Below are positions 1 to 64,000 of a stretch of 64,000 nucleotides of DNA, in pieces. Source of the stretch: Peribolospora baueri (lineage: Eukaryota); NCBI GenBank assembly GCA_029717555.1, contig JAMDHS010000002.1:186001-250000 (forward strand), in the 5' to 3' direction. Made by a program: the position numbers and the translations under genes. How positions within the stretch are numbered: position 1 is the first letter of the stretch; each line of letters opens with the position of its first letter. Below the pieces are notes generated by a model. That model did no database searches, was not told the DNA's origin, and saw only the letters and a list, made by a program, of their open reading frames with translations.

Positions 1-1190
1 AGACGTCTCTTACCTCCGGCGCTCTTGTGCTCCATGGACTATACCAAGTTGCGAATACCGATGAGCCAATCCAAGCAGGGCAATTGCGCTGGGGAGAGCA
101 AAGGCGAGGAAGGTGATGCGATTGAAAATTCCAAGGGCGCACAGGATACCAAAACCTGTAGTCAGAAGAGTCCATGATGTTCGTCGGTGGTTAAGGGAGC
201 GAGATGGATTCTGCGAGGGTGAGAAGGGGTCAGACTAGATTTTTACGAGCATGTTGGAGCGACAGGACGTGGCACGCTCATTCTCGCTCCCGCCCACACC
301 CTCCGCAATCCTCACCTCCTTGATCTCTTGCACGGCGACCGGCTCCGCGGTTGCAGTTTTGAGCTCTTGTAAAAGAAGAAGCAAGCTAGCGAGCAAGACG
401 GCCTCTAAAGAATTGGAGAACGGTCGGAGCTGGTACGTAAGGAGAACGTGTGAGGAGGCCAGGATTGTGAGTCGTTGAAAGATTGCTTTCTGGGAGGGGG
501 CGGAGAAGGGGAGTCTCCAGAGGGCGAAGTCTGTGCAGGCGGAGTACTGGCGTGAGCCAAAGGAGCATTGTGAATCACTGGGGAAGAGATAACCGCTCAC
601 CGAGAGCAAATGATAGCACAAGAAAAGACACCCTCTCAGCAAGGAAGATAAGGGCGGCAGGTGGGCCTGTCCAAGTGCGGCACCCAGAGTCCAAAGCCAA
701 CGTCGCGTGCCACGCCAACCGGAGTATGTCAGCTTCAGCGGTACGACAACTCCACACCTGTCTTTCCTCCAGTGAAATGATAGTCTAGCCGGACTCGCCT
801 CTATCGTGCCCGAAAGCCATCCAACCGGCCGTGAGTAACCACAAAGGGAGACCCGTGGTCAAGTAGAGAGGGACGATGGAACGACAGGGGAAGGTCGGGT
901 CAAACTCCCACGTCCTATGAGCGTCAATGCCAAGCACGTCGCCTGTTCAATGGACCCACGTACCGTCCAACGTCAGTCTGGCGGCATCTCTCTCAAGCAG
1001 TCCGTCGGAATCAAGGGTCCACGCTGACAGACCGGCGCCGACGGAGGGACTCACCGGCTACGACCTCAGGGTTCTGAAAGAACTCGTCCGGGTGGATGTA
1101 CGAAGTGCCGAAGACGGCCGCCACAAGCCGTAGAGCAACGACGCAGAAGTAGACCGTGCGCCATGTCGTCGCCGCCGCTGCCGGGCTCAT
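1..1190 (-). CDS. SMP3: GPI mannosyltransferase 4 (Smp3/PIG-Z, Alg9-like family); 5' part, runs off the window start
   Basis: Exon 1 reads MSPAAAATTW...FGTSYIHPDEFFQNPEVVA; the next exon reads DVLGIDAHRTWEFDPTFPCRSIVP. YIHPDE-FQ and TWEF-P-RS are hallmark N-terminal motifs of this family. Confidence 0.85.
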
Positions 1191-1465
1191 TGTGGTCAGC
1201 AAGACCGGACGAGGGTGCGGACATGGACCTCTTTTACAAATACCGAAGCAATAGAAGCAGCTCGGACGAGTGACTGCGGCAACCGCATGACGTTGCGTCG
1301 ATCACGTTGGGGTGACCAGGCACGCGCTTTCCTCGCCTCGTCGCCTGCCGAGGTTGTCTCGAGGCCGCGTCGTCATCGGTCTCCTTGCTCGTCACCACCA
1401 CCCATCCTCCGTCCCATCTTCCATCTCCTCCTCGCACGCTCGTCTCTGGCGGGCATCCTCCCACG

Positions 1466-4400
1466 ATGCCCCCTCAACCACGAAGGACCCCCGTCTCGGC
1501 TCGCCGGTCCACGCCAGGCTCTGCCTTCGACGAGTCGCTCATTCCCACCCCGCCGATCAGGTTCGATGACGATGAACCCCGCAGCGCCACAAAGGCCAAG
1601 GCTGATATTCGAAATAGCGCTAAGGTGCGTATCATCCTATTTTTGCCTAGGATGTCAACTCCAGTCGGCGAAGCAAGTGTATAGTCTGCTCGGCTTCGTT
1701 GGCTCATGACAGACGTCGTCGTTGCTCGCTCTTCGAAGGCCAAGCGCAAGTCTGGCGGTGGATTCATGTCCTTTCTAGTTGGCTTTGCTGCCCGGGTCGC
1801 GCTTTTCTATGTTCTGATAGGGTGAGCATTTCCTCTATTCTGACGGCTTCGCTGAAGCTCGCTATCCTCTAGACTTACCTTCTCTCTCTCGCACAGCGCA
1901 TTATACATCTGTCCGAAAGAGACGGACTACCTCGGCACGTCTGCCTCCCGACCTCTTTGTCGATCTCTCAACGCCGTGGAGACCCGCCTCGAGCCTCTTG
2001 CTCGCCCCGTTCTCAACCGCGCTCACGAGGCCATCAGACCGTACACCGACCCTTACCTTCCCTATGTGCACGCCTCCTGGAAGATGGCTTCCCCCCATGT
2101 TTGTCGCGCCGGCAAGCTCGGCTCGTGGGCCCTCCACTCCGCCCATACCGCCTCCAAGCCCTATGTCGACGCTGCGTCCGTTCACGCTTACCAGATTGCC
2201 GACCCTTACGTGCACGCTGCTATGCTTCGCTACGAGCAAGCAATGCAGGTAGGTCGGGACAAGTACGACCGCTCCTTGCGCCCATACCTCAGCGTGGCTC
2301 AGGAGCGCTACAAAAAGGAACTCCATCCGCACCTCTCTCTCGCGTACGAGCGTGCTCAACCAGTCCTCTCCAGCGCGTATTCAAACGGCATCTGGGCGGC
2401 TAAGACGGGCTACGATACTTCCAGCCGTATTTATGTTTCCCAAGTGCACCCGCGTCTGATCCAAGGAGGCAAGGCAGCCGTGCGATTCTTCTATAACACA
2501 GTCCTTCCCGCCCTCCACCGGTTGTACAGCCTCTACGTCGAACCGCAGTGGGAGAAGCTCGTCGAGCGACTTTACGAGTACAGGGTCGGCAAGGTTGAGG
2601 CGCAAAGCTGGAAAGAGGCGAGGAACGAGGCCAAGAGACTGAAACAGGAAGTCGAGGCTCACCAGGCTCAAGCTATCAATGAGGCGGTGAGTCCTCCCAT
2701 GATTTTGCGAATGACTTCCATGTGCTCTTTCTGACACCTTAAACCACCTTCCCACCTCAGAGAGAATCTGCCATTGCTGCCGAGGAGGACCAGAGCGTGA
2801 TGGGCAAGATGCGCAAGCTCAAGGACTCTGTAATCGGCGACAAGCAGGCGGAGGACGCTAAGTACGACCAGGACAAGCCCGCTTCTGGGGAAGAGTCGGA
2901 GGCGGAGCGCGCCGGCCGGATCGCGGCCAAGAAGGCGGAAGCGGCAGAGAAGCGTCGAGTTGTGATGAGCCAACTGGAGGCGTACGAGCAGGCGCTTGGG
3001 CCGTTGATCGATAAGGAGCGCTCCTTCCTCGTTGAGCGCCTCGCCGAGCTGCGCGCGCGTGCTGTGGAGGACCTTCCCGCGCGCTTCACAGCCGCGTTTA
3101 CGGGCGTGCAGCGTGACACCGTCAAGGCGATTCAGAAGTTGGAGGATTACTTTGACAGGTCTGCCAAGGACGAGACTAAGTCTTTAGAGGAGAAGATTGG
3201 GGAAGCGGACAAGGTCGTGGAAGATGCGAGAGCGAAACTCAAAAAGGCGGTCGACGAGCTTGCCAAGGAGCTGGACGCTTATGAGCAGGAACATGAGACC
3301 AAGGAGAGGCAGGCCGTTGGAGCCAGCAAAGACGCCATCGAACGCTTCGTCGATAAGGCGCAGGCGGATATGGGACACAAGATGGCTTGGACAGATGGTG
3401 AGTGTCCGGATCTTTCCGGTCTCACTAAATCACCACCCCTTTCGCTTTCACCGCTGACCGTCTTTTGTATTACCCAGAAATCACCTACAAGGACTGGCAA
3501 CAGTACCACCACCTGCGTGACATGCAGAACGAATACGTGGACGAGGCGATCGCCATCCAGCAGGGTAACAAATCTGCGACGTCGACGAACGGCGTGGATA
3601 TCGCTCAGTCTGCGGACGTGGGACTCTCACTCGAGGAGCTGGATGCACAGCACGAGAAGCTGCTCAAGGATATTGAGCGCGAGTTGGACGGAGCGAAGAA
3701 GGAGGGGCTCAAGGTCCTCAAGGCCCAGAAGCCCGTTCTTCAGGTCGTCAAGGACTCTGCGGAGGTCGCAGCGGCTATGGCGGCCGACTTGGGCTCAAAC
3801 GCCAAGGAGGACGTGGAGGAATTCATTGGAATCAGCTCCGAGCCTCAGGGCGTGCGGTCGAGCGTCGAAAGTGTCTATTCAGTTGCCAGCTCCGTGGCCA
3901 GCGAAGCCGCTCAGGTGGCTTCATCCTCTCTGCAGCAAGCCACTCGTTCCGCGGCGTCTGCCGTGGGAGCAACGCCTTCTCCGGACGGCGTCGGCGAACA
4001 GGCCGAGTCGGCTTACAACAGGGGTGCCGAAACGGTCGATTCCGTTTCCAGTCAACTCTCCAGCGTCATCGCTCCGTCGAGCAGCACAGGCTATATCGAG
4101 CGAGCAACGCTCGCCGCAGCCGATGCCGCCGCTCAAGTCTCTAGTGCAGTGGACGTTCCCACTTCCTCGACACCCTCGTCGGAAGGAGTGACAGAGCACG
4201 GGGCGTCCGTCGCCGCCCGAGCGGAGTCTTATGCCGAGGAGGGCGCCTCCGCGGCTTCGTCGGCCGTCCGCGAAGGTGTCGGCGCCGCCACTCCGGGCTC
4301 CGTCGAGCGAGCTACTTCCGCAGTCATGGATGCCACAGACTCCGCCTCCTCTCTCTCCCACGAAGCGAGCAGGACCGTCATCTCGCTCGCAGGTGCCACT

Positions 4401-4649
4401 CCGACTCCCGACACTCCACTTGAGACGCTCTCCTCCCTCGCCGCCGAAGGCCAGGAGTCTGTTAAATCTATGGCTCAGGCGGCGAGTCGGAGCGCCGCGT
4501 CCGTTCTCGAAGGAGGCGTAGATGCGTCTGAAGAGGACGAGGACGAGGACGACTCGATCTTGGAATCCGAGCCAGGCACTGCGTTTGTTGAGGAGGTGAA
4601 GAAGGTGGAGCAAGTGGTATCGCGGTCCTCAGAGCATGATGAGCTGTGA
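1466..4649 (+). CDS. She10-like fungal membrane/coiled-coil protein with C-terminal HDEL
   Basis: Multi-exon ORF. A hydrophobic segment (FLVGFAARVALFYVLI) is followed by YICP...PLCR, a helical/coiled-coil middle (ORFs 1976-2734 and 2797-3398), then WT|EITYKDWQQYHHL and an A/S-rich tail ending SEHDEL*. Start and family assignment are inferred. Confidence 0.5.
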
Positions 4650-5503
4650 GGAGAGGTGGTTAGGGAGGGAGGAAGCGTAGGTGCAATTAGAAACAGGCGT
4701 GCACGGCGACATTCGGCCCGTGTCCCTGTCTCCTTCTCATTATCCCGTCTCGTCTGTCCCCAATTCGTTCTTCGTCAGGACGACCTTTCTTCTTCTTCTG
4801 TGCCGTCCAGGCCTGTCGGATTTCTCCCCTCTCGCTAAAAAATGGTCCCTTGAAGAGTGCGCTGGTTTCGAGCCTCACAAGGCTTCCCTCCTTCGTCGCT
4901 CGCTCCCCTACTTCGTCCGCTTCAGGATACCTCCCCAAGCCTCTATCCCTCTCCCCTCCCCTTCTCCCGATGGCCGTTTTAAACGATTTCGTGTACCATC
5001 AACTTTGGATGCCTTACTAATAATGCCTTTGCCCACTTCGGGGCGTTGTCCCTTCGCTGCCCTTTCTTGTTCTGTTTATGTTTCAGACCCGAGTCCGTGC
5101 AATTGAAGCTCGAAATGCCTAATCGCAAGGACGGGTGAGGGTTTGGATGGCTACCGAGGAGCCCAGGGCGACCTTTCTCTCCACGACACTGCCTCAGCGC
5201 CCTATCTGGCCTCCTTCTCGTCCTTGGCGCTGTGCACCGCGCATGTCGTTTAGTCCAGCGCCCGCCGGCCTGCTGTGCTGCGGCGAGCACGTGGGTTGAC
5301 GCGGGGGCCGGGGCCAGGCGGTTATCGTCGGTGGGGGCGGCGGCCATACGATGCCCACGATCGCACCACCACCTCCGTATCACCACCTCGTTGCTCGTCC
5401 ACCTCTCTCTGCCCCGTTCTTCTTGCTCGCCTCCCTAGACTGTCCGCTCCGTGCCAGCGCAGCGCAGCGCCGGACACACGTCGGATTGACGCACTTGACC
5501 ATC

Positions 5504-8500
5504 ATGCCGCGGCCCTTCCGGCCTGGCGCCATAGCGCTCGCGCTCGCCATCGCATCGCACGCCTTCCACGTAGCCGTGGCAGCCAACACATCGCAGGTGG
5601 CGACCGCGATAGCAGATCCCAGGGCCCTTTCCGGACAAAGCCTCTTCTACAACAGGCCTGGTGAGCGCTGCCCGCCCGCCCTCGCCGGGATGGCCGTGGT
5701 CCTTGCATGCCTCGCTGATGCCGCGTGCCGCCCTCGCACAACCTTAAATCAGACTGCCCCCCCCCGCCCCCACCAGAACCGTGCTTCAACTGTCTTCTAC
5801 CGGCCAATAATTGCGGCCAATTTGCAGAGTGCAACGAGTACAATGGACAATGTATCTGTCCTCCCGGCTTTGGAGGCCAGGATTGCTTGACGCCGCGTGA
5901 GTATGGATGGGATCGTGTGGGATGACATTGGAGTGTGCCGAGCATGCCGTCGCTAGTCGAACGAGAGCGACGCGACCGTTGTGGCTTTCCCGATTCCGGA
6001 TGCACGAATTTTTCAGAGCCGAACCTTCATAATCATGCGACTGAATACGGCGGCTCCTTTCTACCTTGCTCTCTGTCAACCTCCCCAGTTTGTGGCTCTC
6101 TCGCCGACGGACAACAACGATATCCGAGAAAGGGGGATGATTGCGAGTGTGACGAAGGGTGGACAGGCATAAACTGTAACGGTGAGCTGGCTCGTCTGAC
6201 CTTTCGTCCGAGTTTCTTAGCTTTCTGGTATTCTCCCGCTGCTCCCGTGCCATCCTCATCGACCACGACCGTCTTTTCACCTTCCGTAGTTTGCAAAACG
6301 GACAAGGCGTGCGATGCTCTTCTGGATCCGGAGCTGCGAGGCAACGCCACGTGCTACAAAGGTGGCGCGACGGTAAAGCAAAGCTACCAGCAGTGCGATG
6401 TCACGAGTAAGTATGATATCCTCGTATGGTGTTGCGGCGTCCACATCTGACCTTGCCCAACCTCGCGTCACCCCAGACCGGAAAATCATGGACATGCTCC
6501 CAGACAAGCCCCCGCAGGTGACTTTCTCGTGTGACGCCGAAGACGAGACTTGCAACTTCCAGTTCTGGATTGGCAAGGTCGAGAGCTTCTACTGTGCCCT
6601 CGACAACTGCACCTCCTCCATCGACATCGGCTTTGAATCCAACGCGACCAAGTACGAGTGCGGTCACGTGAAGTGCAGTTGCGTGCCAGGGAAGATGCTC
6701 TGTGGGGAGGCCGGGAGCATAGGTATGTTTTTTTTTATCTGTTTTTCCCCTTTCTGCGGCCATCGATCTCAATTTTCCCGTTTCTCCCCGTTTTCTCACA
6801 GACATCAGCGACTTTCTCGTAGAGGAGATCAAGGGCCCTGGTTCCTTTTCCTGCAAGACCGGTCGCGACTGCCGCTTTGAAGAGCCGGCGATGGACCAGC
6901 TCATTAACGACGTTTTCGGCGACAGCTACATCACCCTCGCTTGCGATTCTGGGGAGTGCATGCACTATACTCAAGTACCCGGCTACCAGTCGCCACCGGT
7001 CAAGCCGCCGAATCGAACTTGGGTCGCAGTCAGTGCCGCTGCGGCCGGCGCCGTCTTCCTCATCGCATCGGCGATGGTGTGGTACATGGGACGCGCATCG
7101 AAGCACCCCGAAGGATTCGGGCATATTCGACTGCCGGAGGACGAGGCAGCGAAGCTCATGTCCGAGCACGTGCCCGCAGCGCTCCACTTTGCCGACGTCT
7201 CCTACGTCCTGCCCGGCGACAGGGTCGTTTTGGATCGCATCTCCGGGAGCGTCAAACCCGGCCAGGTGATGGCCATCATGGGCGCTTCGGGAGCCGGAAA
7301 GAGCACATTCCTCGACATCCTCGCACGCAAGAGCAAGAGAGGCGCGGTAAACGGACGGGTGCTCGTCAACGGCCGTACCATCTCCAACTCGGACTTTAAG
7401 CGCGTCGTTGGTTTTGTGGACCAAGAGGACACGCTCATGCCCACGCTGACCGTGTACGAGACGGTGCTTTACTCTGCGCTCCTTCGGCTGCCGCGGGACA
7501 TGAGCCTGGAGGCCAAAAAGTTCAGGACGCTCGAGACCATGCACGAGTTGGGCATATTGAGCATCAAGGACTCTCGGATCGGCGACTCGGGCCATCGAGG
7601 CATCTCAGGAGGCGAGAAGAGGAGAGTATCGATCGCTTGCGAGCTCGTCACCAGCCCTTCGATCCTCTTCCTCGACGAGCCCACGTCTGGCCTCGACGCG
7701 TACAACGCTTACAACGTCGTCGAATCTCTCGTCAGCCTCGCTCGCGACTACCGCCGTACCGTCGTCTTCACCATCCATCAGCCGAGGAGCAACATCGTCG
7801 CCCTGTTTGATCAGCTCGTCTTGCTAGCGGAAGGAAAGATGATATACTCGGGAGAGTTTTCGAAGTGCCAGCAGTACTTCGAAGATATCGGGCACCCTTG
7901 CCCGTCCGGATTCAACATCGCTGATTACCTGAGTGAGTGCGCGGAGGAGTGAGATGCATGTTACATTGCCCGTGTGCTCATGACTTCGATTGCCGTTTCG
8001 ACGCAGTCGACCTCACCATGAGAGCGACGCATGACCTGCCTACTTCAGGGCGCTCCTCGTCCCCATTTGAATCGCTGGATGGCACGACGGCGGTTCCGGC
8101 CTCTGTCGGCACGCGCGACGAAGAGCTAGGCATGGGCAGCGGCTCGAACCACGCCGGTGCATCGGCCGAGGCGGACGGCATGGGTGCAGCCGTCTATCCT
8201 GGCTCTCCAGACGACACCGAGCTCCGCGATCGCTCGGGCAGCGACGGCTCTGGGAGCGAGGGAAGCAACTCGGCATCGGCCAAGCTTCGTCGCAAGTCTA
8301 TCCGTCTTGCCAGTGGCATAAAGGCGGCCTTCTCCGGCTCGCGAAGCGGAACCAAGCCTCTGGCACCCAAATTGGCGTCTTTGGTGGACAGTTTCGCAGC
8401 CTCCTCCATCGTCACCGATCTACGGGCCGAGATGGCCGCCTACACGACCGCCACGGGCAGCGCCGCATATAACGCCAACTTTTCTGCCCGCTCGTCGGAC

Positions 8501-9913
8501 GGTCGGAGAGAGGGCGACGGAGTAGGCGAAGACGGGGGCGCGGCGATCGACCTGGCTGAGACGGGAGGCAACTCGGACCTTCCGGATGTGTCCGGAGAGG
8601 CCAAGGCGCTGAGGGGGTACAAGCGAGCGAGTTGGTGGACGCAGTTCAGGATCCTGAGTGGGAGGGCGTTCAAGAACTTGTACAGGAACCCGATGCTCAT
8701 GTTGTCGCACTACGCCATCTCCATTGTCCTCGCTCGTGAGTCTCTCTTTTTTTCCGTCGAAGGACGTGCTTTCGGTGTGGCGGATGTCGTTTACGTCGGT
8801 CGGCGTCCCCTCTTTTATCTCGCGCCCGGCCTTTAGTGTTCTGCGGATTCCTTTTCAGCAACGTAACGTGAGTCAAGGTTGTGTTGCGAGGCGTTCAGGC
8901 GTCACCGCAGAGTACCGACTAGGTTTTCCGTTTGTTACACAGGAACGACATCGCCGGCTTCCAGAACCGCATGGGCCTGTTCTTCTTCCTGCTCGCCTTT
9001 CTCGGTCTGTCCTGCCTCACCTCGCTAGGCCTCTTTGCGAGCGAGCGCACGCTGTTCCTGCGGGAGAGGGCGAACGGGTACTACTCTCCGGTGACGTACT
9101 TCACCTCCAAAGTCCTGTTCGACATCCTCCCCCTCCGCGTCGTCCCGCCGTTCGTGCTGGGGAGCATCGTGTATGGCCTCGTCGGCCTCGTGCCCGCCGT
9201 GGCGTCGTTCTGGAGGTTCATCCTCGTTCTTGTTCTCTTCAACTTGAGCGCCTCGTCGGTGGTGCTGTTCATCAGCATCGCTTTCGCCGACATGGGCGTC
9301 GCGAACCTAACGGGCAGCTTGGTCATGTTGTTCAAGTGAGTCGAGGGGTGGTCGTAAGAGGAAAGGAAGGAAGGATAAAGTGGCTGACCACCAATATCGC
9401 TCTGATCGGCTGGCGACGTTGTGTTACCGACAGCATCCTCTTCGCCGGCTTGCTCATCAACAGGGACTCTCTCCACCCGGCCGTGCGCTGGGTGCAGACG
9501 GTGTCTTTCTTCCATGCCGCGTTTGAGGCGCTGCTCGTGAACGAGCTGAGGTACCTTCAGCTTAAGGAGCACAAGGTGAGTAGACGGATGGGATGGGATC
9601 GACTGTGGAGAGAGAGGGTGTCGTGCTGATCGGCCGGTCGCCGTTGCGTGTTGCAGTTCGGATTGGAGATCGATATCCCGAGCTCGGCTATTCTCTCTAC
9701 GTTCGGGTGAGTGCGCGGATTTAACTAGCTGCCTAGCTCGTTGGTCGCGTTGACCGACTGACACGCTTTGCTTTTTTTTTTCTTTGGCTGGCCGCCAGTT
9801 TCAATGCGCAGGCGTTCTGGTGGCCCGACATTGGCCTGCTGGGCATCGTCTTTAGCGCCTTCATCGTAGCCAGCTTGGTCTGGCTGTCTGCGTTCGTACG
9901 CGAGAAGCGCTGA
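5504..9913 (+). CDS. ADP1: Adp1-type ABCG half-transporter with N-terminal EGF-like Cys-rich domains
   Basis: Signal peptide; PCFNCLLP...[15 protein letters not shown] motifs; Walker A GASGAGKS; signature ISGGEKRR; Walker [16 protein letters not shown]2 TM region (ERANGYY); ends FVREKR*. Confidence 0.93.
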
Positions 9914-10112
9914 TTGAGGCAGCGAAGGGGCGGTCCGTGGGCGTGGCGTCGGCGGTGCTCGCCCTCGCACGGTCTTGTAAGATATTAGTACCCGTGGCTC
10001 GCTTCTCCTCTTGTCGTGTCGATGATGAATGTAAACGGACGTTGGATCGTCGTATCATCTTTCTCAGAAGTGATATGTACGCGCGCATGTATTTATACGA
10101 TACAGAGGCCTA

Positions 10113-10950
10113 TCAGCCAGCGCCTCCCTCGCCGCCGGGGAGGTCGGGGGGGAAGTTCTCCTTCCAAGCGGCCTCGTCAACGACCTCACCGCACTCTGGG
10201 CCAGTGCGAACGATCTCCCTCTTCCAAATCTGAACGCGCTTTTTGACTTCTTCGAGCGCCCACTCGCACACCTCAAAGCTTTGTTTGCGGTGCTGGCTGG
10301 AGACGGCGACGAGGATGGAGGGATGGCCGACGGGGACGTCGCCGAGTCTGTGCTGGATTGCGATGCGGGTGATGCGGCTGGGAGGGGAGAAGAGGGGGGG
10401 AGGGTGGAAGGAAAGGGCGGGCGCGGAAGGGGAACGGGCGTGATGGCCGTGGGCGTGGGCGTCTTCTTCTTCTTCTTGCTCGGGAGAAGGGCGGAGGGAG
10501 TCGAGGGAGGGCGGAGGGAAAGGGTCGGCGCGGGCGCCGAGGAGGATTAGGCGGAGGGTGTTGAGGGCGAGGGAAGTGTAGGCTTCGTATTCGAGGCGGA
10601 GGACGGGTTTGCCTTGTGGGGGCGGTGGGGGAGTTGGGGTGGAGAAGGAGGAGGGAGTCATCATCGTTGTCGTCGTTGCCGTCGTCGTCGTCCGATCCGT
10701 GACATCATCTATAATTCATCGACCATACAGGCCCGCACGCACCGTCAAAGGTATCCCGGGTGTAGCCGACAAAGCAACACACAGCGCCCGCCTTGGGGCT
10801 CTTGACGGCGCGGATCAAGGCGGCCTCGTCGAGGGGCTCGTAGGTGAGCTGGGCGACGTCGCCGTGCTCGGTGGTGACCGTGCCGGGCCCACTCGATGCG
10901 GGGTACTTGGGCGGCACGGCTTGCTGGCCTGCGGGGAGGGAGGAGGCCAT
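10113..10950 (-). CDS. MOCS2: Molybdopterin synthase catalytic (large) subunit, MoaE/MOCS2B family
   Basis: GAVCCFVGYTRDTFD|GKPVLRLEYEAY...HRLGDVPVGHPSILVAVSSQHRK...KKRVQIWKRE; one intron at about 10613-10742. Confidence 0.92.
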
Positions 10951-11254
10951 GTCTGGATTGGATTGGATTGATTTGATTTGCTTTCGACTCGACTCGACTT
11001 GACTCGGTCGTCGTCGTCGTCTGATCGATGATCGCCTCCGGTATGCAATCGCGGGCGATAAGATGCGAATGAACGGAAGGAAAGCGTTTCCGAGCTTGCC
11101 TTGCCTTGCTTTCCTTTCCTTGCCCTCTTGCACGTCACGTGATCACTCCCTCGACGACCACTTCCACTTCCACGTTCGCCCGGCCGACGACCACCGTCCG
11201 TCCGTCCGTCGTCTTCTTGCGGCCGTCGCCATCGCCATCGCCATCGCCATCGCC

Positions 11255-11278
11255 ATGACCCCCATGCCTGCTTCTTAG
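11255..11278 (+). promoter_or_regulatory. Candidate uORF (MTPMPAS*) upstream of the receiver-domain gene
   Basis: cgccATG context after (GCCATC)n; 7 codons then TAG; same frame as the ATG at 11414. Confidence 0.35.
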
Positions 11279-11413
11279 CGACAGCGGCCATCACCACCAC
11301 TTCCACCACCTCCACCTCCCTCCTCCCGCCGCCTGCTCCCATCCTCACCCCCGCCGTGCTCTCCGCCGGCCTCCGACGGGTCCCCCACCAGCGTCGCCCT
11401 TGTCACCATCCCC

Positions 11414-12882
11414 ATGGAGCGCGGCATCCGCACCGAGCCCGTCTGCCCTGTCGGCTTGCGCGTCCTCATCGTCGACGACGACCCCATCAACCTCGCCGTC
11501 CTCAGCCGGCTTCTCCAGCGCCGCTTCGCCGCCCTCCTCGCTTGCCGCCCCGTCGCCGTCAGCTCGGCCGTCCATGCGCTGGCCTTGTTGCGCACCACCG
11601 TCTTCGACGTGTGCCTGATGGACATACAGGTGAGACGAGATGAGACGAGACGAACGAGTTCCGCCTTTCACCCTCTCGCCGCCCACCTTCCACCCCTACT
11701 CCACGCCAAGATGCCTTACCTCAACGGTATCGACGCCACTCGCTGCATCCGCGCCGCCTCCGACGGCATCCTCCCCGAGAACGCACACATGCGCATCCTC
11801 GCCATCACCAGCGCCGTCGGAGAGCATCCCACCTTGTCCTACACCAAGGTCGGCATGAACGGCATGATAGGTGAGCTTTCGTTCTTCTTTTCTGCCGCCC
11901 ATCGTCGCCACCCTCATCCCTCTTTGTCCTCGCCCCCAGGCAAGCCCGTCTCCTACGACGACCTCGCCGACTTTCTCCATCCCCTCTTCTCTGCCCACGA
12001 GCACGCCCTCCTCGCCGCTCCTCCGCCCTTCCATTCCCACCTCCGTCCCCGCATGCCCCCCTTCTACATCCCCAAACGCTCCCTCTCTCGCTCCGATGTC
12101 GCCTCCGGCGCCGCCGCCGACAGCCTGCGCCCGCACATCGCCTGCCTCCCTGATTTTGAGCGCCTCCTCGCCGATGAAACGGCCGCCAGCTTGAGGCAGG
12201 CGCAGGCCGGACCCGTGCTATGGGCCGAGTTGTTCAATGGCATCCCTCGTCTCTCTCAACTGGCCATGGCCGACGACGAAGAAGAAGAAGAAGGCGACGC
12301 CATGGCTTCGACCTACTCCGCTTCCGCCGCCGTCGCCGCCGACCCAGCCTCGCCCCCCGTCTTCGGCCTACAGTTTTGCTCTGTGAGTGCGCTGTCCCCG
12401 ACCGTCTCGTTTCGATCACGGCCTCCCCTCTCACTCCCTCCGTACCCCCTCCGCTCCCCTTCGCCCAGGACGACCTTCCACCGCCCCTCTCTCCGGGCGG
12501 GCCCTCTCCATCGGCGCACAGCGAAGACCTAACGCCGTCGAGCGAGCTGGACAGCGCCACAGACCTGTTCGCACTCGTCACCCCCGCCGCCACGCCGCCC
12601 GTCATCTCCTTACCGGTGCCCGACGCGCGGCACCCAGATCCGGGCGCGCTCTCCATGTCCATGTCCATCTCCTTCTCCAGGTCGCCTCATGCGCCGCCCG
12701 CATTCGCCTCTCCCGACGGCGCCGTCTGTGTCAACGACGACGACGAGGACGGCGGACAAGCGGGTGTGCGTGCGCACGCCAAAGCCCCGTCGCTCACATG
12801 GACGCTGGATGGAGTCGGCGTTGGGGTTGGGGTCGGGGTCGGGCTCGCCTCGCCGGTGCTCGACGATATGGACACCGGCTGA
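11414..12882 (+). CDS. Stand-alone response-regulator receiver (CheY-like) domain protein with low-complexity C-terminal tail
   Basis: LRVLIVDDDPIN; FDVCLMDIQ|MPYLNG; ILAITS; MIG|KPV. Predicted introns 11630-11710, 11871-11939 and 12383-12468. Confidence 0.8.
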
Positions 12883-13064
12883 CGGCCGCTCGCTCCATTT
12901 ATTTTTCATTCCCCTTCGCCTCCCTCCTATCTCACATCTCATGGCGTCGCTTCTCGGTTTCGGTGTTACTCTTTCGGGTTCATCTATGTATTCCCTCCCC
13001 TCCCTCCCCGTTCTGTATACTCGGGTCGCTCAGGTACAAGTACACGTGTACGGTCACGCCAGTC

Positions 13065-13065
<1 letters not shown>

Positions 13066-13096
<31 letters not shown>

Positions 13097-13097
13097 T
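13066..13097 (+). repeat. (CTTT)8 microsatellite
   Basis: Read directly from the sequence. Confidence 0.9.
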
Positions 13098-13483
13098 CGT
13101 TCTCTCATTCTCCTGGGTCTTCGCCGGTCTCCCCCTCCTTCGGGCTTTTGAGTTCTTGCGCTCACGGGTTTCATCTCACCGCCTCAGTAGTCATCCCATA
13201 CCCGTCGCCGTGTATTATTATCATCCCCCGGTTCTCCCGTCACCATGTCATCGAGATCCCGTAACTAACCATACCGCCCGCATCCTCCCGTGTTTGCTGA
13301 GAGTATGATTCGCGCGCGACCTTGCTTCTCGCTTGACCTTTGGACGGCGGCGATGGACGCGATAGCGCGTCGTGAGCGTCGCGTAGATGAATTGAGTCGA
13401 TCGACGATGGACGATCATCATCATCTTCTCTCTTCCACCCCTCCCCCCTTCACCCTTTCGCTCCTCCCCCCTCCCGAACCGCC

Positions 13484-16400
13484 ATGGCACAATGGTTCGA
13501 GTCGCACCGGCTCCTCAACAATTCCATCCCCCTCCCCATCACCTCTCTCGCCTTCGACCCCTACTCCGACCTCCTCTGGACAGGCTCCGCCTCAGGCCAG
13601 CTCACCTCGTACTACCACCAGCCGTCCGCACATGCCTCGCCCGCCCACCATCATCACCCGCACCTCCTCCACGCCGCCCCCGGCGCTACACACATCCCCG
13701 TCCGGTATACGAGCTTCCCCGGCGCAGCCCGCCAGAGCACCGTCAAGGAGATCGCTATCGACGATAGGGGACCCGTCGCCCTCGGCGAGAGGAGCGTCAA
13801 GGGCGCCACCAGGAGGGGCCTCTGTAGATGGCTCGTCCTGTGAGTCCCTTCCCTCACCGCCCCTCTTCGCTAGGCGGGGGCCCCCGCTTGCTCACTGACC
13901 GCCGTCTCCTTCTTCCTTCTTCCCCTGTCTGTCCGCGCTTGTTGACCCATCCCCATCTGACGACTCAGCGAAGGAGCAGACTCTCTGTCAAGCATGTGCT
14001 TTTCCTCCCCCAGCTCGTCCGACATTGTCGCCGGCGGCACCCAGTCCGACATGCTCGTCATCAACGCCAACAGCGGCTCTATCGTGCGAAAGGTGAGTGA
14101 TGGCGACCCCCAAGTCGGACAGACATCCATCTCCCCGGCTCCGATCCTGACCCGTGCCGACGGGTCGCCCTCCCTCCCTCCCTCCCACCCGCCCCCATCG
14201 CAGGTCGAAACGGAGAGCCCTCTCACGGCCATCCGCTCCGGGAGGCTCCTCACCTGCGGGACGCTCAACGGCCAGATCCTCATGCGTGACCCGCGCTCCC
14301 TCCGTGTCGAGTTTCGCTTCCAGGCTCATCCCGGCGGCTTGCTTGACATGGAGGCAGAGGGAAACTTGCTCTTCAGCTTGGGATATACGCTCAGACAAGG
14401 CCACCCGGTGCCGGAGCCGCTGATCAAGGTGTTCGACATCCGAGCCATGCGCCCCTTCGTACCCATCCCCTTCCCAGCCGGCCCCGCCTTCTTGGCCGTC
14501 CATCCCAAGCTCTCCTCCACCGTTGTCGTCGCGAGCCCGCAGGCGCAGTTTCAGGTTGTCGATATTCATAACCCTGGCGATAGCGTCTTCAACCAGGTGC
14601 GGTGCAGGCCGTACTTTTTGCCAGCCCCGCCCGTCCGCTCGTGGCCGCGCCGCTTGGATCGTTCACCTGTTTTCGTTCTTCTTCCTCTTTCATCGACGAC
14701 CGACCTGCGCAGGTGAACACTGGCTCCTATCTCACGTCCATCGCCATATCCCGGTCTGGCGACGTGCTCGCCTTCGGCGACGGTGAAGGCCAACTTCACC
14801 TCTGGTCCACCGCCGAGAACGCCACGTTCCACGACTACGGCACCGGCAGTCCGCCAGAGACCGCAGACGTGCCCGAGTCGCCTCCACCTTACGTTCAGTG
14901 GACGCCGGAGATGTGAGTGGCGATGGCGTGGCCCGCCGCGCACTTGACAGGACGTCGGATGCTTAACTTGAGCTTGTCTGCGGCGGCCATATTCCCTCCC
15001 TCCCTCCCTTCCTTTCCCCCCCCTTTTGCCAGACCCCTCTCCTCCATCGGCATGCCGTACTACAACAACCCTCTCCTCTCATCCCTCCCCTCCAAGTTCT
15101 ATGCGACGCCCTACTCGCCGCTCATCAACCCTCCGCAGAAGATCGACCCAGCGATCCTCTCCTCGATGCGCACCGTCGACTTTTTCGGCTACGCACCGCT
15201 TCCCAAGCACCTCAAGGGGAAGCGCAACGTGGTGACGTCGAGGGGAGGCATGAAGAAGAGCAAGGAGGAGAGGAGGAGGATCGGATTGCCTCTCTTCCGC
15301 AGCGAGAAGGAACGGTCTGGCGATCGCGACGACGTGAGTCGGCGGATCATCCATCTATCTCTCTACCCGCTCGCCTCGCGTGGCCCTTTCCGGCGCGCGT
15401 GTTTGCGCTTCCCTCGATGACCAACTCATGTGCCGTTGGCCGTTTTGTTTCGCTTCCCTTTTTCCCCCTGTCCTTTCGCCTCCCGCCTAGGACCAGGCCA
15501 ACGCTCTTCTCATAGAAGCCAGCCCGGAAGCCGTTCCCAAGTACTACAAAAAGGTGGAGATCCAGTACAGCAAGTTTGGCGTGGACGACTTTGATTTCGG
15601 GTGAGATGAGATGGCCACTTGGACTCAGACTCGCTCGGCGTGTCTGAGGGAGGGTTCGCTGCTTTGCTTTGTGCTGAAGAGTGCCTCCGCTCTCTCTCCC
15701 TTCGCTCCGCCTCCACTATCTTTCCTTTCGCTCCACGCCCACGGCGCGATTGCCCAGCTTCTATAATCGAACGCCTTACAGCGGTCTCGAGACGCACATC
15801 TCCAACTCGTACGCCAACTCGCTCCTTCAATGCCTCCACTATCTCCTCCCCTTTCGTCGCGTGGCCAAGGCGCATATCCTGTCGTCCTGTCCGCTGGATA
15901 AGTGCCTCCTCTGCGAGTCCGGCTTCCTTTCCAAAATGCTCGAGGACGCAAAGGGCGTCAACTGTCAGGCCACCAACTGGCTCAAGGTCTTTGGGGATAT
16001 TCATCAAGGTGAGCCACCGTCGCCTTCCCACGATCCCTTCCGTCCTCGCTTTCCTTTCCTTCGCCTTGCCCCCTTTTTTCCTTCTCCGTCGTCGACCGAA
16101 CCTGATGGAGCGGGATCGCTGATTTCCACATGTCGCTCGTGTGTCGCGACAGCGAAAACGTTCCACCTCATCGACAAGGACGACTCGTCGTCGAACGCGC
16201 CGTACAGCTCTCTCGTGCAAAGCCTCGCCCGTTTCGTCATCGAGCAGACGTCCACCAACTCGAACGCGGCCATGTCGGAACCCGGCCAACCGAACCGTCG
16301 GCTCAACCGGTCCATCCCGGAAGACCGATCCGACCCCGGCACGCCGATCAGTCAGCTGTTCGGCGTCGAAACTAAGACCTTGGCGACGTGCGCTTGCGGT

Positions 16401-18912
16401 CACCACAACGAGAGACCGTCGGATTCGAACGTCGTCGAGATGATGTATCCCCGAAAATCGGTGAGTGCTGGCCCTTTCTTTCCAGACGCGGTCGCCGGAT
16501 GCCGGGCGAGCACTGGCGTCCCATCCATCTGCCCGTCCGTCCGTCCATCCGTCCATTCTCACTCGACTCCTCTTCCGTGCAACTCCCCCTTCGATAGCCC
16601 TTCTCCAACGAGCCACCTCCGCCAAGCGATTTCTACTCCATCCTCCGCTCCTCCCTCGCTCGAGAAACGTCGGCCAAAGCGTTCTGCAAACACTGCGAGC
16701 GTACGGACACGTTGCGGACGCGTCGCGTCCTCGACGAACGTCGTCTGCCGCCACTGTTGGCCGTCAACACGGGCGTGCACACGTCGGCCCAGCTCGAGTT
16801 CTGGACGGATGACTTGGCCGCCGGAGACCCGAGGCGGGGCCCGAGGAAGCGGTTCTTGCCGTCCAGGTTCGGAATCGTAAAGTCGGGTGAACAAGACGTC
16901 GACGTCGTGGAGGTGGAGGAAGGTGCGCAGGCGCCGGAGGGTGCGGTGGTATACGAGTTGCGCGTGAGTGCCGCTCACCAAACAGAGCGGACCGGGCAGT
17001 CTGCGGTACGGGCGCTCGTTAGAATGCTGGGCTGATTCGTTCGACCGCGCATAGTCTATGGTCGCTCATATCCAAGCCGACAGGGACCCGCCCCATCTTG
17101 TCGCCATCATCAAAAGTGAGTGAGCCATCCGGACCGGTTCCTGTCTCTCTCAGAAATCGCCCTTTGAACACGCTTGACGACCCTCGGCGACCTTTGTCCG
17201 CTTCGTTCCAGTCCCGGAGAGCGAGGTTGAGGACCCTTCCAAACCCTGGTACCTCTTTAACGACTTCCTCGTCAGGAACCTCGACGAGACCGAGGCGCTC
17301 AGAGTCCCTGGCCCGTGGAAGGTAGGCGTAGTAGGCTCCTTCTGACCTTGGGCCCGCAAGATCAGCCGCCGTCCATGACCTGCGAGCTCACGGACGAATG
17401 GTGCCCCCCCTCCTTCTCCACCTCCCGTTCTAGGTCCCTGCCGTCCTTCTCTGGCAGCGAGTGGACTCGCAAGAGCTGCTCGACTTTAGCAGTCTGCCTT
17501 GCGAGGCGGACCCGTCCATCCTCTATCGCGACATTTCCGTGTCCCAGTGAGTTACCTCGCGTCGTTCATGTCAGCGACAGGCCGGGGGCCGGGAGGCGTT
17601 TTATTTTTCTTTCGTTCGCTCACGGACCACGATGATGAACAACCGTGTCGCAGACATCGAGATCCGGCTCTGATCAAGCACCAGGTGCTGAGCCCCGAGG
17701 AGTTGCCGAAGCCCGGTACGCTCGTCTCTATCGACGCAGAGTTCGTCGCCATGGATGTGGTCAGTCCGCGAGATTCGTTCGGGTCACCGTCGGCCGGGTC
17801 GGACGACTTGTCGCGTGGCGCGGAGTCGCGAGCTTAGCGTTTCGATCGGCTTTCTCGTTCCCCTGTCTCGTTCTTCAATACAGGAGGAAGTCGATTTCAT
17901 GTCCGACGGCACCAGGTCCATCATTCGACCTAGCCGGCTCAGCTTGGCTCGTGTCTCGGTGCTACGAGGAGAGGGCCCAAAGGAGGGCGTACCTTTCATC
18001 GACGACCACATTGACACTCGGGATGAGGTCAAGGACTACTTGACCCAGTTCTCCGGAGTCCATCGTGCGTCTCTTCGCTCCTTAGCTTACTTACCTTATC
18101 GAACGAACCCCAGGGTTATACGAAGACGGCTCCTTGACCACATACATGTTCTCCGTCTTCTACCGGCAGCGGGCGATCTCGACGTGCACGAGTCCAAGCA
18201 CACGCTCGTGCCGCTCAAGGTGGCGTACAAGAAACTGCGCTTGCTGGTAGACTTGGGTTGCGTGTTCATAGGACACGGCTTGAAAAAGGACTTTCGCATC
18301 ATCAGTGAGTTCGCCGTGTCCAAGGGCAGGGCGATCGGCCGTAGCGCGTTCCGGGTTCGATAAATTTATTCCTGTGCCCGTTCTTTCCTTCGTTCGTTCG
18401 TCGTTCGGCCGCAGACATCTTCGTGCCGCAAGAACAGGTGATCGACACCGTCGACCTGTACCAGTCGTCGACATTTGCCCGAAAGCTGTCGCTCCGCTTC
18501 CTCGCTTGGTTCCTGCTCAAACGAGAAATTCAAGGCGGTGTGCACGACTCGATCGAGGACGCGCACGTGGCGTTGCTCCTCTATCGCAAGTACGAAGAGT
18601 TCAGGACCGACGGCAGGCTGTACGACGTCATGGAGGACCTGTACACCGAAGGACGACGAGTGGTGCGTGTGTTGGCTGGCCGAGGCGATCCGCCGACCGA
18701 CCTGTCTCTGTGCGGGCGGGGGCGGGGACGGCGCCGCTGATTTTACTGTTCTTTCCCCCTTTCCGCATCAGAATTGGAAACCCCCTTCGTCTGTCCAAGA
18801 GTCCACGCCGGCCACGCCAGAGCGAGGCCTGTCCCCTCCTCGTCCTACGGCCTTGCAGCCTGCGGTCCCTTCGGGTTTGGGTTCGGGTGCGGAGCGCTGG
18901 ACCACTTCGTGA
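13484..18912 (+). CDS. PAN2: PAN2-PAN3 deadenylase catalytic subunit Pan2
   Basis: WD40 region ([16 protein letters not shown]); [34 protein letters not shown] pseudo-UCH domain; DEDD exonuclease motifs [19 protein letters not shown] and HDSIEDA. Confidence 0.95.
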
Positions 18913-19087
18913 AAGTAAGAAAGATGTCTTGTTTATCCCTTCTTCCCCTTCCCTCGTCCCGGAGAAGCCGTGTCTGTATACTAGCTGCGAGCGCAGGCTG
19001 TGCGCCATCACGTGGTAGAGAGGCAATGTACGCGCTGGGAGACGCGAGCGATCACCATCATCACTCATCATCATCACCGTCGGCTTC

Positions 19088-20990
19088 ATGATGCAAGATG
19101 GCTCCCGGTCTCGCCCTTTCGTCTTGCGCGAAGAGTCTCCCTCTTGGTCGCCCGAATGCTCGATTCCCCGACGAGAAGAACACCGCAAGGCCACGTCCCT
19201 CGGTCGTCTCAGGCAGGCCTTTGCCAGGGTGGGGCTGTCCGGAGGCAAGAAGGACCAAGATGGTGTCAGACCGGGAGACAAGCCGCTGCCATCCCCGCCG
19301 CCAGCCGGAGTTCCAACTGAGAAGCGGCGCTATCCTCATCATCATCAGCAGCAACAGCAGCAACACACCTCTCGCCCACAGCAGCCCCCGCCAGCAGCAC
19401 CTCCCTCGGCGCCGCCGGCGGATCGGTATAGATTTCCTTCGACGGCGTCGGCAAACGTGTCTGCTCGCTTGCCCTTTGATAGCGCCGAATGCAATGTTCC
19501 CTCCCCGCTCCTCGCTTCTCCCAGACCTCTCGTCTCTCCCTATGATCCCTACCATACCTCGACGCCGTCGCCGTCTTCGTCCGGCCGACGACACTCAGGG
19601 CCGCCCTCGCCCGTTTTCCCGTTTGCCGGCGCGTCTCACTCGTCTGCCGCGCCGCCTTTGATGCTGATGCCTGAACCGAGGCCTTGGCAGCCGACGCACG
19701 GCTACTCCGTCTCCCTCCCGGCCGTTCCTCACCTCGCTTCTTCCGCCCTCGCTCCTCCCTCCCCGTCTCGGCCACCGAATCCCTCCAGACCGCATTCGAC
19801 AGGCCCTGCCCACGCTTCTCCGACGACCCCTGGCGCGAACAGCACGTCCGCAGCGTCGGCCGACAGGCGTGGCAAGGCCGGTCCGCATCGCCTCTCCCCG
19901 AACGCGGCGGGGGCCACCTCTCCTTCCCGACCTACTCCTTCCTCTGCGTCGCGGACGCCGAAGAAACAAAGCCCCAGTCCGTCCAAGAGCCCAGCCGCGG
20001 CGGCGCGCGGGTCGCCTTCGCCGAACGGGTTCCCAACAGAGTTGGACGAGCCGCCCGGACAGGGACAGTGTCACGGGGCGACGAAGGCGGGCAAGAGATG
20101 CACGAGGAAGGTGGCGACCAAGGAGCACGACGGCGACGAGAGGGATCCAGTGTTCTGTCACCAGCACATCAAGGATCTCCTCCGTCCGAGCGGGTTCTAT
20201 GTCGGCAACGACTGGATCGAGTTCTCGGACTGGATCGATCAGACGCTCACAGACGCCACCCAGGCTGCCCTACGCGTGGCCATGGAGAAGCCGGTCAGCG
20301 GCAAGGAAGAGCCAGGTGAGCAAGGCCCGCTAAGGTATGGGCGATGTGACCGACCGAACGGTCGTCTGTCCGTTCTCAAGCTAACCGACGGGACGGACGT
20401 GCGGTGCTCAGGGTTTATTTACATATACGAGCGCGAGAGGCCGAAGAACTCGAGTGCCAAGGACGTCGTGCTCAAAATCGGCAGGGCCGCCAACGTGGTG
20501 CGTACGACGAGCGCTCCGCCGAGATATGCTCGCCCCGGTTTTGTCTCCTAAGAGCGAATTCTTCCATCGTTTTCTCGAACAGTTCAAGCGAGTGGGTGAA
20601 TGGCAGTCTCAGTGCGGCAAAAAGATAGGTGCGCGAGAACGCTACGTTCGTGCGCGAAACGAACGCATCGTTCCCATCCGGAACTCAACTCGACCTCTTC
20701 TCTTAACCTTCTTGTGTGCTCCGCCACTAGTCCTCCGAGGCATCTTCCCCTCCCCACCCAACCAGAGCCTTCTAACAGGAGTTGCCGCCAACCCAGCCCA
20801 CAAAGCCAGGAACATTCACCGTGTGGAACGTCTCATCCACCTTCAGCTGCGGGAGCACCGCGAGCGACGAAGCTGTACGACGTGCGGGGCGTTGCATCGG
20901 GAGTGGTTCAAATTGCCGGACGATATGGATATTGATGACGTCAGGAGAATCGTTTGGATGTGGATAGAGTATTGCGATCGCCTGACTTGA
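19088..20990 (+). CDS. T5orf172/Mug113 (GIY-YIG-like) domain protein with long Pro/Ser-rich N-terminus
   Basis: CHGATKAGKRC...FCHQH zinc-binding-like motif; GFIYIYE; LKIGRAANV; EWQSQC; HRVERLIHLQL; CTTCGALHREWF. Confidence 0.75.
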
Positions 20991-21096
20991 GAAGGAAGAC
21001 GACTTAACATATCCCGCTTTCTCCCTCCACACTCTGATTTATCATATGGACCTGTTGTCCTTGTGGAATGCAATTGCCCGCACTTTTCAGCTCTGA

Positions 21097-23266
21097 CTAT
21101 TGATTGCCCTCGTGCGTCGATCGTCGCCTGCCCAAGATGTGCTTCAGACGCTGCTCCCGCGCCAGAGTCTGCAACGCCTCTTCTCGATCCTTCTCCGCGG
21201 TCTCTTCTTCTTCGCTCTTCCCACCCTGTTCCGACGCGCGCTTGCATATCCCCCACTCTTCTCGGCCCTTTTCCTTCTCCAGCTTCTCCAGGAGCCGAGC
21301 TCGCAAAGCCTGAACGTCTCGTCGTGGAGCCGGCTCCGTCTTCTCCGGAATAGCCCGCAGGTCCTCGCCAGCTTCACTGCCTTCAGACTGCCCACCTCTC
21401 TCCAAAAGCCGCCTCTTTTCGGCTTCTAGCTTGGCTAGGAGCCGCTCCCTGAGAAGCGATGGCGTAGACTTGCCGGAGCCAGTCTCAGGTGGTGTCATCG
21501 TCGACTCGTCGCATACGGGCTGTTCGCTCAAGCGAGGCAACTCGGTTGTTCTTGTCTCGATATCGTTCCCTGCTGGTCGATCAGCCTTGTCGTCGCCCTT
21601 TCGGGAGCCGTCAAGACAGTACCGTCCTCGCCCCAGCCGTACGGATGCTCCGTTAACGTTTGCGCTTGACCTATTTGCGTCTTCAGACGTGAGGTCGATA
21701 ACGTCGACAGCGCGCTCCTTGCCTTTGCGAGAGAGGGTTTGAGAGCGAGCAGAGTCACGCGGAGACCGTGACCGTGAAGCCGGCTCGGCCGAATCGGACA
21801 TGTCTCGAGACGTGGACGGCCCTGCTCCTCGTAAAGACCGCGGTTCGTTGTCATCTGCGGCAGCTGCACGACGAAATCTCAACGATTCGGTAGGAGAACC
21901 GTCCGACCGAGGAGCGCTCGCTCGACTCGACTCATCGCGGAAGAATTTGGGTTCGTCCGCGCCTTCGCTTCGCTTTGGTGACAAGGAAGGTCGTGCGCAG
22001 TTGCGGGACGACCTTGATGGTCCGGGTTCTGGAGAGAATGAGCACCGTCTTCGCTTCCTCTGCGTGTTGTATGTTGTCCCCGGCTCCTCATACTGCCCAA
22101 TGTACGGGACGCCCATGTCAGCTAAGCATGTATTGCGGGAGGGGATGACAAAGTTTTCGGCGAGCCGCTTACCTGAACAACCCTATCGTAACCCTCAATA
22201 GTCTTATAAGGCGAGCGAATAAAGCTCTCAGTCTCGTGCGCCAGGTGCTGTGCCGTCTCATATCCCAGCCACTCAGCCATGAGGCCGATAGCGCCCTCGC
22301 TCTTGATGTCGAGACTCTTCATGAGGCCGACAACGTACGAAGTGAGAAATTCTACGTCGAGGTTGTGGAAAGAACGGTTGAGTGCCCAAAGCTCTCTTCG
22401 AATCCAAACCGTACTCCTTCTGATGAGCTCTGCGTTCGTGTCAAACTGCGATGGGGGCGGGTAGGGGCGAAATCTCGTGGAGGTGTTGCTCGCAATGTGC
22501 TGCGTGGAGGAGAGGGCGATCGTAACGAGTTAGCTCGAACTTCCAAAAGCGCCCCGAATTGTAAATACTGCTCACCTTTGCGTAGAGTCCGTACGAATAG
22601 ATCCTGTCACGTTTCCTCAAAGAAGCCTCCGTCCTCTCCTCTTCGGTCTGCATCTGCTCGCGCAGCTGCCTCTCTCTTCGTGCTCCATACCGGTGGCGAG
22701 GATGAGAGGGGCGCTCGGCGAGCTGCCTTCGCACACCCGAGGAGATGTCAATGAGTGATGGACCTGGTTTGTTGGCAAAGGCAGGATCGGGAAGGGGTCG
22801 AAGGTAGTGCTACAGAGAAAGTGAGGTTGAGTTAGGGAAGATCAAGACGGCTGTCGCGCTTGCGAAATGCTGGTGGCGTGGGCTCACCCTGCTGTACTGA
22901 GTCTCGCTTCGAAAATGATGAATGATGAAGGGACCAACGGGGCTGTTGCAGAGGGGACACTGCATCGGAGAAAGCGTTAGAGAATCACGTAAAGGGTCTG
23001 TGACTGTTTCCGCGCTTGCAAGTAGATTGGTGGCGTCAACGGCAAAGGACACGTACTCTTCTATGCACGTCTGTTCAAGACAAAGACGCGGGGTGAGCAT
23101 GAACCCCCACGCTACCCAGCGTGAACACATCGACGACGCGCACTGACGTACCAGTCCATTTCATGATACATTCGAAGCACGTCTGAGCGTGCAGGCAATT
23201 CGGGAGAACTGCCTTGTCCCTAATGGGCCCCAGACAGATAAGGCAATGGGGCTCCTCATCCTCCAT
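21097..23266 (-). CDS. N-terminal RING-finger protein (Topors-like E3 ligase candidate)
   Basis: MEDEEPHCLICLGPIRDKAVLPNCLHAQTCFECIMKW...CPLC; later AQHLAHETESFIRSPYKTIEGYDRVVQY; charged C-terminal exon 21097-22100. Confidence 0.7.
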
Positions 23267-23605
23267 CCTTCGTTGCAACTACCCGAAGACAAGAGCGACG
23301 AGGCGGGCTGTGCTGACCGCGAGTTCTCCGAGGCCTCCAGCCAAACGATCCGATGGTGATTGCATAACGAATCTCGACGATTGAAGTCAACGGTGATGTT
23401 ATGTAAGCGAACGGCCTTAACTGCGGCTCTTGCGAAAAGAAACACGTGCCTGGCCACGTCCGAGCTGGGAGCGCCTGGGGGTGGTTGACGTTGAGGCTCC
23501 ACCAACACGACCACTCCAACTCCATCCCATTGCCATCGTCGGCTCTTGCTCAGTCGCCCGTGTCCTGTTCCCCGTTTCCATTCATCGCTCTGAGACCCGG
23601 ACGTG

Positions 23606-24410
23606 ATGGTGAGCAACGGATGCGAGCTCAGCCTGCTCACCAAGCCTGCCTGGCATGTTGCTCATTCGCTATCTCTTCTGTCTTGCGATCGGCCTCGCAT
23701 GAACGCTGCTTCCCGGTGTACAGGAGAAGATCAAGGAGGTGAGTCGTGGGCACGCATACCTGGGGGACGCTTGAGCTGCTTTCCTTTCTCTTTTGCTCAC
23801 GCTCCGGCACTGCTCTTTGTCCGACCTTGCAAAGAAACTCAACTCTCTCCGCGCCGAGGCCGACGCGGCGGTGGTTCGCGCTGAGGAGGCCGAAGCGAAG
23901 AACAAGAGGCTGGAGCAGGAGGCGTTGACGAAGGACCAGGAGATCGTTTCTCTCCAGCACAAGCTTTCCCTTCTTGAGGCCGACCTAGACAAGGCCGAGA
24001 CCAAGATCCAAGAGCACAAGGCGGTTCGTGATGAGCACGAGAGCAACCAGAACGTCAACGAGAGCTTGCAGAGGAAGATTGCGCTTTTGGAGAGCGAGCT
24101 TGACAACGCAGAGAAGAACCTGAGGGAGACCACGGAGAAGTGAGTTTCCTGTTCAGTTCCTTAACAGTCCGCCCGTACTGAAATACATGCATCGTTTGGT
24201 TGCGCCGCACCTAACCCCACCTCTCCTTCTTTGTCTCCTTAACCTAGGCTCCGCCAAGTGGACGTCAAGGCTGAGCACTTCGAGCGCCAAGTCCAGCGCG
24301 TTGAGCAGGAGCGCGACCTGTGGGAGCAGAGGTACGAGGAGGCCAACGAGAAGTACCTCGCCTCGAAGCGCGAGCTCGAGGAGACGGTGCAGCAGATGGA
24401 GAGCCTGTGA
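23606..24410 (+). CDS. TPM1: Tropomyosin
   Basis: Spliced product M|EKIKE|KLNSLRAEADAAVVRAEEAEAKNK...ETTEK|LRQVDVKAEHFERQV...QQMESL*, a typical short fungal tropomyosin coiled coil. Confidence 0.92.
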
Positions 24411-24734
24411 TCTCCCTGCGCGTTGTCGTCGTCCCTCCCCCTCCTTTTCGTTTTACACTCGGAAAGATACTTTGTTTTACCACTCCTTACCCCTACTCCT
24501 CTTCGACTCCGCATCGTCCTGTGCTCTCCCTGTTGATCCCATCTCCTGCGCTTTTGATGGCATCCCTAAAGATGTTCGAAGGACCTCGTGTGCCAGAATT
24601 TACCCAATGTTTTCTGAATCGGCCGCTTCATGTCTGAGAGCGAAAGCCGTCGATGATATGTATCCCGCAGGGAGTTTTGGCGTTTCAAGGAGACACACAG
24701 TCAGTACAAATCGGACCGTCCTCCACCATGCACT

Positions 24735-27700
24735 TCAACGTCCCTGCTGCAACAAGCGCAATGCGAGCTCTTCCTGATCGTCCAGCGTCCCTTTCTTTGG
24801 AGAGGTCGGCTGCCGTCCGTCATCTTCGTCTCCTTTTTTCCTCCTTTTGTTGTCAATTTGAGGAGAATCCTCGTCATCAGTCGGCAGAAGGTCAAAGTCA
24901 GGAGTGACGTAGCCGTCCTGAAAGACCGAGAATAGAAACAGACATGTACGTCAGTATGAGCTTTCCGTTGCGCACCAGCTCGGTCTGATCATGGTCAGCC
25001 GAACGACGCGACTCACGTCCTCTTCTGGAGCGGCCAGCTGCACTCCCGCACCAGCTTCGTCATCGCTATCACCGCCATTCTGGACAAGCAAAGTCGGACG
25101 AGACGAGTTGACAATAGCAGAGTGAGCGCATGCCCAGACGCATCCCAACGAGAACCGATCGAGAGAGGACAGCCAGTAAAGGCATTTTTTCTCGACTTAC
25201 CATTCCCTTCTCCCTCAACTTCTTTCTTAACTTCTTTTCCCTCCTCTTCTCCCTCGCCATCTCCTTGTCCCTCACATCGGCGGTCTTCAGCCTATCTTTC
25301 TCCTCCTCCAAGAACCGTCTCTCCTGCTCCTCCGCCGTCCCAGCTTTGCGGAAGTCCTCCTCGTCCTGCATCTCGTAGATCTGGTGCGCTCCCCCTTCGT
25401 CGTCGAAGACGAGCTTGGTGGGCGCACCTTTGAACTTGAGCATCTGCTTCTTCGACTCGCCCATTTTCAGCTTGCGCTTCGAGAGATGCGACTCGTCGCC
25501 GAAAACCGACTTTGCCGGCCCCTCCTCTTCCTTCTCCACGTCTTCCAAATCGTGATCGCGGCGCTTCAGCGTGATGAAGTCGTCCTCTTCATTGTCCTTT
25601 CCGACTTGTGCCCGTTCGGCAGCTCCTTCGAGCAAGTCGGTAGGTTCCTCATCGTCATCGAAAGAGGCTTCTTCACCGGACGCAGCGTCATCTGAACTTT
25701 CAGACGACTGGCGATCGCCTTCGTGGTCGACGAGCCGAGTGAAGTGATCGGCGAGGATGGATTGGTTCTTTCGGCCGAACATGCGGTCGTACTTTGTTCG
25801 AACGGCGGTCTGGGATGAACCAAAGTTTGGAAAAACGTAAGGATGTCTCACGACGAACCGGTGTAGCGACTACATCTCTCCGTCGTGAGGATAGATCACC
25901 TACCTTGTCCTTGGCGTCCACTGCGTCCCCATTGGACTGCTCTCCGCCTTCCTTTTCCGTCGCCGTGTTGACCGCCTTCTTGGCGTTCGTAGCCCGTGCG
26001 TTAGCGATCTGCCCTCCAATTTTCACCTTTGGCGCTCCCGGCAAGCCAAGGGACGCCGCAAATTCCTCCAAGGGCAGCTCTTCGAACTTGAAAATAGACT
26101 TGTCTTTATGTAGATGGACAGAGCGGACGTAAGAAACGAAGGCCTGCGGAAGACACGAAGAGGTATTAGTGCTGATGGCGCTACCGCTAAGCATGCGCAT
26201 GACGACAGTGACGCACCTTCTGTCCCAAGTGCTTGACCTCGGGATCCTGGAACGCAAAGCTCTGCAACTGATTCTGGATGCTCTGCTGCTTGCTCTCGCG
26301 TACCTTGATCTTACTGATGGGCACCTTCTTGCTCTCCAGACGCGCCAACATTCCCTCCTCCTCCGACGGCAACAAGAACAAGAGCCCCTGTCCCTTAGCC
26401 TCGTACCGGGCCGTGCGACCGACCCTGTGGATATATGTATCAACGTCCTCTGGCGCATCGAGTTGGATGACCCAATCGACAGCCGGGAAGTCGAGACCAC
26501 GTGCGGCGATGTCGGTGGCAAAGAGGAAAGCGTGCTGAGTAGAAGTGAAGCGCTCGAAGATAGAGAGACGCTTCGTCTGCTTCTGCTTGCCGTGCAGGGC
26601 GAGGAGAGAAATACCTGGCCGGAGTTTGGAGAAGGTCTCGTGGACGAATTGAACCTGCGTGGATAGGCGAGGAATACATCCATGAGCGACGTCTCGGGGG
26701 TCGAATTCAACGACTTTGTGCACTTACCTGTCGACAGCTCGATAGGAAGACGACGGCTTTGACCTTCAAGTGAGTTCGAACAAAAGAATACAAGACGTCC
26801 AGCTTTCGCGGCAGCTCGCAGACGAGGTAGTGTTGCTCCAAACTCTTGGGAGTGCTGCCCTCAAAACCAGCCTCTTGCGTCGCCACATATTCCGGGTCGG
26901 TCAAGCTGAGCCGAGCCAAGTCCTTCACCGAATTTGTCTGCGTGGCGGAGAATAGAAGAGTCTGTCGAGAGCGGGGCACGTTCTCGACGATGGCGTTGAT
27001 CGTCTTCGCGAAACCCATATCGAGAATGCGATCGGCTTCATCGAGTACTAGTGGTCGATAGCAGATGAGGCGTGTAAGAAAATATTGCGTACATTCACGC
27101 CCTTTAACTGGTCATACTCACCGAGAACCTGTAGATCGCTAGTCTCGAAGCCGACCGTCTGATCCATGTGCTGAAGCAGTCTCCCCGGCGTCGCAACTAG
27201 AATATTCATCCTAGCTAGCCGCTCTCGCTCGTCTTTCAGGTTCTTCCCTCCAATAACGAGACCAGCGGAGAAGGAGTGGAAAGAGCCGACCTTTCGGAGC
27301 ACCTCAAAGATTTGAATGGCCTAGAGAGAAGGAGGAATTCGAAGAGAGTCAGTAAGAGAAAGTGAAATGATGACGGACATATAGAGAGACTATTTACCAA
27401 TTCTCGGGTTGGGGAGATGATCAAGGCGCCTAGGCCGTCTATGGGGCCCCATTTTTTCCGGTACAACGTCTCGAGGACGGGAATCAAAAACGCAAGGGTC
27501 TTTCCGCTGCCCGTCCGAGCCGCCCCTAGCACGTCCCGACCTTTGAGTGCCAAAGGAAGGGCCTTTGCTTGAATGTCCGTCATTTTCGTGAAGAAGGCTT
27601 TCTTGAGAGCTGTAGGCAGGAAGGGAACGGGACCGACGTCAGCGACTGCAAGCAGATATGGAGGGACGAGCCAGACGTGCATCCTGACCTTGCTTGGTTT

Positions 27701-27968
27701 TAATGGAGATAGGTAGATCGGAAAAAGCTCTTGAGTCCGTTCCAGATGGCTGCAGAAAATAGTGCCCAGAAGACATGAGCCAGCAGACGCGAAAGGAAAA
27801 GAAGCACGCCGGCGCGACGGCCGGTTTAACTGCACTTACCGGAAGCTCTGCCACGGCCTGCTCCAATTGCGTAAGCTCATCGTCTTCCTGTATCCTCTTC
27901 TGCTGCCTGCGCGATTTCGGATGAGCATGCGCGGATCCCCGCTTACGCTTGAGAGGATTGGTGCTCAT
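24735..27968 (-). CDS. DBP4: ATP-dependent DEAD-box RNA helicase Dbp4 (DDX10)
   Basis: [58 protein letters not shown]; ends [12 protein letters not shown]. Confidence 0.95.
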
Positions 27969-28413
27969 CTTGAATGGTGCCGGTCGAAGAGATCATTTAC
28001 CTGCTTGTTGCAAGAAGCAACGCGGCAAGAGAGAGACCCGGATAAACTGCGGTAAGCGCATCACGTGCCGCAACCAAATGCTGCGGCACACCAGTCAGCT
28101 GGACGGCAAGTGTTCCTGCTGGAATGCTGGATGCGTCCATCTTTTTGACCTCCCTTCGATAGGTCGCTTGGAAAAACCTAAAGACAAAAATGGTGAATAA
28201 GACAAAGTACAATCTGCAATGAGTTTCGGACAACCTGGAAGCACTTATGTGTTCGTATTGTAGTTCGTCTTGGCGATTCGTGCGCTTATGTAAGCGCATG
28301 GAGGGCGCTTCCGAGGTCAGCGCAAATCCTTCCGACTTCGATCAGTTCACTGTTGCGACTGGTCGTTCACATCGTCCCTTCTCCAGCAAACACGACGACG
28401 ACAAGAGACGACC

Positions 28414-30072
28414 ATGGCTCAGCAGCAGCATACACAGCGCTCGAGAGCCGCCACGAAGCGGGTGAACAACCAAAAGAACCTTATCTACGCCGACCCGCTC
28501 CCCGTACGCATCCACCCGACCTCCTCGCTCTCAGACTCTCTCTTCTCCCTCTTCTCCCCCATCACTTCCCTCTTTTTCTCCTCCCCTCTCGATTCCAAAC
28601 CGCCTTTCGTGTGCAGAGGGACATATGACCCCGTCTCGCGCGCCGTGTGGGTAACCGATCACGTCAGCATGGATCTCCTTTGGACCAAGGGGTTCTTCGG
28701 CAAGGGCGTTTTGAGCAGAAGCGAGCCTACTTGGAAGGTTCGGCAGGAGAACTTGCTCACGGGCCGTGGAGGGAGTGAGTACCTATTCCCAGGGCTCTTC
28801 TTTTATGTTAACAACTCTCAGGCAAGCTCCTCCCCTTTTTGCGGACTGGATGAGCTCTTCCTGCTGACTGGGGCTACCATCCACCCACTCCTCCTTCCGC
28901 GATTCTTCTTCCTCTCACAGCGCTGACCGCCGAAGAACTTACGGCGCAAAGACGACTAGCTCGCAAAGAGATGAAGATTGAGCGAGCCAAAGCAGCCGTC
29001 AAGGCAGGCACCCAGCTCTCGGACGGTGTCGCCGCCTTGGGAGGGTCTTTGGAGGGGGAGGAAGCCGGCGCGCCCGATGCTGTCACAAAGGAACTGAAGA
29101 CACCTCTCGAGCTTTCTCAGCCCGAAGTCCATATTCAAGATCTGGAGCATCTTCAGCTGACACTTCAGGAGGCCTTGTTCCTGGCGAAAGGGTTAGGATG
29201 CTTGGAGGTGTTTGATGAAGAAGTGCGTGAACTCTTACGTCTTCCAATCCGAAAGACGAGCACATGGTCTAAAGGAGTGTATCGCACTTTCACAGGGAAA
29301 CAAACTCGATTCCGACGCAATCTACTCTCTTCTCATCACCTCCTGGCAACTACCCTTCTTCTCCTCTCCGGACATGATGCGGGAGAGCCTTCGACCGGAT
29401 AACCCCGCATTGATTAACTACGTCGTCTACCATCACTACCGCTCGCTGGGATGGGTGATCAAGAACGGCATAAAGTTCTGCGTCGATTACCTCTTGTACA
29501 AGCGAGGGCCCGTGTTTCATCATGCCGAGTGAGTGCGAACGTTATGGCTCGGTCACATCTAACCTCGGGCTGCCCCATTTTCTGCCCAGCTGACTAGTTG
29601 CCTTTTCCATTATGTTCGTCCTCGGTGAACCTTTTGCAGGTTTAGTCTGGTCCTCATTCCAACGTACGAAGACGCTCGAGACGCCGAGGCTTCTCCGTTC
29701 TCGCTGCCCAACGCCACTCCGAGACCATGGAACTGGCTCAGCACCGTCAATAGGGTCAATAGTCAGATCCAGAAGGTTAGCAAGCCCTGGATCCAGTCGA
29801 TCTGGTTGCCTTATATCCATCCATTCGCTCTATGTTGGACGTCGGGATCCTTCTGACGACCTTGTTTTCCTTATTGTGCTATCCGCATTCCGTTCATCCC
29901 AACTACTCAGACGCTCATCCTTGTCCACGTTACCATCCCCGCCATCTCTCGACTGCCGCCAGCTGCATTAGCATCGTACGACGGTTTCGTGGACACACTC
30001 GAGCGAGGAGAGAGCTATTCTATACGGGAGGTCAGCATCAGACGGTATGTGCCCTCTAGGATGCGCTTGTAG
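28414..30072 (+). CDS. SEN2: tRNA-splicing endonuclease catalytic subunit Sen2
   Basis: LWTKGFFGKGVLSRSEPTW; EHLQLTLQEALFL; YHHYRSLGWVIKNGIKFCVDYLLYKRGPVFHHAE; ends RRYVPSRMRL*. Confidence 0.92.
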
Positions 30073-30258
30073 GTTAAATGCAGTCAGAATGCGGGCGATT
30101 CCGCCTTCGGAGGCCTCTTTTCTGTTTTTTCATGTGCATTCGCGCGCGAGGACTGAGGAGACGACGGCCTGAGAACTCTGCCATCGATGGTGATGAGTAA
30201 TGACATGCCAAAGACAAATTCCCGAACAGAACATGACGACAATGGCGTCTCCCGGTAC

Positions 30259-32330
<2,072 letters not shown>

Positions 32331-32785
32331 CGTGCTCGAGGTGCTGGAGGAGCGTCTAGAAATGGGAGGAGGAACCAGCAATGTCACCACACCTCAAAAT
32401 TGTGTGTTAAGTAGGGTTGCCGCAGCCGATCACAAACCGACTCACGTGGCCCTTGTCGCTCCGAGCCGCTACAGAAGTCTGAGCAAAGACTAGTTGCATA
32501 CTTCTTCTCTATGGCTCTGCAAAATGGTATTAATGTTATTAAAAGCTTCCAAAGGGTAAAAAAGTGCCTCGACGGCCAGATGTCATGACCAGACCAGATT
32601 ATCTTGCTTCACCGGTAGATATTAAGCCCCCTAATGTTGTGCCTCGTTCCCATTTCGCGAACTGCGGTTCGACTGCGGTGACCGGCTGCGGCAACCCTAC
32701 ATGGTACCACTGTCGAAGTTGCGCCGGGAAATGCGACGGAAAGGTCAGACGGCCAAATCAGCTTGCAAGAAATACGAGAAGCAAG

Positions 32786-35757
32786 ATGGCACCCAAGGGC
32801 GGAAAGGCGGCGAAGAAGGAGGTGGAGGAGAGCGAGGAGCCCCTCCAGGCTGTCATTCTCGCCGACAGCTTTAACTCGCGCTTCAAGCCGCTCACCGTCG
32901 ACAAGCCTCGGGTTAGTTTCTCATCAGTTGCCGGTTGAGCGGGCTGCATTTACGGGGGGTTCAACAGCTGATATCTTCTTCTCCGTTTGCCTCCCCCTCT
33001 GCCGCTTCCGTAGTGTCTCTTGCCCCTTTGCAATGTTCCTCTAATCGAATGGACTTTGGAATCCTTGGCTATCGCCGGCGTGGAGCAAGCTATTGTCTTC
33101 TGCAACGCTCATGCTGACAAGCTAAAGGCTTACCTCCAGTGAGCTCAATCATTCCATCGTGGACCTCCTTCGGTCCCGGACTTCGGTAAAAAAAAAAAAA
33201 AAAGAAAAAAAAAGAGAAAACATGCCTAAACCTCTCCATCTCTCCGGCGCTTCACAGCTCCTCCAAATGGTTTCTCCCCCAATCTGGTATGCGCCTCACC
33301 ATCATTGTCTCTGCCGAAGCCATGTCGGTGGGCGACGCGATGCGCGAGCTGGACGCCAAGAACTTGATCAAGTCCGATTTCATCCTCGTCTCCGGAGACG
33401 TTGTGAGCAACGTCGCCATTCGGGACGTCGTAGAAGAGCACAAGCGCAGGAGGAAGGTGGATAAGGACGCGATCATGACCATGGTCGTGAAAGAGGCTGG
33501 CCCCTTCCATCGAACAAGGTGAGCCCCTTTCGTTTTCTGCAACCTCATCACGCACGTAAACTGACATTTAGCTCCGATATCAGACCAATAGGTGACGCGT
33601 CTGTCTTTGTCCTGGACCCTTCCTCTTCCCAATGTCTCCATTACGAGCACGTCCCTGGCTATCCGCGGAAGAGACGTGTTAAGATCCCGGGGAGCATCCT
33701 CGAGGAGCACGCCGAGGTGCAATTCAGGAACGATCTGGTGGACTGTGGGATTGACATTTGTTCGATCGACGTGCGTGGTATCTGTGATTGACAAGGTTAG
33801 TCCCAGTCAGCAAGTCAAGTCTGACTTCTGCTCGTTTCCTTGTCACTGCAACAGGTGCCACCCCTCTTCTCCGAAAACTTCGACTACCAGGACATGCGTC
33901 GAGATTTCGTGAACGGCATCTTAACCTCGGATCTGCTCGACTCCAAGATCTTTGCTCACGTCGTCTCCGCGTCCCGAGGCTACGCGTCTCGGGTCAAGGA
34001 TCCGAAGAGCTACGATTCGGTCAGCCAAGATATCATGTCGCGATGGACTTTTCCTTTGGTGCCGGATGGAAACTTGCCTGGAGGCGACAGGTACTACCAG
34101 CGTCACGGTCATCAGTACATTGCCTCCGAGGGTGTCGTCCTATCCAGGTGGGTCTTTCGTTCAGGTGTACGCGACGAAACGTGACTGATGGGATAGGCCT
34201 CGCTCCATGCTACACCAGGACATGCAAGATCGGCTCAAACACTATGATCGGCGCAAGGAGTCGCGTTGGCGAGGACGTTCAACTCGATGCCTCCGTGCTG
34301 GGCCCAGATGTCAAGATCGGTTCGTCGAGCACCATCGCCGGCTCGTACCTGTGGCCGAGTGTCTCGATCGGCTCGAACTGTTCCATCGCCGACGCCATCC
34401 TCGGCGAAGGCGTCACCATCCTCGACGGCGTCACTCTGCATAAAGGCTGCCTCGTCGCCGGCGGTGTCACGGTCGGTCCGAATGTGATCGTTCCGCAGTA
34501 CTCTAAGGTATCCAAAGATGGTGCCGGGGGGGACGAGGACTGGGGAATAGATGAGGACAGTGACAATAAAGGTGAGGATTGTCACCTTTTCCTTCCGACA
34601 TGGACCGCGGCTGTTCCCGCCGCCAGTCCTAATCTTGCCCGTCTTCTGTCCTCTGCCACAGCGTCTAAAGTCATCAGAGACGACGCGTTGGGTGCTCAGG
34701 CAGTGGGTTTCTTCTGGCCCGGCGCTGATGAGGAAGACGTTTCGGAAAGTCAAGACGATGAAGACGAGGCTCAGAACGTGGCCTTGTCCAGACTAGGTGC
34801 GTCAAAGACTTCCAAACCTTCAGCCCCATCCCTGCAAAGACCTTGCTGAGGGCAGTGCGATGGTTCACTTCATTGGTCGATGACAGCCGTCGACACTTCC
34901 AAACTGGATCTGTCAGACTCTGCATCAACACTCTCTTCCATCTCGTACGCCACGGACGACGAAGCAGGCTCAGTCTTTTCGGGACGCTCGTTCGCGTCGT
35001 CGGCTGCAGAGAGGCCGATGCTGAGCGTGCCTACAGACGCGGACGCGGCCGCTTCGCGCATGGCTGACTTCCGCTCCGAAGCACGCCAGAGCCTGCAGAG
35101 GGCGTTCGACGAAGGACACACTGTGGAGAACGCTATGATCGAGCTCAAGACGCTCCGGATGGCTAGCAACGTGCCCTTGTCGGAGGTGAGGAAGGTTGTC
35201 ATGGCCGCCGTCCTGGGGAGGTGCGGGCCTCCGCCGGCCACGGGGGCTACGGAGAAGGTCGTGGCATCCAAGCTGGAGCCCGTGTTGGATCGCTGGGGCG
35301 GATTGATCGAGGCGACGGCAGCGGGAGACGAGGTGGATGCGATCCTTGCTCTTCAGGTGAGCAAGCTCTGGCTTTTTTGCATCGCCACTTCTCCATGTCG
35401 AATTGCCGTACAGTGACGCTGTCGGGACCTATATCAGGCCAGTCCGGCCAGTTTGCACTCTCGAGCTCACACACTGCTCTGTTCTCGAACGCCCCACTTT
35501 CTTTTTTACTCGCACACCAGCAATTCTGCTCCACTCAAGAAGGCTACTCCGCCGTCTTCATGCCCGCTCTCAAGCTCTACTACAGCAATGAGTACGTTTC
35601 GACGGCGTCTCTGGTAGACTGGTACAAGTCTCCTCTGTCTCGCTCGGTCGAGGAGATGGGCGAGGCGGGGAGGGAGTTGTGGGCGAAGGCGAAGGCGTTC
35701 GTCATGTGGGCTGTGGAGAACGAGGAGAGTGAGGATGAGGAGGACGAAAGCGAGTGA
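32786..35757 (+). CDS. GCD6: Translation initiation factor eIF2B epsilon subunit
   Basis: LQAVILADSFNSRFKPLT; DFILVSGDVVSN; FSENFDYQDMRRDFVNGIL; hexapeptide (LbH) repeats; IELKTLRMASN W2 domain; acidic tail. Confidence 0.95.
33188..33213 (+). repeat. Intronic poly(A) tract
   Basis: About 25 A residues interrupted by one G, inside a GCD6 intron. Confidence 0.85.
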
Positions 35758-36118
35758 TGGACTTGTATGGGGCGAGCACGCGTACCTGCGCCCAATGGCG
35801 ATGAAATGAGCTGGAGGAGCATGCACGTCTTTCGGACCGCTTCCCGCGTCCCGCTGATCACCGGTTCGACCTTTGGGGAATGTCTCTCTGCCTTTGGAAA
35901 CGGTGAAGGAAAGACCATCATGACCGTTACGCTGATTGACGTCAGGTCTGGGAGGAAAAGGCCAACGCGATCTGATCTTCGCCCGGCCTTCAATGCTGAG
36001 AGGGCAAATCGGCCCAGACAGCGATCCCTCTGGACACAATACAACGGCTTCGCAGGCTGCGGGCCTCCCTAAGTCGGTCGACGAGCAGCGCCGCCGGCAC
36101 TGCTTTCTCGTCCTCGTC

Positions 36119-36148
36119 CATCGTCATCGTCATCGTCATCGTCATCGT
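36119..36148 (+). repeat. (CATCGT)5 microsatellite
   Basis: Read directly from the sequence. Confidence 0.8.
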
Positions 36149-36975
36149 TTACAAGTCCTCCTCAACCCCGACCCTCTTCATCTGCCAACTCAGACACCGA
36201 GCGAGCTCTCTCCCCCACCGCTGTTACCCCCTTCGCCCGAACAAACAAACCTTCCAGCCCCCCCCTCCCCCTTTCTCGGCGCTTTTATGCAAGGTCAGGA
36301 AATGGAGTGACCGATTTTTTTATATTGTTTACCTTTGTGGCCTCTTGCACGCCCACATCCGGTCTGGCCCGGCCCGGCTGTTTAATGCAAAGGGTTCCAA
36401 GGGAGCCCGGCAAGTCGAGATATGGACAAAGTTGTGGGCGAGGAAGGAAGGACTTGGTGATGATAGCTCTTGTCTCGTGGCTGAGGCTCGCGGCCGTAAT
36501 GGGGCTCCAGTTTTTCTCCGACGAGGGACGCTCCGGGCTCTACTCGTCGCTAAGGAACGGCGCCCTACGCTGAAGGTACAACGAAAAGATTGTAATTCGT
36601 TTCGAGCTAAGAATGTCACAGCGGCGAAGAACGAACGAGACGTGACGGGGCAGACCAAGCAGACGGACACGTGCACGGAGGTGGGCGTATGTACGTGATC
36701 CAGGGAGGAAATAGGAAGGCGAAGGGAGGGGACAGAAGTAGAACGCTGGGTTGATGCAATTTTGTTTAGAAGCGAAGTGTCATTGACAGAGAAACAGTGG
36801 CGACATGTCAAATGTTGGTACGGGGATAAAAGGGGGCGAGGTCCGCCGCAAGAGCAGGAGATGAATTGTAACTGGCGGGACTGGAACACGAAAGAAAGGA
36901 GGGTGGGAGCCAGCCGGTGAAACCGTTACCCTCCTCGGCCTATCTCCGTCCTCATCCACATTACAGGCCCCCCGC

Positions 36976-37645
36976 CTAGTAGTAGTAGTAGTGGATGACG
37001 CGCCGACGCTGGCCGATGAGGAGGAGGATGCTGCATATGGTTCCAAAGCACGACGCGATGAAATGAGGTGTACAAAAAAAGGCAACGATGAATCGAAAGC
37101 GGATCGAAGACGGGCCAGAATGACAATGAATCAGGAACCGAAATGTGAGACACATGTCGATCTCCCCCGCCTGTGTACCGGATGCGCGTCACCTTGCTAC
37201 CAACCACACTCGGTACAGGCACTCACATGAGAAGCAGGGCTCTGCAGTAATGGCGATTTGGGAAGTGAAGAGAAGTGTCCACATTCCCGTCGTATCGTGC
37301 CCGAACAAGAGTTGGGGTGGAGCGATGTAAGGAGCGAGATGGACGGCAGAGAAAAGGGAGAAGGGCAAGGATAAATGTTGAAGACGTCAAGGTCAGTGAG
37401 AACAGAGCACGTCCCATCGCTACGACAGCCTGGCTGGTGAATGGCAAAAACTCTTCTTCTTTGATTCGCCTTCCCTTCTTGTCGGCGCTCTGATCGCCCA
37501 TGCACCCATCCATCCGTCCGTCCGTCCTCTGTGAAAGCCTCGTTCCGAATTCTCACAAACGCCCAAAACGCAAGGAAATAGCAGGCTGCGAATGAGACCG
37601 TCCTCGAAGGCGGACTCACATGATGATGATGGTAGAGGTGTCCAT
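36976..37645 (-). CDS. Predicted 31-aa single-pass membrane microprotein MDTSTIIIIALLLIILLLIGQRRRVIHYYYY
   Basis: Exons 37645-37620, 37241-37227 and 37030-36976. Both introns have GTGAGT donors and TGCAG acceptors, both are phase 2, and the join gives one continuous hydrophobic helix. Confidence 0.7.
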
Positions 37646-39068
37646 ATTGCTCAGCGAGAAGGGATCGTCAGCGGGAGAGCGTGATGATCGCGGGCTGCTG
37701 CTGCTGCGGTCTCGCTTCACGGGGGCGTAAGAAGAGTAATCGTAGTCGTCGTAGTTCCGAATGATGGGCGGAGAGGCGGAGAGAGAGAGAGGGATCGAAG
37801 CGGTGGGATGTAGGGAACCGTGGGTGCACGCCGATGCCGCCGATCTTTGTTGTGTGTCTGGCTTGAGGGGCCCGGTTGTGCGCTGCTCAAGAGGGAGGCG
37901 CGAGAGCGTGTGCGGTGGTGAAACCAGAGCGAGCCGCGCAGGCAGATGGATATGCTGTGGGCGGGTATAGCGTGACAAGTATCCTAGATCCGAGTTATGC
38001 GTCCGACTTCGAGGACAGGCGAGAGATGGATGTAGAAGGGAAGGGAGACGTGGGTGAGCGTGGAGCGTCAGTGGCGAGGAAGAGGGTAGGCGGAAGGGGA
38101 ATGGAGATGTGCTGTGCCGTAGCTCACAATAGAAGCGGGGACTTGTGTCGTTTCCTTTCGTTTCGTTCTTCAAGGTGGTGGAAGGAAGGAGAATGGCTGG
38201 AGAGGAGATGAGGCGAGTGTCGCGCGACGCCGATGACGATCGTCCTCAGTGTGCCTGGCAGGCGTACACGACGGCATACGTCAGCTACGCCGCGGAACGT
38301 CGGCTATTTGGAGGAGACTGCGGATGGCTGCGGGATGACGCAAGCAGGACGTGCGCCGTGGCGCTCTCTCAAAGGGAATGTTTCAGACAAGCCAGAGCGT
38401 CTCGAGTGTGCAACCCCGAAAGGGGAGATTGAACGACGCACGAGCCGAAGGGCTGCCGCAAAGATGAGGCCTGGGCCAGGCGAGATGAAGTAAGCAAGAG
38501 AGCTCTGTTCAGGATAGATACCGATCAGCAACCTGCGTCCCAGACCGTCGCTTCGGCCTGTGCCTGTGAGTTTTTACATGGCTCAGAGGAAGAAGGGGAG
38601 CGGGAGAGCGGAGAAGGAAGGTGGGCGGGAATCGGCAAGGAAGTGGGCGAGGGAGGAGGGAAGGAAGGAAGGAAGGTGAACGATTGTGGGGTGTGGATGC
38701 GGCGGAAATCATGGGTGGGCAGGGTCCGTGCGAGAAGCACTCAGAGCACGAAGGGAAGGAGGGGCGGACGAGGAGTAGAAGCCGTGGCTGGTGAAGTGAC
38801 AACCGGATCGGACAAGGAAACGTCAAGGAGAACCGGGCGCTGGATTAACTATGTGTGCCTCGCAAACAAACGAGGCTGGGGCTTGCTTGCTCGCTGGAGT
38901 TCAATAATGTCGGGGAGGCAACGGCATAGGAGAAGGAAGAATGGAGATAGGTCGATGAAGGAAGAAGAGGTATATGGAGACACGGCAAGAGAAAGAAAAG
39001 GAAGGGCGGATTGGGAGAGGGAGGCGACGCAGCAAAAGGACCCAAGGTCGACGTCCGAGCAGCATTCT

Positions 39069-40950
39069 TCACTTGCCGGCCTTGTTGTGGGTGTTTTGGT
39101 AGACGACGACGCCGACGACGACACCGATGACTGCGGGTGCGATGGAAGTACCGGGAACGTACAGGGAACGGCACGACCGAAGAAAGCGGCGAGTGAGCGA
39201 CGCGATCGAGGACGAGAGGCGACCGGGACGGGCTGAGACGAAAACGCGACAAAAGTCAAGGCGCTGCTAAGCAAGCAAGCGATGGACTCACTGATGAGGA
39301 TGATGAGGATGATGAAGAAACAGATCCACCGCTTCTTGCGCGCTTTCCTCGCCGACACCTTGGCCTTTTCCGTGTGCTTGTAGCTGCAGTCGAGGAGAGA
39401 CGAAGTGAAGACGGTCAGAACTTGGTGGCGACTGAGGCGTGGCGGTATTGCCCGCTAGAGAACGAGCAAGGGAAGTCCACGACTGGACACCTACCCCTCC
39501 TCCATGTCCGTGTTGACTTGGGCAGCGTGCGTCTCGATGTCTTGCAGAGCCTCGTCGTCCCTCTCAACCAACTGTTGAATGAGAAGGCGCGACGGTCAGA
39601 CTGGAGGCCTCACACGGACGGCATGAGAACACGAAGAACAAGCTCCCCACTTACCATAGCCATCTGAATTGTGGGAAGGAAATGAAAAAAGACGACAAAA
39701 AAAGAGAGTAAAAAAAAACCGCGGATGGATCGATCAGTCGAGGCCTCGCCTTGTATCTTTCCCGGGAGACGCACCTCGTTGAAGAGCTGGGCAAGCTCGG
39801 TGATGGTCTGCTCGATCTTGCGAATGTCCTCGTGCCTCTCCTGAACCTCTCTATACGCCGCCCTGGCGTCGCCCTGACGGTTCGAGTTGAGGAGCGCCTG
39901 GGAGAAGATCTGGCCTCCCTGATCGTCGTCGAGGGCGGCCTTGATCTCCTGCTGCGTCGCGTCCGGCTTGACGATCCGGTACTGGCGCTCCATCCTCTGG
40001 CGGTACTTCTGACGGTACTGCTGTTCGACCTGCTGGTATCGCTGGATCGTCTCCATAAACCGGTTCTTGACCGCCCCCACTTGCGTCCTCCGCACGTTCA
40101 CGTCTCCGCCAGGCGGCATCTTTGAGTTCTGCTGCTCGAGCGTCTTGATCTTGCTCTTGACGGTATTGGTTAGTCGGCTCGTCTCGGTGATCACGCTGTT
40201 GAGCTGGGCGTGCGCCTGCTGCGACTGGGCCTCGTCCATGTTGTTGAGCGTGCGCGAATGGAGATCCGAAATGCGGTTGACGTTGTCGTCGATCGAGCGG
40301 ACCGCGTCTTGCAGGTCGGAGATCTGAGAGACAGAACGAAAAGCGGTTCAGCATGCCATCCATGCGCCCGGTATGTCACCGATGCCGAGTCACGGTAGGA
40401 CCCCTCTCTCTTTCCTATGCCACCGCGTCGCTCGGCAACTAGAGGAGGAAAGGAGGGTTCACTGGCTGGCGTATCGTCTTTCTTTCCTGGGGGAATGAAC
40501 GAGAGAACGTGTGAAGCTCACCTCGCCGAAGAAGGCGGTCATATCATTCGGTGCTGCCGCGCCGTTGCCACCGACCGGCGTCATCTCGTATCCATGGGTC
40601 GGACCGCCGGCGGGGGCACCGCCATAACCGCCTCCATCGCCACCGTATCCACCGTATTGGTTCTGTTCACCGCCGTATCCGCCATACTGGTTCTGTCCAC
40701 CGCCGTATCCGCCATACTGATTCTGTCCACCGCCGTATCCGCCATACTGGTTCTGACCTCCAGCGATTCCGCTATACTGGTTCTGATCACCGCCGATTCC
40801 GCCATAGCCCCCAGCGTTGCCTTGCTGCGCCTTTCGAATGAGAAGAGATGGTGAGCGACACGAGCTCGATCTCCCTTGCATTCCTTCTTCCCTCTTTGAG
40901 CCTTCTCGTTCGAAACTCACCCTGAGCGCGGCGAGACGGTCGCGAGCCAT
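39069..40950 (-). CDS. SSO: Plasma-membrane syntaxin (Sso-type Qa-SNARE), paralog A
   Basis: MARDRLAALR; Habc region (RQYRIVKPDAT); EVQERHEDIRKIEQTITELAQLFNE; ARKARKKRWIC followed by a TM tail ending NKAGK*. Confidence 0.93.
40640..40800 (-). repeat. 30-nt coding tandem repeat, about 5 copies of GGQNQYGGYG, in Sso paralog A
   Basis: Repeated ccgccgtatccgccatactggttctgtcca units on the + strand. Confidence 0.9.
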
Positions 40951-42397
40951 TTCTTAATAGAGTGAAGGGGGTGAAGGGGCGAAGGAGGATGGGGTGGGAA
41001 GGAAGACGGGGATGGAGGCGCGAAGGAAGGAGGAAGGCTCGTGACGGTGGGGCGTGGCGAGCGTTGGACGGGAGACGACGCCACTGGGGGGATGGGGGTG
41101 TCACCTATTTGCGTGCCTGCCTTTGTGTACGAAAGGAGGACCGGGGGCCGGGGGACGGGGGACGGTGGGTGATGGAGGGGAGGAGAGGAGGCGGTGGTGT
41201 CTCAGGAAGGAGCAGTGCGAGCGACGATGGCGAGAGGGCGCGGGCGAGGAGCGGAGGCGGAGGGGGAAGGAAAGAAAGAATAACTGACCTCATTAGCCCT
41301 TCGGCTAGACCTTCTGCTTACCGCCCTCTAATTCCTCTAGACACGTTCTAGCTTCGCGCGCTCTTTGTAATGGCCCATTAACATCTTGCACTTACGCGTC
41401 CCGCCTAGCCCATCTTACCACTTCCTAACTGCTGCTGCGGCACCCTCGGCCTCTCTTCGTCCTGGACCCATTGACCGATTCGATTTGCCTGCGTTAATCC
41501 TTCAAGGACGACCTCCGGGACTGCAACGCCGAGCTTACGTAGCCACGCCACGCCGTCGCCGCCGCAGTCGGCCGCTCCTCCCGCTCCGTCGCAGCTCGCC
41601 GCAGCGCAGCCAGGGGCCGAGACGATGGCGATGATAAGATACCTGCAATACACATCTAGATCACGCCCGGGCGGTGCTGTCTCACCCGCTTCCGAACCCA
41701 CCGACACACGCTCCCCTGTACCGCCATCGCCCGCGCCCCTCCTCGAATTTGCCACTGCCACTTCGCCACACGGACCCATTCAAGACACCGACTCCGACAC
41801 CGAACTCGGACCCACCGCCCCCTCCACTCGATCTGATCCCGACCCGACCCGTAAACGTGGCCCGAGTCCGGCCCCCATAGGCCCTGGTGAGAAACTGAAA
41901 GAGAGAGAGCGAGGCACACACACACACAGAGAAAGAGAGAGAGAGAGTAGCAGCAGCAGCGACCATCCGTCTCCCGTCTCTGCCGAACTGGGCGTTGCTG
42001 TCTCAAAGTTTGTTTGTCCAACCGGGCCGGCCCACCTCAGACCGGTCGGCTTTGTCCGCGGGCCGTTCAGTCGTCCCAGCAGATCAAGGAAGAAGGGAGG
42101 GAAGGAAGGAAGGAAGACGCCGTGTTCTGAACAAGTCTTCGGCGTTCCTCGACTCAAGTGTCGCGCCGTAATGACAACCCCCCCGGCGACCCACGCTTTA
42201 CAGGCCACACGCCACTGGCATTGCCTGGATGAAAGGTGACAAGGAGGCAGGATCGCCTACAGCGTAGCCATCGTCCAAAGAAAGCGAACAAAATGGGAAA
42301 GAAAAGGGGTTTCGGAAGCGGGGAGAATGCGGCTAAGGCAAAGGAGCGCACAGAGGGAAAGCAAAGCAAGCGGCCGGGTGAAGGTAGCGGGCCATGA

Positions 42398-44545
42398 TCA
42401 ATTCTTGGACTTGACGGCGAAGAAGATGATGATAACCAAGACTGTAACGGTGCGAGGAGACGAAAGGAGACCGGATCTGAGCATTTCCGCCTCGCCAACG
42501 CGCCGGCCGCCTCGAAAAGGCGAGCAAACGGCCAGATAGCTATGCCTGTCGGGACCGTACGGAACGACGACTCACTGATGATAGCGATGATGAGGATGAC
42601 GAGGCAGATCCAGCGCTTCTTTCGCGCAGCCATGGCGGACGTCTTGGCCTTGTCGAGCTCTTCGAGGCTGTCGAAGCGGGGTGAGCGCATCATAGGGGCC
42701 AAGTCAGCGTGAGTGCGGGGTGGACACCGACTGATTCGGCAGCGCAAGGTAGACAAGCGACGGAGGAGCGAGGACAAGACCGCCGCTCACCCTTTCTCCA
42801 CATCGCGGTTCACCTCTTCGGCCTTGGTCTCGATGACCTCGAGAGCCTCGTCTTGTTGCTCGACGAGCTGAAAACGACACGGTGAAAAAACCCGTCAGCA
42901 CCCATCGCGTTGCACAACGACAAACCCTCGACGGGAACGATGACGACGATAATTGCACACGGAACACACTCACGATGGACATCTGGTTGTAGGAAGGGAG
43001 GGAGGTCACGACGAGTAACGCATCGGCCAGTTAACGATCCGAACCCACTCAGCCGCCGGCTCATCCTACCACGGGGAACCTGTGTCGCCGGCTCGTACGC
43101 ACCTCGTTAAAGAGCTGCGCGAGCTCGGTGATGGTCCTCTCGATCTTCTTGATGTCCTCGTGCCTCTCCTGCACCTCCTTCAGTGCTGCCTTCGCCTCCC
43201 CCTGCCTGTTCGAGTTCAACAGCGCCTGCGAGAACACCTGCGTGCTCCCAGAATCGTCCTCCAGCGCCGCCCTGATCTCCTGCTGCGTCGCGTCCGGCTT
43301 GACGATCTTGTACTGGCGTTCCATGCGCTGTCTGTACTTGGCCCGGTACTGCTGCTCGGTGCGCTGGTAGGCCTGGATCGTCTCCATGAACGTGCGCTTC
43401 ACTGTCTCCACCTGGAGGGTGACGTGTGTCAAGGAAGAGCGGAAACATGGCCGAAGAGCCGGTTCGTAAATCAGGGATGGGATATGGGACGCGGCGAGAG
43501 CTTGCCGTCAAGAGAGAATTGGACGGGGAAGCGTGCCGCTTACCTGCGTCTTCCGGATACGGAGGTCTCCACACGCCTTCATCCTCGCGTTCTCCACCTC
43601 GAGATGCTTGATCTTGCTCTTAAGAGCGCCGGTCAAGCTCCTCGTCTCCTCCGCGATTCCCTCCAGCTCGGCGACGGCTTGTTGCGCTTGCGCGTCGTCG
43701 ATGCTGGACAGGCTGCGCTGGTGGAGGTCCGAGATGCGGTCCACGTTGTCTTTCATCGCTCGGATGGCGTCTTGGATATCGCTGATCTGAATCGCGTCAA
43801 AACGAAATCCGAGTCAACGTAAACCCGTGAGTCGCAAGTCAGACAGAAATCAAGCGGTCGTGCTCGTGATGGAGGAAGCTGCATCTGGTCCCTCCTCTCC
43901 ACGCAACCGATCCTCACCTCGCCAAAGAATTGCTGCAGATCACCGCCGATACCACCGTTAGCAGGAGCAGGAGCAGCGACTGCTGCCGTGACGGCCGGAG
44001 TCCGAGATGGAATGGGGGGACTAAAAGGGCTCGTGACCCTTTCGTTCTCTCCTCCACGTTCCGACGCTTCTCCTCCATCGACACCATTGGGACCTTCATC
44101 GTCCTGCTGGGCGTACGGGTTCGGCCTCCTTGCGTGGGCGGGGAGAGCAGCGGCCGGAGACGAGTAGTCGCTGAGGGAGCGGAGACGAGAATGGAAGGCA
44201 AGGGAGGGGACGCACGTGAGCCAGTGGTTCGGGACAGGGGACAGGAGAGCTGCGCAGCTAGGTTTCTCTCACTTGTTCAGCGGTGGGTTTGATTCCTGAC
44301 TGCCGTAGCCACCGGCCTGGGCCTGCTGAGCCTGAGGAAAGAATGAGCCGAAAGACGGGTTCGGTTCAGCGGTCTGCGCTCGAGTAGATTGAGTCTCTGA
44401 CCGTGAGCGCATCCTTCCGTCCCAGCTCGTTTTTTAACACCTTTCTGCCGCCCTTCCCCTGTCTCTCATCGTCGCCGCAGGCCGACTCCCACTGCCAGCG
44501 AACCCGATCGCTCACCCTCAAAGCTGCGAGACGGTCGCGCGCCAT
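42398..44545 (-). CDS. SSO: Plasma-membrane syntaxin (Sso-type Qa-SNARE), paralog B
   Basis: MARDRLAALR; NPYAQQDD; RQYKIVKPDAT; EVQERHEDIKKIERTITELAQLFNE|MSI|LVEQQDE; ARKKRWIC followed by a TM tail ending KSKN*. Confidence 0.93.
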
Positions 44546-47500
44546 AGCGACAAGGGTCGTTGAAAGAGCGGTGCGAGGAGCGAAGGGGTAAACCGAAAAG
44601 ACGTAGCGAGGTGCGCGGCGTCGACAGACAAGAAGAGAGAAACTTAAGCTGAGAGAGCGAGACTGGAAACGTGGGATGGATGCGCCGAGCCTGCGGAGCG
44701 CTTAATCAACGAAAGAAAGATGTGGTGTCGGGAGAAGACGAAAAGAGGTAGACGAAGAAAAGGGTCCTGCCCGTCGTATGTAAGTATTAGAAATTAGAAG
44801 TGGTAGGTGAAGGGAAGGGGCGGGGAGGGAGGAGGGTTCGACCGGCGAACGGGGAGGAGGGAGGGGTGGTTCGATTAAGGATGGTGAGAAGAGAAGAGGC
44901 GTTGGCCGTTTCTACCGTTGCTGGGCGGTCGGGCGTTAAGACTGACTGCGGAATCGTCACGCGGATAGATGCGGTCGCTCAGGGACGAGACGTCTGAAGC
45001 GAGCTCTACTTTGAAAATAAGGACGGCTCAGCGGCGCACCAAAGGAATAGTGTCGACTTGGACTGCATAGAGTTCATTTTGCTTCGCTGGAGGTAGCAGG
45101 CGATCCAGACGGCGCGATCAAGGGCGAAGCGACAAGGCAAGGGCCCGCCCGGTTGAAGCGGTTCTCGGACGGAGGACAGGCGGCGCACCCTTTTGGGCTG
45201 TCGACGACGCGGACCGGCTTCGGACAACGACATGGCCAACGTCGGGTCCAAGAAGCCACCGAACGCAGACCAGTCGACAGTGACGATCTAGGGCGGCGTC
45301 CATTCCTCCTCGTATAAAGTTTTTCTGTCTTGCTCCATTTTCACGTCTTACGTCTCTCATTGCCTACCACCCAGGTACCTCCTCATCGCGAATTGTGGGT
45401 CATGTGCGCGCGCAAAGGAGCCCGTGCGTTCAGACCTCTCCAGTTGCCCTCCCACCTAGCACCCTTCCATATAGTACGTGCATCCTGCGCCAAGCCCCTT
45501 CAAACAAATGTACGGCCTGAGCATGTACCTGGACGTCAAAGCAGTCGACTCGTGTTCGGATGGGACGGACGTACTGGGCCGAATCCTCCGGCAAATGGAG
45601 CGGACGGAGATTAGATGCTGCAGTGTCGAAATGTGAGTGGAGGACGTAATATCGAGCCTCCATCATGTCTTTGCGAGTACGTGTTGCCGACTGCCTTGCT
45701 TCTCTTCTTAACTCAAGGCGGTCAAACGTCCCCTTCTCTATCAGCCAGGCAACGCGAGTGTCTCAAACGCGTGCGCGCGCGGGTTGGCGTGGTAGACGAG
45801 ACCGACGTCGTTTGCTTCATGGCTGACCCTTCGACGTGGGCAGAGCACGTCCCTCCCGTCGGGTGCAGGGGAGGTTGCGTGGTCGCCACTCGTTCGTCGG
45901 GCAGCTGCAAGAACAGCGCCTGGATGGCGAGATCTGATGTTTTTCTTTCTCCTTCCCCTGCCATAGCCCAAGACCTTAGGTCATACCTGTCTCACGTACG
46001 GGGCACCACACGCCGCATGTAGCTACTTTAAGTGGTAGCAGAGCTGGTAGGGCGCCGACACCAGCTCGAGTCCAGCAGTGCAGTGCGCTTCTCGTCTTTT
46101 AAAAGCACGCCCTCGAGGCAGGGCAGCGCTACCGCCAGCGTCCGGAAGCCAGTCATACGTAATGTCGATTGCCTTGAACTGGATCCATACCGGTCCTTTC
46201 CCTTTCATCCATTGCTCGACGTGGCACGGACACGAGGAGCAACTGCCCCCGCCTCGCCGCTCTACTCGTGGTCGGCGCTGTGGGGCGTGCCGCCTCAAAC
46301 GACGATGTGGCGGCGACGATCAGCTGCCCGTCGGGAAACGCCCTCGTCCTGGTTGAGGAGGTCCCTTCTCCAGCGCGGCGACGAGACGCCAGCAAGGAAA
46401 GCGCATGCGCGCGACGTAGCCGCCTTTCCCTTTCATTGCGCTCGCGTCCTCGCCCCTCCCTCCACTCGCTCGACCCGGCGACGTACGGCGGTAACAGCAG
46501 CACCATCGAGGTTGTGCGACCCGTGGGAATAAGGACAAGCTTACTCCACGTTTGTCTGTCCCTTCCGTGGCAAGACGCGACCCGAACGGAACCACCGGGG
46601 CTGGGTACTACGCGACCGACTGGGACTTTGACCGTCCAGTCCAACGGTGACATCGTGTGGTCGTTCGCGCACGATGATCCCCGAGTCAATAGAAGCTGGA
46701 GACGTGCGGCGTCGACTCCTTTACTACCGCCACCCTGGACTTTTTCCCGGCAGATGTGTCATCCATCATCCACGTAGGACGTCGGAAACGCCTCGATGAC
46801 GGAAACGCGTCGGCGGCGGCGGGTGACCGTCAGCGACGCGAGCGGACGACCGAGACCAAGCAAGCCGGCCTCGATCTCAGGCGTATGTATCAGGATCGTA
46901 TCGCTGGCTCTCTCGCTCTCCATGCTCTGCGCGGTGACCGTGCTGTCGGCGATGTCGCGGAGGACAGGCGAAGAGGCGTCCGTGCGTCCGTCGATACGAT
47001 TCCACACGGTCTATATTATCTCCTATCCCATCCATTGTCTGCGCCATGTCCCACGTCCCACATCCCACACGTCCCACGTCGCACGTCTCATTATAAGACG
47101 GCGACCTCAAGGTGATTTTTATTATATTTATAAGGTGAGATGGCCGGAGACGACGGGTGAACGGATGGCTGATCGCCGGGCGGCTCGCCGGCGGTGCGGT
47201 GACGTAGCGAGAACATCTACTACGTCTCTGTGCAAGCCCGTCCGTTCCGTCCGTCAGCCAGTCGGACACGGCGAACGCGCTGAGAGAGGCGCGGCAAAAG
47301 CTCGTATAGCGTCCATCGCGACGGAGTGGAGCCGCGAGAACGGAAGAAGGGAAAACGGGGCGTGCTCGCATGCGAGAACACGTTCCACCGTGCGAGCCAA
47401 CCTCAGGCGAGGAGTGGGGAGGAGCCGAGGGAGTGCAACTGCACGCCTCCGGTGCCGGGGCGGTACGGCGCTCGGAAAGCCGTGCACGGATCCTTCCTCG

Positions 47501-48258
47501 TCCCCCTCCTTGCCGGCATCGTTGAGGCCGCCAGACGTCGCACACAGCCTGGATGGATATGGATGGATGGTCGGATGGATGGAGGTTGGTTGGCTGGTGG
47601 CCCGGCTGGACAATGGCTTGGCTGGCTCGCCGATCCGTTCCCGCGACGCGCTGTCGGGTGCACGCAACTGTGAGATCGTCACGGATTGGAGTGTCTATCC
47701 CCGCGGACACGGACAGGCAAGCCGGGCTTGGAGGGAGATGGACGGACAATGGAGGGACGGTACGAGGTTGCGTCCGTCGACCCCGGCGCCAACAGTGTGG
47801 TGCTCTGCTCGTCCACATACGCATGCGGGTCATGTACGTCGAGAACGCACTTAAGTATCAGTTGCAGGGTTGCAGCGCTCGACGACAGCATCTAGATCCA
47901 TGCTTGACCCCGATAGGCACTCGCCGACCTACTGTAGCCGGGCGCAGTAGATCGCCTCGCCTCGTCTGGACCCGCGCTTCTGGCTCGCACAGGTTCCTCT
48001 TCCACCACCATCGGCGACGGTACCGGCAGGCCAAAGCCACCAGCGGCAGCACCTGCCCGAGGGATAATACTTCGGCCGCCCCAGACGTGCCGCGCTGTCG
48101 CCCACGTCTGCCCGCCTCAACCCGGCCCCGTCTCCGTCTGGCTCGGTTCGGGGTTGCGTGATCTCTTACCTATGCGTCCGTCGTCCCGTATCCTCCCTTC
48201 CCTTCCCACCCGCCCCGCAACCTCATCCTCGTCGTCCGTTGGGCCCTGCATGGAGCCG

Positions 48259-48266
48259 TATAAATA
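48259..48266 (+). promoter_or_regulatory. TATA box
   Basis: TATAAATA about 110 nt upstream of caccATG at 48369, followed by a C/T-rich leader. Confidence 0.7.
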
Positions 48267-48368
48267 GCCAACCACCCCATCCGTCCCCGTCCCCCGTCTG
48301 CTCGCCCACATTCACATTCTCATCGCTCCCTCTCCCGTACAACCACCACCCACGTCACTCTAAACACC

Positions 48369-49354
48369 ATGGACAGCTTCATCAACAAGGCTAAGGAGTT
48401 CGCCAACTCCGACCAGGGCAAGAACATGTGAGTCCTCGCTCCCTGTCCTGCCCCACCTACACCTCTTTCCTCCCGCGAACCCTTCCTGCGACGACGGGGT
48501 TGTTCAGCCGATGTCACCCTCGACGAGCCGGATGACGGAACTGATCGACCTCTCCTCGCTGTCGATCGATCACGTGCCGCCGCATTCGACTCGCGTAGGA
48601 TCAACCAGGCTGAAGGCGTGAGTATGCGGTCTGCTCTCCTTTCCACCCCGTCGGTCCCTCTCCTGCCGTCCTCATGTTCCCCTGCTTACCCTCCTTCCCT
48701 TTCTCCCTACTCGCCCCGTAGCGCTTTGGTCTCGGCGGCGGCAACAACTCTGGCAACCAGGGCGGTTTCGGCGGCAACGACAGCTGTGGGTACCCTGACC
48801 ATCCTTATGTCCTCGCAAACAGCCACTGACGATCATACTGTGCTCCACCTATGAAATCGACAGCCTCCGGCAACCAGGGTGGCTTCAACGACAACAACAA
48901 CAACTCCAGCTTTGGCGGCTTCGGCGGCAACAGCGACTCCTACGGCTCCGGCCGCAACCAGGGCAGTGACTCCTACTCCAGCGGCAACAACAACAACTCC
49001 AGCTCTGGCGGCTTCGGCGGCAACAGCGACTCCTACGGCTCTGGCCGCAACCAGGGTGGTGACTCCTACTCCAGCGGCAACACCGACTCCTACGGCTCTG
49101 GCCGCAACCAGGGCGGCAACCAGGGCGGTTTCGGCGGCAACAACAACGACTCCTACGGCTCTGACCGCAACCAGGGCGGCAACCAGGGCGGTTTCGGCGG
49201 CAACAACAACAACGACTCCTACGGCTCTGACCGCAACCAGGGCGGCAACCAGGGCGGTTTCGGCGGCAACAACAACAACGACTCCTACGGCTCTGACCGC
49301 AACCAGGGCGGCAACCAGGGCGGTTACGGCGGCAACGACAACCAGAACTTCTAA
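48369..49354 (+). CDS. Gly/Asn/Ser/Gln-rich repeat protein of about 210 aa (hydrophilin/prion-like)
   Basis: Exons 48369-48427, 48599-48617, 48722-48785 and 48864-49354 give MDSFINKAKEFANSDQGKNMINQAEGRFGLGG followed by DSYGS(G/D)RNQGG repeats; strong GGC/AAC/TCC codon bias. Confidence 0.8.
49085..49340 (+). repeat. Coding tandem repeat of about 63-66 nt (DSYGSDRNQGGNQGGFGGNNN), about 4 copies
   Basis: Near-identical gactcctacggctctgaccgcaaccagggcggcaaccagggcggtttcggcggcaacaac units. Confidence 0.9.
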
Positions 49355-50038
49355 GCGCGTTCCTTCTTCTTCGAGGTCACGGTCGACGAGCGGCCCGTGG
49401 CCGTCCTTCGAAAGCATGGCTTTCTTCTCTCGTGTCGGCGCTTCCCGATCGCACTTGTCGTCTCGTCTCCTTTCCTCCCTCCCCTAGCCTCCTTTGGTTT
49501 GTCTTGTTGTAACTTTCAGCGTTGTTGAGGAATGGATACGAAATAAGGAACGAACGAACGAACGAGCGAGCGAGCTTTTTTGCTTGCATTTGTGTGTGTG
49601 GCCGTTGGAAGGGAACTAACTGGACGGTAACGGAGCGTCGTGGTCGTCTGCTTCGCTTCGCTCTCTCCGCGCGCGTCCGCTACCCACGTGCTTTCCGGTG
49701 GGAGGTGGTCATAATTAGACAGATGAATAGATAGGGAGATAGAAAGATGATCAAGAACTGGGTCACATTAGCTTGGCCATTGTGCACGGGCTTTCTTTAT
49801 AATACAGTCAGCCCGATGGAGATAACCTACTCCGTAGCCGGTCGTATCCGTATGTGCGGGAGGAGACCGAAGAAAGGGAATCAAGAGAAAGTGGAGAGAT
49901 CGCGACGCAAGGGAAGAGCGAGGTGCGCGATGGAGAGACGAGAACGAAAGTGAAGATGGCGTGCGAAGAAGAAAGAGGAAGCGAGGGCGGATGACCGCAT
50001 GGCGGCGCGCTGGGACGGGTCCTTGGGCTATTCAGCGT

Positions 50039-50764
50039 TCAATCCCACTGCGGTGATGATGCGAGAGGTGGAAAGACCGGAGAAGGGTGGCCGTCGTCAG
50101 CTCGGGCAGATCGCATATGGACGGTCCGTCCCTGGTGCACGGACCCTCTACCCCCATCCTGCCGGCCAGGATACGGGCACGCAGCTTCTCTATCCCGTCT
50201 CCCTCTCCCACGTCCGCACCCTCTCCGAACTGCGAACAGCACAGGACAAAAAGCTCACCACAACTCTCTCGGGAACCTCCGCATCGCCGCCCGCCGCCGT
50301 CGTACCTCCCTTTGCTGTCTCTGCCTCAAGCTGTCGGGAAAGCTTGCCCGCGTGCGGGTTTGTCGACGTCGTACCTCGCACCTTGGCCTTGGCGCGGACC
50401 GGAGGGAAGGGGTCGGCGGTGGAAGAGAAAAAACAGTCAGACTGGCGGTCGCCACGAAAGACGAGCGAGAAGAAGAAGAGGATATGCGACGGGCCAGTCA
50501 GAGGTGTGCCTGGCCGTTCACAGAAGGACTCACCGCCTTCATCCTCTCCTCTGCGGCCTTTGCCCTCGCCTCCCTCGCGTCGTCCCCGCCCGCCATCCTC
50601 CCGACGCCACCCCCGGCACGGCCAGACAAGCTTCCTCCGCCTTGGACTTGGCTTTGGCCGCCTCGAGAGGGGCCTCGGCTGCCCGCGGCGATGGGCTGTC
50701 GCTCATCGGCAGAGCCGAGCGTGCGTCCGCCTCGGTGTGCGTTTCTGGAGCAGAGGCTGCCCAT
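50039..50764 (-). CDS. Small putatively N-acylated protein (SVIP-like)
   Basis: MGSLCS (myristoylation/palmitoylation-type N-terminus); GRTLG; AREARAKAAEERMKA|AKVRG...AGKLSRQL...PERVV|WD*; the last coding exon is only TGGGATTGA. Confidence 0.65.
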
Positions 50765-51587
50765 GGGGAGGATCGAGTTCGAGTCGATTCGAGCCGAGTT
50801 CGGAACGAATGATCGAGGTACGTATAGGTCCTGTGGGGGCTTGCCAGATGATGGACCCCGCTTGTGGAACCTGATCTGATCGGACCGAGAGGGCGGAGTG
50901 GCGGGGGCGTCGGCTGCTCGTCTTGTCTACGATACGGACTGCCTACCTGATCACGGTGGGGTAGACTAGGCGCGCGGTGCGTGGCAGAGGGGATGGGGGC
51001 GTTATGAACTATGTCTGCGAACAGACGCTGCGTCGTTCAGCGACCTGGACGTCTGGAGAGACAGCGGCGACCAACCTTGGGACGTGCTAAGTATATCCAT
51101 CCATCGTACGGCGACTGCGGCCGCCAACGTGTGAGGTCATGGCCATGGACGTCCACAGCGGCCAGCACGACCAGCAATGGCTCAGCCGAGCGTCGTCAGT
51201 CGGTTGTCGGTCCTCCCCTCCCGTTGACATGGCGGAGAGAAGAAAGTCCGTAATGAAGAGAAATGGACCTATCGTTCTCATTGTTATCGTCTCCTCTCGG
51301 AGCTGCTTCGTTTGGCCCACCAGGCCCGATCGAAAGGTATCGGACTCGTACCCCGCCCGGGACGTGGTCCGCAGTCGGCGCGAACGTCATAAGATCGAAG
51401 CGGAACTGATATCAAGACAGGCGAGCAAGCAAGTCCAGGAGGAGCATCCCGCCGGCGTCAACACCAAGCAAGGCATCGCCATCGCCATCGCCATCGCCAC
51501 CGCCATCCGCTTCCTTCCCTCCGCCGCTCTCTCGCCACCTATCCAACCTCACGACTCCCACCTCTGCCGTTTCGACCCCGAACTGAA

Positions 51588-54500
51588 ATGCCGACCGACG
51601 AGGAGGCCGCCGAGAGGCCCCTCCTCTACGACCAGAGCCAGGCGGCCATCTTGCAGTTGCTCGTGGAGAAGACGCCCACCTACCCCATCATCCACCTCAT
51701 CAACAAGGACGTCAAGACCACCATCGGTACGCCTCTTGATCTCGCTCGGGCCGCGGTGCCCATTAGCAAGCTGGCTGCTTGACGGACTCGCTCACCGCTT
51801 CTTCCTCGGCCGTGCTCACCCATCGTTGCTTTGGTTTACTCGAACAGACACCGCCCTGACCTGGGAGCAGCTCAACGCTCCGGACATCAACTTCTCCATA
51901 GTGAGCTCGTCTTCGCTGTCCTCCGCGACCGGTCAGATCCCTTGCGAGCTCAGCGCCCGATCGCATTCCTCCTCGCCCTCTTCCCCACTTTTCCTCTCAA
52001 GGTCCGACCTCTGGCACACAAGTACGGAAAGCCGCGCAACATTGCTATTTTGTACTGCTTGCTCCTCAACAGGATCAAATTCATCAGGGAGAGGTGAGTG
52101 AGTTCAGGCCGCCTGGCCCGGCCATGACAGCGCATCGTCTGCGCGCCTTCGCCCACTCCTCCACTTGTGCCTGTTCGTCTCGTCTCCCTCTCATACCGCC
52201 TCCCTTTCTCTTCTTCTTCCCAGCGAGGCCGATCTTGCATTCCAATCCGTCAACCAGACCCGAGCAGCTCTCTGCGAACTCTTGGCCATCAAGCTCCTCC
52301 GTCTCTTCTCCGACGACGATTCCGGCCTCCTCCTCGTCACCGCCGTCACCGCTTCCTTTTCACCTTTCGCCGGCGCGCCCGAGGAGGTGCGTGAAGAGCT
52401 GGAAAGACAGGATAAGGAGGGCATGCTCGATGAGATGCACAGTGCACTCGAGGTGAGTCGGTGATCCAGGACATGTGGCAAGCGCGTGGCGAGATCGTGA
52501 GTTGACTTCTCTCGCCTCCTCCGCTGTTGCTATACCCTTCCCAGCTCGCTATCGTCTCAACAGCGAAAAAGTTTGTCAAATCTCCATTATGCCAGAAGGT
52601 GGTCGATGGCAGTGAGTCTCCGCCCTGCTCGCGTTCCCTGGCGCGCGCCTGGTCTTGCTTTCCCGACCGAGACGGACGATTGAATGCGTGCGCGCTTTGC
52701 ACTCCATTCCAGTCTGGACCGGAAGGGTGGTTTACAGCCAGGTTTCGATGCACGCCGTACTCGCGGATAATTACAAGAAGCGGCCACTTTCCATTTACGA
52801 GCCCGACAAGGTGCGACGTTCTGAAGGTTGCGCGTGCGAAGCGGACCCCCCGCCTTCGTCTCATTGCCCGTGTCGTTCTATGCCGAATCCTATCCCCTTT
52901 ACAGGCGCCCCTGCTGGATCACTACCGCCTTCGCGTCCCCTCGATAAGAAACAAGCTCGAGTTCTGCAACTTCATTATTCTCCTCTCCCTCTTCGTATGG
53001 GCCCTTTCCTATTCCGACTTGGGAGGACACGAGAACGTGGGCGGCTTCAACACGGCCGAGATGGTTTTTATCGTGTGGTTGCTTGGGTTTGCGTTGGATG
53101 AGTTCGGTGCGTTCATGGGTCACAAGGGGTTGCGTGGGCGGCTTGCGGCCCGCTTCGTCGGGTCGAAAGACATGACATCTTGCTCACCGCACCACCTTCT
53201 CCGTGCCGTCGGTCCGCAGCGTCGACCCAGCAACACGGCCTTCGGCTCTATGTCAACAACATCTGTGTGTCCTTCCCTCTCCCCTCGCAAGGCCGCCGGT
53301 CTGCAATTCTTACACCCCCTTGATTTTCCCATCTTGCTCGCTCCACACGCACAGGGAACGTTTTCGACACCCTCTTTATTCTCATCTCCTTCTGCTACAT
53401 CGGCTTCCGCATCTCCGGCATCCGCCACGCCGATCCCGAACTCACTGCCACGGCGTTCGATATCCTCGCCTCGGGCGCTGTGTTGTTGTGCCCTAGAGTC
53501 GCGTCGGTATTTGTTCAAGTGAGAAACGCAGTCTTTGCTCCTTTTATTGTCGCGGCGGGGTCCAAAGGAGAGGGAAACAGCAGATACTGACAACTGGATG
53601 GACTCGCACCCTGGATGGCCGCGTCGTCACGTAGGACAACGTCGTCCTTCTAAGCCTGCGCGCCATGCTCCGTGATTTCATCTTCTTCATGTGCTTGGCG
53701 GCCATCTGCTTCAGCGGATTCCTTTTCGCTTTTGTAACCCTCTCTGGGGACGAGTGGAGCGTCAAGGGGATCGTTTGGATGATGTGAGTGACGGGCCTTG
53801 TTTTAGAAGAGCTGCCATTTTGCAAAGGCGCACAATTCCGCTTCGAAACTCACCCCTCTGGCATCCTTTCTGTTCGACTGGTTCTCAGGTTAAGGTACGC
53901 ATTGCATGTGTATGTCATTGTAACCGGCTGTCGTCCGCTTACCTTTGCTCTTCTGGTGCCGGCCGCTTTGTACACAGAGTGTGGCTAGGAAACAAGTGAA
54001 TATTTCAGTCTGCTTACTACAGCTCAAGCGCCACGGTGAAGTCTAATGTTCGCCCTGTTACCTCACTACCCGTCTCTGCAGCTTTCTGGGCCTTGAGACC
54101 GCAAAAACGTTCCACCCTGTTTTCGGTGAGCCGCACCGCCGTTATCTATCTGGCGACGGACACATCATTGCTGATCTCTTCGGTCTTTCGATGGCCGTCA
54201 ATTTTCTTCCTCAGGGCCACTCCTCATGGTGAGCAATGGCGATCGGCCTCGGCGTCCCCACTGCTTCAGGCGAGCTGACCTTCCCCATTCCCTCTATTTC
54301 CCAGGTGATCTTTGCCATCGTGGCCAAGTAAGTCTCCTCACGATAATTCAGAGGGTATCTAGTTCTTGACGCTCATCTTCTCGTCTCGGAACATCGTCTG
54401 GCAGCACCCTACTCCTGACCGTGCTCATCTCCCTCCTGAGCAACACTTTCGCTGCATTCGCCGCCAACGGTACCGAAGAAGCTCTCTTCTCCCATGCCGC

Positions 54501-55616
54501 CAAGACGGTGAGCGATCGTGGTATCGTTTGTGCCCACATTCCACAGCGGGTTTGGTCGGGACTTATGTTTGGCTCCCTTCGCTGCGTGCTTCAGGTGGAG
54601 ATGATTTCGTCGGACTCGCTCTTCGCGTATCAGCCGCCTCTGAACCTCCTCGCCGTTGTCATCATCCTCCCCGCGTCCTACGTGCTCAGCCCACGGTGAG
54701 ATGTCGCAGAGTCTCTCGATTGCACTCTGTTCCGAGCTGGGACTAACCCACTATCACTCTCCGATGGGAGCGCAGGTGGCTACACAAGATTAACGTCCTT
54801 CTCATTCGCGTGACGTCCTTCCCCATCCTCCTGATCATCGGTATCATAGATCGGTACCGGTGGCGCCAAAGACTGGCCGACGGCTCCAAGAAAACCTTGA
54901 ACGCATGGGGATGGACTCCATTCCGCGGCATATTCGACGGGTTCAAAGGAGTAGCCCACTCGGATATGCTCGACCGCGTCTTCCAGGGCATGGAAGGTGC
55001 CTTCGAGCGCTCGGAATGGGACGCCTTCGGCACGGGCAAGTCGACGCCCATGCCGACGGAGACCGTCGGCGTCGCGGGCAGGAGGGACGCCTGGGGCGGC
55101 AGCGCATTTACTCCGAGACGATCCCAGTCGACTCCTTCGTACGGTACCGTCGACGTCCGCCACGACGACGACGCTCACACTTTGCACCAAGATTCGCACC
55201 CATCCACTCCGATCGTCGGCAGTCCGATCTCGAACCGCGACGGCGGCGACCCTACGACGGCGGGCCATTTGCCCTCGTTGCAGTCTCCACTGGCCAAACT
55301 GTTCGGCAGACCCGGTCGCGGGCCCAGGGGGGGCATCGCCGGGAGTCTGATCGGCGCCGGTCTGAGCGCGGCTCATCTCGCAGGCGCCAGTTCGTCGAGC
55401 CGCCAACCGGAGGAAGAGGCGGCGGACGGCCATGGCGGCCAGGCACTCACGTCAAACGATGCAGAGACGCTGGCCGAGCTCAAGGAGACGGTAGACAGGC
55501 TCAAGGACGAAGACTTCATGGGCCGGTTCGGGGAGATGGAAGAGCGTCAGAGGCGAATCGAAGAGCTCTTACATACCATCACTCAGAACCTCACGCCGCG
55601 GGTGGAGGGCAAGTGA
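51588..55616 (+). CDS. Yvc1-like TRP/non-selective cation channel
   Basis: DTALTWEQLNAPDINFSIVRPL; LCELLAIKLL; SALELAI; LLDHYRLRVP; FHPVFGPLLMVIFAIVANTLLLTVLISLLSNTFA; YQPPLNLLA; coiled-coil C-terminus. Many short exons. Confidence 0.82.
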
Positions 55617-55953
55617 GCGGAAGGGAGTGAGGTAGTTTGGGGATTGGGCGGGAGGGAAGAGGAGCGGTCTGATGAAAAAAGGCGTCTGCTCTGGGTTTGC
55701 TCTGGGCTGCATAGAAGGCGACGTATGAAGTTAACGATCCGCACGAACCCTTTTTTTACGAAACACGATTGAACTATCGTGCGGATTCGCGTGCGACGCG
55801 ATGTGTGCATCGAGAAAGCTCGGCGCGGCATGAGGATAGAGTAGAGGACAGGCTAGATTTACATGAGAGGGAGAGAAGGATAGGGACATGGGGATGCCCG
55901 TGCAGCCTATCGGGCTAGGCGTGCTCAAGGACACAGGGAGACGCAGCGAACGG

Positions 55954-56920
55954 TTATGCGCCTCGGCCGCGGAAACCACCCCTCCCACCGCCGCGGCCGC
56001 CTCCTCCGCGCGAGAACCCTCGTCCAGGCGGGCCGCCCCTGCCTCTTGGTCCTCCACGACCGCGACCACCAAATCCGCCGCCCCTCGGCGCGCCCCTCCC
56101 CCGCGGCCCACCTCTTCCTCCTCTCCCACCCCCAGCACCCTTCTTAGACTTGATAACCGACTTGGGCTTAGGCAGGAAGCGCTCGATGGGAAGGAGTTTG
56201 TCGCTGCCGATGTACACCTTGTCGCCGTCCTTGAACGAACTGGCCACCATGCCACTGTCCATCTTGACAGTGAAGTACACCTCGTTGATTGGGCCCAGGA
56301 TTTCGTCCACCTTTCCGATTTGGGATTTGTTCTAGCGACGCGGACAACGGTGAGGGCGGGTGAGCGAGAGAACTTCCAGTCCGGCAGAGACGAACAAATA
56401 TGCGGATAAGTGCCAGATCTGGGCAAGAAATCTCACCTGCAAGTAGATGGGCGCATTGAAGTAGGGGACGTGCGTGCCGTTCGTGGAAGCGCAGACCATC
56501 TCTCCTTCGACGGCTTGCCTGAAGGTGCCCATCTCTGCACGACAGGAGAATAAGAGAGGATGGAGAGAAGCGATGTAGGAACGCCGTAAGCGCGATGGCA
56601 TACTTGCGAGGGAGATAGGAGAAGCGAGCAAGACGTTGGCTCACCTTGCACCGTATCCGGTGGCCCCATGTCCCGCTGAAAGCCGCCCCTTCCGCCTCCT
56701 CGGCCAAAGCCTGGCGAGACACAAGCGAGCAAATACAGTAAGTCTATGTCTCAACATGAATGGATCGTGACACTCCAAATACTGGATTTCGACAAACGGG
56801 CCAGGGACGACGCTTTCACTCACCACCACCACGTCCGCCCCCTCGCCCTCCCCGGTCCCCCCCGAAGCCCCCTCTACCACCACGCGGAGCACCGCGGAAA
56901 CCGCCTCTTGAAAAGCTCAT
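55954..56920 (-). CDS. GAR1: H/ACA snoRNP subunit Gar1
   Basis: RGG-rich N- and C-termini; [49 protein letters not shown]. Confidence 0.96.
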
Positions 56921-57290
56921 GCGTTCGTTTGTTCTGTTCGCGGGGCTGAGAGACCGACTGCGACGGCGGGCGCGACGACGAAGAACTGTAAGTACACGTC
57001 CGACGACGTATGACCTCGACCCCGACCTTGGCCTTTCTCACTTTCTTCTCCGCCGCAGTCACCGCAGGTGCCGCGGGCCGCAGCAGCCTGGTGATCGGGG
57101 CTCGGGCGACACCCAAACACGACCACAACTTCCTCAATACCTTCGCAGCTATACTTCACTGTCACCGCCGGCGCCGACGTCGGGTTCGGCTTGCAAGTGG
57201 CCACTGATATTGACGGCGAAGTCAAGGACGTGTCCTCGGTCGTAACTCCAAGTCTAGTCTGCAGTCTATAGGAGAGATCGACCAAGAAAG

Positions 57291-58991
57291 ATGGCCAACA
57301 CGACGGTCAGGGGCGCCGTCTCCATCCACGGCTCGAACCCTCAGGTGAGTTTCAGGAGACGGCCGAAGAGGAACCTGCGCTCGTGCCCCAGCGTAACACC
57401 GTTGGAAGTGCTTGTGTGCTCTGGTCTTACCAGGATGGCACATTTGTCACAAGTCAGGTTCTAGTAGATTTGCAGACCCGCTGACGAGCGATACGCTTGT
57501 CTCCCTCGCCATCCTGTTCATCCGACGACGAAGTTCCTGGTGGAGAAAGTCATCCGAAGTAGGATATGGGAGTCCACGTATTGGAAGGAGCACTGTTTTG
57601 CGTTGACGGGTGAGTGAGCGAGCGAGCGCGGCGTCCTTCAGTCTTGTGCGCATGCTCCGTGTCTGTCGCCTCTGCCCGTGTGCCTCGTTTCATTTTTCAA
57701 GACCAAATAATGACTCTCCTCCTCTCTCCTCGTTTGTCCCCTTCTCTTATACAACTTTGGTCCTTCTTTGACCCTTAACCAGCGGAGTCTATCATTGACA
57801 AAGCCATCGAACTCCACAGCATTGGAGGCACCTACGCCAACACCCGGCCGAGCCCATTCCAGTGCCTACTGCTCAAGCTCCTGCAGATCCAGCCCGAAAA
57901 GGAGATCCTCGTCGAGTATTTGCAAGCAGAAGAGTTTAAGTGAGTGCAATCGTTTTGAGGGCCTGTGTTCTTGTTTTGATGGCGTTTCTGGTGGCGTCGT
58001 CTGCGTCGCGCGGAACGGAACGCTGACCGAGATACTTCTTTCCTCTACTTTTTCACGCCTTTCCCATCAACCCTGCCCGTGGAAACAGGTACCTCCGCGC
58101 TCTGGCTGCAATGTACATCCGCATGACATTTCGCTCCGTGGAGGTGTACGAGCTGCTCGAGCCCCTGCTGAACGACTATCGCAAGTTGCGGTTCAGGTCT
58201 CAAGGCGAGTGCTCGTTCTGCTGATGTGGGCGTTCTATTCGATCCGAGACGTTCCTGTTCTGTCCATATTTGCTGATGCATGTGACTTTTCATTTCTGAC
58301 GTTATTGACAGGCGGCTACTACCTAACGTACATGGACGAGTTCATCGACTCGCTCCTTAACGAGGAGCGCGTCTGCGACCTCATTCTGCCCCGACTCACC
58401 AAGCGCGATGTGCTGGAGGATACGGAGGGGCTGCGACCGAGGAAGAGCAAGCTAGCGGATGTGATGATGCTGGACGAAGAGAGCGATGCTGAGAGCGCAA
58501 GTGGGAGCGAGGCGGGGAGAGGGAGAAAGAGGAGGAAGAAGTCATTGGGGTTGGGAACGAATGGCGACAGGACCGACGGACTGGACGGTCCGCCCAGTTC
58601 GTCTTCGAGCCGAAGCAGGAGCGCTAGTCGATCCGTCTCTTCGGGGGGATACGTCTCTCGGTCGCCTTCTCGCTCGCGCTCGCGGTCACCGTCTGTGGCG
58701 TCTTCAGCGGAGGGTGGAGGGCGAGGGCGGTACGTGTCTCGGTCACCATCTCGCTCTAGCTTGTCACGGTCACGATCACCGTCTCCGTCACTGCCACGAC
58801 CGGACTCGCCGCACCGGGACCGAGGTTCAGAGACCGACGGCGGCGATGGAGAGAGAAAGCAGACGCGGACGAGGGAAGAGAGGCCGGGGTCGAAGGACCG
58901 ATCGGGGAGATCACCCTCTCCCGCTTCATCTTTCGTTTCCAGATCGCCTTCGCGCTCCCTTGATCGGAGGTCGACGACGAGCGCCACCTAA
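57291..58991 (+). CDS. PRP38: Pre-mRNA splicing factor Prp38 with RS-rich tail
   Basis: MANTTVRGAVSIHGSNPQ|FLVEKVIRSRIWESTYWKEHCFALT; CLLLKLLQIQPEKEI; KYLRALAAMYIR; YMDEFIDSLLNEERVCDLILPRL; RSPS repeats. Confidence 0.95.
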
Positions 58992-59861
58992 GCCCTCTAA
59001 GCCGGTGTTTTTTACGATCCTCCTGGGGGTCGACACATGAAAACGAAGTGGAGATTGTCGTGAGTGACTTGAAACAGACTTCGCTCGACGGCTCTCGATG
59101 CTATGAAACTTTAGAGGGAGTCTCGTCGCGACGGAGGAGAAAAAGGGGGAGAAGATAGGAAAGGGGGAGAAGAGAGGAGGCGCCGATGCGATCTCTGTCC
59201 ACGGGTTTTCTAGGCCCGCCTCCCCGACGGGGAGTAAATGGCTTCTAACTCATGTGATCAAGTTATCATAGCCCAGTGCCGTTTCGTCATTGATCGCGTG
59301 GGTGAACGGGAGAAGGAAAAGGGCGGGGAGGGAAAAGACATTGGAGGTTGTGGTCGCTTCCTCCCTCTCCCACTCACTCATTCACTCGCTCACCGTGGAC
59401 TCGTGCGCTTGTAGAACGTCGCGGGGAGGTCAGCAAGGAAGCGAGCGGCAAGGGTGAAGGGTGACGAGCGCACGGCGACGTGCCATTTTCGGTGTTGGCA
59501 GGGGATGGAGGGCGAAAGGAGAAACGAGGTGGGCGGTGGTCATCTATTTATATGGTTAGGTCTCTCTCTTACGCGCCTTCGCACGCTCGCAGCCGAAATC
59601 GCGTCGCCCGAAATGAGCGCCCAATGCGGGGCCCAGTGAGGAATAGGAACGTGGCGCGCGTGAAGGAGAGAGACCAGAAGAAAAGAAACTCTTGTCGCCT
59701 TTGTAACCCTCCCAGCGCTCCACTCGGCGTTCGTCCTTTTGTCCTTCACATGCAGCCAGACTCAGCCCCCAACGCCGACCGTCGCTTCTCGCCTCTGCCC
59801 CGCCCTTTGCCCAGCGAAGCTTAGTATGGCCCCATCCCTCGCGCACGGGCCGATCCTCCTC

Positions 59862-59880
59862 CCACGTGATCATCACGTGG
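59862..59880. promoter_or_regulatory. Palindromic double E-box CCACGTGAT-C-ATCACGTGG
   Basis: Perfect 9-bp inverted arms around one base, containing two CACGTG, about 170 nt upstream of the GS-like ATG. Confidence 0.5.
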
Positions 59881-60050
59881 CCAGCCCCATCCATCGCGGT
59901 GTCCGGGGCCCTTTATCTCGCCCCGGTCGGGAGACGACGAGAGCGTCGGCACTCGCTCCTCCCTTTGCTGCTGCCTCGTCCACATCTCGCTTGCAAAGAA
60001 AGGGAACAGGAGCTGAACTCAGCGATAGCGAGGTGAAGCCGGAGTAAGAC

Positions 60051-62949
60051 ATGGCCGAACTCGTCCACTCCAGCAAACGTGCCTCCTCCGGCGCTCCGTC
60101 GCCTAGGCCGACGACCTTGCAAGAGGTTGAGGCGCTGCTGTCGAACGACACCAAAGTCAAGGTCGCTGTGAGTTGGGCCCTGTCATTACCTACCCGTTTT
60201 GCTTGTTCGTCAGCCAGCTGGCCGCGGCCTGCTGGGCGACACCTTCTCACGTCTGGCTCTTCTTCGTGCCGTTCCAAATCCTCTCACTCAAACGTCCGCC
60301 CCTCTCTTTCATATCGGCCACCGCGACACTTCAGGGTGTAGACGTAGATGGGGTTCTCAGAGGCAAGGTGATGGCCAAGAACAAGTTCCTCAAGGCGTGT
60401 AAAGACGGCTTCGGCTTCTGCTCCGTCATCTTCGGTTGGGATATCCACGACCACGCTTGTTAGTCGTCGTTTTCTTTCAGTGGCGTCCCTTTTCAGAGCA
60501 CATGGCCAAGGACGAGAAGATATAGGGAAACTACTCTCTCTTTCTACTTGTATGGGGTATATGTGCGAGGCGGAACTACCCGTGCAGGAGGAGGAGCCGC
60601 CGTCTGAATTCTTTCTTCCCTCCCTTCCTTCACTCGTCGTCATCCCTCCCGTCTCGCCCTACAGACACCCAAGAGCTCTCCATCTCCTCCTCTGCCAACG
60701 GCTACAAAGACCTCCTGGCTCGCATAGATCTCTCTAGCTATCGCCGTCTGCCCTGGGAGGATGATGTGGCGCTTTTCCTCGTCCACTTTTGGGACCCCGA
60801 TTCGGCAGAGAGGATCTGTGCGGACCCGAGGGGGGTGTTGAAGGGCGTCACAGAACGATTGGAAGCGTTGGGATTTGAGGCAATGTGAGTATAGGGTCTG
60901 TAGTGCGTTGAGACAGGAGAGTGTGAAAGGTTTCTTTTGTACCGCTTGCATTTGGAGCTCGCTTATCTCTTTCGATCGTCGCACCTGGCTTCCATCAGGG
61001 CGGGCTCGGAATATGAGTACTTCACCGTAAGTCTAAACCTCCGGTAATGGAGGAACGTCGCAAAGCATGCTGACCTTTTGCTTGATGCCTCATCCCTCCA
61101 TCAGTTTGCAGAGACCCCTCAGAGCGCCGCGGAGAAGAAATACCGAGATCTCAAGCCTCTCACGCCTGGCATGCACGGTTACGTGAGTGGTCCGCCCCAC
61201 CCTTACGACCACGCATTTCCCCGCTAGTCCGATTCCTCTCACCGTTCTCCTCCCCGCCTGTTGAACTCGGCAGTCGATGCTTCGGCCGGCTCTCAACAAG
61301 GACTGGTTTTACGAAGTCTTTGACGTCTGTACCGGCCCACTCGGCATCCCCATCGAGGGGCACCACACAGAAACCGGCCCTGGCGTGTTCGAGACCGCTC
61401 TCGGTGAGTATCATGGGCTTTATTTCCTTCTGTTTCGGATGTGCCCCTTACCTTGCTTATGCTCCATTACTTGGGGTTTGGGACGAATGATCAGAGTACA
61501 CGAACGCAGAGAGGATGGCCGACAAGTGGGTCTATCGGAACGATTGCCTATGTTGCCTTCTGCTTTTTGAACCATTCGTTTGATGTTGACTTTCGCTGGC
61601 ACCGGCCGACCAGCGCCATCCTGTTCAAGCTGGCCGCCAAGTCGTTGGGATACAAGTACGGGATCATGCCCACGTTCAGTGAGCCCGTCCACCTTACCAG
61701 CTCGCTCCGCTCCTTACAAGTGAAGGACTGATCAGGAGACCCTGACATCCTCCACCACTCTTATCTGTGACTAATGAAAGTGGCTAAGCCACATAGCGGT
61801 CTTCCAGGCACCTCAGGCCACACTCACGTCTCCCTGCGCTCCTTGGAGACGGGTAGGAACGTTTTCGCCGTGACACTCGAAGAGGCGGAGAGCGGGGGTC
61901 GCAAAGACGCACAGTACGAGGACACAAAGTACATCTCGCAGCAGGCTGAGTGGTTCCTTGCTGGCGTGCTCAAGGGTCTGCCGAGCGTCGTGCCGCTCAT
62001 GGTGCCTACCGTCAACGGGTGCGTTGGGTGTGGTAATGCCGTCCTCCCACAGACTCTCGGAAATTATATCTGTTTTATCGATCCAATGCCTCACCCTCCC
62101 TGTCACTGACTCGCGCTCCAGTTACAAACGCCTGGTCCCTTCCTTCTGGGCGCCCACGCAAGTTTCTTACGGCTACGACGACCGCACGTCGAGCGTGCGC
62201 ATCATCTCCCCTCCCAGCTGCCCACCCGAGGCGACGAGGTTCGAGATCCGATTACCAGGCGCCGATGTGGGTTTGTCGGTCTAACCTGGCTCAGGCTCGG
62301 GGGCCAGCTGTAGACGACTGTAGGCTTGGCTCTGGTCTGACAACTTTTTCTCCCTTCACTCTCACCATCTCGGTACGCAGATGAACCCCTATTTCACCTT
62401 CGCTTCCATCCTTGCCCTCGGCCTGCACGGCATCGAACAAAAGCTCCCTCTTCCCTTCTCCCCTCAGTCCGCCGAAGCCAAAAGGTCAGCAGACATAGGC
62501 GCCAGTCTCGCTTCCGCTGATGGATCGGTGGACAGGAAGTTGCCGGCGAGCTTGGCCGAGGCTACGCAGGCTATGGCTGGGAAGGGCTCCTTGGCGAGGA
62601 AGGCGCTTGGCGGTGAGTTGAGCGGTCGGCTGGTCTCGCCGTTTTTACTGGCCCTTCTTATGATACTGATGCTCTTTTCATTTTTTATCTAGACGCCTTC
62701 ATCGACCACTACGCTGCAACAAGAGCTCACGAGGCGAAGCTGTACGCCGAGGCTGTCACCGACTGGTGAGTAGATGCCTGCCGTGTTCCTATCGCGCCGC
62801 ACTCGGCGAGCTACCTTTATCGATCCCACTTTGCCCGTGTCGGGTTTGGAGCGCTCGTCTTTTGACATTGCGCCGCGCCGCCTTTGCTCTCTTTTGTTTT
62901 TGTCCGACGCCGATGCAGGGAGATGGCCCGGTACTTCGAGCTTACCTGA
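60051..62949 (+). CDS. Glutamine synthetase type I-like gamma-glutamyl ligase
   Basis: GVDVDGVLRGK; FGWDIHD; LEYEYF; HHTETGPGVFE; KPHSGLPGTSGHTHVSL; YKRLVPSFWAP; RFEIRLPGAD|MNPY; ends WEMARYFELT*. Confidence 0.88.
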
Positions 62950-64000
62950 CATGTAGATGGAGGATAAGATGGCGGCCCGGGACAAAGGGAATACGGTAGT
63001 CTTTCTGTACTCCTACTTGGTCCTATTTTCAGACCCGGGTTGGGACTTGTTTCGATCAAGGACACTGATCATATCCCTTGGAACGCGCGTGGAAGGAATT
63101 TGCAGTCATTCATGCTTATGGTCGATGTTTCGCGTATGATCACCGAAGGTCCGGTCGGGAGGAACTTGCCTTGGCCGAATGTTTGCCATCGACATCGTCA
63201 TTCAATTGCTGACAAGCATGCATAGATTACAACCCTTGGGTGACGAAAAAAAGCTGATTACTTCTTTCCCGGCTTCCACCGCTGAATTGCATATACTCAC
63301 TCTTCCCTCCTTGGCCCAGTCCTCCACCGGGACATGGACCGCATTCCGACGCTGGCCTTGCATCACGACCCGCGTTTCTTTGGTAAGACGTGAGCGTTGC
63401 GATTGGATCGAACTGAGTCGCCGCGACCGTCGTAGGGACGAGCACCCGTCTTCTACGCCAGCAAGATGCTGTTGGAGGAAGACCATCATTCGGATGGCAG
63501 CCCCTCGCTGGAGGTGTCCGAAGTCTCCACCTCGTTATGGAGGGTCGCTCCGTGCGGTTGCGTGATGACCGCAAGGTAGAGAGGTGAGTTAATTCACGCA
63601 CGTCCTTTGAGTGGGGATGGTGTCGTGATGATTGTAGTGGTATTTCAGACCGCTCGCCCACGCGAAGGGTACAGTCACCCCAACTCGTGGCGAGGATGGT
63701 GACCAATATCTTTCCAAAGTGCCTGAACACATAATTCCCCCCCCCCCTTCCTTCTGGGTTGTGTTCTCCCTCCTTCTTTAGTTTTGTGCCCAGTCTGACC
63801 TGACCTCCCCTTGGCACCCTTCTTCCCTTCTAGCTCATCTTCCGAGTGACAAAGGTGGACACCACGCTGCGCTTCCTTGTAGCCGCCTCCGCCTCCACGA
63901 ACGCCACCACGGGATCCTCCACCTCCACCACCTCTGGATCACACAAAACCACTCTTCCTCGTCCAGCTGCACCTGAATGGACTAGCCATGCACATCTGTT

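Follow-up and report, generated by a model that had tools for sequence, protein, structure and literature searches.

The 3.3-kb gap between the stop codon of an eIF2B-epsilon gene and that of an Sso-type syntaxin gene in the window (the whole 64-kb stretch of Peribolospora baueri DNA that was analysed) carries on its minus strand a candidate three-exon gene for a peptide of 31 residues. The reading tentatively preferred here is that of a twice-spliced smORF gene, probably young and lineage-restricted, which encodes a single-pass membrane peptide. Transcription, splicing, translation, topology and function of the candidate are predictions from sequence elements, which are listed together with the neighbouring genes in Table 1.

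Table 1. Elements of the candidate gene and the genes on either side of it, in the direction of minus-strand reading.
Feature	Position	Strand	Remarks
Second syntaxin	~42560-44545	-	Tandem, more divergent paralogue; start 44545
Sso-type syntaxin, first copy	38852-40347	-	Pfam; start 40950; stop ~39063 by direct reading
ATG-free leader	37646..38277	-	Taken as promoter and 5' UTR; includes CT-rich tract at ~37793-37766
Start ATG	37645-37643	-	Context AGCAATATGG; read directly
Exon 1, coding part	37620..37645	-	ATG and 23 nt, with (ATC)n run at 3' end; phase-2 donor
Intron 1, 378 nt	37242..37619	-	GTGAGT donor at 37619; GTGAGTCC to TACTGCAG; TGCAG acceptor
Exon 2, 15-nt symmetric microexon	37227..37241	-	Codes for the middle part of the hydrophobic run
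Intron 2, 196 nt	37031..37226	-	GTGAGT donor at 37226; GTGAGTGC to ATATGCAG; TGCAG acceptor
Exon 3, coding part	36976..37030	-	Remaining hydrophobic run, Gly-Gln, three Arg, short linker, four Tyr, TAG
Exon 3 end	36978-36976 (TAG)	-	(TAC)4 then TAG; period-3 repeat at 36977-36992 covers Tyr tail and stop
Putative 3' UTR	36750..36975	-	A-rich TAAACAAAATTG at ~36768-36757, possible poly(A) region; tentative assignment
eIF2B-epsilon	stop at 35757	+	Pfam; borders the gap

Joining of the three exons by coordinate with a script gave a coding sequence (CDS) of 96 nt, in which 31 codons run uninterrupted to the stop. Both introns are in phase 2, and the ten bases TCATGTGAGT are common to both donors. 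In the unspliced RNA the frame would run for only 9 codons, and each GTGAGT donor creates an in-frame TGA. Direct reading showed that each exon is aliphatic in a single frame; in the remaining two, exon 3 is Ser/Thr-rich or Pro/His-rich. The preliminary description of this DNA had proposed the same ATG, donors, acceptors and stop, and all of them were found by direct reading at the minus-strand positions it gave, as was the symmetry of the 15-nt middle exon. The 14 aliphatic residues that it counted were confirmed with an enumeration script as the longest hydrophobic run of the peptide. It had also called the surrounding region empty, and the gap proved to be real: among 58 stop-to-stop frames of at least 40 aa, Pfam gave no match in the gap apart from the SNARE exon of the syntaxin at its edge, and two rows remained below threshold (E 0.019 and 0.097).

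Rfam gave no match at gathering score in the window and none at E <=1 on the minus strand of the gap. The latter strand is rich in C+T (1,905 of 3,261 bases). A repeat or mobile element was rejected by comparison of the gap with the rest of the window, which revealed no common repeat family, just short CT-rich matches.

The best matches of the first syntaxin showed 74-78% identity over about three quarters of the query, with one at 81% over 64%, and its named matches are from Violaceomyces, Moesziomyces, Thecaphora, Sporisorium and Testicularia, which places the window in the smut-fungus subphylum. The second syntaxin is ~51% identical to the Violaceomyces protein, to which the first copy is 75% identical. 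At its N-terminus, the first syntaxin (40459-40953, minus strand) has a long Gly/Tyr/Gln/Asn-rich repeat with units of the GGYGG-QNQY type. This prion-like extension of low complexity precedes the syntaxin domain; a length of ~400 residues is also seen in related syntaxins of smut fungi. Elsewhere in the window, an open frame at 20385-20987 of the plus strand includes a T5orf172 / MUG113 domain (GIY-YIG-like; E 6.7e-10).

Two features of the first syntaxin gene are relevant to the architecture of the candidate. Alignment of the SNARE region with those of six homologues requires a 9-nt microexon of three codons (39663-39655, minus strand), which is flanked by introns of ~110 nt and 83 nt; hence, very small exons are in use in this genome. 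The membrane helix of the same protein is split by a 161-nt intron (39291-39131), whose 5' junction reads TCA-GTGAGTCC and whose long 3' part is rich in pyrimidines. A functional link between the candidate and the co-oriented syntaxins is speculative.

The candidate ATG ends an ATG-free stretch of 632 nt, the longest on either strand of the window, with no minus-strand ATG in any frame between 38277 and 37645. For comparison, the minus strand of the window contains 841 ATGs, which are 76 nt apart on average, and 3.5 ATGs were expected in the leader from the local dinucleotide content (probability of none, ~0.03). The syntaxin starts at 44545 and 40950 likewise end ATG deserts, of 523 nt and 343 nt, respectively. 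The candidate ATG has A at position -3 and G at +4, and a purine at -3 with G at +4 is found at both syntaxin starts as well. Neither the ATG desert nor the start context had been used in picking the pattern. Among the other ATG deserts of at least 450 nt, just 1 of 11 ends at a known start codon; thus, an ATG desert is no proof of a gene. Another stretch, at 48836-49417, is free of ATG for ~570-580 nt on both strands at once.

The two candidate donors are the only GTGAGT hexamers on the minus strand in 35800-39060. In the window as a whole GTGAGT is the commonest donor hexamer, with 73 copies, and begins 16 of 33 heuristic introns, while CAG ends 28 of the 33. The heuristic set of 33 donor-acceptor pairs is noisy, with some pairs spanning two real introns; therefore its median of 219 nt was set aside, and the homology-supported syntaxin introns were used for comparison. 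At 378 and 196 nt, both candidate introns exceed the length of the three introns of that kind (83-161 nt), and the presence of two introns within a 96-nt CDS is unusual a priori.

The one canonical CTRAY motif of intron 1, CTGAC at 37396, is 151 nt away from the acceptor, and a looser TTCAC is 24 nt away from it. The sole canonical motif of intron 2 (CTGAT at 37134) lies 100 nt from the 3' splice site, with looser CTCAT and TTCAT motifs 33 and 28 nt from the acceptor. In two syntaxin introns, canonical branch motifs are located 24 and 31 nt from the acceptor. Each candidate acceptor is the first AG past the only canonical CTRAY of its own intron and closes an AG-free stretch of 178 nt in intron 1, the longest of the gap, or 131 nt in intron 2. 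The 3.26-kb gap has 7 AG-free tracts of more than 100 nt that end in AG; such tracts are thus common there and lend little weight to the candidate acceptors.

For the estimation of coding signal, a codon table was compiled from 1,602 codons of Pfam-supported exons. The spliced candidate frame scored 20.0 bits, above all 126 real 31-codon windows, and the other two frames of the spliced sequence scored -13.6 and -9.1 bits. Among 185 structures that start from the ATG at 37645 with relaxed donors, the candidate model has the highest codon log-likelihood. Two longer models were rejected on the same scale. In one of 95 residues, with an acceptor at 37434 and a 185-nt first intron, the 64 extra residues cut the score from 20.0 to 9.5 bits, and a 95-codon frame from the ATG at 37513 gave -9.5 bits.

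However, about half of the candidate CDS is trinucleotide microsatellite of the (ATC)n, (CTC)n and (TAC)n types, and the codon score comes mostly from ATC, CTC and TAC codons within these repeats. Inside the CDS, Tandem Repeats Finder reported just the (TAC)n at 36977-36992, and the (ATC)n and (CTC)n runs were recognised by direct reading. All CDS repeats are of period 3, as against periods of 6, 8, 8, 5 and 4 for the other Tandem Repeats Finder tracts in 35758-39062, which gives a small further hint of coding. Three more rows of the same program are at 39102-39170, in the last exon and intron of the syntaxin.

On the opposite strand of the gap, a (TCGTCA)n repeat (36096-36155) translates into alternating Ile and Val residues, with a score of 14.2 bits over 20 codons. 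Its (TCGTCA)6.7 portion at 36108-36148 (plus strand) mimics strong codon bias and is a warning for smORF calls in this genome. Since this non-genic repeat scores alike, the codon score and the hydrophobic run of the candidate are largely one observation, and repeats can yield both. With score and helix explained in this way, what remains is the phase agreement, i.e. the ATG and four splice sites pick the aliphatic frame three times. As judged by direct reading of the frames, the chance of such agreement of three exons is ~1 in 27.

To estimate the rarity of the whole arrangement, all micro-ORFs of 20-80 aa that begin with ATG and contain two introns were enumerated on either strand of the 64-kb window; donors had to be GTGAGT and acceptors YAG, and intron length was set to 45-500 nt. 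A hydrophobic run of at least 14 residues was present in 1 of the 329 enumerated structures, which is the candidate. When looser donors or a single intron were permitted, only two loci were added, and these are the real intron-split membrane anchors of both syntaxins; hence, on this window the enumeration finds real helices and nothing spurious. Markov models of order 5, fitted to the whole window, and of orders 3 and 4, fitted to the gap, gave no match in 450 simulated 64-kb sequences, 150 per model. In 23 fungal metagenome loci (330,214 nt, both strands), there was none among 1,449 structures with GTGAGT donors or among 3,155 with GT[AG]AGT donors.

In a further control, exons and introns were placed at random, with the real sequence and its repeats kept and splice motifs ignored. 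A run of at least 14 residues was reached by 4 of 100,000 placements on the minus strand of the gap, by 14 of 100,000 on the whole minus strand and by 169 of 100,000 on the whole plus strand, where real membrane-coding exons of an ABC-transporter gene (Pfam ABC_tran) may contribute. The placement rate multiplied by the available consensus structures corresponds to ~0.01 to a few hundredths chance matches per window, which is rare, yet has to be reckoned with when many windows are scanned and the pattern is chosen after reading.

These data bear on the explanation that the gap is untranscribed or is promoter or terminator DNA, in which pyrimidine-rich microsatellites happen to lie beside two GTGAGT hexamers in Ile/Leu phases. 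This would account for the Tyr tail and the stop, which are microsatellite, and for the equally coding-looking (TCGTCA)n repeat elsewhere in the gap. The gap abounds in pyrimidine tracts with AG at their end, and the candidate introns are of atypical length, their canonical branch motifs lying far from the acceptors. The phase agreement amounts to ~1 in 27, and with a pattern chosen post hoc from a very large scan, rare coincidences are to be expected somewhere. The tendency of T-rich non-genic DNA to encode membrane segments, which is described in a study of yeast ORFs (PMC7005711), is in line with this explanation. It is opposed by the low rate in the enumeration, the simulations, the other fungal DNA and the random placements in the gap. 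Furthermore, the longest ATG desert and the purine at -3 with G at +4, both outside the selection, fit a real start, and both of the only two minus-strand GTGAGT hexamers of the gap are used. On balance, a chance origin of the pattern appears somewhat unlikely. The earlier judgement that four matching splice sites are unlikely by chance is thus borne out as regards their rarity in controls and is weakened by the trinucleotide repeats that make up about half of the CDS. If the pattern is nevertheless due to chance, it provides a useful calibration, as it would show that splice hexamers beside trinucleotide repeats mimic a coding-looking hydrophobic smORF.

A second alternative is a spliced non-coding or promoter-associated transcript, in which the 31-codon frame would be incidental and either untranslated or functionless, a proto-gene at most. 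Tiny exons and long introns in a gene-free gap fit the architecture of an lncRNA or a host gene, and the exons are repeat-rich, as in unconstrained sequence. Moreover, unspliced RNA offers the 9-codon frame only, and no homologue was found in collections that are without close relatives. According to a passage of a review of the hidden genome of fungi (PMC11413187), translated and incidental sORFs are hard to tell apart, and in a study cited there a peptide was detectable for 9 of 373 presumed fission-yeast sORFs.

The introns of the candidate, however, host nothing of the kind that such a transcript might carry. A snoRNA host was rejected, as there was no Rfam match and the minus strand of the gap is devoid of C-box motifs. 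Structured intron RNA was rejected because the introns fold no better than shuffled sequences (z = +0.38 for intron 1 and +1.0 for intron 2), and a telomerase RNA because no telomerase-type template is present. A non-coding transcript also leaves unexplained both the phase agreement and the arrangement of a first AUG in good context. It is therefore considered unlikely. On the plus strand of the gap, in an element at 36457-36573, a GTGATGA C-box-like motif is followed 113 nt later by CTGA, with a further CTGA at ~36481. This element bears a weak likeness to a box C/D snoRNA, with no Rfam match and a terminal stem of only 3 bp.

Conservation was sought in several collections. A degenerate pattern for 10 residues of exon 3 had no match in metagenome contigs. 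Syntaxin-anchored metagenome loci, of which 137 were confirmed and 80 kept, are mostly transcript-sized and show an identity of <=61%; at this distance, blastn of the 80 loci against the gap revealed none alike. The protein-word query was a 40-aa contiguous translation that holds 17 residues of exon 3 and served as a stand-in for the spliced peptide. In a collection without close relatives, no protein of 22-70 or 71-2000 residues shared three 5-residue words with this stand-in.

The frame upstream of exon 1 had been described as free of an earlier ATG, which is correct, and as open to 38173, but it extends to 38245 (stop-to-stop frame 37616..38245). Read in frame, the leader scored -6.3 bits over 200 codons, with a C content of 0.41, 0.42 and 0.41 at the three codon positions. 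Being devoid of coding signal, it shows that the candidate ATG is not mid-way in a longer exon, and the concern of the preliminary description that the exons could be the tail of a longer protein was not borne out, either here or by the contiguous exon-3 stand-in, which had no word matches in the protein collection above. A decayed third syntaxin copy was rejected, as tblastn with six homologues gave no match in 35800-39060 up to E 10 and Pfam gave none in the gap. An alternative 3' end of the syntaxin was rejected by direct reading, as the syntaxin donor phases read exons 2 and 3 in non-hydrophobic frames. Hence, a larger gene that includes the exons, be it as the tail of a longer protein, the 95-residue variant, the syntaxin 3' end or a decayed syntaxin, is highly improbable: the upstream frame is open for 200 codons, but has a negative score and neither codon-position bias nor ATG; the model with the 185-nt first intron is possible, but its score drops to 9.5 bits and that of the frame from ATG 37513 to -9.5; and the junction of exon 1 resembles that of the syntaxin membrane helix, but there is no syntaxin match by tblastn in 35800-39060, no Pfam match in the 58 frames, no protein of 71-2000 residues with three 5-residue words of the stand-in and no hydrophobic reading of exons 2 and 3 in the syntaxin donor phases.

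Under the preferred reading, a small membrane-peptide gene, transcription would begin in the CT-rich, ATG-free leader ~100-150 nt upstream of the ATG at 37645. Splicing from the GTGAGT donors to the CAG acceptors would remove both phase-2 introns and keep the 15-nt microexon. The predicted product starts with a five-residue polar N-terminus, which is followed by 14 Ile/Leu/Ala residues and by a 12-residue Arg-rich, Tyr-ended tail that begins with Gly-Gln. Since the peptide is too short to leave the ribosome before termination, its insertion as a single-pass helix would be post-translational. Composition suggests an N-out/C-in topology, in which the N-terminus would be outside and, by the positive-inside rule, the Arg/Tyr tail cytosolic. 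The hydrophobic core of 14 residues is short for a bilayer span. By analogy with small proteolipids, the peptide may serve a larger membrane protein as an accessory or regulatory subunit.

A more specific proposal, which is put forward as doubtful, is that the gene is specific to the species or genus and arose de novo from microsatellite-rich intergenic DNA, with the helix assembled from three exons that include a 15-nt microexon. If so, without the 15-nt exon the hydrophobic run would shrink from 14 to ~10 residues, and splicing would switch the peptide between a membrane-competent form and a soluble or degraded one. In addition, slippage in the in-frame (ATC), (CTC) and (TAC) repeats could tune the length of the helix and the tail between strains.

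Should the membrane-peptide gene be real, it would represent an unannotatable class of fungal genes, in which less than 100 nt of coding sequence is distributed over three exons within 670 bp. It would also imply that spliced membrane microproteins are missed by standard gene finders in intron-rich basidiomycetes and would make de novo gene birth from pyrimidine-rich repeats amenable to study in a spliced gene.

The closest parallel as regards origin is with yeast 'TM-first' ORFs such as YBR196C-A. The study that describes them (PMC7005711) indicates that thymine- or pyrimidine-rich intergenic DNA encodes membrane-like segments by chance. Like the candidate, these ORFs are short and repeat-rich and contain a membrane-type segment; they arose in pyrimidine/thymine-rich non-genic DNA and are without detectable homologues. 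The candidate for its part lies in a C+T-rich gap, and no homologue of it was found in the collections without close relatives. In contrast to the candidate, whose helix would be assembled from three exons, the yeast ORFs described there are unspliced and single-exon (PMC7005711). The literature on 'TM-first' ORFs (PMC7005711) fits the proto-gene and the chance readings alike.

The membrane anchors of the Sso-type syntaxins, which are encoded 2 kb away in the same orientation, resemble the candidate in that a GTGAGT intron interrupts the coding sequence of an Ile/Leu-rich helix. In the syntaxins, however, the helix is C-terminal and lies behind a basic patch, whereas the order in the candidate is reversed, and tblastn with six homologues found no residual syntaxin similarity in it.

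Among animal proteins, sarcolipin, a SERCA regulin of 31 residues with an aromatic C-terminal end, has the same length as the candidate, and SERCA regulins of this type share with it a single helix and an Arg/Tyr-containing end. These proteins are metazoan, and their aromatic tail is luminal, opposite to the orientation proposed for the candidate; homology is not expected.

Pmp1 and Pmp2 of yeast are plasma-membrane proteolipids that are partners of the H+-ATPase; they are known from budding yeasts and are unspliced. They are fungal proteins of ~30-40 residues, in which a single helix follows a very short N-terminus and leads into a basic C-terminal tail in the cytosol. In contrast to this budding-yeast family, which is unspliced and without a Tyr tail, the candidate would have both introns and a Tyr tail. 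Thus, the candidate, with its 31 residues, 14-residue aliphatic run and three Arg residues, is similar to Pmp1 and Pmp2 in architecture only.
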